This document shows positions 1 through 64,000 of a stretch of DNA of 64,000 bases, piece by piece. Made by a program: the position numbers and the translations under genes. The notes under the pieces are model-generated. The model worked only from the letters and a program-made list of their open reading frames with translations, was not told where the DNA came from and searched no databases. Location of the stretch: positions 28,519,231-28,583,230 of the forward strand of contig NC_083435.1 in the NCBI RefSeq assembly GCF_020745735.1. Direction: 5' to 3'. The DNA comes from Hemiscyllium ocellatum. Lineage: Eukaryota. The first letter of the stretch is position 1, and every line of letters starts with the position of its first letter.

Positions 1-112
1 GCTAACCATGGAGCCACTGTCTGGTTTACTGCTGCCACTGATGAACAGAATCCCAGAGCTGTTGCTTGTTGCAGGGTACATCAGGAAACTGTTACACTGA
101 ATGATGACATTA

Positions 113-420
113 CTACAACTAATGGACAAAGCTTCAATATAAGGGGGAGCAGATTTAGGACTGAGTTGAGGAGGAACTTTTTCATCTAAAGTGTTGTGAA
201 TCTGCCAAATTCCCTGCCCAGTGAAGCACTTGAAGCTACCTCATTCAAAGTTTTTAAGGCAAAGATAGATTTTGGACAGTAAAGAGATTAAAGGTTATGG
301 TGAGAGGGCAGGTAAGTGAAGCTGAGTTTACTAAAAGATCAGCCATGATCTTACTGAATGATCAAACAGACTCAAAGGGCCAGATGGTCCATTTCTGTTT
401 CTAGTTCTTAAGTTCTTACT
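113..420 (+). mobile_element. CR1-type LINE 3' end fragment
   Basis: Degenerate ORF2 C-terminal text (ggggagcagatttaggactgag...aggaactttttc...gtgaatctg) followed by the typical tail gggccagatggtcc...gttcttaagttctt. Confidence 0.8.
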
Positions 421-822
421 GAGCAGAGAAACTGAAAGAACTCTGGATGCTGGAAATCAGAAAAAAAAACGGAAATGATGGAGGTTTTCAAGAAAATTCT
501 GTCTGAGCAGGGAGATTCCCTCTGAGGCACAGCTCCTTTCTTCCCTAACCAATGCCCAAGGAACCAAATGTTTCTTTATATTCCATAATTCACCACCCTT
601 GCCATCTGTTGATGACAACATAATCATATGAAGAGCCCATTCAACCTCTCTCGCCCGTCCACATTTTGTAGGAAAAGCAGGAAAAAGGAAGAAGCCATTC
701 AGCTGTTCAAAGCTGTCCCACTCTTCAATGAGATTGTGGCCATTCTGTATCCTAACCCCACTAACTCGGCCTGGCTCCACAAACCTTAAAATCCTTAGCA
801 ATCAGCATCTACTGATTTCTGA

Positions 823-1495
823 TTCAGAGTCAAAAAGTGTGACGCTGGAAAAGTACAGCCAGTCGGGCAACTTCCGAGAATAAGGGGGGGTCAACATTTC
901 AAGCATGAACGCTTCATCAGGAATGTGAGGGTGTCCCAAGGAGGGTGTGAGACAAATGGAGGGGGTGGTGTTGGCGATAAGTTAACTAGGAATGCAACAG
1001 GTGGATGAAGGTGGGTGGTGATGGTGATAGGTTATACTGGAGGGTGGAGCAGATAGGTAGGAAGGAAGATGGACAGGTAGGACAGTTCAAGAAGGTGGTG
1101 ATGAGTTGGAGGGTTGGATCTGGGATAAGGTGGGGGCAAGGGAGATGAGGAAACTGGTGAAATCAATGTTGATTCCACGTATTTGGAGGGTCCCAAGGCG
1201 GAAGATGAGGTGTTCTTCCTCCAGTCGTCAGGTGGCTAGGATTTGGTGTTGGAGGAGGCCCAGGGCATGCATGGGTTTGGCGGGGTGGGAGGAGGAGTTG
1301 AAGTGATTGGCCACATGGCAGTGTTCTATCCTGTCTCCCCAATGGAGAAGAGGCCACATGGAGAGCAACGGATACATGTTTGGAGGTGCAGAAAAATCTC
1401 TGCCAGACGTGGAAGGATTCTTTGGGTCCTTGGATGGAGGTGAGAGGGGAGGTGTGGGCACAGATTTTACCCCTCTTGCAAGGGATGCTGCCGAG
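823..1495 (-). mobile_element. Penelope-like element 3' fragment (degenerate GIY-YIG end plus terminal repeat)
   Basis: Minus-strand frames give HVANHFNSSSHP..HALGLLQHQ, homologous to the 57-kb PLE endonuclease end; decayed hammerhead motif CUGAUGAAG...GAAAUGUU at about 889-924. Confidence 0.8.
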
Positions 1496-1603
1496 AGTGG
1501 AGGTTGATTCAACATTGAGCCAGCAACTATGGCTTCTTCTGGGTCAGGCAAAGGGATAGATATCTTTAATCAATCTCTTCAGAGATGTTATAGCACTCGC
1601 CTG

Positions 1604-1665
1604 GAACAGGTAGGATTTGAACGTGACCCATCTGGTTCAGGAATAGGGTCTTCACCACTGCACCC
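1604..1665 (-). mobile_element. tRNA-derived SINE head remnant
   Basis: Reverse complement reads ggtgcagtggtgaag...gttcaaatcc (A-box/B-box-like); no cloverleaf, so not a tRNA gene. Confidence 0.45.
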
Positions 1666-2287
1666 CAAGAGTCCAATCAGAATGATCATTGTAAAGTGCT
1701 GCTGGAGACTGATGTTAGCTCTCATTCTGTTTATGAAGGCCTCCCTTTAGTGAGTTGTCAAATCACTGGCATTCAATCCTTTAGTTTCAGCTATTTCCAT
1801 GAATAGAATCAGCGGAAGGTGGATTTTCTCTGAGGGCTGAATGAACACACATTTGAGACTCAGTCACTGAGACTGGTTTCATTTATTAGCCTCATTTATG
1901 CCACGCTGACCCTCGATCCCTGCTGTCGGCTAATTGGGTTGCGAGGAATGAAATAGTAGCTTTGAGATAACAGCAGGCTTAAATTCAGAGCCTGGATCAT
2001 TTACAGGAACAATGTTCATTTCCAAGCTTCCTCCTCGACCAAGGTATTAAGCTGTCATCATTTCTGAATATTTCTTTTGTGTTCTAAGCAGACGCTGGGG
2101 AAAGGACAGAGCTTTGTTGCTGTATATACAAAGAACTTTGTCACCCTCCGTGTACAAACCCTGACAATGGGATTCTTTGTACTGAGAGAGATGCAGCATT
2201 GACTGCTGGAGGAGGGAAGGGTTTTGATCTCAGACAGTTGGTCGAAAGAGGCCCCCTGCAGAATCGGATCTGAAGCACACACGGGAA

Positions 2288-2400
2288 ATTTGCATTTCTA
2301 TAGTGCCTTTCACCGCCGCAGGCCATCCCAAATGCTCCAGTTACTGAAGTGATGTTGAAGATTGTTAGAATATGTTGGAAATGTCAGAAGCTTCAACAAG
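2288..2400 (-). mobile_element. DeuSINE/SacSINE1-like 3' tail fragment
   Basis: gcatttctatagtgcctttcac...catcccaaatgct is the reverse complement of the recalled DeuSINE-type tail; similar tails at about 11600-11650 and 26770-26830 (+). Confidence 0.5.
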
Positions 2401-2697
2401 ATTCTGCTGCTCTTGTGTTACCGCACACTAAATTCCCTTCCCCTATCTCCCCCTTGTGTTCAGTGATCTGCCCCCTGCTGCCAACTCATGAAAGACGACA
2501 TTGAAACATTTGTTTTCAAACTCTTGGTCCTTCCCCTACCCTTGTAATCTCCTCCAGCTCTCAACCTCCAGGATCTCTTCTGTCCTGCAATTCTTGAGTG
2601 TATCTGAGTTGAGCTGTTCCATCATTGGTAATTTGTCTGCGTCCTAAACTCTGGAAATCCCTCCGAGACCCTGTCTGCCTCTCTTCGAACAAAGAAC

Positions 2698-3505
2698 CTT
2701 ACAGCACAGGAACAGGCCTTTTGGCCTTCCAAGCCTGCACCGATTCAAATCCTCTATCTAAACCTGCTGCCTATTTTCTCAGGATCTGTATCCCTTTGCT
2801 CCCTGCCCATTCACGTATCTGTCCAGATACATCTTTAATGATGCTATCGTTCCAGCCTCTATCACCTTCGCTGGCAACACATTCCAGGGACCCACCACCT
2901 CTGTGTTAAGAACCTTCCACGTATATCTCACCTAAACCTTTCCCCCTTTCACTTTGAACTTGTGACCCTTAGTAATTGAGTCCTCACTCTGGGAAAAAGC
3001 TTCTTGCTCTCCAACCTGTCCATACCTCACATGATTTTGTAGGCCTCAATCAGGTCCCCCCCTCAACCTCCTCCTTTCCAATGAAAATAATCCTAGTCTA
3101 CCCAACCTTTCCTCGTAGCTAGCACCCACCATACCATGCAACATCCTGGTGAACCTCCTCTGCACCCACTCCAAAGCATTCACATCCTTTTAGCAGTGCG
3201 GAGACCAGACCTGTATGCGGTATTCCAAATGTGGCTCAACCAAAATCTGATACAACTCTAACATTACCTGCCAACTCTTGTACTCAATACCCCGTCCAAT
3301 CAAGGAAAGCATGCTATCTGCCTGCTTGACCACTCTACTTACCTGTGTAGCCACCTTCAGGAAACAATGGATTTGAACACCCAAATCTCTCTGTATATCA
3401 ATTTTCCCAAGGCCTTTCCATTTACTGCATAGTTTGCTTTTGATGCATCTTCCAAAATGCATCACCTCGTATTTGTCCGGATTGAACTCCACCTGCCATT
3501 TCTTG
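2698..3505 (-). mobile_element. CR1 LINE 3' fragment (RT C-terminal half)
   Basis: ORF 3190-3510: WQVEFNPDKYEVMHFGR...DLGVQIH...LVEPHLEYRIQVWSPH, typical CR1 ORF2; 3' tail near 2700. Confidence 0.9.
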
Positions 3506-4324
3506 GACACTGTGAGGCAGCAGAGCTAACCACTGAGCAGTCTCATCCGACGATTGAAGAAACTAAGGAAAAGTATTGATGATTACCTGTGGGATAAGAA
3601 TCGGGGAGTGGGATTAATTGGATGGCTCTTACAAAAAGCCAGCATGGGGTCTGTGGGCTGAATGGCCTCCATCTGATCTGTAGATTTGCATGAAGTTTTA
3701 TCCTGACCTTTAAAGACGTGTGTTAGATCATGCCTTACCCTGCATCTCTCGAGTGACAATAAATTCTTCCCACCTTAAAATATCTCCTCTCAGAACTTTT
3801 CATTTGTAAATCAATTTTGTGTTAAATACAACGATAAGATGTGGCAAATCTCACTGGGAGCCACCTTTAAAGAGCAGGAATGGAGCTAAACGATACCAGA
3901 GGTGAGGAGCTGCTCATTATTTGTCTCTGTCTCTGTGAAGGAGCTGAATTATTCATTGCGTACCTGGATCATGCTGAGAGTCACATTGAAACTGGTTCAC
4001 ATCTTTTACAAAACATTGATAATACTCCAACAGTGGAACGCTTCATTTAATATTATTGAAATAATAAATAAATGACTGGGTTTTGTGCCCCAGGACTAAA
4101 CAAAGAGGAAAGAATTTATCATAAATAAATCAACAACCAGGTTAAAATCACAGAGTCTTACAACACAGACTGAGGTAATTTGACCCATAGTGCCCGAGTT
4201 CAGTTTGAAAGAACAGTACAATTAGCCCCACTTCCATCCACCTTTCTTCTTTTAAATATTTTTCCAACTTTATTTTGAAAATATTGCTTCCTCTTTCTAC
4301 GCAGCACACTTAAGATTATCATAA

Positions 4325-4628
4325 TTTCATGGAATCCCTACGTCCCTACATGGAAGCAGGCCACTCAGCCCATTGAGTCTGCACTGACCCTCCAAAGGGT
4401 ATCCCACCCAGAGCCATTCCCTTCTATTCTATTGCTCACAGCCTTGCAGTACCTAATGCTAATCCACCTAATCTTCACACCTTTGGATTGTGGGACAAAA
4501 TCGGAGCATGGAATGGAAACCCACGCAGACGCAGGGCAAATTTGCAAATTCCATACAGACAGTTTCCTGAGGGTGGAATCGAACCCAGGTCCCTGGCACT
4601 GTGCTAACCATTGAGGCACCTCGCCACC
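4325..4628 (-). mobile_element. HE1-like V-SINE
   Basis: tRNA-like head (ggttagcacagtgccagggacctgggttcgattcc on minus), V-domain (tgtatggaatttgcaaatttgccctgcgtctgcgtgggtttcc), CR1-like tail. Confidence 0.9.
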
Positions 4629-4744
4629 CTCAACTTGTTTCTTCATACTGCCTCTGGTTGTTCTGCCACTCAGCTCAAATCTGAGTCTTCAATCCTTGAG
4701 CTGGTGGAACCAATATTTTCCTTACTTGCTCTGCCAAACTATTC

Positions 4745-4950
4745 CAAACATTGATCATTTTCATCAAATCTTCTTTAAATCTTTTCAGCTCGAGAGACAT
4801 CAATCCCATCTTTTCCAGTCACTTGACATTAATCAAAGACCCTCTATTGCTTGTAGCCTCTGATAAATCTCCTGTGCACCCTCTCCAAGTCTTTGACATC
4901 CCACCTAAAGTTGGTGCTCAAAACTGGGCAACTTATACCCTCTGAAGCCA
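4745..4950 (-). mobile_element. CR1 LINE fragment
   Basis: Minus frame CPVLSTNFRWDVKDLERVHRRFIRG. Confidence 0.7.
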
Positions 4951-6089
4951 AGCCAGACTCCCTGTTCCAGACCTGTGCTAGGGGAGGGCCTCTTTTCATG
5001 GCTACCACTTTCCCAGTGTGATCCTTGAAGATTGACATCATTAGACATGCCTTTTAATTGAAAACAAAGGTTATTCCAACAATGAGAAAAAGCTGAGATT
5101 TATACATCACCTTTTACAGTCTCGAGGTGGTTTGTAATTCAGGAGGGAAGCTGGAACAGGTGGTGTTCCCAAGTATCTGCTGTCCTTGTCGTTCTAGATG
5201 AGGGGGGAGAATGGGGTGTTTAGGAAATGCTACCCCATCAGCCTTAGCTAGTTGCTACAGTAAAACATGTGAGTAATACACCAGAGCCACAGTCTACCAT
5301 TGGTGGAGCTGATGGGTGGAATGTTGATCACAAGCATTGCTTTCCAATGAAAAGATACATCATCATTGTCTGAAAGTATGGAACCTTCTTTCTTTAGAGC
5401 TGGGGACCACTTTTTGTGTTTCGTTCTTTGATTGAATTCAGTCCTCACCTCACTCAATCACCATTCCCTACAGGTCAATCATTTCAATTCTGTTAGAATC
5501 CCTTTCTTATTTTTCTGCGGGAGTGTTATTCTCCAGCAGATTTGACAAAAGTGAGTCCATTACCGGAGATAAACCACAAAGGTTGAAAGTCAAACCAGCA
5601 TTGTGTGCGGTGATTTGATGAATACCATACTGAAATGATCTTTCTCAGGCGGGCCAGTGGTGACTAATAGAAAACACTGGCAGTTTATGAGCACAATACA
5701 AGTATGTCAGATTACTCTCTGTCCACATATAACTGAGAAACCTTTCCAATGTTAGGAAAAATGGACCCTGTTATGATTTGAGACTATGACAGACATGTTG
5801 CACAAACTGTGTGACCAGGTGGGAGACTCAGTGTAGATGCTCCAAGTTAAACTGATTGGAATTTGCAAGTGATTTTCAGCTTCACTTCACTTGTCGTTCC
5901 ATCTGAATTGCTCCTTCTTTACAGAAATTGTAGCTGTAAATATAATTACAGTCAAACCTGCTTTATCTTGTGGTTTAAGACAAAACTGTGAACTGAAGAG
6001 AAAGTGAGGACTGCAGATGCTGGAGATCAGAGCTGAAAATGAGTTGCTGGAAAAGCACAGCAGGTCAGGCAACATCCAAGGAGCACGAG

Positions 6090-6125
6090 AATCGACGTTT
6101 CGGGCATGAGTCCTTCTTCAGGAAT
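6090..6125 (-). ncRNA. Minimal type I hammerhead ribozyme motif (partly decayed)
   Basis: AUUC CUGAAGA A GGAC UCAU GCCC GAAAC GUC GAUU; one A-C mismatch in stem II. Confidence 0.6.
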
Positions 6126-7305
6126 GAGGAAAGTGTATCCAGCAGGCTAAGATAAAAGGTAGGGAGGAGGGACTTGGGGGAGAGGCTTTGGAAATGCGAT
6201 AGGTGGAAGGATGTCAAGGTGAGGGTGATAAGTCAGAATGGCGGTGGGGGCGGAGAGGTCAGGAAGAAGATTACAGGTTAGAAAGGCAGTGCTGAGTTCG
6301 AGGGATTTGAGTGAGACAAGGTGGGGAAGGGAAGTGAGGAAACTGGAGAAATCTGAGTTCATCCCTTGTGGTTAGAGGATTCCTCGGCGGAAGATGAGGC
6401 GCTCTTCCTCCAGCCGTCGTGTTGCTATGGTCTGGCGATGGAGGAGTCCAAGGACCTGCATGTCCTTGGTGGAGTGGGAGGGGGAGTTGAAGTGTTGAGC
6501 CACGGGTTGGTTAAGTTGGTTGGTTCGGGTGTCCCAGAGGTGTTCTCTGAAACATCCGCAAGTAGGCGGCCTGACTCCCCAATATAGAGGAGGCCACATC
6601 AGGTTCAGCGGATGCAGTAAATGATGTATGTGGAGGTGCAGGTGAATTTGTGGTGGATATGGAAGAATCCCTTGGGGCCTTGGAGGGAAGTAAGGGTGGA
6701 GGTGTGGGCGCAAGTTTTGCAATTCTTGCGGTTGCAGGGGAAGGTGCCAGGAGAGGAGCTTGGGTTAGTGGGGAGTGTGGACCCCCTCTTACTTCCCTCC
6801 AAGGCCCCAAGGGATCCTTCCATATCTGTCACTTGCTGCACCCGATATGGCCTCCTCTACGTTGGGGAGACAGGCCGCCTACCTGCGGAACATTTCAGAG
6901 AACATCTCTAGGACACCCGGAGCAACCAACCTAACCACCCCGTGGCTCAACACTTCAACTCCCCTTCCCACTCCACCAAGGATATGCAGGTCCTTGGACT
7001 CCTCCATCGCCAGACCATAGCAACACGATGGCTGGAGGAAGAGCGCCTAGAAACCCTCCAACCACAAGGTATGAATTCAGATTTCTCCTTTTTCCTCATT
7101 TCCCCACCCCCCACCTTGTCTCAGTCAAATCCCTCGAACTCAGCACCGCCTTCCTAACCTGCAATCTTCTTCCTGACCTCTCCGCCCCCACCCTACTCCG
7201 GCCTATCACCCTCACCTTGACCTCCTTCCACCTCTCGCATTTCCAATGCCCGTCCAAGTCCCTCCTCCCTACCTTTTATCTTAGCCTGCTGGACACACTT
7301 TCCTC

Positions 7306-7341
7306 ATTCCTGAAGAACGGCTCATGCCCGAAATGTCGATT
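7306..7341 (+). ncRNA. Minimal hammerhead ribozyme motif (decayed)
   Basis: AUUC CUGAAGA ACGGC UCAU GCCC GAAAU GUC GAUU; CpG decay in the ACGU palindrome. Confidence 0.45.
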
Positions 7342-8539
7342 CTCTTGCTCCTTGGATGCTGCCTGACCTGCTGTGCTTTTCCAGCAACACATTTTCAAAA
7401 CTGTGAATTGAGCATGGAGCTAGGTGCCTGGAGTATCCTGGACAGTAGTATTCGTACATGTATGGTATGTAGAATGTACCAAATAGCACCATGGGGTGTT
7501 CCTTTACCACAAGGAATGCAGCATTTTAAGAGAATAGCTCACCACTACATTCTCCAGAACAATTAGGAATAGACAACAAAGGCTAGCATTTACAGCAATA
7601 CCCAGATCCCCAAAAACAAAAGGATTTAAAATTGTGATCAGTCTCCATCAACGAACTCTAACTAATTCCGATATGTAGTGATGAGCTTTTCAAATCACTC
7701 ATACACATCATTTCGCCAATGACTCAGATACTAGAGTCTGATCTGTAATTATCTGGGAGATGGCATTCTAAATTTACATCTGAATCCACACTAAATAGCT
7801 TCCACCATCTGTCTGGTAATCTTGTCCCATAGATAGTCGACTCATTTAGGGAAATGTTGGATTCCTAGCTTAGTTTTGTATAAGAGCCCCCAGTCCCTTC
7901 AAGTTCAGGTTGTGTACTCTGGTAGGACTGCCCTGAGCGGCTGAGATGGTTGGTCATGGCCTGTGTTACCAAGGTCCCCTTAGAATATCTGAAACAGCAT
8001 GTGGCCAAATCACAGCCCAGAACATGCACAAGGTCGTGGATGCTCAATGTGAACAGCACTACGATCAGACTCAATCAAATCAAAGCTACAGGATAATGCA
8101 AGCAAAGTGCCATCTGAGCAGGAGGCAAAATGACAGAGAATCACTGGAACAGGGAGAGAGACATTTGTAAATGTTCATCCGGTCCCCAGACTGAACGACT
8201 AGAAAATGTTCCTGCTCTGCAAATGCCTAAACAATCAGTTCAAGGATGTGAAAAATGAAATGATTGGAGATTCAACTGGAAACAATTCCACTTGATTAAA
8301 ATTTAAGCAGGACACATCAGGACCAAGTTATAAATTATGAATCGACTGCGTGTTGAAAGCCGGGTATGTTTGACCTTCAGATCAGCGCAAAACCATCTGA
8401 GTATTTCTCAAACACCTTCCACTGAAGCTTGCGATTGCATTTCGACATTCACCAGTTTCTGACCCGATGAGGAATTCAGGCCCTGGAATCACAACTGGGA
8501 GAGTTTTGGAGAAACAATTAGTGTGGTCAGCTGAAGGCT

Positions 8540-8830
8540 GCATTTCTGTAGCACCACCTCGGGACATCCTCCAAAGCAGCGTTCTGTCTCGAAATGTGGT
8601 CACTGCCTAGATGTACCAAACATAGCAGTCAACTTGTGTACAGCCAGATCCCACAAAGAGAAAACAACCAGGCAATCTATTTTCTAGTGGATGCTTGGAG
8701 AGATAAATATTGAGATGATCATTGGGATTGAAGAGGAGAGTGGAATTTTGTACGGTCAGCAGACAGGATCTTGGCTTAACGTCCTATCTCAACAATGTAA
8801 CCTCTAACTATGCAGCACTCCTCCGGACTC
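8540..8830 (-). mobile_element. DeuSINE/SacSINE1-like SINE
   Basis: Tail plus Deu-domain-like text (cagatcccacaaa...gataaatattg) and tgcagcactcc segment; family name from recall only. Confidence 0.55.
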
Positions 8831-9019
8831 GTAGAAGTGAGTCAATGTGGTTTGGAGCACTCTGCCTGGAAGGGTGTGGGAGCAGTTTCAATGGTAACTT
8901 GCAAAATGGAATAGGCCAAACATTTGAAAAGCGAAATAATCAGCGATAAGTAGGAGATTGGGTGCAGAGGAATTGCATTTTTAGTACAGACACAATAGAC
9001 TGAATGGCCTCCATTTGTT

Positions 9020-9330
9020 CTAGAATCCCTACAGCACAGAAAGAGTTGATTCAACCTGTCGAGTCTGTACTGACCCTTCGAAGAGCACTCTGACCTGATC
9101 CTTGCTTTTTCCATGGCTAATCCACCTAATTTGAACATATGGGGCAATTTAGCATAGCCAACCTGCCTAACAAGCAGAACTCTGGGCTGTGGGAGGAAAC
9201 TAGAGCACCCAGAAAACACCCACACACACATGGGGAGAATGTGCAAGGTCCACACACAGTCACCTGAAGGACGAATTGAACCCGGGTCTGTGGCACTGTG
9301 AGGCAGCCGTGCTAACCACTGTGCTGCCCA
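9020..9330 (-). mobile_element. HE1-like V-SINE
   Basis: Head gggcagcacagtggttagcacggctgcctcacagtgcc on minus, V-domain, tail. Confidence 0.9.
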
Positions 9331-9984
9331 ATCATATGGTACACCCTATAATGAATGAATGTATGCTCCACTTCCATGACACTTTCGAACCTGTTAAATG
9401 CCTCAGTTCCTCCCGAGATTTATCTCTCTCATTCCAGTTCCATTGAACCAAAGGACAACCTGCTCCTTGCAAGCACCCAGTGCCTTCCCCTTCCTCAAGC
9501 AGCCAACTTTGATTCCCTCGTGGTGAGGTAATCGCATAACAAAAGCTGTTCAGTGTAAGGTGAAGAGTCTCAATGAAGATACTCAGCTGGTGAAAATAGA
9601 ATCTCTTTCAAATTTTAATGGAAGCAGAATGACTGGAGGGAATTGGACTTTGTGTGAAAGTGATTGCTAGGGACTCCCCACACACTGTGATAACTAACAG
9701 CAGTGAGACTCACAAGGATAGACTTAAGGCACTGGATGGGGGCTGTGACTTTCAGACAAGGACAGCTCAAATATCAGGGGAAACATCGATGAGAGTGACT
9801 TAGTCTTACAGCCTTCAGACTTTAAGATTCCAAGTGCAGAATCCTTTCCTTCCTGTTTTGTCTCTTCTCTTTTCAAACACACTCCAGCTGAATACTATGT
9901 GCCTCATATTCCCATTAACGAAATACCCAAATCTGACAGCTCTGTGATAAAACAATGCAGTTTAGCAACATTGCCAAAACGCAT

Positions 9985-10013
9985 GGGGAGAGAGTGAGTG
10001 AGAGAGAAAGACC

Positions 10014-10053
<40 letters not shown>

Positions 10054-10062
10054 GAGAGAGAG
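9985..10062. repeat. (GA)n/(GAGACA)n microsatellite
   Basis: Direct reading. Confidence 0.95.
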
Positions 10063-10779
10063 AACTCTTTCTTTTCATCTAAACAAACCAGTCAAACATT
10101 GCCACTGGCAGTATCTACATTGGATCAGGGAATGGTACAGCACAGGAAGTAGCTATTCATTCCATTGTACCTGGACTAGCCCTGTGGCAGAACTGTCTGT
10201 TATTCCACTTACTCTGTCAGAATTCCTGCTGCTGAGATGAAATGACAAATGAAGGGAATGGGATCATTGCAGGTGTTAATTATGAAGGTAACAGAATCAG
10301 AGACTAGGTCCTTCTGTAAATAACAAACACAATTCACCTCCACAAAACAGCACAGTCCCCACTTGAACCACAATGTGGACAAAATAGAAAGAGGAAGCTA
10401 TACTAATTTGTACATCAGCTTGTTGCACAAGTCTTGTTGTGCAAAATAATGACTAGAGAAATGCAGTCTCTCTCACATGGATAGGCAATGAAAAATGAGA
10501 CTCCCCTCTTGCTCAGTCCCAGATTCCTCAGCAATACGTCTCTCACTGATCTCCTGAATCAACAGGTATGGTATTCCAAGCATCACTTCACCAGTTCCCA
10601 GTCAGTGTGCGTTTGACACATAGAATTGGATCTTTCAATCAGCTGCCCCAGTCTAGTTTTGAAATTCTGGACAGAGGGAGAGAGAGAAATCTTGGCACTA
10701 ACCCCGCTTCCAGGTTGAACTGAGCAGCTCAAATCTTTGAGAAATCAAGTATCAGAGTCTCAGGAAAAAAAGACAACCT

Positions 10780-11505
10780 GGTATTGGGAGTTGAGCAAAG
10801 CTTCCTCCTCCTCCCCTCACATCGATGGGAGTTCCTTAATGAGTGCTAATTGGGGATGGACAAAGCCTGCACTGAACTGGTGGAGTTCCATGAGATGGAG
10901 CCACAGGAGTTTTAGTTAAGGATGCTGAAGCAGCTAGTTGGTGAAGTAGGGGATAGTCCATTCTTCCATAGTTATGGGTGCTGAAGCAAAAGTTGGTGAA
11001 ATGAGGGATAGTCCATTCTTCCATAGTTATGGGTGCTGAAGCAGCTAGTTGGTGAAGTGAGGGACAGTTGGCAGCTCTGCCTCCAATTGCAAGGACACAA
11101 AACTCCGGAATTTCTTCGCTTCACCCTTCCACCTCCCAACTCTTAGTTGCAGGGTGAGGTAGGGTTCAGCAGCATCAGTGAGGTGGGCCAGTGGCGAAGA
11201 GATGGCACCTGAAGTGGGGCAACTCCTCCATTGCAGAGTCTGGTGTGGGCAGCAGCAAGACGGTGGTCTCCCTTTCTGTTCCTGGAGGTGAGGTGCCGGC
11301 GTGCACTGGGTTGGAAAGACTCCTATTCTGAACTTACTATTTATTCATTTTTCTAATTAATTCCTATGACCTGTAATACTGGACTTATTAATTCTACTTT
11401 TCTACTTTTGTGTGTAAGATGGCAACGTAATGTGGCAACTTGCAAACTTGTTACTGTACTTATCTGTGTGCGTGTGGCAAGAAAGCTAACTCAATTCATT
11501 TCTCT
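10780..11505 (+). mobile_element. Unclassified interspersed repeat; second copy at about 53650-54245
   Basis: Shared 3' segment gtggcaacttgcaaacttgttactgtactta versus gtggtgacttgtaaacttttcactgtactca, each preceded by a T-rich tract and ending in a short ctaa(c/t)tc-type tail. Confidence 0.45.
10923..11066. repeat. 55-56 bp tandem repeat, about 2.5 copies
   Basis: Unit tgctgaagcagctagttggtgaagtaggggatagtccattcttccatagttatggg starts at 10923, 10979 and 11034. Confidence 0.9.
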
Positions 11506-11689
11506 CTCCTCCTTTGATAAAACAAAAAACCTTGCCCAGCCTTTTGGCCATCTGCCATAACATCTCCTGGCATGGCTATATCTCAAATTGTAATTGTCAA
11601 GCACCTTGGGATATTTTAGTGTCTTCAAGGTGCTAAATCAATGCAAATTATTCTGTATTTAACAAAGTCATGGCATTGTACACTCAGAA

Positions 11690-12140
11690 GTCCTGTCATC
11701 CATCAGGTTTACACTGACAATAAACTACCTTAAATCTACACTTGTCCCACTTTACAGCACATGGCCCACAGCCTTCAAGTGCTCATCCAAGTACTTTTAA
11801 AAGGTAGTGGGGTTTCCCCCTCTATTACCCACCGAGGCATTGTATTCCCCATTCTCACTATCCACTGGGTAAAACATTACTTTCCTCAAATCCCCTTTCA
11901 CCTTAAAATTAAATGCTCTTATTATTGACCCTTCAGCTAAGGGGAGAGTTGTTTTCTATTCACACTGTCCATGTCCATCATAATCTTATACACCTTTATC
12001 AGGTCTCCTCTCAGCCGTCTCTGCTCTAAAGAAAACAACCAGAGTTCATCCAGTCTCTCTTCATGACTAAACTGCTTCATCCCAGGCAACATTCTGGTGA
12101 ATCACCTCTGCACCCCCTAGAGTGCAACTTGTTGCAGAGG
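11690..12140 (-). mobile_element. CR1 LINE 3' fragment
   Basis: Reverse complement of the CR1 ORF2 end (aggtctcctctcagccgtctctgctctaaagaaaacaacc) and tail (gtcccactttacagcacatggccc). Confidence 0.8.
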
Positions 12141-13004
12141 GGTAAAATAATTGTGGCTGAAATCTCTCCTTCCTTCTGCAAACTCGAAGCCTTTGATGCT
12201 ATCCAGAAGAAGATTCTTAACCCAGGAATGAATAGAAATGCTTAGGTTATTTTGATTTAGAGAACTAATTTGCCGATATGAAGGGAGGTTTCTCATCTTC
12301 TGGAGGGAGAGGGGGCTCAGTCCATCAGTCACACTCTCAAACAGGATACGGTCTCCAGGAGGAATTTACTGGGATGGAAACTTTCCAGACCTGGGCAGCC
12401 TCTGTGGAGAAAGGAACAAAGAATTTTCCAGAAACAAATTCGGAGAATGCTAGACAAATTCAACAAGTCTGGGAGCACCTGTAGAGCGAGAGGCAGAATT
12501 AACATTTAACATCGGGTATGTCTGTTCATCTGCAGCACTTTACTTTTACATCGACATTTTTTTAGGTATTTTCCAGCTCTCGCCAGAGTTTTACCTCATT
12601 CACTGTCTCAATGGCTCTAGAATAAATGACTATTCTAGACCTAATAAGGAGGACTCTTCAGCTCATCTCTCTGGGACACAAGAAAAATGTCGAGGATGCA
12701 GGAAGTGAGAATTGAAATCACTGGGAGACAGACAGAAGTGAAGGAAGGGAAAGGGGAAGGATAGTAATGATGAAGGAGGGGCAGAATGACGACATGATGC
12801 TGGTGAGGGGAGAAGAGGGAAGGCAGGGCTGGGAGGGGGAAGAACATGACCGGGGTCGAAACAGGGGAGAAGAGAATTAATAGATATTTGAGAAGGCAGG
12901 AGGAAAGGGCGAGTGTGGTTGAAAGATAGATGAGGGAGTGAGGAAGTAGGAAACAGACAGAGTGGAACAGAGGGACTCAGGTAGTGGAGTGGGGAAGGGG
13001 AAAT

Positions 13005-13240
13005 GAGAGCAGGGAATGGGGAAAGGAAAATCAGAGCAGGGAATAGGGAAGGGGTGGTATCAGAGGAGGGAGTGAGAAGGGAGTAATTAATGTACGGAGT
13101 GAGAAAAGGGGTAATTAGAGGAAGGAGTAGGGGAGGAGGTAATTAGAGCAGGAACTGGGAAAGCGAGTAGTCAGAGGAGGGAATGGGAAAGGGTTAATCA
13201 GAGAAGGGAGTGGGGAATGGGGTATTAGAGGACGGGGTGG
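13005..13240. repeat. About 29-bp purine-rich degenerate minisatellite
   Basis: Recurring (t/c)agag(c/g)aggga(a/g)tggggaa(a/g)gg units inside a polypurine tract spanning about 12740-13290. Confidence 0.7.
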
Positions 13241-13469
13241 ATTGTGGTAGAACTGAGTAGGAAGAGAGACGCAGAATAAGACGTTATTGAGGGGCGTGTT
13301 GATTCCAACTGCTGAACTGTGATACATACGGGGATAAGATTTCAGATTATCTTGTTAAACAGCAGTTTAATTATCCCCCTGAGATATTAATGAACAGACT
13401 ACACTAGCTGTGAGCTAGGATATGCAAATGTTTCTACAGAAGAGGCAAAGGACAGAGTGTGGTGAAGGG

Positions 13470-13680
13470 AATGGTGTGTGGTTTGTCTGTCTGTATGTGT
13501 GTTCATTTGTGTATCTGTGAGTCTGTGTGTGTGTATCTATGGGTGTGTGTGTGTGGGTGCATGTGTATATGGATGCATGTCTGTGTGTGTGTGCGTGTGT
13601 GGGGTGTGCTGGTATGTGCGTCTGTGTCTGCTTCTATGTGTGTGGTATGTGTCTGTGTGTGTTGGTGGGACGGTGGGGGA
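13470..13680. repeat. Degenerate (TG)n low-complexity tract
   Basis: Direct reading; explains four spurious Cys/Val or His/Thr ORFs. Confidence 0.9.
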
Positions 13681-14242
13681 GGTGATAGTGAGCGATGGTG
13701 TGAAGGAGAGAGGAAAGGTAGAAGGATACAGGGGATTTTCTTTTGTTTCTTCAATGCCTTCAGCAAAGAAACAAAGTCGACAAAGACACAAAGCCCACGG
13801 GTGCTGTTTAATCTGCTCACTGTTTGAAGAATGAACGATGCATGAATTTTCCATGAGTTGTCCCACATATAACCTTGAAAATTGCTGCCATTTAAGGGGA
13901 GTCATTTCCTAACAGAACTCAATCATTATAAAAATGAAGATGGAGAAATGAAAAGGTAGAGAAAATGCATAAAAAGAATAGAGATTGGTCATTATGCAAG
14001 GGTCGGTGGAAAGGGATCTTAAACCATTATCGTTTCACAATGGTTTAAAAATCCAATTAACACCGGGGAAATTTTCCATTGTTTATTATAATTGGAAGTA
14101 ATAGCAACTCCCAATGTGATTTTGCTCCTTGACATTGCTGATTCTGGGGAGAGACTTTGTGTGAATGTCATGATTCTATGGCTGGGTTAATATTCCGAAG
14201 ACATAGAGACAAACTCGGTTAGCGACAAGAAAAAAACCCTGT

Positions 14243-14335
14243 TCTGAAGGCCCAGATCCAGTCCCGAAACATTGACATTTCTACCTTCTGATGGTTGCCT
14301 TGCTTGCTGTGTTCTTCCAGCCTCCTGCCTGTCTA
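14243..14335 (+). mobile_element. PLE terminal-repeat remnant
   Basis: ctgaagg...cccgaaacattgac...tgcttgctgtgttcttccagcctcc resembles the PLE terminal repeat with a decayed hammerhead. Confidence 0.5.
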
Positions 14336-14699
14336 TTTAATATTCCAGAAAGCGTGAACTCAACTCCTACAGGATATTTCAGCATTAGGAATTCGGGTTA
14401 AGAAGTATGAAACAAAATCCATAAAAATGACCATGAATCTGTCCATTGTTGTGCAAACGTTTTCAGAAAGGTAAGTCATGAACTGAAAGGAATTAAATTT
14501 AAATATTTCAACTCAATCTCTCCTTCACATTCTCTGCTCTACAACGGCTCACCACATTCGAAATGCACTGCAAGTCTCGCTGTAATTAAGGGGAAATTAC
14601 ATACAATAACTATAGGGCCCGCAGAAAAGTAGAAAGAGATAATTTCACTAGAAAGCAATCTGAAACCCTGGGCTGGTGTTCTGGGAATTCTACCCCATA

Positions 14700-14965
14700 G
14701 AAAATTTGAATTCCAGAAAAAAAATCTGGAATGAAGGCTAGCCTAATGGTGACTAGGTAACCACTGTTCATTCCTGTAAAATCCCTTCTGCCTCACTGAT
14801 CTCCTCCAGGGAAGGAAATCTGCCTTCCTTACCTAGTGTGGCCTACATGTGACTCCAGACTCACACCAATGTGGTTGACTCTCAGCTGCCTCTGGACAAT
14901 TAGGCACAAGCAATAAATAATAGCCTATCCAGTGATGTCCACATCCCATGAACAGAAAAAGAAAA
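14700..14965 (+). mobile_element. Second tRNA-derived SINE family (unnamed); further copy with head at 27165-27410
   Basis: Shared text agg(g)aaggaaa(t)ctgcc...cttacc...gtgactc; the 27.2-kb copy carries the B-box ggttcaaatc. Confidence 0.65.
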
Positions 14966-15719
14966 ACAAATCAGACAGTGCATGTGGAAAATAATTGGCA
15001 GAATAATCAAGAGTTTTACATAATGAGTTACAATCTGAAATGAGCTGTGGCAAAGGTCACTGATATCAAATTCAAGAATAACATTTAAAAAGTAGAAAAC
15101 AAATCAAACTGAAGTTTTCTTCTAGCCCACTCACCATCCAGACTTAGCAATATATTACAGTTCCTTCAGTGTCTCTGGGTCAAACTATGGAACATTTTCC
15201 CCAATAGCATTGTCAGGGTGACTAACACCAAATGAACTGCAGACATTCATGGAGGCAACTCACCAACATTTTCACAAGAGCAGCTAGGGATGGATGATAA
15301 ATGTTGGCCCAGACAATCATGCCTGCATGCCATGAAGGAGTAAATAAACAGAATGTCTCCGGACACCCACAAAGATGCTCTCAGCATGCAGCGCAAAATG
15401 AGCATGTGCAGTCGCCCTGCCAGCACAGTCAGTGACATCACTCCATCCTGTTCACTGATATAGATTGTACTCATGTGGACGCTGCCATGTTTTAGACTGG
15501 TAAGTCATTTCACAAACATTGCATAAGCATTATGAAACCTTTAGGGTGGGAGTCAGGAGACACAACCATTCATACAAGAACTCATTCACCAGCTAACTTT
15601 TGCTCGCCACTTGATACGAATGAGCCAGTTTAATTGATATTTAACTGGCCCAATGATTCATTAGCTATGGATGTATACACATCAATTGCTCCTATAATTA
15701 AGAGCTAGGATGACAATAG

Positions 15720-16095
15720 AATTACTACAGAGTGGAAGCAGGCCATTTGGCCCTTTAAGTCTAGACCACCTGTCCAAATACAATCCAACCAAGACCTAAC
15801 CATGCCCCCCCACCCGTCCAATCCTTGTAACCCATATTTCCAATGGATAGTTCTCCTAGCCCGCACAACTCTGGACAGTATAGGCAATCTACCATGTCCA
15901 ATCCACTTAACCTGCACATCTTTGGACTGTGGAAAGAAAATGAAGCTACCCACACAGACACAGGGATAATGTACAAATTCCACAGAGACAGTCAGCTGAA
16001 GCTGGAATTGAACCCAGGTCACTGGTGCTGTGAGAAAGTGAGGACTGCAAATGCTGGAGTTCATGCTGTGAGGCAACAGTACTGACCACTGAGCC
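15720..16095 (-). mobile_element. HE1-like V-SINE containing a 29-bp PLE-tip insertion
   Basis: SINE head/V-domain/tail; insert 16035-16063 flanked by tgctgtgag at 16026-16034 and 16064-16072. Confidence 0.85.
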
Positions 16096-17013
16096 ATTCT
16101 AGTGATAGCAACTTAAGGAGGCAAGTAATAAGGGGTTAATTTTCTGCCCAGTTTAATGCTCTGTCAGATGTTTCTTTTCACACACTGTGCTCTTTTTGAG
16201 AGTCTGTGTTATCGCTGAGTGCTGCACTAAATTTGATGGCTTTTGGGACCATGTGGCTTAAGACAATTAGAAATGAATTAGTCTGAGGAACAGCTCACTA
16301 TTAGTAAAATATGGTCAGGAAGCAGAACTGAGCATCAAAGGGAGAGAGAGAGTGGAGACGATGAATTATGTGTTGTTAGGGAGTTGGGTTCTAATTGAGC
16401 GGTAGAGACTGAAATCTTGAAAGAACAGACTTTGAGGAAATGTTAACATGTTCTTTGCTGTTCTGTTAAGCAGAAGCTTTCAATAGATTATTGAAGGTCA
16501 GCTAAGGTTAGATTAAAGCAATTCAGTAACACCCACTGTCTCTGAGCTGTGATATATCGGCTGGTAAAAACCAGGCTGTTTCATTTCAGTGGAGGGACGG
16601 TTACAACAGATGAGATTGTGAGCAGAAATAAAGTGAGCAGATTTAATTGTCTATCTGACAGCAGCTGCTTCACTGTGTTGCTGTTTTTTTTAGGTGAGAC
16701 ACACTGCAAGTTGGCAAGGATCCTCGAAGCTCATTCTGGAAGAATGAGGAAAGCAGGAACATGGGGAAAATACTGGACAGAGTCTTCCCAGCCCATCAAT
16801 GTCATGGGGACAAGGGGAGTCAGTTGGGAAATCAGGGTGAGATTTGCAGCAATGGCAAGAGACAAATTTGAATTGATTTCTGTGCAATGGCCTGCTATTA
16901 GTACCTAACTGTGCCTCATAAATTTGTTGCGTCCTGTTCTCCCAACTACCAGATAGAAGCCAGAAGGTGACAATTCCTGGCATGAAAGTCAGAGCCAGGA
17001 TACCTGGTGACTT

Positions 17014-17362
17014 GGGACAGCACAGTGGCTTAGTAGTAAGCACTGTTGCCTCACAGTACCAGACACCTGAATTTGAATACAGCTTTGTGTGACTGTCTGC
17101 ATGGAGTTTTCATGTTCTCTTCGTGTCTGTGTGGGTTTCCTGCGGATGCTCCAGTTTCCTCACACAATCTAAGGATGTGTAGTTTGGTGGATTGTCAGTG
17201 TTAAATTGCCTCATAGTGCCCAGGGATGTGAAGGCTAGCTGAGTTAACCATGGTGAATCAGAGATGGGGTTAGAAGGGGTGCATCTGGGTAGGATACTTT
17301 TGAGGTTCAGTGCAGACTTGATGGGCTGAATGACCACTATCGACACTGTGGGCTCTCTATAC
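17014..17362 (+). mobile_element. HE1-like V-SINE
   Basis: gggacagcacagtggcttagtagtaagcactgttgcctcacagt head, V-domain, tail. Confidence 0.85.
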
Positions 17363-18359
17363 CTTCAGATCACCTTTTGCTTCTTGGGCCTCCATTTCCA
17401 TCATTTTCGATGGTCAGCGACAGCCCATATAAAACCCTTTACTCCTGTTTAAGCACATTGGCAGAAGACAGGCACCAGCCTCATTGCACTGTCCTGATAA
17501 CAGTCTGCTGCACTTTGGAGCCCTCTAGCCCTTCTCAATACCATTACTGTCAGGGCATTATACACACAGTGTCAAACACCCAACTTATGGATTCCACCAG
17601 ATACTTGCCTTGTCAAGATTCAATCAGTTTGCAGCTACTTTGACTCTCCCATCATCTCTGCCATGCCTTGCCTTTTATGAGTTTTGGCCTGTCCAATAGA
17701 GCTCAAGGGCTCACAGTACTTTTCCTTTGCCTTGCCATTTGCAAAGTACGCAAAGGTGGTCTTGGTTGTCAGCAGTGACCATCAAAGTGGTGCATTTGTC
17801 ACTACATGGCTTGGTGTAATGTCAACCTCACACAAACAGCATGTGTCAGCGACAGAAGCAGCAAACGCACTGTATGTGCTTCAGCCAAATGGTCAGGTAT
17901 CACGTTCTGCCTGGAGTTGCCCTCTGGCAAGCTAGGGGTGACACAACCTCTGTCGTGGGACTTTGGTGCAGCAATTAAAGGCAGCTTCCAAAATCAGTCT
18001 GGGCACTCGCACACTATCGGCCAGCTGCGTGGGATATCCAGGCCCAGACTGTCAGTGTCACTACAGTCTGGGCAGTGGGTCCCAGTCAGTGCTGCAGGTC
18101 AAGAGGAACTAGGCCTGGGACACATGGTCAGAGCGCTATCGCTCAGACATCCTGTCCTCCCAGCAGTCATGTCTGTCTGTCCAAGTCAAACAGAAGGGTG
18201 GGAGGCAGCAGCAGGTCATTATGGTCAGCTCCATAAAAGTCAATGGGGTGGTTGTTGTGACCACTGCTTTGTTCAGGAATTTGGGACAGGCAATTATCCT
18301 CATTGGAGGCAGCATACTAGGATGGACAGTTGATAATAATCGTGAAGAGGAGTCCTCAA

Positions 18360-18620
18360 CATATGGGGAGTGGTATTGACAGCAAATTGGAAGAGCATTC
18401 CATCACCACCCCCCTCCCTATCCTGCCATTCTCACAGCTAATTCACCTAACCTGTAGATCTTTGGACTGTGGGAGGAAACTGGAGCATCTAGAGGAAGTA
18501 CATTCAGACACAGGGAGAAAGTGCACATGCCACACAAGCAGGCACCCAAGGGTGGGATCAAACCCAGTACCCTGGTGCTGTAAGACAGCAGTGCTAAACA
18601 CTGAGCCACTATGCTGCCAC
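18360..18620 (-). mobile_element. HE1-like V-SINE
   Basis: V-domain and head in reverse complement. Confidence 0.85.
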
Positions 18621-18687
18621 TGAGCTATGCTGTCCTAATTGCACCTACAAGTGGCAATTATACTTGTGAAATACTTTCAGAGTAGAG

Positions 18688-18872
18688 ACAAAATGGAAAG
18701 TGCTATAGAAACTCTTGTTTTGATGGCATGTGTGTAGAGAGAAACAGAGTTAATGTTTCAAGTCCAATAATGACACTTCTTTGGAGTCTTCAGTTGTTCT
18801 TTTCTCAGATGCCAAGTTTCTGCAGCACTTTGAATTTTTATTTCAGATGTGTAATATTCGCGGCGTTTTGCT
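18688..18872. mobile_element. Decayed fold-back of a second PLE-type terminal repeat family
   Basis: aagtgctatagaaactc...gagagaaacagagttaatgtttc followed by inverted agtttctgcagcactttgaattttatttcagat. Confidence 0.5.
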
Positions 18873-19149
18873 TATACTTTCAGAGCACAAGTTAAAGCAA
18901 AGTACAATCATTGTATCCTGCATGTTGAATACATGCAGCGTTCAACAGTATGGGAAAGAAATCCTGGTCACAAGCAATCTTCGCTGCATCATTCATCATT
19001 GCAGATTGAAGAGAGTCATCTCTGTGAAGCAGAAGTAATCACGGTGACCTTAAAAGTGGTATCTGTGGGCCATAATTCACAGGCAATCCAAGAACTCATA
19101 GAGTGCACAAGGGAACAGAGCTCGTTTCCTCTCAATTTAAAATGTTAAA

Positions 19150-19400
19150 TATTTACCAAGATGATCTTATACCAAACATGGGCTTTCCTGGGCGATAGGG
19201 CGGCAAGGTCTCAATAACTATACAGAACCTACATTCTTATCCTGTAATTGCACAGCATGGTTTAGGATGGAGTTATCGGAAAAAAGTCAACATTGCGTTA
19301 AGGCATTTCATGGCCCTCCCTGTCAGATCCGTTCAGACAGTGTCTGCTGCATAATGTTAGCATGCTATGCTCTGCACAACTTGAGAGGGGATCTGAGGAG
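19150..19400 (+). mobile_element. PIF/Harbinger transposase remnant
   Basis: AFLGDRA (cf. LLGDxGY) followed by QIRSDSVCCIMLACYALHNL (cf. Harbinger ...IIVACCVLHN); frame broken. Confidence 0.45.
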
Positions 19401-19689
19401 CTGGGAGACTAGCAGCAGTCTTCAGAGGAGTAATATTGGGCGGGATGAACATTCCCTTCAACATGACAGAGCAAAAATGCATCAAATATAACAAGATGGA
19501 CAGGACTTAATTGCCGTCTGTGTCCAATGGAGATTAGCAGCGTGCAGTGATTATTTATTGACTGTAAATTTGTTGCTATTCAGAAGGCATGTAGTCGCTG
19601 TCAATTTGCGTTGTGTTCATTTTCGCTGTTGCTGAACATAAGTAATGGTTTTCAATTATTTAAATGTTTTCAAGTTTCTGATGGTCTCA

Positions 19690-20630
19690 TATTGAACAAT
19701 AAAAAATGTGTATATGTGCACAGATCATTGAAGGTGGCAGGGCAGGTGGAGAGTGCAGTGAACAAACTGTGCAGTGTTCTCAGCTTTATTAATAGGGCCG
19801 TAGATTACAAGAGCAAGGAGCTGATATTGAGCATGCACAATACAATTATGAGACCTCAGGTGAGAACTGTGTGCAGTTCTGAGTGACACTTTATAGGAAA
19901 GATGTGAGTGAATTGCAGAAAGAGCAGAAAAGATTTACAAGTATAGTTCCAGGGAAGATGAACAGATTTAAGAAGTGGGGTTTGCTTTTCTAGGAGAAAA
20001 GAAGGTTGAGAGAAGATGATTAGATTCCCTATAGTGTGGAAACAGCCCACCAAGTTTACACCAACCCTTCCGAAGAGCAACCCACCTCCCTCTGACTAAT
20101 GCACCTAACAGTATTGACAATTTAGCATGGCTAATCCACCTGATCTGCACATCTTTGGATTGTGGGAGGAAACACATGCAGAAATAGGGAGAATGTACAA
20201 GCTCCACACAGACAGGTACCCAAGGCTAAAATCGAACCCAGGTCGCTGTTGCTGTGAGGCTGCAGTACTAGCCATTGAGCCACCATGCTGCCCTTGGACA
20301 TGATGTTCAAAATTGTGAGCAGATTGGACATAGCAGATGGGGAGAAGTTGTTCCCGAGAGGCAATAGATTTAAAGTAACAGGGAAGTAAATAAAGAATGA
20401 TGTAAGTGAAAAAAAAACTTCATCATGGCAAATAGTTAAGGTATGGAATGAATTGCCTGGAAGTGTGGTGGAGGCAGGATCATTTGAGGAATTTAAGAGT
20501 GTATTGGGTGATTATTTCGATAGCAATGGTATAAAGGGATACAGCAAAAATGCTGGATGTTGGCACTGGGTAATAGAACTCACATAATGGGCCAAATGGT
20601 CTCTTGCTGCACTATTACAATTCTGTGCTT
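19690..20630 (+). mobile_element. CR1 LINE 3' fragment interrupted by an HE1 SINE (about 20012-20293, minus)
   Basis: YVHRSLKVAGQVESAVNK...FINRAVDYKSKE; CR1 text resumes after the SINE and ends in the tail gggccaaatggtctcttgct. Confidence 0.85.
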
Positions 20631-20759
20631 CTGAGAATAGCACAGCTAAACTCACTAGACTCACAGAGAGAAACCCACCTCCATAAAACTCATCAAAATT
20701 GTCATTTTGCTGATTTCTTGTTAAATTCAATCACAAGAAATCTAAAATAGTTTGCATCC

Positions 20760-21360
20760 AACAAGTTTTTTTTACTTGAATCTCCCACTAACGTAACATG
20801 ATTAGGGCAACATAATCTGTGTATCATTTTTGTGGGATAAATATTGCTGAGGAAATTGGTTAAAATATTCTGATTTTCTTCTAAATAATGCCATAAGGTA
20901 TCTGTTAAATTCACTTGCAAATGCACAACATCGTCAGGAAGATGGCACTTACACTTGTACAGTACTCCCACGCCAAATCTCTTCTCAAAGTAGAGCACTC
21001 AGTACTACACTCCTGCAGATGTGGCTATCCATTAGTACGACACTTTCAACAGTGCTGCATTCTGTCAACACTGTCTTGGAGACAGTGCCACACTCTCTCA
21101 GTATTGACCCCTAACAATGCATCAGTACTGAGCCTCTGACTGTGCAGCAAACTCTCAGTACTGACCCTCTGACAGCGTAACACTCCCTCAGTACTGACAC
21201 TCTGACAGTGTGGCACTCCCTCAGTAATGACCCTCTGATAGTGTGGCACTCCCTCAGTACTGACTCTCTGACAGTGCGGCACTCCCTCAGTACTGACTCC
21301 TGACAGTGCGTTACTCCCTCAGTACTGACCCTCTGACAATGCAGTATTTCTTCAGTGTAA
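20760..21360 (-). mobile_element. DeuSINE-like element with an internal 33-bp tandem expansion
   Basis: gataaatattg and gatggcac segments as in the 8.6-kb copy, then about 8-10 units of cagtactgaccctctgacagtgcggcactccct. Confidence 0.6.
21040..21355. repeat. 33-bp minisatellite
   Basis: Produces 11-aa periodic ORFs (CQRVSTEGVxH). Confidence 0.9.
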
Positions 21361-21719
21361 AATACACTTGCAGACATGCTTAAATATCATCTACAGTTCT
21401 GGATTCAACAAAGTCATAAATCCTCTCCTGAATATGACCTGCTTTCCTGAAACTTTTGTGAATCTCAATCATAAATATTAACCCTATATTAAAATATTGC
21501 CTCTTTCACTGCTTTGTAATGCTGTTGATGTTGGAATTAGACTGCAGTTTGATTGTGACCCTTGGTAGCTTTAACTCTTTGAGTGGGGACAAAGCTCTGA
21601 GATTGTCACACTGTGTCTACTTTTACCATGTGTCCTAATGTCAATCAGCCTTTACTTTCAAGTTGATCTCCAGGATAGCCGTACCAATCTGACTGAAAAA
21701 TAACTTCTTCAAACTGTGA

Positions 21720-22020
21720 ATCACAGATTGCCTACAGTGTGGAAGCAGGCCATACAGCTCATTGAGTTCACACCGACCCTCTGAAGACTATCCCACCCAG
21801 ACACATCCCCCATTCTATCCCTTTAACCCTGCATTTCCCATGAACAATCTACCTAAATTGCATATCTTTGGACTGTGGCAGGAAACCGGAGCACCCAGAG
21901 GGAATCCACGCAGGTAGGTTGTGTAAACTCCACACAGCCAGTCACCTGAGGGTGGAATCGAACCTGGGTCCCTGGTAACTTGAAGCAGCAGTGCTAATCA
22001 CAGAGCCACCGTGCCAAACC
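21720..22020 (-). mobile_element. HE1-like V-SINE
   Basis: ggcacggtggctctgtgattagcactgctgc head on minus, V-domain, tail. Confidence 0.9.
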
Positions 22021-22129
22021 CATGCTTTGTGAGATTCTTTACAATTTGACATTCTGTCAGCTCCTTCTCCCTCCTGGTGTAACAGTAACTCAGAACAATG
22101 AGTCTTATTGCAAGAGGAAAATAATACAA

Positions 22130-23470
22130 GTTACAGAGTCATAATGACAGAGAGGTATATAACACGGAAATATACCCCTCAATCCAACAAGATATCCTAA
22201 ACTGATTTAATCCCATTTGCCAGCATTTGGCCCATATTCCATGAAATATTTCTGAATTATGTACCCATTTAAAGATGCCTTTCAAAGGTGTTAAATGTAC
22301 CAGCATCCACCACTTCCTCTCTCATGCTCAGTTTGAATAAGTTGTCCTTTTTAAATCTTTCTCCTCTCACCTTAAAACTTTGTCCACCTGTTTCAGACTC
22401 CCCTACCTGAGGAAAAAGAACTTGGCTATTCACCATGTTCATGCCGCTCATGATATTATAAACCTCTATAAGGTCACCCCTCAGCCACTGACATTCCAGG
22501 GAAAAGAAAGCCCCAATCAATTCAGCCTCCCCATATTTCAAACCCTTCAATTCTGGCAACATCCTTGTAAATAGTAATGAGACCAGAATTGAAGGCTATA
22601 TTTTAAAAGTGGCCTCGCCAATGTCCTGCACAACTGCACCATGACCTCTCAACTCCTATACTCAATGCACTGGCCAATAAATGCAAGCCTGTCAAATACT
22701 TTCTTCACCACTCTGTTTACCCGCAACTCGACGATGCACTACACCCTTGGGTCTCTTTGTTCGGCAACATTCCCAGGGCCCGGCTATTAAGCTGACAAGC
22801 TCTGCTCTAATTTGCTTTTGCAAAATGCAAAACTTCACATATATCTAAATTAAATTGCATTGTCCCATTTGCTCATCCGATCAGGGTCCTGATGTACTTG
22901 GACATAATTTTCACTGTCCATGGCACCAATTTTAGTGCAAACTTTGGAATTATACCTCCAATATTCACAATCAAATCATTTGTATAAATGATGAAAAGCA
23001 GTGGATCCTGAACTGATCCTTGTGGGCAGCATGGTGGCACAGTGGTTAGCACTGCTGCCTCACAGCGCTAGAGACCCGGGTTCAATTCCTGACTCAGGCG
23101 ACTGACTGTGTGGAGTTTGCACGTTCTCCCTGTGTCTGCGTGGGTTTCCTCTGGGTGCTCTGGTTTCCTCCCACAGTCCAAAGATGTGCAGGTCAGATGG
23201 ATTGGCCATGCTAAATTGTCCATAGTGTTAAGTAAAGGGGTAAACGTAGGGGAATGGGTGGGTTGCGCCCCGAGGGGTCAGTGTGGACTTGTTGACCAAA
23301 GGATCTGTTTCCACACTGTAAGTAATCTAATCTAAAACTCTGGTCACAGGCCTCCAGTCTGAAAAGCAATCCTCTACCACTACCTTTGAGCTAATATTGT
23401 ACCCAATTTGTTAGCTCCCCTGGATTTCATGTGAGCTAACCTTGCTAACCATCTACTTTGAGGAACTTTG
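22130..23470 (-). mobile_element. CR1 LINE RT fragment, interrupted by the SINE at 23024-23336
   Basis: LRGDLIEVYNIMSG and FSKLFDKVPQ frames; gatccttgtg|...|aactctggtcacaggcctcc rejoin across the SINE. Confidence 0.9.
23024..23336 (+). mobile_element. Young full-length HE1-like V-SINE
   Basis: gggcagcatggtggcacagtggttagcactgctgcctcacagcgctagagacccgggttcaattcc head (A/B boxes), intact V-domain, tail ctgtttccacactgtaagtaatctaatctaa. Confidence 0.95.
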
Positions 23471-23614
23471 TCGAACAGCTTGCTGAAGTTATGGTAGGTA
23501 GGCATAGATATAGTGTTATTTTTATTAGACTGGAAATTGAGAACCCCCTTCACCAAAATTTGGGGATTTGGGCTCCAATCCCAACATGGCAGATGGTGCA
23601 ATGTGAACAAAAGA

Positions 23615-24150
23615 ACAAAAGAAACAAAAGAACAAAAGAGAAGTACGGCACAGAAACAGGTCCTTCGGCCCTCCATGTCTGTGCTGATCATCATGCCCTA
23701 ACTAAACTAAAAAAGCAAATCTTCTGCCTTTATATGGCTTGTGTTCCTCTATTCCCCATTTATGTAACCATCCAGATGCCTCTTAAATGTTGCCAATGTG
23801 CCTACTTCCACCAACCTTTCTGGCAGTGTGTTCCAGGCTCCTACCATTCTCCGTGTGAAAAACTTCCCTCGCATATCTCCCTTAAATCTTCTCCCTCTCG
23901 CCCTGAACCTCCTCCTCCTTATAATTGAAACATAAACCCTGGAAAAGAGCCTCTGCCAACTATCTTATCTATGCCTTTCATAACTTTGTAGACCTCTATC
24001 AGCTCTCTTCAGCCACCGTCTTTCCAGTGAAAACAATCATAGTCTTTTTAACTTTTCCTCATAGCCAATATCGACAAGACTATGCAATATCCTGGTGAAC
24101 CTTCTCTGCCTCTCTCCAAAGCTTTCACGCCTTTCTCGAAGTGTGGCAAC
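23615..24150 (-). mobile_element. CR1 LINE 3' fragment
   Basis: (aagaacaa)n tail, then ggcacagaaacaggtccttcggccc and reverse complement of the ORF2 end. Confidence 0.85.
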
Positions 24151-24594
24151 CAAATCTGCACACAATTGTCTGATAAAAATCTGCAGTTGAAACAGTGGGC
24201 ATAATGGTGACTGTGAGTGATAGAATGATACTTCTCACCTTGTGCAAAAGAATAGAATGAGGGGTCATACCTTTAAAAATATGGGCCTTCCATTTAAGAT
24301 GGAAATGATAAGAAATGTTTATCTCTGAGAGAAGTATGAATCTTCGGGAAGCTCTTTGCTAGAGAAGAGGGCAGTACAGTGGCTCAGTGGTTAACACTGC
24401 TGCCTCACAATGCCAGGGACATATGTCGAGTGATTGTCCATGTAGAATGTGCACATTCTCTAACTCTGTCCTCTTGTTCCGTCTGCCCCTTTTTGTTTCT
24501 CCCCATCACTGCTGGCTCTGCGCTGCAGCTATGAAATGCACTGTTGAATTTCCCCCGTGAATGACACTCTGTCTCGCATTTAACATGCACCTTT

Positions 24595-24935
24595 AGGGGT
24601 GACATGGTGGTTCAGTGGTTAGCGCTGCTGCCTCACTGCACCAGGGACTGTGTTTGATTCCAGCCTCGGGCGACTGTCAGTGTGGACTTTGCACATTCTC
24701 CCCGTGTCTGTGTGGGTTTCCATGGGGTGTTGCAGCTTCCTCCCACAGTTCAAAGATGAGCAGGGTAGATGGATTGGCCCGCTAAATTGTGCTTAATTTT
24801 CAGGAATGAGTAGGTTAGGTGGGCAAGCCATGGCTGATGCATGGCTACAGAGACAGGAATGCTCTTTGGAGGATCAGTGCAGACTCAATAAGCTGAATGG
24901 TCTCTATCTGCACTGTGGGAATTATACGTTGGAAT
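24595..24935 (+). mobile_element. HE1-like V-SINE (partial second head at 24368-24460)
   Basis: ggggtgacatggtggttcagtggttagcgctgctgcctcac head and V-domain. Confidence 0.85.
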
Positions 24936-25937
24936 GGGGTGAATAAAAAATTTCAAGGTAAGGGTAGTTAGATCATTGACTATCAAAAGAATCAAACATC
25001 ATTTGGGAAACGTGCAGGTGATGCCAAAAGCAGATCAGACGTGCTCTTATTGAATGGCAGTGCTGGTGAAAGTGGATGAATACTCTGCTTATTTACATGT
25101 TCGCAAGAAAAGATTCTGAACGAAGGAGAGATTCCAACCGTCACCATCATTAATCACCATTATTAAGTGTTACCAGAGATTCCTGTATTTACCAAAGATT
25201 CTCTCGCTTTTGTTTTGTTTTCACTTCACAAACATTTGCAGGCTTCATATTCTCATTGTGAACCATGTGATAATTTGCTGGCACATAGTCCCAGCTCAGG
25301 GAGTGTCTGTCTCAGGAGCTTCACTATGAACTGCAAAAGATGTAAAGACTTCACACAGACATTGGCAGAGTGCCTTGAATTATTCGTGAGCTTTTGTGAA
25401 GGTTAATTTCTGCTGATCATCCGTTGGCATTATTCGGACTGTTTCTTTTCCCGTGTGTGAATGTGGAAGATCCCAACATTAGGTTCTCCATAAGAGAATA
25501 AACCTGCGCCAAAACTAATATTTCAATATTGGCAAGGGCTGAAGGCATAGCCCTCAGTCCCCATCACAGATACGGTTCCCTAATCGCTGACTCCTTCCTT
25601 CAGTCTTGATGGGAGAGTTCACAATCTTGAAATTCTGTTTATGCTTCCAATCGCATATTGTCTCCTTGACAAATACTGCTTACTTCCACTGTTGTATCAT
25701 GGTCTGACTCTACCATGATCTCAGCTCATCGACTGAAATCTTTATTCCTGTCTTTGTTACCTCCACTCTTGACTATTCCCATTCTCTGTTGCTAGTCTCC
25801 CACTTCCCACCTTCCCTCCGTTTGAACACCTTCCAAATTTTGTTGCCATGTTAAAACCCGCACAGCACACTATTCTCCCATCACCTCCCCACTCTCACAG
25901 ACCTGCACTGGCTGCCAGTCAAGCTCCCCCATCATCT

Positions 25938-25967
25938 CTGAAGAAGGGTTACACCCGAAGTGGTGAC
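25938..25967 (+). ncRNA. Hammerhead-like motif in a PLE terminal remnant (variant subfamily)
   Basis: CUGAAGA A GGGU UAC ACCC GAAG UGGU GAC; perfect stem II, decayed GAAA/stem III. Confidence 0.45.
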
Positions 25968-26429
25968 TTCTCCACCTCCTGATATTGCCTGCCTTGTTGT
26001 GTTCTTCCAGCCTCTTGCTTATTTACTCTCATCAACTTTGGCATCTTCACGAAAGGTGAAATATTGCAGATGCAGGAAATCTGAACCAAAATTGTTAGCA
26101 TGTTTGTGCTGGACTGGCTGCGCTGCTCAAACAAAGCACAACGCAAGGTTGAGGAATGTCATCTCATTTTCTGTGCAGGCGCTTTACAGCTTCAACTTCT
26201 TCAAGATCTTCAGAAGCTGACCGTCATTATATAGGAGAGACTAGTACCCGAGAGCACAGCCTCAGAGTGAAGGGACAACTCTTTAGAACTGAGATGAGGT
26301 GGAATTTCTTCAGCCAGAGGTGGTGAATCTGGGAAGCTCATTGCCACAGAAGGCCGTGGCGGCCAAGCCATTGAGTGTATTTAAGATGCAGCTAACAACA
26401 CTCTCTCTCCAATTTAACATGCAGCTGTA

Positions 26430-26705
26430 GCAGTGATATGGTGGCTCAGTGGTTAGCATTGTTACCTCACAGCACTAAGGACCAGGGTTCAATTCCATTC
26501 TCAGATGACTGTCTGTGCGGAGTTTGCACATTCTGTCTATGTCTGTGTGGGTTTTCTCTGGGTGATCTGGCTTCCTCCACAATTCGAAGATGTGGATTGG
26601 CTATGGGAAATGTAGGGTAGGAGTGTGGTTCTGGGTGGAATGCTCTTTGGAGGATTGGTATTGGCCAAATGGCCTGTTTCCAAACTGTAGGGATTCTATG
26701 ATTCC
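26430..26705 (+). mobile_element. HE1-like V-SINE
   Basis: atggtggctcagtggttagcattgttacctcacagc head, V-domain, tail. Confidence 0.85.
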
Positions 26706-26834
26706 TTTAAGTTTAAATGTTTGACCAAGTCCTTAAAACTAAATGTGGTTCCATCTCAGATGATACTTAACTTTCCACTGAAGCACTTTGGGATGCTTTA
26801 CTGCACTAAAGGTGCTACATAAATGCAGATAAAA

Positions 26835-27115
26835 CAAAGCAAAGCACTCCGATAGCTTGAAATCTAAAACAAAACCAGAAATTGCTGGAGAAACTCAGCT
26901 GGTCTGGCAGCATGAAGATAAAACATTTTGAATGTTTTTTTTAGAACCATCAACAATCGTTTTGTCTGCCTAACATTTTTGCTCTCTTTCTCTGGGATCC
27001 ATTTCAATGTGTCTCCACTCTTGACTTTCTCTGCTCCCACCCCATGTTATCAGCATAAATACCACCTTTTCCTAGCTGCTCCCAGTTCTGAGGAATGGTC
27101 ACTGGTCTCGAAACA
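26835..27115. mobile_element. Inverted pair of PLE-type terminal remnants (second family) with decayed hammerhead at 27088-27114
   Basis: aaacaaaaccagaaattgctggagaaactcagctggtctggcagc arm, then plus-sense arm ending ctgaggaatggtcactggtctcgaaac. Confidence 0.5.
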
Positions 27116-27939
27116 CTCCCCTTTAACTTGAAACATTTTGGGGGGGGGGGGGAGGGGAAGGTAGATGATGGCATAGCATTGTTGCTGGACTGTTAATCTG
27201 GAGATTCTGATCATGTTCTGGGGACCCAGGTTCAAATCTCACCACGCAAGATGGTGGAATTTGTATTCAATAACACTCTAGAAATAAGAATCTAATGGTC
27301 ACCATGAAACAATTGTCACGGAAAGCTCTGGCTCACTATTATCATTTAAGGAAGGAAACTGCCACTCTTACCCCATCTGGTCAGTGACTCTGGACCCAAA
27401 GCAACATCATTATCATAGTTCCTGTACAATGTGGGAGCAGGCCATTTGGCCCATCAGGTCCATCCCAAACCTCCTACACAGACCCACTCTCATACCCCTG
27501 CATTTCCTACAGCTAACCCACCTAGCCTGCACATCTCTGAACACTCTGGTCAATTTAGCAGCCAATCCATCTAACCTGCACATCTTTGCACTGTGGGATG
27601 AAACTGGAGCATCAGCAGAAACCCATTCAGACATCGGGATGGGACCCTTCGCCACAGCAGATTCGCTGCCGATTAGCCACTGCCCTTTGACCGCTGAAGA
27701 CGATTCTGCAAATAAGCAGATTTGCCACTGATGATTAGCCACTGCCCTTTGACCACCGAGCATATCTAAACTATATAAAATTGTCGTCATATTGGTTAAG
27801 GTAGTGTTTGTGTTGTTTCAGTAATAACTTATTTTGGTCACAGGAGAGTTTTTTTAAGCTTGTTTTTTTCCCATTTACCCTCAAGTCTTCAAAAGTGTGT
27901 GTGTGTGGGGGGGGGGGGGGGCAGAAATTATTAGTAAAC

Positions 27940-28270
27940 ATGGAAATAATAAGTTTTACCACTTTTGCTTCCCCACGATATGTGGTCAGTCTATGAGACA
28001 ACAATAAACAATGAAGATCGCACAAATAATCATGCTGAAGCCGCTCATTGGAGAATTGCTTTTGGACTCGGAGCTCACCACCCAACCATATGGAAATTTA
28101 TAGGAATGTTAATAAAACTACAAAAGGGGCGAGATTTATATATGGAACAGCTGATAGCGGGTTACCCGCCACAAATAAAGCTCAACAAAAATCGAGATGC
28201 AGATGATAGAACAAAAAAAATTGTCTTAAATACGGTGAAAGAGATTGTTTGGAATATCTTAGAGGGATAG
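27940..28270 (+). pseudogene. MULE transposase C-terminal fragment
   Basis: PHDMWSVYETTINNEDRTNNHAEAAHWRIAFGLGAHHPTIWKFIGMLIKLQ...EQLIAG matches the recalled WN..RTNN..EGWH..HP.IW.FI pattern. Confidence 0.75.
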
Positions 28271-28418
28271 TGCATAACTATCAAAAGAAATAAACAATTT
28301 CATTGTTTAATATTAATGTGAGATTGTACTGCCATCATAAAGATTTTTAAAATATATTTCATTTTTCTGGTTAAAGTTTGTAACTCATTTTTATATATAA
28401 ACCAATAAAATGATATTT

Positions 28419-29320
28419 ACAGTGTTACAGAGATGGACAGCACGAAACAGACCCTTCAGTCCAACTCGTGCATGTGGACCAGACATCCTAAACTAATGTC
28501 GTCCTTTTTGCCAGTACTTGGCCCATTTCATCCTGAACCCTTCCTATTTACAGAAGAACATCGATTATCCGGCATTCGATTATCCGAAATTCGGATTATC
28601 CGGACAGGATTGCAAGGTCTCAATGCTTGGCTAAACTGTGTTATCCAGCATTCGAATATCTGAACATTTGATTATCTGAACAAAATACTCCCCACCCATG
28701 TCACCCGGATAATCGAGGTTCCTCTGTATATACCCATCTTGATGCCTTTTAAATGCTGTAATTGTACCATTTCCTCTTGCAACTCATTTCATACATGCAC
28801 CACCCTCTGTGTGAAAAAGTTGCCCTTTATGCACCTTTTATATCTTTCCCTCTCACCCTAAACCTATGCCATCTAGTTCTGCACTTCCCCACCCCAGGGA
28901 AAAGACCTTGTCTATTTATCATATCCATGCCCCTCATGATCTTATAAACATCAAAACGGTTAACCCTCAGACTCCGATGCTCCAAGGAAAACAGCCCCAG
29001 CCTATTTAACCTCTCCCTGTAGCTCAAAAACTCCAGCCCTGGCAACATCCTTGTAAATCCTTTCTGAACCCTTTCAAGTTTCACAACATCCTTTCGGTAG
29101 GAAGAAAACCAGAATTGCACACAGTATTCCAAAAGTGGCCTAACCTGCAAATGTCCTGCAAAGGCGCAACATGACTTCCCAACTCCTGTATTCAATACTC
29201 TGGCCAATAAAGGAAAGCATATCAAATGCCTTCTTCACTATCATATCTACCTGCGGCTTTCAAGGAAACATGAATTTTTGCTCCAAGGTCTCCTTGTTCA
29301 GCAATACTCCACACGACCTA
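28419..29320 (-). mobile_element. 5'-truncated CR1 LINE carrying a MITE, nested in the MULE
   Basis: RPLLEYCVQFW..RKDVVKLERVQKGFTRML frame; 3' tail at 28419. Confidence 0.9.
28551..28726. mobile_element. Tigger/pogo-like (Tc1/mariner superfamily) MITE
   Basis: TIR cagaagaacatcgattatccg / cggataatcgaggttcctctg, TA target duplication (28549-50, 28727-28), internal repeats of gattatccg. Confidence 0.85.
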
Positions 29321-29764
29321 ATTATTTTACCTCTTTTTTTAAAATCAATATGTCGTATGTGGTTGTATAAATAAAGGGGACTGAGAAGTATGAAAGAACA
29401 GGTGGGAGGGAAAGCAATCAGTGCATATATATATTTCCGGTGGCAGATAGTCTCCAGAGGTCAAACAACCCCACTGGAGAAACGTTGGTGGAGAACTGGC
29501 AGTGGCTAATCATTGGTGGTGAATCTGCTGTCACCATCCCGCAGATATAGGGAGAAGGTACAAACGCCACACAGTCAGCAAACCTGGAATTGAACCAGGT
29601 CCCTGGGGCTGTGAGGCAGCATTGCTAACCATTAAGCCACCATGCCATGTGACATGGTTGACTCTTAGCTGCCCTCTAGGCAGTTACAGATGGGCAATAA
29701 ATTGCACCCTCATCATATGAATGATTAGAAAAAGTCTTTATTGCTTTCCACAGATGCTACTAGA

Positions 29765-31470
29765 CTAAGAGTTATAGAGTCACAGAGATGTACAACATGG
29801 AAACAGACCCTTCAGTCCAACTCATCCATGCTGACCAGATACCCCAACCCAATCTAGTCCCACCTGCCAGCACCCGGCCCATATCCGTCCAAACCCTTCC
29901 TATTCATATACCCATCCAGATGTCTTTTAAATGTTGCAATTGTACTAGCATCCACCACTTCCTCTGTCAGCTCATTTCACACATGTACCTCCCTCTGAGT
30001 GAAAACCTTGCCCCTTAGGTCTCTTTTATATCTTTCCTCTCTCACCCTAAACCTATGCCCTCTAGACTCCCCCACTTTGTCTATTTATCCTATCCACGCC
30101 CCTCATGATTTATCAACCTCTATAAGGTCACCCCTCAGCCCCCGAAGTTCCAGGGAAAACAGCCCTAGCCTATTCAACCTCTTCCTATAGCTCAAATCCT
30201 CCAACCCAGGCAACGTCCTTGTAAATCTTTTCTGGACCTTTTCAATTTTCACAACATCGTTCTGATGGGAAGGAGACCAGAAGTGCACAAAATATTCCAA
30301 CAGGGGCCTAGCTAATGTTCTGTACAGCCGCATTTCCTCCTCTGTAATATGGACATTTTTTCAAGATGTCACCACCTATTTTCCTATATTCAATATCTTC
30401 CACGTCCTTTTCCACAGTAAATACTGATGCAAAATACTCATTTGGTATCTGCCACATTTCCTGCGGCACCACATAAAGGCTGCCTCGCTAATCTTTGAGG
30501 GCCCTATTCTCTCCCTAGTTACCCTTTTGTCCTTAATGTATTTGTAAAAGCCCTTTGGACTCTCCTTTACTCTATTTGCCAAAGTTATCACATGTCCCCT
30601 TTATGCCCTCGTGATTTCTCTCTTAAGTATACTCCTATTGCCTTTATACTCTTCTAAGGATTCACTCGGTCTATCCGATCTATACCTGACATATGCTTCT
30701 TTCTTGTTCTTAACCAAAACCTCAATTTCTTTACTCATCCAACATTCCCTACACTTACCAGCCTCTCCTTTCACCCTGGAAAAAGTGAGGACTGCAGATG
30801 CTGGAGTACCAGAGTTGAAAAATGTGGTGCTGGAAAAACACAGCAGGCGAGGCAGCATCCGAGGAGCAAGAGAATCGACGTTTCAGGCATAAGCCCTTCT
30901 TCTGCCTGAAATGTCGATTCTCCTACTCCTTGGATGCTGCCTGGCCTGCTGTGTTTTTCCAGCACCACATTTTTCAACTCTTTCCTTTCACCCTAACAGG
31001 AATATACATTTTCTTGACACTTGTTATCTCATTTCTGAATACTACCCATTTTCTGGCCATCCCTTTATCTGCAAACATCTGCCCCCTATGGGCCTTTGAA
31101 AGTTCTTGCCTAATACTTGCCCAGTATATAGATGTGCCTACTTGAGAAGGTGCAAAACTTGATCTTCTCTTGGAAAATAAGGTAGGGCAGGTGACTGAGG
31201 TGTCAATGGGGGAGCACTTTGGGGCTAATGACTATAATTCTATCAGTTTTAAATTAGTGACAGAAAAGGATAGACCAGATCTAAAAGTTAAAGTTCTAAA
31301 TTAGAGGTAGGCCAATTTTGATGGTATTAGACAAGAACTTTCAAAAGCTGATTGGGCACAGATGTTCGCAGGTAAAGGGACAGCAGGAAAATGGGAAGCC
31401 TTCAGAAATGATATAACAAGAGTCCAGAGAAAGTATATTCCTGGTAAGTATAGGGAATGCTGGATAACTG
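29765..31470 (-). mobile_element. Rearranged CR1 LINE (minus 29765-31095, plus-strand endonuclease piece 31100-31470)
   Basis: RLYRTLARPLLEYF, NRVKESPKGFYKYIKDKRVTRE and plus-strand QYIDVPT..AKLDLLLGNK frames. Confidence 0.85.
30778..30982. mobile_element. PLE terminal-repeat fold-back (205 bp)
   Basis: 79-bp arms 30811-30889 / 30903-30981 with 5 mismatches, 13-nt loop; 12-bp TSD tcctttcaccct at 30766-30777 and 30983-30994. Confidence 0.9.
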
Positions 31471-32279
31471 GCTGTGTTTCCCTAGCAATTTCAGCTTTTT
31501 GACATTTCTGTTCTGCTCTTGTGTGGCACCAGTACCTATTTTCCTAATTCTTTGATGCGTAATACAAAAGTATTATGTGATTACAAATGAAGAATTATTG
31601 TGAGAGAGTGTAGTTGTTCATTAACAATGATATGAATTTATTCCAAACATTTCAGGAATACTGGATATGGAGACTACATGTCGAGGTAGGCTCTGTGTGG
31701 CCATTTCTGTGATTACATTGAAGTTAAAATTGCTGGATATTACTGAGAATGTCAATATTATCAATGCACTGACCTATAAATTTGGCAGATTGTGTTAATA
31801 GCAATAGAGTCATCAATACAGAGAATGTCTTTCCATTTAACAGCAGTGGAATATGACACATTATTACTGGAAACAGCCACAGTTGTTTTTCAGTCAATGT
31901 CCAAACTAAGTGATCAAGTCCTATCATTCATAGAAATTACCTTATTCAGACTGAGATGTTAAATTATGAATAAGATTGGAGGTGTGCTTCCTCAAATTTT
32001 ATAAAAAAAAATTAACTTATTGACACTCCTTGCCAGTTTCCAGAATTCCATGAGAAATATTACCAACATTCCAGCAATTATTCCCAATTGTTGTTTATTT
32101 CGGATGCTATGTTATAATGATGATCAGAAACCATGCAACGCTTAACACTACAAACTTAAACTCAGATATTTGTAATGACTTTATGTCAGTATTTAGATAA
32201 CGCATAAAGATTTTCAAGACATTGAAAAGAATTAAAAGATTTTAGTCGAAAAAGTGACTTCTGATTGACAGAACAGAGT

Positions 32280-32815
32280 GGCTGACTGAAAATCAACGAC
32301 AAGAAAGAGAGAGAGAAAAAAGGAAAAAGAAGCAGAGACAGACAGATACAGAGATGATACAGAGATACAGAGGTGACAAAGGCAAAGAGACAGATTTGCA
32401 GACAGAGGCAGACACACAGACAGAGAGACAATATACAGAGACACAAACGGGAAAAGAGATGATAGAAATCAGAGGGAGATAGACTCATGAATATGACTGC
32501 AGGCAGGCAGACAGACAAATGGATAAACACAGAGACAGACAGACACATGGGCAAACACACACAGACAGTCACATGGACAAAGAAACAGAGAGACAGACAC
32601 ATGGACGAACACACAGACAAAGAGATAGACTCATGGAGAGACACTAATAGAGATAAACACATGAAGAAACACCCAGAGATAGACACAGACACATGGCGAA
32701 GTACAGATAGACAGACACACAGAGAAACCAATACATTGATAAACCGATGCACAAAAAAAAGATACATGGACAGGCACACAGACAGAAAGACAGACACATG
32801 GACAAACTGATAAAC
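32280..32815. repeat. (GACA/GAGA/CACA) low-complexity tract
   Basis: Direct reading; explains the 238-aa and 107-aa compositional ORFs. Confidence 0.9.
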
Positions 32816-32819
32816 AATG

Positions 32820-33035
32820 AAACAATATCTAGACAGACACAGGGAAGAAGTGCCGGATGCAGGTACAGTCACAATGTTTAAAAGACCTTTGGATAAGTAC
32901 ATGAATAGGAAAGTTTTGAAGAGTATAGGCCAAACACAGGCCAGTGGAACTCATTTAGTTTGGGAACACAGTTGGCGTGGACTAGTGGGACCGAAGGGTC
33001 TGGTTCCATTCTGTGTGACGCAATGACTCTATGAG
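32820..33035 (+). mobile_element. CR1 LINE 3' end
   Basis: EEVPDAGTVTMFKRPLDKYMNRK..GQTQ and tail gggaccgaagggtctggttcc. Confidence 0.85.
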
Positions 33036-34958
33036 TAGCAGACAGAAATTGAGTATGGGTGAGGCAAGAGGGTGACCGGTGGGTGAGTGGGTACCGGTGA
33101 TGGGTAAGTGGTTGAGAAGGTAGGTCAGGTGTCAGCTATGGGGGGGGGGAGGGGTGTATGGGAGTGAGGCAATGGGGTAGGCACAGTATCAGTTTTATTC
33201 CTCTAATCTGAAGAATTCCTGTGGGAAGATGGTTTTCCAAACAAATATTCAGGGATTTCAACATTTGCAATCTAACTGTCTAATTCTGCTGCAACGTCCT
33301 GGATTTCTTTTTGAAGGCACAGTCCCTGTGACCTTCAGTGACATTAAAATCGAACCTGATGACATGGAGGTGAGAGATGATTATTTTGGAAAGCTTGCTT
33401 GCAAACTTTGCTCGAGGATGAAACATGTGTCTGTGTGAAAGGAAGCAGCTTCTGATCAAGGTAACCTTGCCACTTTACAAAGTCAAGTCCATGCCAGCTT
33501 CTGAAATTGTTTTGTTTGGGTGAGAGAACTCCACATCTCACAGGCAACAGTGCCATCTAATGAGCCATTGCTGTAACCTCAGGTAATGGAGTACCATCTG
33601 ATACTGAAGGTGAAGCTGTCCACTCTGTCTTTACCTACTTAACATATTTCTCAGTCAATTCACAAAGTCTGTCGATTTTCATCAACAACAGAGTTTACTG
33701 AACACACGCACACACAAAAACAACTTCTGTAAATATAGAAAACAGTTTGAATGATCTTAAAACACACAGAAAGGCAAAGCCTTGAATCTGAAGTGGCCAA
33801 ATGTCATTTTAATCAAATTTCATGAGGGGTTCCTCTCACGAGAGCTAGCAAGCTCTCTTCCAAGATCATCCAAAACTCAATTCATTTGCAAGGAAGTATA
33901 CTCCTCTCATTCAATGCAAGCCCCATTCTCCCACTTGCTTCAACAGAAACACTCACTCCTGCTGGGACACCCTGGGATTTCCTGCACCAATGCCATGTTT
34001 GAAAGGCCATTATGCACCCAGTATAATGCTGCCAATCCAGAATTGCCCTTCACTGTTCGTGATATTAACCCCAGGCATGTTACGTGAGGGGTGAGGTAGT
34101 TAGTGCCAGCATTTGCAATGAAAGGTACTGGTTACTCCAGAGTGTAACCTTATAGATCAGAATGATACTGTAAGTGGAAAGGAGGTGTATCATGATGATG
34201 AAGTGAGCTTGGTACCTGGCAGATGCCAGTATGGCATATGGTGGATGTAGTCAATATCGATGGAATGTGCCCACGCATGCTGACACCTGGCATCTGAGAC
34301 AGAATTGTCAGGTCCCCAGTATGACTTTTACTTTGGGAATACTATCAAGTCAGCAGTTGAATGGGACAATGTATATTAATGAAGTAGGATTATGTACTAA
34401 TGAAGGGGATGATGAAGTCTAATTTTAATAGCCCCCTCCCTTACATTAACATCCAACTGTAAAATGCAGCCTTTTTGGTCTCAACATCAAGAAGGTCCTT
34501 CCTGGAAATCTCACCCGATCTTCCTGAATTTCTTGCCACCGCCCAAGTGATCCATGGGCTGGGAAAACTTTGCCAGCTGTTCCTACCTGTCTTCTGGTAT
34601 TATTCATCACTGGACTTACAGCCAAGGAAATCACAAACCTGTCTTAAGATTCAAATTAACTGATACCCTGTGGTACATTTGCTGTTTGATGAGTTCTGTT
34701 CAAGATAATCACATTAATATTTCATACGTCTGACAGCCTTGACTTTCTTAAATCTAACAAGCTGCATATTTCTAAGCACTTGGGCACTTTAAAAACTTTT
34801 CCTCATTCTGCAACTTCCCCAGGCTTTTTCAATGTTTTCCATAACTGTAGTGTCCTGCACCTCTACACCCTTCCCTATCTCTGAAACCACAAGAAGCCCA
34901 ACATCCCTCCCTATCTCAGGTATCTTCTCCAGCCCAGTACACTTCCCAGTCAGTGCAC

Positions 34959-35869
34959 TCAGTTGTTTTGCTTGTTCTTTAATTCAATAATTGACCTAAT
35001 TGGGTATTTCACTGCAATCAGCAGCTGCTCTCTGAACTTGGATTGAGTCACCCCATAAATAAATGCATTTGTGCAGCAATTTAAACTCAGCACCATAACA
35101 GCAACTTCTGCAAAGATATATAAAGAATCTTTGTAGTATGTGGGTTTAATTCCAGTAATGGTGTAATATAAGAAGTCTATAACATATAAAAGCCAAAGTA
35201 ATATGAAACTTCTGGATATGGTGAAGAGGAAAATCGCAGACTTTCTTCTGCTCTCCATCTCTGGATCACTGCAATTCTCTCTTTTCCTCTGACTTCTCAG
35301 CCCTTTGCGAACCCGACTGGTCACCAAAATGTGTCTGACTGTCAGAGCATTCAGCAATAGAATCAAAGCATATGGGAGCAATGGAGTTAAAATCTTATCG
35401 AACCAGTCAAACCCCAACCATACGGGGTCAGTATGATAGCTTGCCTTCACAATACAGTACAAGGGAACATTGTCAATTATCACTGCAGGTTCATAGGTAA
35501 AGTAGAATGGAATGTCTTTGAAACAAAGTATAATGCAGGTTGTTGTTAGTACTATAGTTGCGAGCCTCTTGGTGCAATATTTTCTTTTCAGATTCTGGCA
35601 ACATATCGTCACAAATCGATCAAAGGAGAATGTGACAGTGAACCAGACAGAACATTCTGTTGCTGCATAAAACAGGACAATAATAACACTGCAGACAGGG
35701 GTGACGTTCAGGAAAGATTCTGGGAAATAGTAAGAATTAATCTGCCACAGTACAACTCCAGTAATAATGACCAGTAGATCTGCCACTACCATGGCCACAA
35801 GGTAGAGAATGGTACAGGTGGAGAGGCCGCATTTCCCCTGGGACAGGATCACAATTGCCACTATGTTAA
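34959..35869 (-). CDS. Exon 2 (TM1 end to C-terminus) of a GPR139/GPR142-like orphan class A GPCR
   Basis: Open frame with YLVAMVVADLLV (TM2), PVC (TM3 Cys), SFDRFVTIC (DRY-like), PLLPYALILLLN (TM5), MESRRKS, NCCTNAFIYGVTQSKFR (TM7/H8); acceptor ttcatttccag at 35870, phase 1. Confidence 0.92.
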
Positions 35870-37879
35870 CTGGAAATGAAAAGAGATGGCAAATTAGTAA
35901 TGAGACTTCTTACCATATCAAAAGATGTCTGACTCTTCTTGAGTCAGAAATTAAAACATTTAAACATAAAATACATTTCCAAAGTGACTCTAACTTAAAT
36001 ATGCCAATTTTCATGCTTCATGGCGATGTCCTGGGGTGAGCAACCAGCCTGCTTCAATATTTTGGTGAGGTTGGGAGTCTCTGATTTCACTTGTTTCTGA
36101 GTTTGAGTTTAATTGACTTTGGATTTTTGATTGGAAGGGAAACATGCCCAGAAATATGTGGACATCAAGAATGCAATACTGATCTCAGAATAAAGAAAGG
36201 TATGGAGGACAATAGGTGCAACATAAAACAGTTTGTAAGCATTCTGAGTTTGAAAATGTGAGAAAAAGAAGCAGAAGAAAAAAGATCTATGGGGGACAGA
36301 ACTAAACATTCAATTCAAAATTGAACTTCCAGAAACTTAATGTAGAAAGGGACAGAAAATTTGCAAAGTAACAAAGGAGATAAAGGTTCCACATGTGGAT
36401 TCACATATTATTGAAATTCATAAAGCAGATTAACCCAGTCATGATAAAAGCAAACAAAATAAAACTGATATTCTGATGAAATTGAGTTAAGAAATCAGAG
36501 ATGGTATATTGAAGTGTATGAAACAGTTGAAGTGTACCACAAAGGCTTTTTTCTTCATTTTAAAGAAATAATTTAAGAACAAAGACATTGCAACATGTTC
36601 TACAAAGCTAATATCAGAATTGTGAGATTGTAAACTATCTGGAAATAAGGATCAGGTTGGCATTGTTTGGAAAATAGATGGATGAGGCCAGACCTAATTG
36701 AAGCTGTACATTTATGAATGTGTTTGATAGAGTCCATATTGAGAAGACAGAATTCAGAAGAAGCACCTTAGAATAATTAAGATGTGTAAATAGCTATGGA
36801 GCAATTAACTTGAATGCAGTGTAGATACATTTAAGCGCTAATTAGCTAAGGATGTTGGGTAGAAAGTCATTAGAAGTATTCTGATCAGGATAAATTTAAT
36901 TACGAAGGTCATATGAAGCAGAAACACTGTGAATTTTGCCAATTGTATGTAATCTGAGTAGTAATTACTCAAAGTAATCAATTCCTTTACTTCGTACACA
37001 ATATTGTTTATTAATAAGATTCTATGTTCGCATTGTAGCAAGGCATTGTTCATATTTACTATCCAGGGACCAACATCTGATGCCTGAAAATCCTATTTAA
37101 AGTCTTCAATTATCGGTGCCATTGTCCAAAGAAACACACTTCACTATCTCAGGGCGAAGGCTGCTTTGCGTCTCGGTTAATCACTGGTTCATAAAAATAA
37201 AATGAATCAGTTACAGAAATAACTCATTTAATTACTGTAGGCTGACACTCAGTTCCTACAACAGACAGATCATGAAAATAAGACATTCATGACCTACAGA
37301 TTCTTAGGACAGTGGTGGATGAAGGGGATTAATCTGCAACAAATTGACAAAAAATATCTCGAAGACGTCATTAGCTAGAAGAGTTGAATAGTGTAACAGT
37401 TCTTTCTTGCTGTTTACATGCCAGTAACTTGTGTTTTTAATGTATCTGTTGATGCTGTTCAAGTGGAATCATTGCGATATAATGACACTGCACTTCAGAG
37501 ACTGATTCTGAAACTTTAACAAAGAACAAGAATATTTCCATTGCCCATTATATTCATATAACAACAAAGCAGCTTCATGGAGTGCAGTGTTCAGTCATCT
37601 GATTGAAAAAAAGAGCAAACTTGTTTTATTTCTATTAGTGAGACACATTCATATTGTTCTATTCTGACAGAAACCCTAATAATGCATACTCTCTAAGCAT
37701 TGCCTTTACTGATAATCTGATTCACCAATGCCTAATATTTTTAATTTTAGTTACAAACAAGTTTGTTGTCAATGCAATGGAGTGAAATGCCAAAGGTAAT
37801 TTGGATACTTGACTTAAAAAATGATATCACAAACTGACTTTGTATATAATGATGAACATTAGACCAGCATATATCATTA

Positions 37880-38600
37880 CCAGTCTTAAGTCTACAACAC
37901 CGGGAGCAATAGGAAAAAGGAATGGCCATTCAGCCATTCAGCTCTTGAGAGTCTGCTCCTTCATTCAGCAGGATCATGGACAGACATTCCTCACATCCAC
38001 TTCCCTGTATTTTCCCTAATAGTTTACTGGGCAGGAATCTATCTCCCCCAATCTTAAATGTACACAAGGACTCTGCCTCTCAGCTCTCTGTGACAGGGTA
38101 TTTCAAAAACTTACAACGTTCGGAGAAGAAATTCCTCCTCATTTCAGACTTAAATTGGCATCCTTTTATTCTGAGACTGTACTCTCTGGTCCTAGACTCT
38201 CCTATGAGGGGAAGCATCCTTGCAGCATTTACCCTGCCAAGCCCCTTAAGAATCCTATCTGTTTCAATGTGACCACGTCTGATCCATCTAAACTGCAATG
38301 AATAGAATCCCAACTTGTTTAACTTTTTCTCAGAAGGCAATCCGTCCACATCAGGGATCATCCTCATGCACTTTCTCTGCTTTGCCTTCAATGGAATGTC
38401 ACCTTACTTTAAGTTCGGTGACTAAAACTAATGCAGGTGCGATCTCACCAACACCTTGAACAGTCACAGTAAGAATTCCCTCCTCTTCTTATTCAAACCC
38501 CTTGAAATAAAGGCCAACCGTCTATTAGTTTTCCTGATTCCTTGCTGACCTGTATGCTAGCTTTCTGTATTTTGTGCACAGAGACCACGAAGTCCCTTTA
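37880..38600 (-). mobile_element. CR1 LINE 3' fragment
   Basis: RMIPDVDGLPSEKKLNKLGFYSLQFRWIRRGHIET frame and tail. Confidence 0.85.
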
Positions 38601-39419
38601 TGTTGCCACTTTCATTGAATAGGACTAGATAACCACATTCAACTTCAGTGGTTATGATTAATTAGCAGAAATACCAACAGCAAGAATCATGTCTGTATCT
38701 TTCTAATACCATGAAATGCTTTCACACTTTTCTGTGTAAAGTGATCTGTCCCACAGATCTCTGTTAAATTCTTAAAGGGACTCATGCTCAGCATATTCAC
38801 TCATGTGAGATCGCCAGAGGAAATTTGAGATTTTGACATAATTTAAATTCCATTCATTCATTGTAAATGTAAACTGTCTATGACAGCAAAATTAACTCCT
38901 GCTTGCCATCAAATATATTTGGAGTTGAGATTAAACTGGCAATCTCTAAAGACTGAACAATTTTGATTGCATTTGTTTACTTCTGAAAGGTAGAAGCCAT
39001 TCACGTCCAACAAAGGTATTGATCATTCGATCACTATCAGCTCCATCTCTTGATCTCCTAATGTTTCTGTGATCATTTTGCTTTGTTCATTCACAATTCA
39101 ATTTCAAACTTGCAATATCCTCTTAGGGCTGCTCACTGCACTCTAGCTGTGTACTGTAACTGTAGTCATTCAGTTAAGTAATTCAAGTAGGGACTTTGTG
39201 CCTATGGAGTCCCAGACTAATACAGTCTCTCTCAAATTAAATTGACAATGATAGATATTTTCAGGGAAGCCCTCTGCAAGTTCCCTGTGCTGATGTCAGA
39301 TTCAGCTCGACATGATATTCTATTGAAGGAAACAACTTGATAATTCAGATGCACTGTCCCAAACCAATCCAACCATTAAATCTATTACAGCATGTAAATG
39401 CAGGATGGAAATAGCAGTT

Positions 39420-39800
39420 CAGCATTCCAGGTAACAAGATTTACAAATGAGATATCGGGCTACCTTTGCCTGTCAGACTATTCCAGTCTATAGATAGATT
39501 CAAGTCTCCAATGATTATTCTTGTGCCTCTCTGATAAGCTTTCATTACATCTTCCTTTCCTACTATGTAGTTCATGTTACAGGATATGAACACCATTCTC
39601 ACATGTGCCTTCTTGCCAGTATCAACTCTAAATTCTGCCAAACTGTTTCCACATGTTGGTTTCCTGAACTCAGGCCATTCCATTCTACTATGCTGATGCC
39701 ATCATTAACAAACAAAGTCATCCCTTCACCATTTCCTGGTATCCTATCATTTTGACATGCCCTGTACCCTCCAAGATTCAGTGCCAAATACTTGCCATTC
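39420..39800 (-). mobile_element. CR1 endonuclease-domain fragment
   Basis: LNLGGYRACQNDR...GEGMTLFV and IIIGDLNL. Confidence 0.75.
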
Positions 39801-40040
39801 TGCAGCCACGTCTTGGTACTGGCTTCCAGATTGTCTTATGTATCTATTACTATTACACCAGTTGCATTTCAAACAATGGTTGGTTTCAGATACAGAGCAT
39901 TCAGAGTTATAGAGTTACAGAGATGTACAGAACGAAGCAGACCCTTCGGTCCAACTCGTCCATACCAACCAGACATCCCAAACTAATCTGGTCCTATTTG
40001 CCAGTACTTGGCCCATATCACTCTGAACCCTTCCTACTTA

Positions 40041-40188
40041 CAGCAATTATCCGAGTTATCCGGACAAGATTGCAAGGTCTCAATGCTTGGCTAAACTGTG
40101 TTATCCAGCATTTGAATATGTGAACATTCGATTATCTGAACAAATACTCCCCACCAAAATACTCATTCGGATAATCAAAGTTCCTTAG
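40041..40188. mobile_element. Second copy of the Tigger-like MITE at the same CR1 position
   Basis: Same internal text ggacaagattgcaaggtctcaatgcttggctaaactgtgttatccagca; TA flanks at 40039-40 and 40189-90. Confidence 0.85.
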
Positions 40189-43100
40189 TATATACCCATC
40201 TCGATGCCTTTTAAATGCTGTAATTGTACCAGTTTCCACCACTTCCTCTGGCAGCTCATTCCATACACGTGCCACCCTCTGTGTGAAAAGGTTGCCCTTT
40301 ATGGCCCTTTTTTATCTTTCCCTCTCACCCTAAACCTATGCCCTCTAGTTCTGGACTTCCCCACCCTAGGGAAAAGACCTTGTCTATTTATCATATCCAT
40401 GCCCCTCATGATCTTATAACATTAAAACGGTTACCCCTCAGCCTCCGATGCTCCAGGGAAAACAGCCCCAGCCTATTCAACCTCTCCCTATAGCTCAAAA
40501 ACTCCAACGCTAGCAACATCTCTGTAAATCCTTTCTGAACCCTTTCAAGTTTCACAACATCCTTTTGATAGGAAGAAGACCAGAACTGCACACAGTATTC
40601 CAAAAGTGGCCTAACCTGCAAATGTCCTGCAAAGGCGCAACATGACCTCCAAACTCCTGTACTCAATACTCTGACCAATAAAGGAAAGCATACCAAATGC
40701 CTTCTCACTATCCTATCTACCTGTGGCTTTCAAGGAAACATGAAATTTTGCTCCAAGGTCTCTTTGTTCAGCAACTTTCCCCACGACCTTATCATTAAGT
40801 GTCTAAGTCCTGCTCTGCTTTTCCAAAATGCAGCACCTCACATTTATCTAAATAAAATTCTATTTACTGCTCCACAGTCCATAGGACAACCTGATCAAAT
40901 CCTACTGTACTCTGAGGTAACCTTCTTCACTGTTCACTGCAACTCCAATTTGATGTCATCTTCAAATGCACTATCTGTACCTCCAATGCTCACAACCAAA
41001 TCATTTATAGAAGTGATGAAACGCAGTGGACCCAGCACCAATTCTTGGGGTACTCCACTGGTCACAGGCCTCTAGACTGAAAAGCAACCCTTCACCACCA
41101 CTGTCTGTCTTCTACCTTTGAGCCAAATGGCTATTTCTCCATGTATTCCATGAGCTCTAAACTTGCTAACTAGTCTCCTATGAGGAACCTTGTTAAACGC
41201 CTTACTGGAGTCCATATAGATCATATCTACCGCTCTGCCTTCATCAATTCTATTTGTTACTTCTTCATAATTCTCAATCAAGTTCATGAAATATGATCTC
41301 CCATTCCCACGTTGACTATTGCTAATCAGTCCCTGCCTTCTAAATATGTGTATATCCTGACCCTCAGGATTCCCTCCAACAACATGCCCATCACCAATGT
41401 CAAGCTGACCGGACAATAGTTCCCTGGTTTTTCCTTACCACTTTTCTTAAATAGTAGCACTGCATTAGCCAGCGTCCAGTCTTCCGGCACCTCAGCTGTG
41501 ACTATTGATGATATAAATATCTCAGCAAGGAGCCCAGAAATCATTTCCCTGACTTCTCACAGAGTTCTTGGGTACACCTGATCAGGTCCTAGGGATTTAT
41601 CCACTTTTATGCGTTTCAAGACATCCCAGCACCTCCTCCTCTATAATATGGACATTTTCAAGATGTCACCATCTTTTTCCACACAATCTGTATCTTCCAT
41701 GTCCTTCTGCACAGTAAACACTGATAAAAGATACTCATTTATTATCTTCACCATCTCCTGTGGCTCCACACAAAGGCTGCCTTGCTGATCTTTGAGGGGC
41801 CCTATTTTCTCCCTAGTTACCCTTTTGCCATTAATGTATTTGTAAAATCCCTTCAGATTTTCCTTCACCAATTTTCAAAAGTTATTTCATGTCTACTTTT
41901 TGCCCTCCTGATTTCCCTCCTAAGTATACTCTTACAGCTTTTATACTCTTCTAAGGATTCACTTGATCTATCCAGTCTATACCTGGCATATACTTCCTAC
42001 TTTTTCTTAATCAAAACCTCAATTTCTCTCATTATCCAAAATCCCCTACACCTACCAGCCTTTCCTTTCACCCTAATGGGAATATACTGTCTCTGGACTA
42101 ATGGTATCTCATTTCTGCCTGCCTTATTTCCCAAGAGTAGGTCAAGTTTTGCAACTTCTCTAGTAGGTACATCCACATACTGGATCAGAAAATCTTTTGT
42201 ACACACTTAACAAACACTTAACATGATGACAGTCCAAGTCTATTTTTAGAAAGTTAAAATCCCCTACCATAACCACCCTATTATTCTTACACATAACTGA
42301 AATCTCTTTACAAATTTGTTTCTCAATTTCTCACTGACTGTTAAGGTGTCTACAATACATTCCCAATAAGGTGATCATACCTTTCTTATTTCTCAGTTCC
42401 AATCAAATAACTTCCATTGATGTATTTTCAGGAATATCCTTTGCAAGTACAGCAGTAATGCTATCATTTATCAAAAATGCCACTGACCATCCTCTCTTGA
42501 CCCTTTTCTATCCTTCCTATGGCATTTGTATGCTGGAACATTAAGCTGCCTGTCCTGTCCATCTTGAGCAGGTTTCTGAATTGCTATAATATCCTAACAT
42601 GACCAAAAGTTCATCTGCCTTCCTTGTTAGACCTCTTGCATTGAAGTAAGTGCAGTTTAATTTATCAGTCCAACATTGCTCTCTGCTTTGCTCCTGCCTG
42701 TCCTGACTATTTGACTCGATCAGTTTCCCAACTGTACCAGTCTCAGAGTGACCCCTTTCCTCACTGTTTCCCTCGGTCCCATCCCAACAACTATCCAGCC
42801 TCCCACACCCCCCGCCCTCCAAACTTACTAGTTTAAACCCTCCTGAGCAGCTCGAGCAAATCTCACTACCAATATTAGTCCCCTTCCAATTTGGGTGCAA
42901 TCTGTCCTTCTTGTACAAGTCATTTCTACTCCAGAAGAAATGCTAATGATCCAAAAATGTGAACCCTTCTACCCTGCACAAGCTCCTCAGCCTTGCATTC
43001 ATCTGCTCTATCATCCTATTCCTATCCTCAGTAGCTCATAGCACCAGCAGTAATGCAGATATTACTACCCTTGAGGACCACCCTTTTAAATTCCTGCCTA

Positions 43101-43313
43101 ACTTCTATATTCTCCCTTCAGAATCTCATCCTTTTCCCTTCCTATATAATTAGTTCCAATGTGTCCAATGACCTCCTGCTGGTCCCTCTCCCCTTTTGAG
43201 AACACTCTGCTCCTTCTCTGACAAATCCTAAATCCCAGCAGCAGTGAAGCAGCATACCATTCTGATATTTTGCAGCTGGTCGCAGAAACGCCTGTCTGTG
43301 CCTCTGATTAGAA

Positions 43314-43509
43314 TGTGTTGCTGGAAAAGCGCAGCAGGTCAGGCAGCATCCAAGGAACAGGAAATTCGACGTTTCGGGCATAAGCCCTTCATCAGGCTTA
43401 TGCCCGAAACGTTGAATTTCCTGTTCCTTGGATGTTGCCTGACCTGCTGCGCTTTTCCAGCAACACATTTTCAGCTCTGATCTCCAGCATCTGCAGACCT
43501 CACTTTCTC
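43314..43509. mobile_element. PLE terminal-repeat fold-back (196 bp) in the GPCR intron
   Basis: 75-bp arms 43312-43386 / 43395-43469 with 2 mismatches, loop cttcatca; 18-bp TSD ctgtgcctctgattagaa at 43296-43313 and 43510-43527. Confidence 0.93.
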
Positions 43510-43957
43510 CTGTGCCTCTGATTAGAAAATTCCCCAACACAATTGAGTGTTTGGAACCCAATATACCCCTCATTACATTACAATCAGTCTCAATATCAGA
43601 AAGCTGGCTGTTAGTGCTACATTCCCCTGACAGTCCATCACCTGCTACATTTTCCAAAACAACATACTTGTTTGAAATGGGGATAGCCATAGAAGACTGC
43701 TGCACTAACTGACTACCCTTACTAGCTTTCCTGGAGTTTAATTTTTTCATTTAGTTTTATCAATTTACACTTCTTGTAAACATTGGTTGAGTTTTCAATT
43801 TATACTGTCTACCTGTTCTTGCTGATAATTTTTCTTTGGCCAAGTGTCTATTCTTGAACTTGGCAAAACTTCCGAAATGTAGTACATTACCGGAATTATT
43901 TAGTTTAACATTGTCTCTACTTCCCCAGTTATGCAATTAGTTGTATTACCAGCCCCA

Positions 43958-44134
43958 TAGAGATTATAAGGTCTGCAGATGCTGAAAAGTCAGAGTCGAT
44001 AAAATGGGGTGCTGTAAGATGCATAGCAGGTCAAACAGCATCAGAAGGGCAAGAGTCGATGTTTTATGCAGGACCTTCATCAGGAATAAAATGTCCTGCC
44101 CAAAATGTTAACTCTTCTGCTCTTCTGATGCCAA
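43958..44134. mobile_element. Older PLE terminal fold-back
   Basis: gcatcagaagggcaagagtcgatgtttt..gcaggac with inverted gtcctgcccaaaatgttaactcttctgctcttctgatgc; possible TSD taccagcc(c/t)ca. Confidence 0.6.
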
Positions 44135-44651
44135 TACCAGCCTCAGCATGATTCAAATGGAGACTAACTCATTTTGCACATCCCATGCATGTTCTCCGTC
44201 TCTCAGTATTAAAGTGTTATCCATGAACTCCTCCCTGCTGCTAATGTAACACAGCATCTGCTCAGCTACCGAAACATTCTAAGGAACAACTGAATTATTT
44301 TATTCAATTACGTCTTTATCATTGCTAGTTTTCTATATAACTATACTTACTACAAATAATTCACCAGCTAACTAACTGCCTTCTTTTTGACTTTTAAATC
44401 CATTGTGAAAAGAAATTCACAAAACCACTGAGATCTGATGGTACTCAGAGAGAGAGGGGCCAATTTCCTATTGTGCCTGCACTGGCTCTTCAAATGATCA
44501 TCAGTGCCTTAACCATTAATTACATTCTTATAAGACAGAGGCAATTCCATGGAATGTAGAGATTATCACCTGAAGGAATGATTTAAAAATAGAGCCAAGT
44601 TGTTGCACTCTGGATAGCAAGCAGCATGTCAGCTCAACTATACAGTGACAG

Positions 44652-44890
44652 ATACTATCAGTGATATCTGCCCTGGGGTTCAGTTGGTTGGATGGTTGGT
44701 TTGTGAAGCAGTGTAATGTCAACAGCATGGGTTCAATCCTGCAAATGGCTGAGGTTAACATGAAGGACTCACATTCTCAAACTCTCCCCTCGCCTGAGGT
44801 GTGGTGGCCCTCAGGTTAAATCACCACCAATCATCTCTCTCCATTGACAGAGCAGCCGTATGGTCTGTTAAGACTGTGGCAACTTGATAC
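44652..44890 (+). mobile_element. Third tRNA-derived SINE family (unnamed)
   Basis: gttcagttggttgg A-box-like and gggttcaatcc B-box, body cctgaggtgtggtggccctcaggttaaatcaccacc. Confidence 0.55.
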
Positions 44891-45409
44891 CTAGCCTCCA
44901 AACATTGCCTTAGGTCACCAGATGTTGGAGTAGATGGCCATTTAGCCCATCAAGTTTGCTCAGCCATTCAATGAGATCACAGCTGAGCTGATAATCCTCA
45001 AATCCATGTTCCTGTTTCATCCCCCATAACCCTTGATTTCCTTAATAGTTAGAAATCTGTTGGTCTTAGCCACAAATGTCCTTAACAACACAATGTCGAC
45101 AGCGTACATATTGATGTACGTGATGTACATGAAGAACTCAAATGGGTGACCTCTAATTTTGAGATCATGCCCTCTGACCCTAGACTCTCCCACAAGCAGA
45201 AACATTTCCACATTCACTCTGTCAAGCCACTGACAAATCTTACATGATTGAATTCTAATGTCTGGTTCAGTTCCATACAGCAACTACACAATTCAGAGAA
45301 ATGTGAGTCACAAAAGTTTAGGGAGTACAATAAAGGCACAGAGGTAATTCAGGACATTTAACTGAACAGAGAGATGTCACTGTCCCAATTTTTTGCTAGA
45401 TCAACATTT

Positions 45410-45820
45410 GACATTAATGGTCAGGTCGAGGCTGAGGGGAGACTTGATAGAAATCTATAAAAGTATGAGATGCACAGAGAGAGTCGATTGTTAGAATCTC
45501 TTTCTCAGAGTTGAAATGTCTAAAAACTAGCGTGCATGCATTTAAGGTGAGAGGGGAAAAGTTCAAAAGAGATGTGAGGGGCAAGTTTTTTACACACAGA
45601 GTGGTAGGAGTCTGAAATGTGCCGCCAGGGGTGGTGATGGAGGCAGACATGATTGGGGCATTTAAGGAACTTTTAGATCAGCACATGAATACACACGGAA
45701 TAGAGGGATGTGGACTAAGGGCAGGCAGAACGGATTAGTTTAATTTGACATCATGTTTGACATAGCATTGTTGGCAGAAGAGTCTGTTTCTGTGCTATTT
45801 TGTTCTATGTTCTAACAGCC
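45410..45820 (+). mobile_element. CR1 LINE 3' end
   Basis: aggctgaggggagacttgatagaaatctataaa...ttttacacacagagtggtagg and tail. Confidence 0.85.
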
Positions 45821-45887
45821 ATAACATAAAACAAGGGACTTCGTCACACACAGCAAATGCACAACTTCACTGGTCAGAGTTTCTTAC

Positions 45888-45951
45888 CAGGAACACCGAT
45901 GACAGCAAGAATTGTATAGTATATATTCTTGATACGGTGAAATGTCTCCAT
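45888..45951 (-). CDS. Exon 1 of the GPR139-like GPCR (METFHRIKNIYYTILAVIGVP)
   Basis: 64 nt = 21 codons + 1, donor G|gtaag at 45887; splices in phase to exon 2 giving ...YYTILAVIGVPVNIVAIVILS, a complete TM1. Confidence 0.85.
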
Positions 45952-46439
45952 ACTTGTCCTCCTGAAAAGTGAGCTGTCCCTTTGTGCATCAAGCAGTCAC
46001 TCTGTATTAAACTCTAAGATGAGACATTTGCAGAACCTTTATTGTTTACCCAGTGGGATCATCAGGAGAGGTTGCAACATTGTTTAAATTAGATTCTATA
46101 GTTTAAAATAACACAAGTAAACAATTTATGACAGCTAAATTAGGTCATTCATGTCACTGGATATATTCAGTGTTGAGACTAAATTAAGAAACTCTAAAGA
46201 TTTTATGATTTTTCTTTATACTGATTAAAACTGCAAACTATTTTTGTCCAGCAAATATGTTGATCATTTGAACACTCAGTCTTTAAATCTCCTATTATTT
46301 CAGTTATTATTTTGCTCTGTTCTATTCCCCATTTTGTTTTGTCCTATCTGGGCCGACCATCGCATTGTGACTGCCCCTTTATTGGTGACCATTCAATGAA
46401 CCTAATCAAGTGGAGAAGGTTGTCTGTGGATTGTCAAAC

Positions 46440-47850
46440 TTACAGACTTGTACAACACAGAAAAGGACCCTTCGGTCCAACTACTCCAAGCTGACCAGAT
46501 ATTCTCAGTTAACCTCGTCCCATTTGACAGCAACTGGTCTTTATCTCTCTTAATTCTTTCTATTCATGTAACCATTCAGAGGCCTTTCAAATGCTGTTAT
46601 TGTCCCAGCCTCCACCATTTCTTCTGACATCTCAATCCATACATGCACCACTTACTGCATGAAAAGATTGCCCCTCAGGTCTCTTTTAAACTTTCCCATT
46701 CCCCCTTCAACCTATGCCATCTTGTTTGGATTTCCCTACCCTAGGAAAAAAAAGGCCTTGAATATCCAAAGCCCCAGTCTGTTCAGATTTCCCCTATACC
46801 TCAAACTCTCCAACCCCAGCAACGTCCTTGTAAATCTTTTCTGCACCCTTTCAAGTTTAACAAGACCTACAGCAGAGACCAAAACTGAATAAAATATTCT
46901 AAAAGTGGCCAACTAATGTCCTGTATAGCCACACTCCTATACTCAATGCACTGAGCAATAAAGGCAAGTGTACCAAACATTATCTTCACAACTTTGTCTA
47001 CTTGTGACTTCATATATTCATAAAAGCCTTACAATGCGGAAACAGGCCCTTTGGCCCAACAAGTCCACATTGACTCTCTGAAGAATATCCCACCCAAACT
47101 CATTCCCCATTACTTTACATTTACCCCTGACTAATGCATCTAACCTACACATCCCTGAAAACTATGGACAATTTAGCATGGCCAATTCACCTAAACTGCA
47201 CAACTTTTGGATTGCTGGAGAAAACGGAGCACCCGGAGGAAACCCACACAGACATGGGGAGAATGTGCAAACTCCGCGCAGACAGTCAACCATGGCTGGA
47301 ATCAAACCCAGGTCCCTGACGCTGTGAGGCATTGTGCTAACCAATGAGCCAAGGTGTCACTCCAATTTCACCTTCAAGGAAATACAAACCTGCACCTCAA
47401 GATCTATTTGCTCAGCAACACTTCCCTGAACACCACCATTAAGTGTAGAAGTCCTGTCCTGATTTGCTTTACCCAAATGCAGGACCTCATATTTATGTAA
47501 ACTTAACTCCATCTGCTACTGCACGGCTGTTCGGCCCATCTGATCAAGGTCCCATTGGCCTTTGAGATAACCTTCTTCACTGTCTACTACACCATCAATT
47601 TTGGCATCATCTGTAAACTTACTAACTACTCTTCCTGCATTCATATCCAAATCATTTATATAAATTACAAAAAGCAGTGGGCCCCCCCCAATCCTTTTGG
47701 CACCAATAAGCCTCCAATCTGAAAAAAAACAACCTCCACCTGCCTTCTACTATCAAGCCAATTTTGTATCCAAATGTTTGGCTCTCCCTGAATTTCATCT
47801 GATTTAACCTTGTTCGCCAGCTTACTATGAGGAACCTTGTGCTGGGTTCC
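46440..47850 (-). mobile_element. CR1 LINE 3' portion interrupted by an HE1 SINE (about 47025-47355, minus)
   Basis: CR1 tail at 46440, gatgatgccaaaatt (DDAK) on minus; SINE head and V-domain inside. Confidence 0.85.
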
Positions 47851-48659
47851 ATTGATGAGAGGTGGAACCAGATCACTGCGCATTGGGTAAAACTGCAGGA
47901 TGGAGGGCTGGTGAGGAAAATGGCAACCTGCACCCACCAGGCAAGAATTCTGACTTTCAGGTGTCTAATCTGTTTCTAGGGTGTGGGAGAAGAGGAAACA
48001 ACATCTAACTGAGAAGAGAAGAGGTTACACTGAGATGCAAGTGGATACAAATAATCTGCTCATGAGTGAAGTTCTCATCTTTGGAAAAAACATTTTGCAT
48101 AAAACTTTCTTGATTATGAGAATCTACTTTACTGCTAACTCACCATTTTTCCCAATGGATTCATCCATACCCAGGGCTAGGAAAATTCAATCCACTGTCT
48201 GAAATGTAAGATGTGAGGTGTTTCAAACTGCAGTATCTTTCAGACGTGTCCCTTTATTAACTCTTCTTGGGGATTGTTCTAAAATCCGTCAAGGAACAAC
48301 AGAGATATCAGTGCGGTTGTTCTTTGAGAAATCTCACACCAGGTTTCCCCGTGGCTCCCTGGAACAAGCCAACACTATAAAACTTTAATGGCCACTGGGA
48401 GAGAATGGCCCACTTCCTCACATTGCAAGTCTGTCTCTCATAATTGGCATCATTCAGCAAGTGTCCTAAGACAGACTCAGCCTGCAACAACACTGAAATG
48501 GTCTCCAGGGCAATAAACTTTGTCACTGATGTATCCCAAAGGGTACTTCAGCATTGATCTCTTCACGTGATGAAGGCTGTTTAGTTTCCACTATGGTTCA
48601 CTGCTAGTCCATCACTCATTCTTCTCCATCTCCGCTAGCTTTTGTCACATGCAGCAACA

Positions 48660-49590
48660 GCAACGAAATTAACCTTGGGATGCACCAAGGACCAGAGGGA
48701 CCTTAACATGCTTGTCTATTGGTCCCTTAAGTTAACAGAACAGTTAGATAAAATGACTAAGAATATAATTGAGATACTTGCCTTTATTAGCCTTGACATA
48801 GAGTTTCAGAGCGGGGAGGTGTGACTGTATAAAAAGTTGATTTGGCCATGGTTGGAGAATTGTGTGCAATTCTGGAATCCACACCACAGAAGAGATGTGA
48901 TTATTCTGGAGAGAATGCAGAGGAATTTTATCAGGATGTTGTCTGGCTTGGAGAGTTTCTGATAAGAAGTGAGATTGGACAGACTGGTGCTGTTTTCCAT
49001 TGAGCATAGTTTCTGCATGGGTTTCCTTCAGGTACTTTGGTTTCCTCCCACAGTCCAAAACTGTGCAGGTTAGGTGAATTGTTCATGCTAAATTGTCCGT
49101 AGTGTTAGGTGAAGGGGTAAATGTGGGGGAATGGGTCTGGGTGGGTTGCTCTTCAGAGGGTCGGTGTGGATTTGCTGGGCCGAAGGGCCTGTTTCCACAC
49201 TGTAAGCAATCTAATCTAATCAAGCAGTGGAGACTGAGTGCACAAATGATTGAGATGTATAAAATTACAAACGGCGTAGATAGGGTAGACAGGAAGAAAC
49301 CTTTCCCCTTAGTGGATTGGGGGAGCATAGACTGAAGCAGCAGGAAGTTTAGAGGGGTGTGAAGAGGCATTTTGCACCCAGAGGGTGATGGGAATCTGGA
49401 ACTCACTGCCTGGAAAGGTGTTTGAGTCAGAAACCCTCATAAAACTGAAGTAGTATTTAGACATGCACTTGCAATGGTATGGCATACACAGCTATAGGCC
49501 AAGTGTTGGAAAATGGGATTAGCTAGGTGGTTGTTTTTGACTAGCACAGACTCAATGGGCGAAAGGGCCTTTTTCTGTGTGGCAGAGCTC
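48660..49590 (+). mobile_element. CR1 LINE 3' fragment interrupted by a 5'-truncated HE1 SINE (about 48995-49220)
   Basis: agtttgatttggccatggttggagaattgtgtgcaattctgg; SINE tail ctgtttccacactgtaagcaatctaatctaatc. Confidence 0.8.
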
Positions 49591-49854
49591 ATCACTCTAT
49601 AACCACTGGGTTTGGTGTGGATGAGTCTCTCAGTCACGATGGCAATGAATCTGTATGGGGAACATTATGGACAGAGATGTTCTTGCCTTGAAAACAATTA
49701 GCAGTGACATCATAACAATGACAGTTTAACATGCTGCTCTATAGGGTGAGATGTGTTGCATTGCAACAAGAATAGCCATTGAATGTCTCACACTTTAACT
49801 CGAAGAGTTCTCCTTTAGTCAGGCTGCATTAGATAGTCAAAGATTGTAAGATTT

Positions 49855-50325
49855 TGTATTTCATAGATATACTTTACTCACAGAAATATATATACATACA
49901 GTCACTGATGCACTTCTGTTCTGTACTGTAGCATATGAAGAAAACAAACATTTGAGCTGACTCTAAGCAACAAACAATCCAAGGGCATTTCTGACCTAAG
50001 ACAATATTCACATATATTCGAGGCACAGGAAGGGCCCAGTACTTGAACAGATCTCCATTTAACTTCGGCTGAAAGATCCCAAACAGTGGTCTTTCCCCAC
50101 TGCACCTCGGCAGCAGCTCCCCAAGCTTCAGTGCATCCCTCAGCATGTAGTCCTGGACCTTAGGATGTGCCAGTCTGCAACACTCGGTCAGGGTTAACTG
50201 CTTGTTCTGGGAGACCAATAGGTTTTGGGCAGACCAAAGAGGCGTCTTTCACTGAGTTGATGAACCCGTGCATCCTGCGGAAATGATGTGGAGTACAGAG
50301 TCCCACATCACAAAGCTCCTCAGGA
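49855..50325 (-). mobile_element. Tx1/L1-clade LINE 3' fragment
   Basis: INSVKDA..., LTLTECCRLAHPKVQDYMLRDALKLG, QWGKTTV: Tx1-like ORF2 C-terminus, followed by an AT-rich 3' UTR. Confidence 0.7.
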
Positions 50326-50599
50326 TGAACCTCTACAAAAAATCCCACCACATCTCTCTCTCTGCACTTTCTTTACAAAGGCATATTCCAAAAGGAGATT
50401 AGTGACAGTCTCTACATTCCTGCAAACGCTTCGAGAGCTGTGTGTAGTGTTTGAGTGCTGCATAAGCATTGGATTAATTTTCACTTTTCCACATTGTCAG
50501 GACAGGTATCATTCCACGTAAGAGTGCCGTGCATTAAACTTCCAGGTCAGGCAGACATAGAAGCAGCCCTGTGCTAGGTGCACCATAGCAGGCTTTGCT

Positions 50600-50890
50600 T
50601 TAGCTCAGTGGTGAGCACTGCTGCCTCACAGTGCCAGGGACCCTGGTTTGATTCCAGCCTTGGGTGACTGTTGGTGTGGATTTCCTCTCACAATCGAAAG
50701 ATGCGCAGTTTGGTGAATTGGCCATGCTAAATTGTGAATAGTGTTCAAGAATGTGTAGATTAGGTACATTAGTCAAGGGTAAATATAGAGAAATACAGTA
50801 GGTGAATGAATTTGGGTGGGTTATTCTTGGGAGGGTTGGTGGAGACTTGTGGGGCCGAAGGGCCTGTTTCCACAATGTAGGGATTCTGTA
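50600..50890 (+). mobile_element. HE1-like V-SINE
   Basis: gctcagtggtgagcactgctgcctcacagtgccagggaccctggtttgattcc head and tail. Confidence 0.85.
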
Positions 50891-51073
50891 ACATAACATG
50901 AATTCTGCAACATTAGCCATGTGCATTGTGGTTTCCAGGTACTTGTGGCGTTTTATGGAATAGTCTTTAAAAAGGCCATTTGGTCCATCGGACCCATGCT
51001 GTCATCAAACATCTCTCACTTTCCAGCACTTGGCTGTACCCTAATACGCTGAGGCATTTCAAATGCTCCTTTG

Positions 51074-51392
51074 AGAATTCCCCGGAGAAATGTGTTTCTT
51101 CAGTGCATTTTGGCCTCACAAAGCTGAAGGATTTATCACGTTCTCTTCCGAGCAGGCACTGAGTTTTCTTTCAGCAGCTACCGTCAGTTATTGTTGTGAC
51201 TGCAGCATGTCCGAAAGGCTGAACTCAACTCACTTCGTTGTGTTTCCGCTGAGCTCAGCTGATTTCCGTAATGTCTCACAAGCGTCTAAGTTCCTGGAGG
51301 CAAACCTTGAATAGCCGAGTTCTGCCAGAGCTTGGTGACTCATGGATTGTTTGAATTGGAATTGGTCTGGCCGTGGATTTGCCTCCAATCAG
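51074..51392 (+). promoter_or_regulatory. Candidate MHC class I promoter: kB-like (51074-83), ISRE-like (51162-73), S (aaacct 51302-07), X2 (TGACTCA 51336-42), Y (ATTGG 51355-59 and 51361-65), CCAATCAG (51385-92)
   Basis: Motifs read directly; order and X2-to-Y spacing (18 nt to the second ATTGG) resemble recalled HLA class I promoters; region is CpG-richer than its flanks. Confidence 0.55.
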
Positions 51393-51506
51393 TAAGAGGC
51401 TACTCGAGTGAGTAGGAACAGAGTTTCATGGTGGTACGGGTTAGAGCATTCCTGGATTGTGGGCGACTGTTCTGCGGAAAGGATCGCCCAAAATTCCTCT
51501 CCCACC

Positions 51507-51573
51507 ATGAGTGGAGACGGAGGAATGGCGGGATTGGTACTCCTGGTGCTTCTGTGTGGGGAAGTCGCTGCAA
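51507..51573 (+). CDS. Leader (signal peptide) exon of an MHC class I-like gene: MSGDGGMAGLVLLVLLCGEVAA
   Basis: Kozak-like ccaccATG at 51507 (second in-frame ATG at 51525), hydrophobic core, phase-1 donor A|gtgagt. Confidence 0.8.
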
Positions 51574-51589
51574 GTGAGTATTCGCAGCT

Positions 51590-51920
51590 GAGAGGGGCAG
51601 TTTCAGGTTGGGGTTATGTTAACACAAAGGGAAACCAATAGCCCGAGGTATGAGGGGGACAGTACCAGGCTGGCGATTATATTAACGTAGAGGAAAACCA
51701 ATAGTGCCAGACTGGGAGTTGTGTTACAACATCACAGTGGGAAACTAATAGAGTGAGGTGTGAGGGGGAAGTGCCAGACTGGGAGTTATGTTAGCACAGT
51801 GGGAAACCAATAGAGTGAGGTGTGAGGGGGGCAGTACCAGGCTGGGGGTTATGCTGGAACACTTCAGTGGGAAACCAATAGAGTGAATTGTAAGGGGGGG
51901 GGGGGGGTGCAGTACCAGAT
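51590..51920. repeat. 47-68 bp degenerate minisatellite, about 5 units, each with ggaaac(c/t)aatag
   Basis: Cores at 51635, 51698, 51745, 51807 and 51875. Confidence 0.85.
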
Positions 51921-51978
51921 GGACATTGGAGTTACAAGATTGAGAAGGGTGTAGGAGAACGGGATGGGGAGGGTAGGG

Positions 51979-52088
51979 TGCCCGAAACGTCGACTCTCCT
52001 GTTCCTTGGGATTCGGCCTGACCTGTTGTGTTTTTTCCAGTTCCGCATTTTTTTCAATTCTGACTCTCCAGCATCTGCAGTCCTCACT
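51979..52088 (+). mobile_element. PLE terminal fragment beginning inside hammerhead stem II
   Basis: tgcccgaaacgtcgactctcctgttcc...ccagcatctgcagtcctcact. Confidence 0.8.
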
Positions 52089-53164
52089 ATCTCCTCGGTT
52101 GTGAGGTGGTTAGGCCATGGGTAGCATGCCTCCACCATTAAATTAAGTCATGTCTGATAATTTCCCATCTTCAGATCCCATCGATGTTCCAACAAAAATC
52201 CAATTCATTTTTGAAAAACACTTGAAATGAGAACTCCCCCAACCTCCCCCAACCCAGCCCCCACCACTGCCTCGACGTTGCCAACTTTTTGAGTTCGGGA
52301 TTTCCACTATTGCTCAATGTGAGGAGAAACCTGCTGACTTCACTTCTGAATGGCCTGTTATTTTATATTGATGTCAAATTGTTTTGTGTTGATTCTGTCA
52401 ATGACTTGTAACCCTTTAAACGCTTATTAAAATACAAAGTGGAAGGATTGGAAACAGGAGTAGGCCATCCGGCCTTTTGAGACTGCTCCAACATTCAACA
52501 TGATCATAGCTGAACATCCAACTCTGTACCCTGTTCCCGTTATTGTCCCCACACCCTTCACAATCAATTAGCTGTGAATGTTCTGCACTCAAGGAATGAG
52601 AAGCTTAAATATAAACAAAAAGATGCTGGAGAAACTCAACAGGTCTGCGGAGAGAGATTAATATTTTGATTCCAATGTGGCACGTCTTCAGAACTGTCAG
52701 CATTCCTGGTTTTAACCATTCATTGTGAGAATATGTTTCCACAAACACCACTGGTTCATTTAACAATCACCTTGAACTGAAATCTGCAATTTCTAAACTA
52801 TTCACCAAAGGAACTGGGTTCCTCCCCCTCTTATCTTGGCACTGTGTGATATTGAACACTGCTATCAAATCTCCTTGAAGTCTTTTCTTCTCCAAAGGAA
52901 ACAGCCCAATCTGTGCACATCGTTGTCATTCCTCAACCCTGGAATAATTTTAGTTTATCTTTTCAGTAAGCTCTCAAAGAGTTTCCTGCATTCCCTACAT
53001 AGGTGCACCCAGAATTGAAAACAATACTCTAGTTCAGCATGTAATGGTTCAGCATGAATTCACTATTCCTTCCTTCGGATGTATGCACCTCTGGGAAGGC
53101 TAGCTTTTATTTCCCAACCCAAATTCCCTACTGGCTTGCCAGGTCATCTCGAGGGGAGTTAAGA

Positions 53165-53430
53165 ATCATACACTCGCTACCATGTGGAAGCAGGTGATTC
53201 GGCCCATCCAGATTGACCCCCACCCATTGTGTCTCTGTAACCCAGCATTTCCCATCCCCTATTCCACCTGACCTGCAAATGTTTGGATAAAGGGAGAAAG
53301 CCAGATGATCCGGAGGAAATGCACACAGATACAAAGGGAGAACATGCAAACACCACACAGGTAGTCTCCCGAGGAGGGAATCAAACCCAGATCCCTGGCA
53401 CTGTGAGGCAGCGGTGCTAACCACTAAACT
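53165..53430 (-). mobile_element. HE1-like V-SINE
   Basis: tggttagcaccgctgcctcacagtgccagggatctgggtttgattcc on minus. Confidence 0.85.
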
Positions 53431-54410
53431 GTCCTGCTGCACAATCCTGTGGGACTGGAGTCACATGTATTCTTGATCTTGCAGATTTCCTCCACTCTGG
53501 GATGGGAGTATGAATGAATGTGAAGTTACTTGCTTTGGAAGAAAAATTGTTTTTTAAAAAGCGGCATATTTCTTCGCTGATGAGGTGCCAGGAAGTGTGG
53601 GTGTCTGATGAGATCTGAATGCTCTTGCCTTTGAGTTAATAAAAGCATGCAGCATGGAGTCTTCAGGCAATTTTATTTACTCCGTCGGGTCCGGACCTGG
53701 GTCCAAGATTTTAATGCCCTCAATTTTCGTTATGACTTCTGCAGCATCTTGTCTGAAGCATGGCTGGTCTGATTTGGCCTGGAATTCCTTTAGCTGGCTT
53801 TGGCGGCTGTTTCCATCAATATCGGTTTGAATCTTGTTTGGTAGCTTCAGTCAGTCTGTGACTCCATGAGGCATCCTATTTGGCATGGTGGTGGGTTCGG
53901 CCTAGGGAGACAGGGTGTTGGGTCCTCAACACCATGGGGCATGAAATAGACTAAGTAGATTTTGTCTTGAAATCTCTTTTTGTGATTTCTTTTTTCCCCT
54001 CTGTTATATTATCATGGGAGGACTGTTATTCTGATTTTTTTTACCTTTTATTTTTCTATTTTTTTCCTATGATTTTGTACTTTTCAAGGTCTGTAATGCT
54101 GGACCTTTTTAGTTTTTTTTATTTTCGAATTCTTTTCAGAAGAAATTTCACTCAAGGTTGTACTGACGCTAGTGCTGTAAGTGGTGACTTGTAAACTTTT
54201 CACTGTACTCACATGAGTACATGTTACAATCAATCTAATTCTAATGTGGTATTGAGTATGTTGGATTGGAAGTCAGGCAGAATAGATTAGATGTCACTTT
54301 GCATCAGCAGTTTCATTTGGAAAATTTTAGCCCCACTGGTATTCATCAAAGCAGGGCTTCCTCAAAGGTGCAGTGGCTTGCAAAGTATCAATGGGGGAGT
54401 TATGAAGTCT

Positions 54411-54468
54411 AGATTAGGGTGGTGCTGGAAAAGCACAGCAGTTTAGGCAGCATTCGAGGAGCAGTAAT
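54411..54468 (-). mobile_element. 58-bp PLE terminal insertion
   Basis: ggtggtgctggaaaagcacagcag..ggcagcattcgaggagcag flanked by 14-bp TSD gagttatgaagtct (54397-54410, 54469-54482). Confidence 0.85.
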
Positions 54469-55114
54469 GAGTTATGAAGTCTGACTGGTCAGCTACATTG
54501 GCCCAAACTAGGCCAGATGTCAATTACAAAGTACAGCGATGAAAACATTCCTTCGTTACTCGTGCAAACATTGAAAAAATTAAAAATAAAGCATTGTGCT
54601 TTGAAGATTTCCATCACTGGGAAATGCCAGGAATGTGAAACTTGTTTTTAGTGATTCTTCGAATCGTGCATGTTATCCTTGATTTAGACTTCATCACTTT
54701 CTCCAACTTTACCTCTTGACTTCCTATTTTCTATAGTGCTGTCCATCTCTGCAAGCACTCTCGGAGACCTGGTATTCCTTGGTAATAGAGACCATTTGGC
54801 CCATCGAGTCTGCACCAACCCTTTGAAGAGCATCACACCCAATTCCTGTAACACATACATTTACCATGGCTGACCCACCTAACCTTGATAACTACTGCGC
54901 AATCTAGTTGCTGACTCCCTTTTTAGAATTTTTTTCCCCAATAATTTTGCTAAGAAAAATATGACAGCTACATCCTCACTAAGGTTTTCTGTTACTTATT
55001 TGCTATTAGCTGCTCTTGATACCTTTTTAGCTTCCCAAGCTAAAAGGTAATGTTTGCCTTCCTTTTGCATGAACCTCCTGTACTCGAGAGCTCATCACAA
55101 TGACTTGCAAAGGA

Positions 55115-55410
55115 AGCGCAATAGTGCCTAGAACCTGGGCTTGGTTCCAGCTTTGGGTGCCTGTGTTTTTGGAGTTTGCGCATTCTCCGCATGTCTTCAT
55201 GGGTTTCCTGCCACAATCCAGAGATGTGCAGGTTTGGTAGATTGGCCATGCTAAATCGCCCAGTAGTGTCCAGAGTACGCAGGCTAGGTGGAATAGCTAT
55301 GGTAATTGAGGAGTTATGGAGATAGGGTGGGAAGAGTGGGGTGCTTTTCAGAAGATCAGCGCAGAGTTGATGGGCTGAATGCCCTCTTTCTGCACTGTCG
55401 GGATTTGATG
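55115..55410 (+). mobile_element. HE1-like V-SINE (decayed head)
   Basis: V-domain ggagtttgcgcattctccgcatgtcttcatgggtttcctgccacaatccagagatgtgcagg. Confidence 0.8.
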
Positions 55411-55814
55411 GCTCTCTTTTTGAGGTCTGTTTGCACCATTTGTGGTGTATTAGCTTGTTACCACTCCCAAAACTCAGTAAGGATTTTTAAAGATTTTGTA
55501 CCTGCTCTTCTTTTAAAAAAACGACAGTCTCTGCATGGTTTCCTCAGTTAATCACATATTTGCAACGCCAACAGTTCTTTCTTGTTTATGTGTCGCAGTC
55601 TTCCACAATTGGTGTCCCAAAGTTTGTGAGAGAGATTGAGTGGATTGTAGGGGCACAGGAGAGTACTCAGTCGGACACAGAATGGGATCTGAAAGCAGGG
55701 AGTAAGATTCAGGAGGACCATGGTAGCAGGGTTGAGAGGGAGAGCAGGGATAGATTGAATGTCTCATTTTATGTTGGATTGTAAATGTGGTGGCCATTCC
55801 TCTCTCTGTTTCAG

Positions 55815-56075
55815 ATTCTCACTCACTTCAGTACCTGGCCACTGTTCAGACTGCGACCCACCACCTTCCAGGCTTTGTGATCATCGGCTATGTGGATGAT
55901 GTCCAGTTTTTCAACTACGACAGCACTCGGAAGACATTGATCGCCCAGGGGCAGTGGATGGTGGAAAGTAAGAAGCCCCCATTCTGGGAGCGAAGTGAAA
56001 TTATGGCACAGCAGAAGGAGAAACATTTCGAACATTACATTCAAATGCTAGCGGCACGGACCAACCAGTCGGGTG
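55815..56075 (+). CDS. Alpha-1 domain exon of an MHC class I-like heavy chain
   Basis: SHSLQYLAT..FVIIGYVDDVQFFNYDS..QWM..FWER..ARTNQSG; acceptor tctctctgtttcag, donor G|gtgag; 261 nt, phase 1-1 as expected for class I domain exons. Confidence 0.93.
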
Positions 56076-57077
56076 GTGAGCTCATACACCTCAGTTGTTA
56101 ACATCTTTTGAGAGAAGCTGGGAGTAGAAAGGGATCTGGATAAGGTCATGGGAAGGAAGGGGTTCCATCTCCTTAGAGCAGGGTCTAGCAAACAAAGTGT
56201 ACATTAGACCTCAAAATATATTTGAAAAAAATGTTGTGCCCACCTGTCCTGATGTTCCAAGGTTCAGGGGAACACAGATTTCAGGGTTTGACCAAAAAAT
56301 GCAGGAAAACCCAGGAAGGGAACCATGAGAGGATATTAAAGTGGAAAACCAGGGTATTCTGAGACTGTTTGAAGAGATAGATAGCACTAGTGTAGAGAAT
56401 AGAACTTTAAGACATGAAGGTTGAAGTAAGGGAGAAAATAATGAACTCTAAATCAAGGATATGAAAGATGTGGAGTACAGTAAATTAGACTTCAGAGCAA
56501 CAGGCACACATTGACTTGTGGAAGTATGATGCTGTGACAATAGCAGACACCTGGCTGAAGGGAATGTGTGTTAACTACCTCTGGGTATAAGGTGTTTGGT
56601 AAAGATAGGAAAGGAGGAAACAGAAGAGAAATGGCATTATTGGTCATGAAGAGCATTGCATTGGTGGAATAAGGGCAATTGCATAAATAGGGTTGTGGAC
56701 AGGACTCTGAACTAAATGGGGCATGAGGAGGGTTCAGTTATAGGGGAAATTAGAAAACCCGAATTAAAGGAGGAGGTAAGCGTGCAGAACTCAGGGGAAG
56801 TTATTAAAATCTCCAGTATACACAGAAATACAGCAGTGTATATGGAAAGGGTTAGCAATGAAACTTCAAGCACACTGGACAAACGAATGACTGTGAGAAA
56901 AGGGACCGTTAATACTGGACTTAAGCTGTTATGTCTGAATGCATGCAGGATGAGATATAAAGTAAATAAGCTTGGTGTGCAGATCGAAATTGGCAGGTAT
57001 GATGTGGACATCATGGATGCTGCAAATGTGTTGCTGGTCAAAGCACAGCAGGTTAGGCAGCATCTCAGGAATAGAGA

Positions 57078-57113
57078 ATTCGACGTTTCGAGCATAAGCC
57101 CTTCATCAGGAAT
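57078..57113 (-). ncRNA. Minimal type I hammerhead ribozyme
   Basis: AUUC CUGAUGA A GGGC UUAU GCUC GAAAC GUC GAAU: stem I AUUC/GAAU, stem II GGGC/GCUC, core boxes intact, GUC cleavage triplet, palindromic ACGU in place of helix III. Confidence 0.8.
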
Positions 57114-57246
57114 AAGAGAGAGAGAGCCAAGCAGGCTGAGATAAAAGGTAGGGAGGAGGGACTAGGGGGAGGGGCGATGGAGGTGGGATAGGTGGAAGGA
57201 GGTCAAGGTGAGGGTGATAGGCCGGAGTGGGGTGGGGGCGGAGAGG

Positions 57247-59946
57247 TCAGGAAGAGGATTGCAGGTTGGGAGGGCGGTGCTGAGTTGAGGGAACCGACTG
57301 AGACAAGGTGGGGGGAGGGGAAATGAGGAAGCTGGAGAAATCTGAATTCATACCTTGTGGTTGGAGGGTTCCCAGGCGGAAGATGAGGCGCTCCTCCTCC
57401 AGCCGTCGTGTAGTTGTGTTCTGCCGGTGGAGGAGTCCAAGGACCTGCATGTCCTCGGTGGAGTGGGAGGGGGAGTTAAAGTGTTGAGCCACGGGGTGAT
57501 TGGGTTGGTTGGTTCGGGCGGCCCAGAGGTGTTCTCTGAAGCGTTCCGCAAGTAAGCGGCCTGTCTCACCAATATAGAGGAGGCCACATCGGGTGCAGCG
57601 GATGCAATAGATGATGTGTGTGGAGGTACAGGTGAACTTGTGGCGGATATGGAAGGATCCCTTGGGGCCTTGGAGGGAAGTGAGTGTGGAGGTGTGGGCG
57701 CAAGTTTTACATTTCCTGCGGTTGCAGGGGAAGGTGCCGGGGGTGGAGGTTGGGTTGGTGGGGGGTGTGGATCTGACAAGGGAGTCACGAAGGGAGTGGT
57801 CCTTGCGGAACGCTGATAGGGGAGGGGAGGGAAATATATCCTTGGTGGTGGGGTCCGTTTGGAGGTGGCAGAAATGGCGGCGGATAATACGTTGTATGCG
57901 GAGGTTGGTGGGGTGGTAGGTGAGAACCAGTGGGGTTCTGTCTTGGTGGCAGTTAGAGGAGCGGGACTCAAGGGCGGAGGAGCGGGAAGTGGAGGAGATG
58001 CGGTGGAGGGCATCGTCGATCACGTCTGGGGGGAATCTGCGGTCCTTGAAGAAGGAGGCCATCTGGGCTGTGCGGTGTTGGAATTGGTCCTCCTGGGAGC
58101 AGATGCGGCGGAGACGAAGGAATTGGGAATATGGGATGGCGTTTTTACAGCGGGCAGGGTGGGAGGAGGTGTAGTCCAGGTAGCTGTGGGAGTCAGTCGG
58201 TTTATAATAGATGTCTGTGTTGAGTCGGTCGCCCGAGATAGAAATGGAAAGGTCTAGGAAGGGGAGGGAGGAGTCTGAGACAGTCCAGGTGAATTTCAGG
58301 TCGGGATGGAAGGTGTTAGTAAAGTTGATGAACTGTTCAACCTCCTCGTGGGAGCACGAGGCAGCGCCGATACAGTCATCGATGTAGCGGAGGAAAAGGT
58401 GGGGGGTGGTGCCAGTGTAGTTGCGGAAGATGGACTGTTCCACATATCCTACGAAGAGGCAGGCATAGCTGGGGCCCATGCGGGTGCCCATGGCAACTCC
58501 TTTAGTTTGGAGGAAGTGGGAGGATTGAAAAGAGAAGTTATTCAGGGTGAGGACCAGTTCAGTCAGTCGAAGGAGGGTGTCAGTGGAAGGGTACTGGTTG
58601 GTGCGGCGGGAAAGGAAGAAGCGGAGGGCTTTGAGTCCTTCGTGATGGGGGATGGAGGTGTACAGGGACTGGATGTCCATAGTGAAAATAAGGCGTTGGG
58701 GACCGGGGAAGCGAAAATCCTGGAGGAGGTGGAGGGCGTGGGTGGTGTCCCGAACGTAGGTGGGGAGTTCTTGGACTAAAGGGGACAGGACCGTGTCGAG
58801 GTATTGGGAGATGAGTTCGGTGGGGCAGGAGCAGGCTGAGACAATGGGTCGGCCGGGGCAGGCAGGTTTGTGGATTTTGGGCAGGAGGTAGAAACGGGCG
58901 GTGCGGGGTTGTGGGACTATGAGGTTGGAGGCGGTGGATGGGAGATCCCCTGAGGTGATGAGGTCCTGGATGGTCTGGGAGATGATAGTTTGGTGGTGGG
59001 AGGTGGGGTCGTGGTCAAGGGGGCGATAAGAGGAGGCGTCCGTGAGCTGGCGTTTGGCTTCAGCGGTGTACAGGTCAGTGCGCCAAACTACTACCGCGCC
59101 TCCCTTGTCTGCGGGTTTGATGGTGAGGTTGGGATTGGAGCGGAGGGAGTGGAGGGCTGCACGTTCTGAGGGTGAGAGGTTGGAGTGGGTGAGAGGGGTG
59201 GACAGGTTGAGTCGGTTGATGTCACGGCGGCAGTTGGCTATAAAGAGGTCGAGGGCGGGTAGGAGGCCAGCACGGGGTGTCCAGGTGGATGGGGTGTGTT
59301 GGAGGCGGGAGAAGGGGTCGTCAGAGGGTGGGCGGGAGTCTTGGTTGTGAAAGTAGGCACAGAGGCGAAGGCGGTGGAAGAATTGTTCAATATCTCGCCG
59401 CGTGTTGAACTCATTAATCCGAGGGCGTAGGGGAACGAAGGTGAGGCCCCTGCTGAGGACTGATCTTTCATCCTCAGAGAGGGGGAGATCTGGAGGGATG
59501 GTGAAAATCCGGCAAGGCTGGGAGCTAGGACCTGGTGTGGGACTGGAGCTGGAGCTGGAGCTGGGGGCGGGGTTAGGGGCGGGGACAGAGATCGAAGTAG
59601 GGGCGGAGTTAGACGTGGTGACGTTGCTCGACGTGGGGGTGGGGTCATGCGTCGTGACGGAAATAAGCGTGGGGGCGGGGTTACGTGAAGCGACGGGAGA
59701 TGGCGTGGGGGCGGGGTTATGGGCGGGGTTATGCGTAGTGACGAAAGACGGCGTGGGGGCGGGAAAACCTGAGGATTTGTGCTCCTGCAGGTTAGTGATG
59801 TCAGTGGGGGCGGAAGTGGCTGCGTCGACGGCAACCGGAGGGGCGGAAATGGTTGCGGCGACGGAGGAGTGGTGGTCATTCCCGGTGGCCGCGTGGGTCG
59901 CGGGTCCGTCGGCGATCGTGGAAGCGGTTGTGTGTGTGGTGGTCAC
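57247..59946 (-). CDS. PLE reverse transcriptase - GIY-YIG endonuclease polyprotein (899 aa from GTG; true start lies outside this truncated copy)
   Basis: IKPADKGGAVVVW, FYLLPKIHK..GRPIVS, FTMDIQSLYTSIP, GVAMGTRMGPSYA, FLRYIDD, LPFLDL, CNRRKCKTC linker, IIYCIRCTRCGLLYIGETGR..RFREH..VAQHF. Confidence 0.95.
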   Translation of the reverse strand: MTTTHTTASTIADGPATHAATGNDHHSSVAATISAPPVAVDAATSAPTDITNLQEHKSSGFPAPTPSFVTTHNPAHNPAPTPSPVASRNPAPTLISVTTHDPTPTSSNVTTSNSAPTSISVPAPNPAPSSSSSSSPTPGPSSQPCRIFTIPPDLPLSEDERSVLSRGLTFVPLRPRINEFNTRRDIEQFFHRLRLCAYFHNQDSRPPSDDPFSRLQHTPSTWTPRAGLLPALDLFIANCRRDINRLNLSTPLTHSNLSPSERAALHSLRSNPNLTIKPADKGGAVVVWRTDLYTAEAKRQLTDASSYRPLDHDPTSHHQTIISQTIQDLITSGDLPSTASNLIVPQPRTARFYLLPKIHKPACPGRPIVSACSCPTELISQYLDTVLSPLVQELPTYVRDTTHALHLLQDFRFPGPQRLIFTMDIQSLYTSIPHHEGLKALRFFLSRRTNQYPSTDTLLRLTELVLTLNNFSFQSSHFLQTKGVAMGTRMGPSYACLFVGYVEQSIFRNYTGTTPHLFLRYIDDCIGAASCSHEEVEQFINFTNTFHPDLKFTWTVSDSSLPFLDLSISISGDRLNTDIYYKPTDSHSYLDYTSSHPARCKNAIPYSQFLRLRRICSQEDQFQHRTAQMASFFKDRRFPPDVIDDALHRISSTSRSSALESRSSNCHQDRTPLVLTYHPTNLRIQRIIRRHFCHLQTDPTTKDIFPSPPLSAFRKDHSLRDSLVRSTPPTNPTSTPGTFPCNRRKCKTCAHTSTLTSLQGPKGSFHIRHKFTCTSTHIIYCIRCTRCGLLYIGETGRLLAERFREHLWAARTNQPNHPVAQHFNSPSHSTEDMQVLGLLHRQNTTTRRLEEERLIFRLGTLQPQGMNSDFSSFLISPPPTLSQSVPSTQHRPPNLQSSS

Positions 59947-62855
59947 CGGGGCAGTTGTTGGGGCGGCGATCGCAGGGGCTCCGAGGTCGGTGGGGGCGGA
60001 AGTGACGTCACGGTCGGCGGCGGCCTGGTTACAAGGGGATTAGGATTGGGAGCTGAATATTCAAGGATTGAAAAGGTAGGTAGTTGGGCAGAGGTGGTGG
60101 GTTGCCTTATTAGTAAAAACTAAATTAAATCAATAGTAAGAAATGAAGTAGGGGCAGATGGCATAGAATCTGTGTGTGTAGAATTGAAGAATTGCAAAGG
60201 TAAAAAAATCAAACCATAGTTGGAGTTACATACAGGCTGCAAAAGTAGTCAGGAGCTAGGGCACAAGATGCACCAGGAGATTGAAAAGATGTGTAGGAAG
60301 GGAAAGTTACATCGATCATGGGGGATTTCAATATGCAGATGGACTGGGAAAATCAGGCTGGAGGTAGATTGCAAGAAAGGGAATTTGCGGAATGTTGACT
60401 AGATGAATTTTTGGAGCAGTTTCTGGTGGAACCCACTAGGGAACAGGCAATATTGGATTTATTGTTGTGCAATTGATAGGGGAGCTTAAAGTGAAGTAAC
60501 CAAAAAGAGGCAGTGATCATAACATGATTGAATTTACTCTGTAATTTGAGAGGCAGAAGATACAATCAGAGGTAACGGTATTAGAGCTAAATAAAGGCAT
60601 CTACAGAGGCATGAGGCATGAGGAAGGAGCTGTGTAGAATTGACTGTAAGAGGAGTCTAGCAGGCAAAACAGAGGAACAGCGATGGCAGGATTTTCTGGG
60701 ACTGATTCAGGAGACACAGCAGATTTTGATCCCAGGAAAAAGAATCATGGTACAGGGAGGTTAAGGCAACCATGGCTGACTGGGGAAGTCAGAGGTAGTG
60801 TAAAAGCAGAAGAAAGAGCATATAATGTGGCGAAAGGAAGTGGGAAACTAGAGGATTAGGAACCTAACAAAGACCCACAGTGGGCAACAAAAAAAGCAAT
60901 AAGGAGGGAGAAGATTAAATATGAGGGTAAGCTAGCCAGTAATATAAAGAAAGACTGGTAGAGTTTCTTTAGACATATTAAGGGCAAAAGAGTATCAAAA
61001 ATGGACATTTGGCCTCTGGAAAATGACACTAGAGATAGTAGTGGTGAACAAGGAAATGGCTGAGGAACTGAATAATTACTTAATGTCAGTCTTCACGGTG
61101 GAAGACATGAGTAATGCCCCTATCATTCAAGTGCGTGAGGGGGCAGAGCTAAGTGTGGTGACCATCACCAAGGAGAAGGTGCTCGAGAAACTGAATGGCC
61201 TAAAGGTGAATAAATCACCTGGACCAGATGGATTACACCGCAGAGGTACAAAGGAGATAGCGAAGGGATAGTGGATTCATTAGTGGTGAACTTTCAGGAA
61301 TCGCTAGAATCAGGAAGGGTACCAGAGAACTGTTTAAAATGGAGCAAGGCAAAAGATGAAAAATTTCAGACCGATTAGCCTAACCTTGATTGGGGATAAG
61401 ATCCTGGAATCGATTGTGAAGGATGAGATTTCGGAATACTTGGAGGTTTACAGTAAAATAGATAATGTCAGAATGGTTTCATCAAGGGGATGTCATGTCT
61501 GACAAATCTGCTGGAACCCATTGACAAGGTCATGAGCAGATTAGACAAAGAGGTGCCAATGGATGTTATCTATCTGGACATCAAGAAGACCTTTGACAAG
61601 TTGCTGCACAGGAGGCTACTGAGTAAGATAAGGGCCCATGGTGTCAGAGGCAAGGTGCTAGCATGGATAGAAGCTTGGCTACTGGCAGAAAGCAGAGAGT
61701 GGGAATAAAAGGATCTTTTCAGGATAGCAGCCAGTGACAAGTAGTGTTCCACAAGTGTCATTGTTGGGACCACAACTTTTCCCTTTATACATTCACAATC
61801 CAGACAAAGGAACTGAGGGCATCCTGGCTAAATTTGCAGATGATACAAAGATAGGTAGAGGGATAGGTAGCATTGAGGAGGCAGGGAAGCTGCAGAAGGA
61901 TTTGGACAGGTTAAGAGAGTGGCAAAGAAGTAACAGATGGAGTACAATGTGGGAAAATGTGAGATCATGCACTTTGAGTAAGAAAAATAGAGGTATGGGC
62001 TATTTTCTAAATGGACGGAAAGTTCAGAAGAATGAAGTGCAAAGAGACTTGGGAGTTCTAGTCCTGGATTCTCTCAAGGTAAACTTGCAGATTGAGTCAG
62101 TTGTTCAGAAAGCCAATGCAATGATGGCATTTATTTTGAGGGGACTTGAATACAAAAGCAAGGGTGTACTTCTGAGGCTCTATGAGGCTCTGGTCAGATC
62201 ACACTTGGAGTATTGTGTGCAGTTTTGGGCCCCATATCTCAGAAAGGATGTACTGGCCCTGGAGCACGTTCAGAGGAGATTCACAAGAATGGTCTCAGGA
62301 ATGAACAGCTTAACATATGAGGAACATTTGAGGACTTTGCCTTTAAAATTGATAGAATTTAGAAGGAGGAGAGGGGATCTAATTCAAATATACAAAATAC
62401 TGAATGGCCTAGGCAGAGTAAATGTTGGGAAGGTATTTCCACTGGTCAGAGAGACTAGGACCTGAGGGCACAGCTTAGAGTAAAGGAAAGACCTTCTAGA
62501 ATGGAGATAAGGAGAAACATCTTCAGCCAGAGAGTGGTAAATTTATGGAATTCGTTGCCACAGAAGGCTGTGGAACCTAGGTCATTGAGTGTTTTTGAGA
62601 CTGAGTTAAGTAGGTTCTCGAGTATCAGGAGGATCAATAGTTATGGGGAGAAAGTGAGAAAATGGGGTTGAGAAACTTATCAGCCGTGATTGAATGGTGG
62701 AGCAGACTTGATGGGCTGAATGGCTTACTTTCTGCTCCTATGTCTTATGGTCACAAGGGACATCCCAGAAGGTTCAAACATAGTATCAATCTGACCTGAT
62801 TTAAGAAATAAAAAGAGTGCAATTAGTTTGCACATCTATTGGTCACTAGTGAGTG

Positions 62856-63551
62856 TGTTACGCCATGGGGTAAACCCCTCTGATAATTTAAATCTGACGC
62901 ACAGAGAAGTTCACCTCATGCCATAATGTGTTAAATTTTGAGAGGCAAAGAACAATCCCAGCTGACACTACTTAACGTAAAAGTAACAAGTTTATTCTTT
63001 ACGTCCAACAGAGAACATTAAAACAACAGCTATTTACAACTCCTTTCTCTTACCCCCCCCACTGGACAATATTGGTCAGATAAATTTCCTTTTAAATTTA
63101 TGGCAAAATTAATTTCAAACCCAGGTATATATTCAGATGTCGAACTTTCTCTGTAGATTTCTTTCAGTTGACCGTAGTGTTCTGCTGCAAAAAAATTCTT
63201 ATAGACAGGTACCTTTTGGAGAGTTATTCAGCTGGCATTCTGTTTGTTGGTGCTTGGTGCTATTCTCCCCTTAACTGTTCAAATTGTCCAGTTTTATACC
63301 ACAAAGCATTGAATCATTTCATTGGTTTGATGCCATCCCAAACAGTAAAATTCAAATTCGATTGGATTTTGGTATCTGTGGAATAATGTAAACTTTGAAT
63401 TTGTTTTTGTACCATGGCAACACAGTGCCAGCTATTTGTGTCAACCAAATGTTAAGCATTTAAATCTTTCAGCCCAATCTGTGCCTCTCTAAGTCCGTGC
63501 CAGCTTCCAGTGTCTCTTAAAGGTACAGTACTCACCTACACCTTCATGACA
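62856..63551 (-). mobile_element. Solo LTR (Gypsy-type), 696 bp
   Basis: TG...CA ends (tgttac...catgaca), 4-bp TSD agtg (62852-55, 63552-55), minus-strand TATAAAA near 63295 and AATAAA near 62990. Confidence 0.8.
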
Positions 63552-64000
63552 AGTGGGAAGGATGGAGTGTGACAAATCTGGAGGGAAATTACAGAGAGAG
63601 TTGATATTATACAATGATTATAATTGGGGCTGGGGGCAGAGTGGAGGTGGAAAAGCATATTAGAAAGTCAAAGGGAGATTATGCGGAAAGACTGGTGGTC
63701 AACATGAAATAGTGTCTCAGATTCTTGTGTGGGCATGTCAGTATTAACAGATTAGTAAAACTAGGACTTTTTAGGGACCAAAACATTTTACACATGAAGG
63801 CGGGAGACATGGCTGGCATGCTAAGTGAACATTTTGCACATGTCTTTATCAAATAGGTGCTTACGGCCTAGGCAGGAGGCTCTGGGTGATCAGGGTGAAG
63901 TGTTCATTAGAGTATCACTAGTTAAAGTTGGCACTATGACCGGATAAGATCTATCCATGGATAGTGAAGGACAGTGGAATTTTGCAGAGGCACTGGGCAT

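Follow-up and report, generated by a model that had tools for sequence, protein, structure and literature searches.

A hairpin insert in the predicted intron of a receptor gene

The window, that is, the whole stretch of 64,000 nucleotides of Hemiscyllium ocellatum DNA analysed here, carries on its minus strand a two-exon model of a GPR139-like receptor of the rhodopsin family, in which a first exon of 64 nt and the second exon join in frame at GT/AG sites to encode 325 amino acids (Table 1). Judging from its sequence, the receptor is probably a lineage-specific paralogue, only distantly similar to GPR139. A near-perfect hairpin lies inside the predicted 10-kb intron and its minus strand is the gene strand, supporting, for the intron as predicted, the placement given in a preliminary description of this DNA. 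If the gene is transcribed, a duplex of 75 bp would form part of its intron, and many other introns would carry the like; such dsRNA may be an ADAR or Dicer substrate, as put forward in the preliminary description. No function is indicated for this hairpin copy, and the insert is predicted to be selectively near-neutral. A>G differences in the contigs of four runs were considered as possible signs of RNA editing, but they are equally present in both of the locus-containing runs, whose kind is unrecorded, and were not taken as editing.

The two arms of the insert (43312-43386 and 43395-43469) are 75 nt each, are spaced by 8 nt and are 97% complementary. A direct comparison confirmed that they differ at only two positions, both C/T transitions, one at 43368/43413, a CpG that includes the cut-site base of the ribozyme, and the other at 43346/43435. 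Identical direct repeats of 18 nt bracket the hairpin; the TSD, described earlier as a perfect 18 bp, is properly 14-18 nt, because two bases at each inner repeat edge also fit the element, and TSDs of sibling hairpin copies are mostly 11-18 nt. The insertion can be called recent in a relative sense only, as two differences in 75 positions are compatible with a divergence of 0.3-9.6% (95% range). The insert is asymmetric: a tail of ~35-40 nt is present on the right arm only, which extends to +125, while the left arm extends to +83 (element coordinates, in which 0 is the first C of CUGAUGA). Loose ends of public contigs accumulate at 43475/43476 and 43510/43511, and the left junction is spanned without differences by one contig of run X14, which may be the assembly's own source.

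Table 1. Features of the receptor locus, the hairpin insert and related elements in the window
Feature	Position	Strand	Remarks
Exon 1 of GPR139-like GPCR, predicted	45888..45951	-	ATG, GT donor, in-frame join
Exon 2 of GPCR, predicted	34959..35869	-	7tm_1; best solved-structure match GPR139, E 1.5e-07
Left TSD	43296..43313	+	18-nt repeat; last 2 nt also match element end
Tail-less pLTR piece, element -1 to +83, including loop	43312..43396	- (sense)	
Minimal type I hammerhead without 5' strand of stem I	43364..43395	-	GUC cut site 43370-43368; sequestration predicted
Spacer UGAUGAAG, 8 nt, element +1 to +8	43387..43394	-	
GG/CC microhomology, 2 nt, uniting both pieces	43395..43396	.	28-nt junction found 394 times in genome
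Tail-bearing pLTR piece, element +9 to +125, without CUGAUGA	43395..43511	+ (sense)	cut-site C->T at 43413
One-sided tail, ~+90 to +125	43476..43511	+	family arm ends; contig loose ends
Right TSD	43510..43527	+	first 2 nt also match element end
Second hairpin stub, diverged variant	30766..30994	-	12-nt TSD; inner ends near +2 and +15; downstream of gene
Penelope-like element, related subfamily, 5'-truncated	57020..60039	-	RT + GIY-YIG frame, then pLTR with intact hammerhead motif

The hairpin contains an incomplete hammerhead ribozyme

On the minus strand, the hairpin reads in order CUGAUGA AGGGCUUAUGCCC GAAAC GUC GAAU, and the core boxes CUGANGA, GAAA and UH of a hammerhead ribozyme are all present together with stem II. 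AAGC precedes CUGAUGA and faces GAAU, while intact family copies have AUUC/GAAU. Since AAGC is unable to pair with GAAU, stem I is gone in the insert, in agreement with the earlier claim that its 5' strand had been replaced while GAAAC GUC GAAU was kept; stem I, which closes the motif in minimal type I hammerheads, is thus lacking. The 8-nt spacing UGAUGAAG had been described as a loop equal to the catalytic box. As a refinement, the box CUGAUGA contributes its first C to the pairing of the arm, and closure by a U-G pair leaves a loop of 6 nt.

The minus-strand hairpin folds with a computed energy of -158.8 kcal/mol (z = -20.6), and none of 200 shuffled sequences folded equally well. Within this fold, the computed pairing probability of stem II is only ~5e-12 and forcing the core open would cost 27.9 kcal/mol. 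These folding models agree with the proposed sequestration of the core, and the ribozyme in the hairpin is predicted to be catalytically inactive. The ribozyme region folded as a monomer was unremarkable (z = -1.4), and no Rfam match at the gathering score was found in the 64-kb window.

Relationship of the insert to Penelope-like retroelements

The arms share 82-88% identity with the repeat behind a frame of 930 amino acids at 57-60 kb, and pLTRs of the same subfamily as the insert sit behind homologous frames in all eight long loci. The frame matches RVT_1 above the cut-off (E 2.7e-08) and GIY-YIG just below the Pfam cut-off (E 4.5e-04). The insert itself shows an inverted 5'-truncated pLTR beside a direct pLTR, a one-sided tail and a TSD, the features of Penelope-type insertions. 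By its sequence, then, the insert is a stub of the pseudo-LTR (pLTR) of a Penelope-like retroelement, comprising two end pieces placed head to head between TSDs. The clade name Penelope/Poseidon is applied to the element by resemblance only.

Other members of the family were seen in the window. The frame at 57247-60039 has 930 open codons and a Pro/Thr/Ser-rich N-terminal region, and is accompanied by neither an upstream pLTR nor a tail; no intact full-length copy with a 5' pLTR and ORF was found among the eight long stretches examined. The hairpin at 30.8 kb, which had been cited as a second case in the same ribozyme, is real, but it belongs to a more diverged variant and is situated beyond the intron. 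Two longer opposed pieces of the same element family occupy 5998-7397, with the inversion near 6781-6835, far upstream of the ribozyme. Older or partial related pLTRs are found at 43969-44070, 51979-52095, 54419-54467, 15875-16063 and 824-1314, the first of which is inverted relative to the tail of the insert and ~450 nt away from it.

Ribozyme-centred hairpins are abundant in the genome

When the insert was used as the query in a DNA search, the best 40 candidates all matched ~200 nt at 95-100% identity, and the exact junction was present in 29 of the 30 of these that were fetched, with different TSDs. The exact 28-nt junction was counted 394 times in the genome. Genome pattern searches returned 3,528 hairpins with a centre of 5-35 nt at the ribozyme and, with more subfamilies covered, a further 1,721 in which both arms reach -4; the two patterns do not overlap in length, giving a sum of at least 5,249.

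A 34-nt word of the tail occurs 24,200 times in the genome. Of the first 100 places listed for this word, those within the leading 10.7 Mb of contig 1 were fetched (30 loci and 40 regions), which gave a sample chosen by the tail alone; 70 distinct copies were obtained after five duplicates had been dropped. Thirty-one of them are ribozyme-centred hairpins, defined by both inner ends falling between -15 and +40, 13 are non-inverted copies starting there, 23 are longer and three are shorter. The hairpin share of 44% (31/70; 95% range 33-56%) corresponds to ~8,000-13,500 hairpins genome-wide, as extrapolated from a local sample. Throughout, samples came from the start of the first two contigs and hand counts refer to the first 100 matches listed. 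The locus studied here is an ordinary one, and nothing distinguishes it among the thousands. At G000:C3:109225359-109484928, seven exact junctions on the same strand lie within 260 kb, probably as a tandem segmental duplication.

Arm ends cluster at the 5' edge of the ribozyme

Inverted-junction control patterns placed ~100 and 243 nt upstream gave only 18 and 31 matches genome-wide, as compared with the 3,528 and 1,721 hairpins at the ribozyme. Such control windows exist only in longer copies, which make up about one third of the sampled ones. This restriction is too small to explain a gap of more than 100-fold, and the clustering is therefore real. The inversion points are thus far from uniformly distributed along the terminal repeat, as the preliminary description had anticipated from two cases. 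A second inversion hotspot near -243, hinted at by three of the 70 copies, was rejected, with only 31 loci there against 18 at the neutral window.

Of the 31 sampled hairpins, 26 have the inner end of the arm that reaches farther between -14 and -1, and 10 of the 13 non-inverted copies start between -10 and 0. Because non-inverted copies begin in the same zone, the position of the end is independent of inversion. The arms run through the cut site and typically stop ~4 nt ahead of CUGAUGA, and in many cases one additional C follows. In the insert's subfamily, position -4 lies in TCATTCC, which we take to fit the initiator consensus. The ends are spread from -14 to 0, and, in the hairpins with both arms reaching -4, many arms extend a few templated bases beyond it, which counts against a sharp start. 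At the cut site itself, no direct arm among the 70 sampled copies ends at +28, the nearest ends being two at +30. Genome-wide, C or T follows +28 at 559 places; a hand count of 100 of these among the matches listed gave ~40 true ends, 52 point changes, seven from one tandem array and one unclear case. C or T follows -4 at 13,165 places, in a search that covered a wider set of subfamilies than the +28 search, so that the ratio is rough.

The bases added at these ends were counted by hand. At 50 loci among the matches listed at which both arms reach -4, the next base was C in 19 arms and T in four (p = 0.003 against 1:1). Both arms showed C at eight loci, whereas T on both arms did not occur. 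Twelve junctions of a single base were not counted, being ambiguous, and G and A are compatible with the template. In a second listing of 100 matches with C or T after -4, 46 C were counted against 27 T (p = 3e-4 against base composition), after removal of nine C and 18 T that join to the start of the other arm. A first version of the test was dominated by a subfamily with a templated A and by tandem arrays. When 30 loci were examined by their TSDs, the TSD was clear in few non-inverted copies; a G lies outside the TSD in three of these (L147, L156 and L167) and an A in one (L165). For L1, an untemplated 5' G has been interpreted as a copy of the cap (PMC9341517). Addition by terminal transferase gives the same C, so the extra base points to run-off more firmly than to capping. 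From the ends seen in the DNA, we infer a transcript start near -4.

Taken together, these data make it likely that the centring of the hairpins on the start of the ribozyme reflects where the element RNA begins, rather than cutting by the ribozyme or a block to copying. The loop would then contain the catalytic box because the box comes first in the RNA, as a by-product of where the cDNAs end.

The same clusters could be read differently, namely that the folded ribozyme stalls or redirects reverse transcription and that cDNAs end in the motif wherever the RNA starts. The clusters do coincide with the motif, -4 being exactly the first base of stem I; 13 of the 31 hairpins have the end of their shorter arm in the stretch across stem II (+2 to +22), and GGGC/GCCC of stem II is kept in at least 69 of 79 motifs while loop II varies. 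However, a reverse transcriptase moves along RNA in the 3'-to-5' direction and would be expected to pause on meeting a helix rather than after unwinding the whole of it, the stems are only 4 bp, and the extra C at the ends fits run-off. Stalling, put forward in the preliminary description, is thus a poor fit to the long arm, which stops past the entire ribozyme, and we consider it unlikely as the general cause, although it may shape where the shorter arm ends.

The junction is formed repeatedly

Forty position-ordered copies of the insert's exact junction were compared arm by arm. At the diagnostic position +70, the arms are identical in 37 of the 37 scored copies, 19 with T/T and 18 with A/A (p = 6e-11), and discordance between arms was found in only 3/38 at +37 and 1/39 at +55. 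The exact-junction copies comprise four arm-matched haplotypes, and the junction geometry of the insert recurs in three loop-II variants, in 12 of 50 hairpins among the matches listed (two of which are one duplicated locus). The tail is on a single arm in these 40 copies, on the arm with the short inner end in 32 and on the arm with the long inner end in eight. Tail-less arms mostly end at +82 to +100 in these copies, and mostly at +86 to +95 when the 70-copy sample is considered as well; tail-bearing arms end at +121 to +127, which places the outer ends of the family near +90 and +125. Matched haplotypes, loop variants and a tail on either arm indicate that the junction is a recurrent product, and the independence of the inversions suggested earlier from two cases is upheld. 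A single founder of the hairpin family had been suggested by 30 query-like loci; as the main cause it was rejected in view of the haplotypes, the loop variants and the tail placement. Shared arm-specific variants, as expected of a founder family, did not stand out, and the tail-less end is variable rather than fixed.

The near-perfect concordance of the arms also fits a copying of one arm from the other. A single cDNA or antisense transcript might prime itself and copy itself, as proposed for palindromic junctions with self-priming on an antisense template (PMC3846280). The arms almost always share their subfamily bases, and a 2-bp snap-back that leaves an 8-nt loop would be one way to draw the junction. 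However, a snap-back cannot add a tail that was absent from the first pass, which argues against self-priming in the 32 of 40 copies with the tail on the would-be second-pass arm, and two fixed outer ends as well as junctions with filler between two full-length arms also speak against it. Self-priming is thus quite unlikely.

Very unlikely is the inheritance of the junction from a few transcribed hairpin donors that are copied as a non-autonomous passenger. It would explain 394 copies of one exact junction, and at two loci (L007 and L018) the junction is followed by an arm continuing into the element body, so that these could be minor donors. Nevertheless, there are at least four haplotypes and three loop variants with matched arms, the tail is on either arm, no arm-specific shared variant stood out, and dozens of other junctions coexist. 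At L007:1460-1912, a hairpin fully tailed on both arms is followed by ~115 nt of element body and then by a pLTR from -4 to +90, all within one TSD, which looks like a captured template jump.

The least probable explanation, that cDNAs stop and invert at an RNA end made by ribozyme cleavage, has in its favour that some arms end at or near +28 (~40 of 100 among the 559 matches), but it is contradicted at this locus by both arms of the insert, which extend 19 and 29 nt beyond the cut site, -4 ends exceed +28 ends many-fold (in searches of differing scope), and cleavage is dispensable for insertion of an anole element in vitro, with no reads ending at the cut site in anole (PMC11167929).

Proposed mechanism of hairpin formation

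We consider it probable that the nicked strands of the target both prime short cDNAs, which reach the RNA's 5' end immediately ahead of the hammerhead core, run off there and are then joined. In this scheme, the element protein would cut both strands and start reverse transcription at two internal sites, by comparison with the anole element in vitro, for which the cutting and extension of both target strands and two internal starts bounding the tail have been described (PMC11167929). One cDNA would start from ~+125 and the other from ~+85 to +90, the latter with a few bases of microhomology to the target. The RNA would begin near -4 as a capped transcript. The antisense cDNA ends may then be joined by 0-4 nt of microhomology or by a template jump, with one arm trimmed or stopped early; in the present insert, -1 would be joined to +9 via GG/CC, and repair would fill in the remaining strands. 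The ribozyme would be a passenger, whose short inverted repeats may supply some of the microhomologies.

No single asymmetric junction is as common as the 2-nt join (12 of 50 among the matches listed), while the adjacent 3-nt register accounts for two of 50; plain annealing does not explain this preference for the 2-nt over the 3-nt register. The 2-nt register may come from a template jump made after pausing beyond stem II, which would be the surviving part of the stalling idea.

As a more tentative extension, which we regard as possible but would not yet bet on, the two products may be strong-stop cDNAs, made on both strands from an internal start to the capped 5' end, whose failed jump to the RNA's 3' end leads to their fusion, so that about four in ten of the family's insertions become hairpins of 75-90 bp. 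If true, this would explain inverted pLTRs and one-sided tails without antisense self-priming and would make the ribozyme the most 5' part of the transcript. It would also mean that ~10,000 ready-made dsRNA hairpins against the element are present in the genome and could feed the silencing of that element. More generally, near-perfect hairpins, which number in the thousands, may supply intronic dsRNA in this lineage on a large scale.

Comparison with known systems

The type of insertion is already known. Endonuclease-bearing Penelope-like elements have been described to leave an inverted 5'-truncated pLTR, a tail of 30-40 nt at one end only, a TSD, a head-to-head junction and a hammerhead in the pLTR (PMC8557442, PMC3846280, PMC2377424), all of which are shared by the insert. 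Different from these published insertions, as far as the available parts of the reports describe them, the whole insert here consists of two pLTR ends of ~200 nt in total with no ORF, a form found in 31 of 70 sampled copies, and the position of the junctions has been mapped to the ribozyme's 5' edge. In the openly available article texts searched, we found no mapping of PLE inversion points to the ribozyme 5' edge and, within the same scope, no description of such hairpins in cartilaginous fish.

The minimal type I hammerheads of metazoan PLEs (PMC4209133) share with the family CUGAUGA, an extra base before stem II, a G-C closing pair, GAAA, a palindromic minimal stem III and GUC, whereas the arms of the insert each hold an incomplete motif that is buried by the hairpin. 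Animal non-LTR retrozymes (10.64898/2026.07.22.740005) are likewise derived from pLTRs, hammerhead-bearing and non-autonomous; they are described as head-to-tail tandem arrays, whereas the insert is a single head-to-head unit and thus falls outside this class. Head-to-tail arrays with a 351-nt period do occur in the genome, at G000:C1:281075-286373 and C1:745161-758525 (part in L179); they contain a pLTR with an intact hammerhead, the tail and ~115 nt of body, are similar to non-LTR retrozymes and might adopt the fold of dimeric ribozymes. A further tandem array, at G000:C4:46549905-46550471, has a 76-nt period and consists of a pLTR piece ending at the ribozyme cut site.

In LINE-1 twin priming (PMC11702581), the second strand also primes a second cDNA, joining involves microhomology or end joining, and the TSD is discrete. 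In contrast to L1 inversions, which join adjacent and nearly non-overlapping RNA segments, both cDNAs here would copy the same 85 nt, giving a hairpin.

The closest parallel to the proposed mechanism is PAc, the Poseidon of Anolis carolinensis (PMC11167929), in which both strands are cut and extended from two RT starts that bound the tail, and for which uncleaved RNA was used. In the part of that report available, the joining of the two extended ends is not resolved, and the ORF of PAc starts within the ribozyme. The origin of tandem and inverted PLE structures is called undefined in PMC8557442. The statistics of the present family are a useful in vivo footprint of this unresolved mechanism, and the family pattern, with thousands of young junctions, outer ends fixed at two places, run-off at the first base of stem I and an additional base resembling a cap copy, yields a precise prediction that can be tested in the existing in vitro system.
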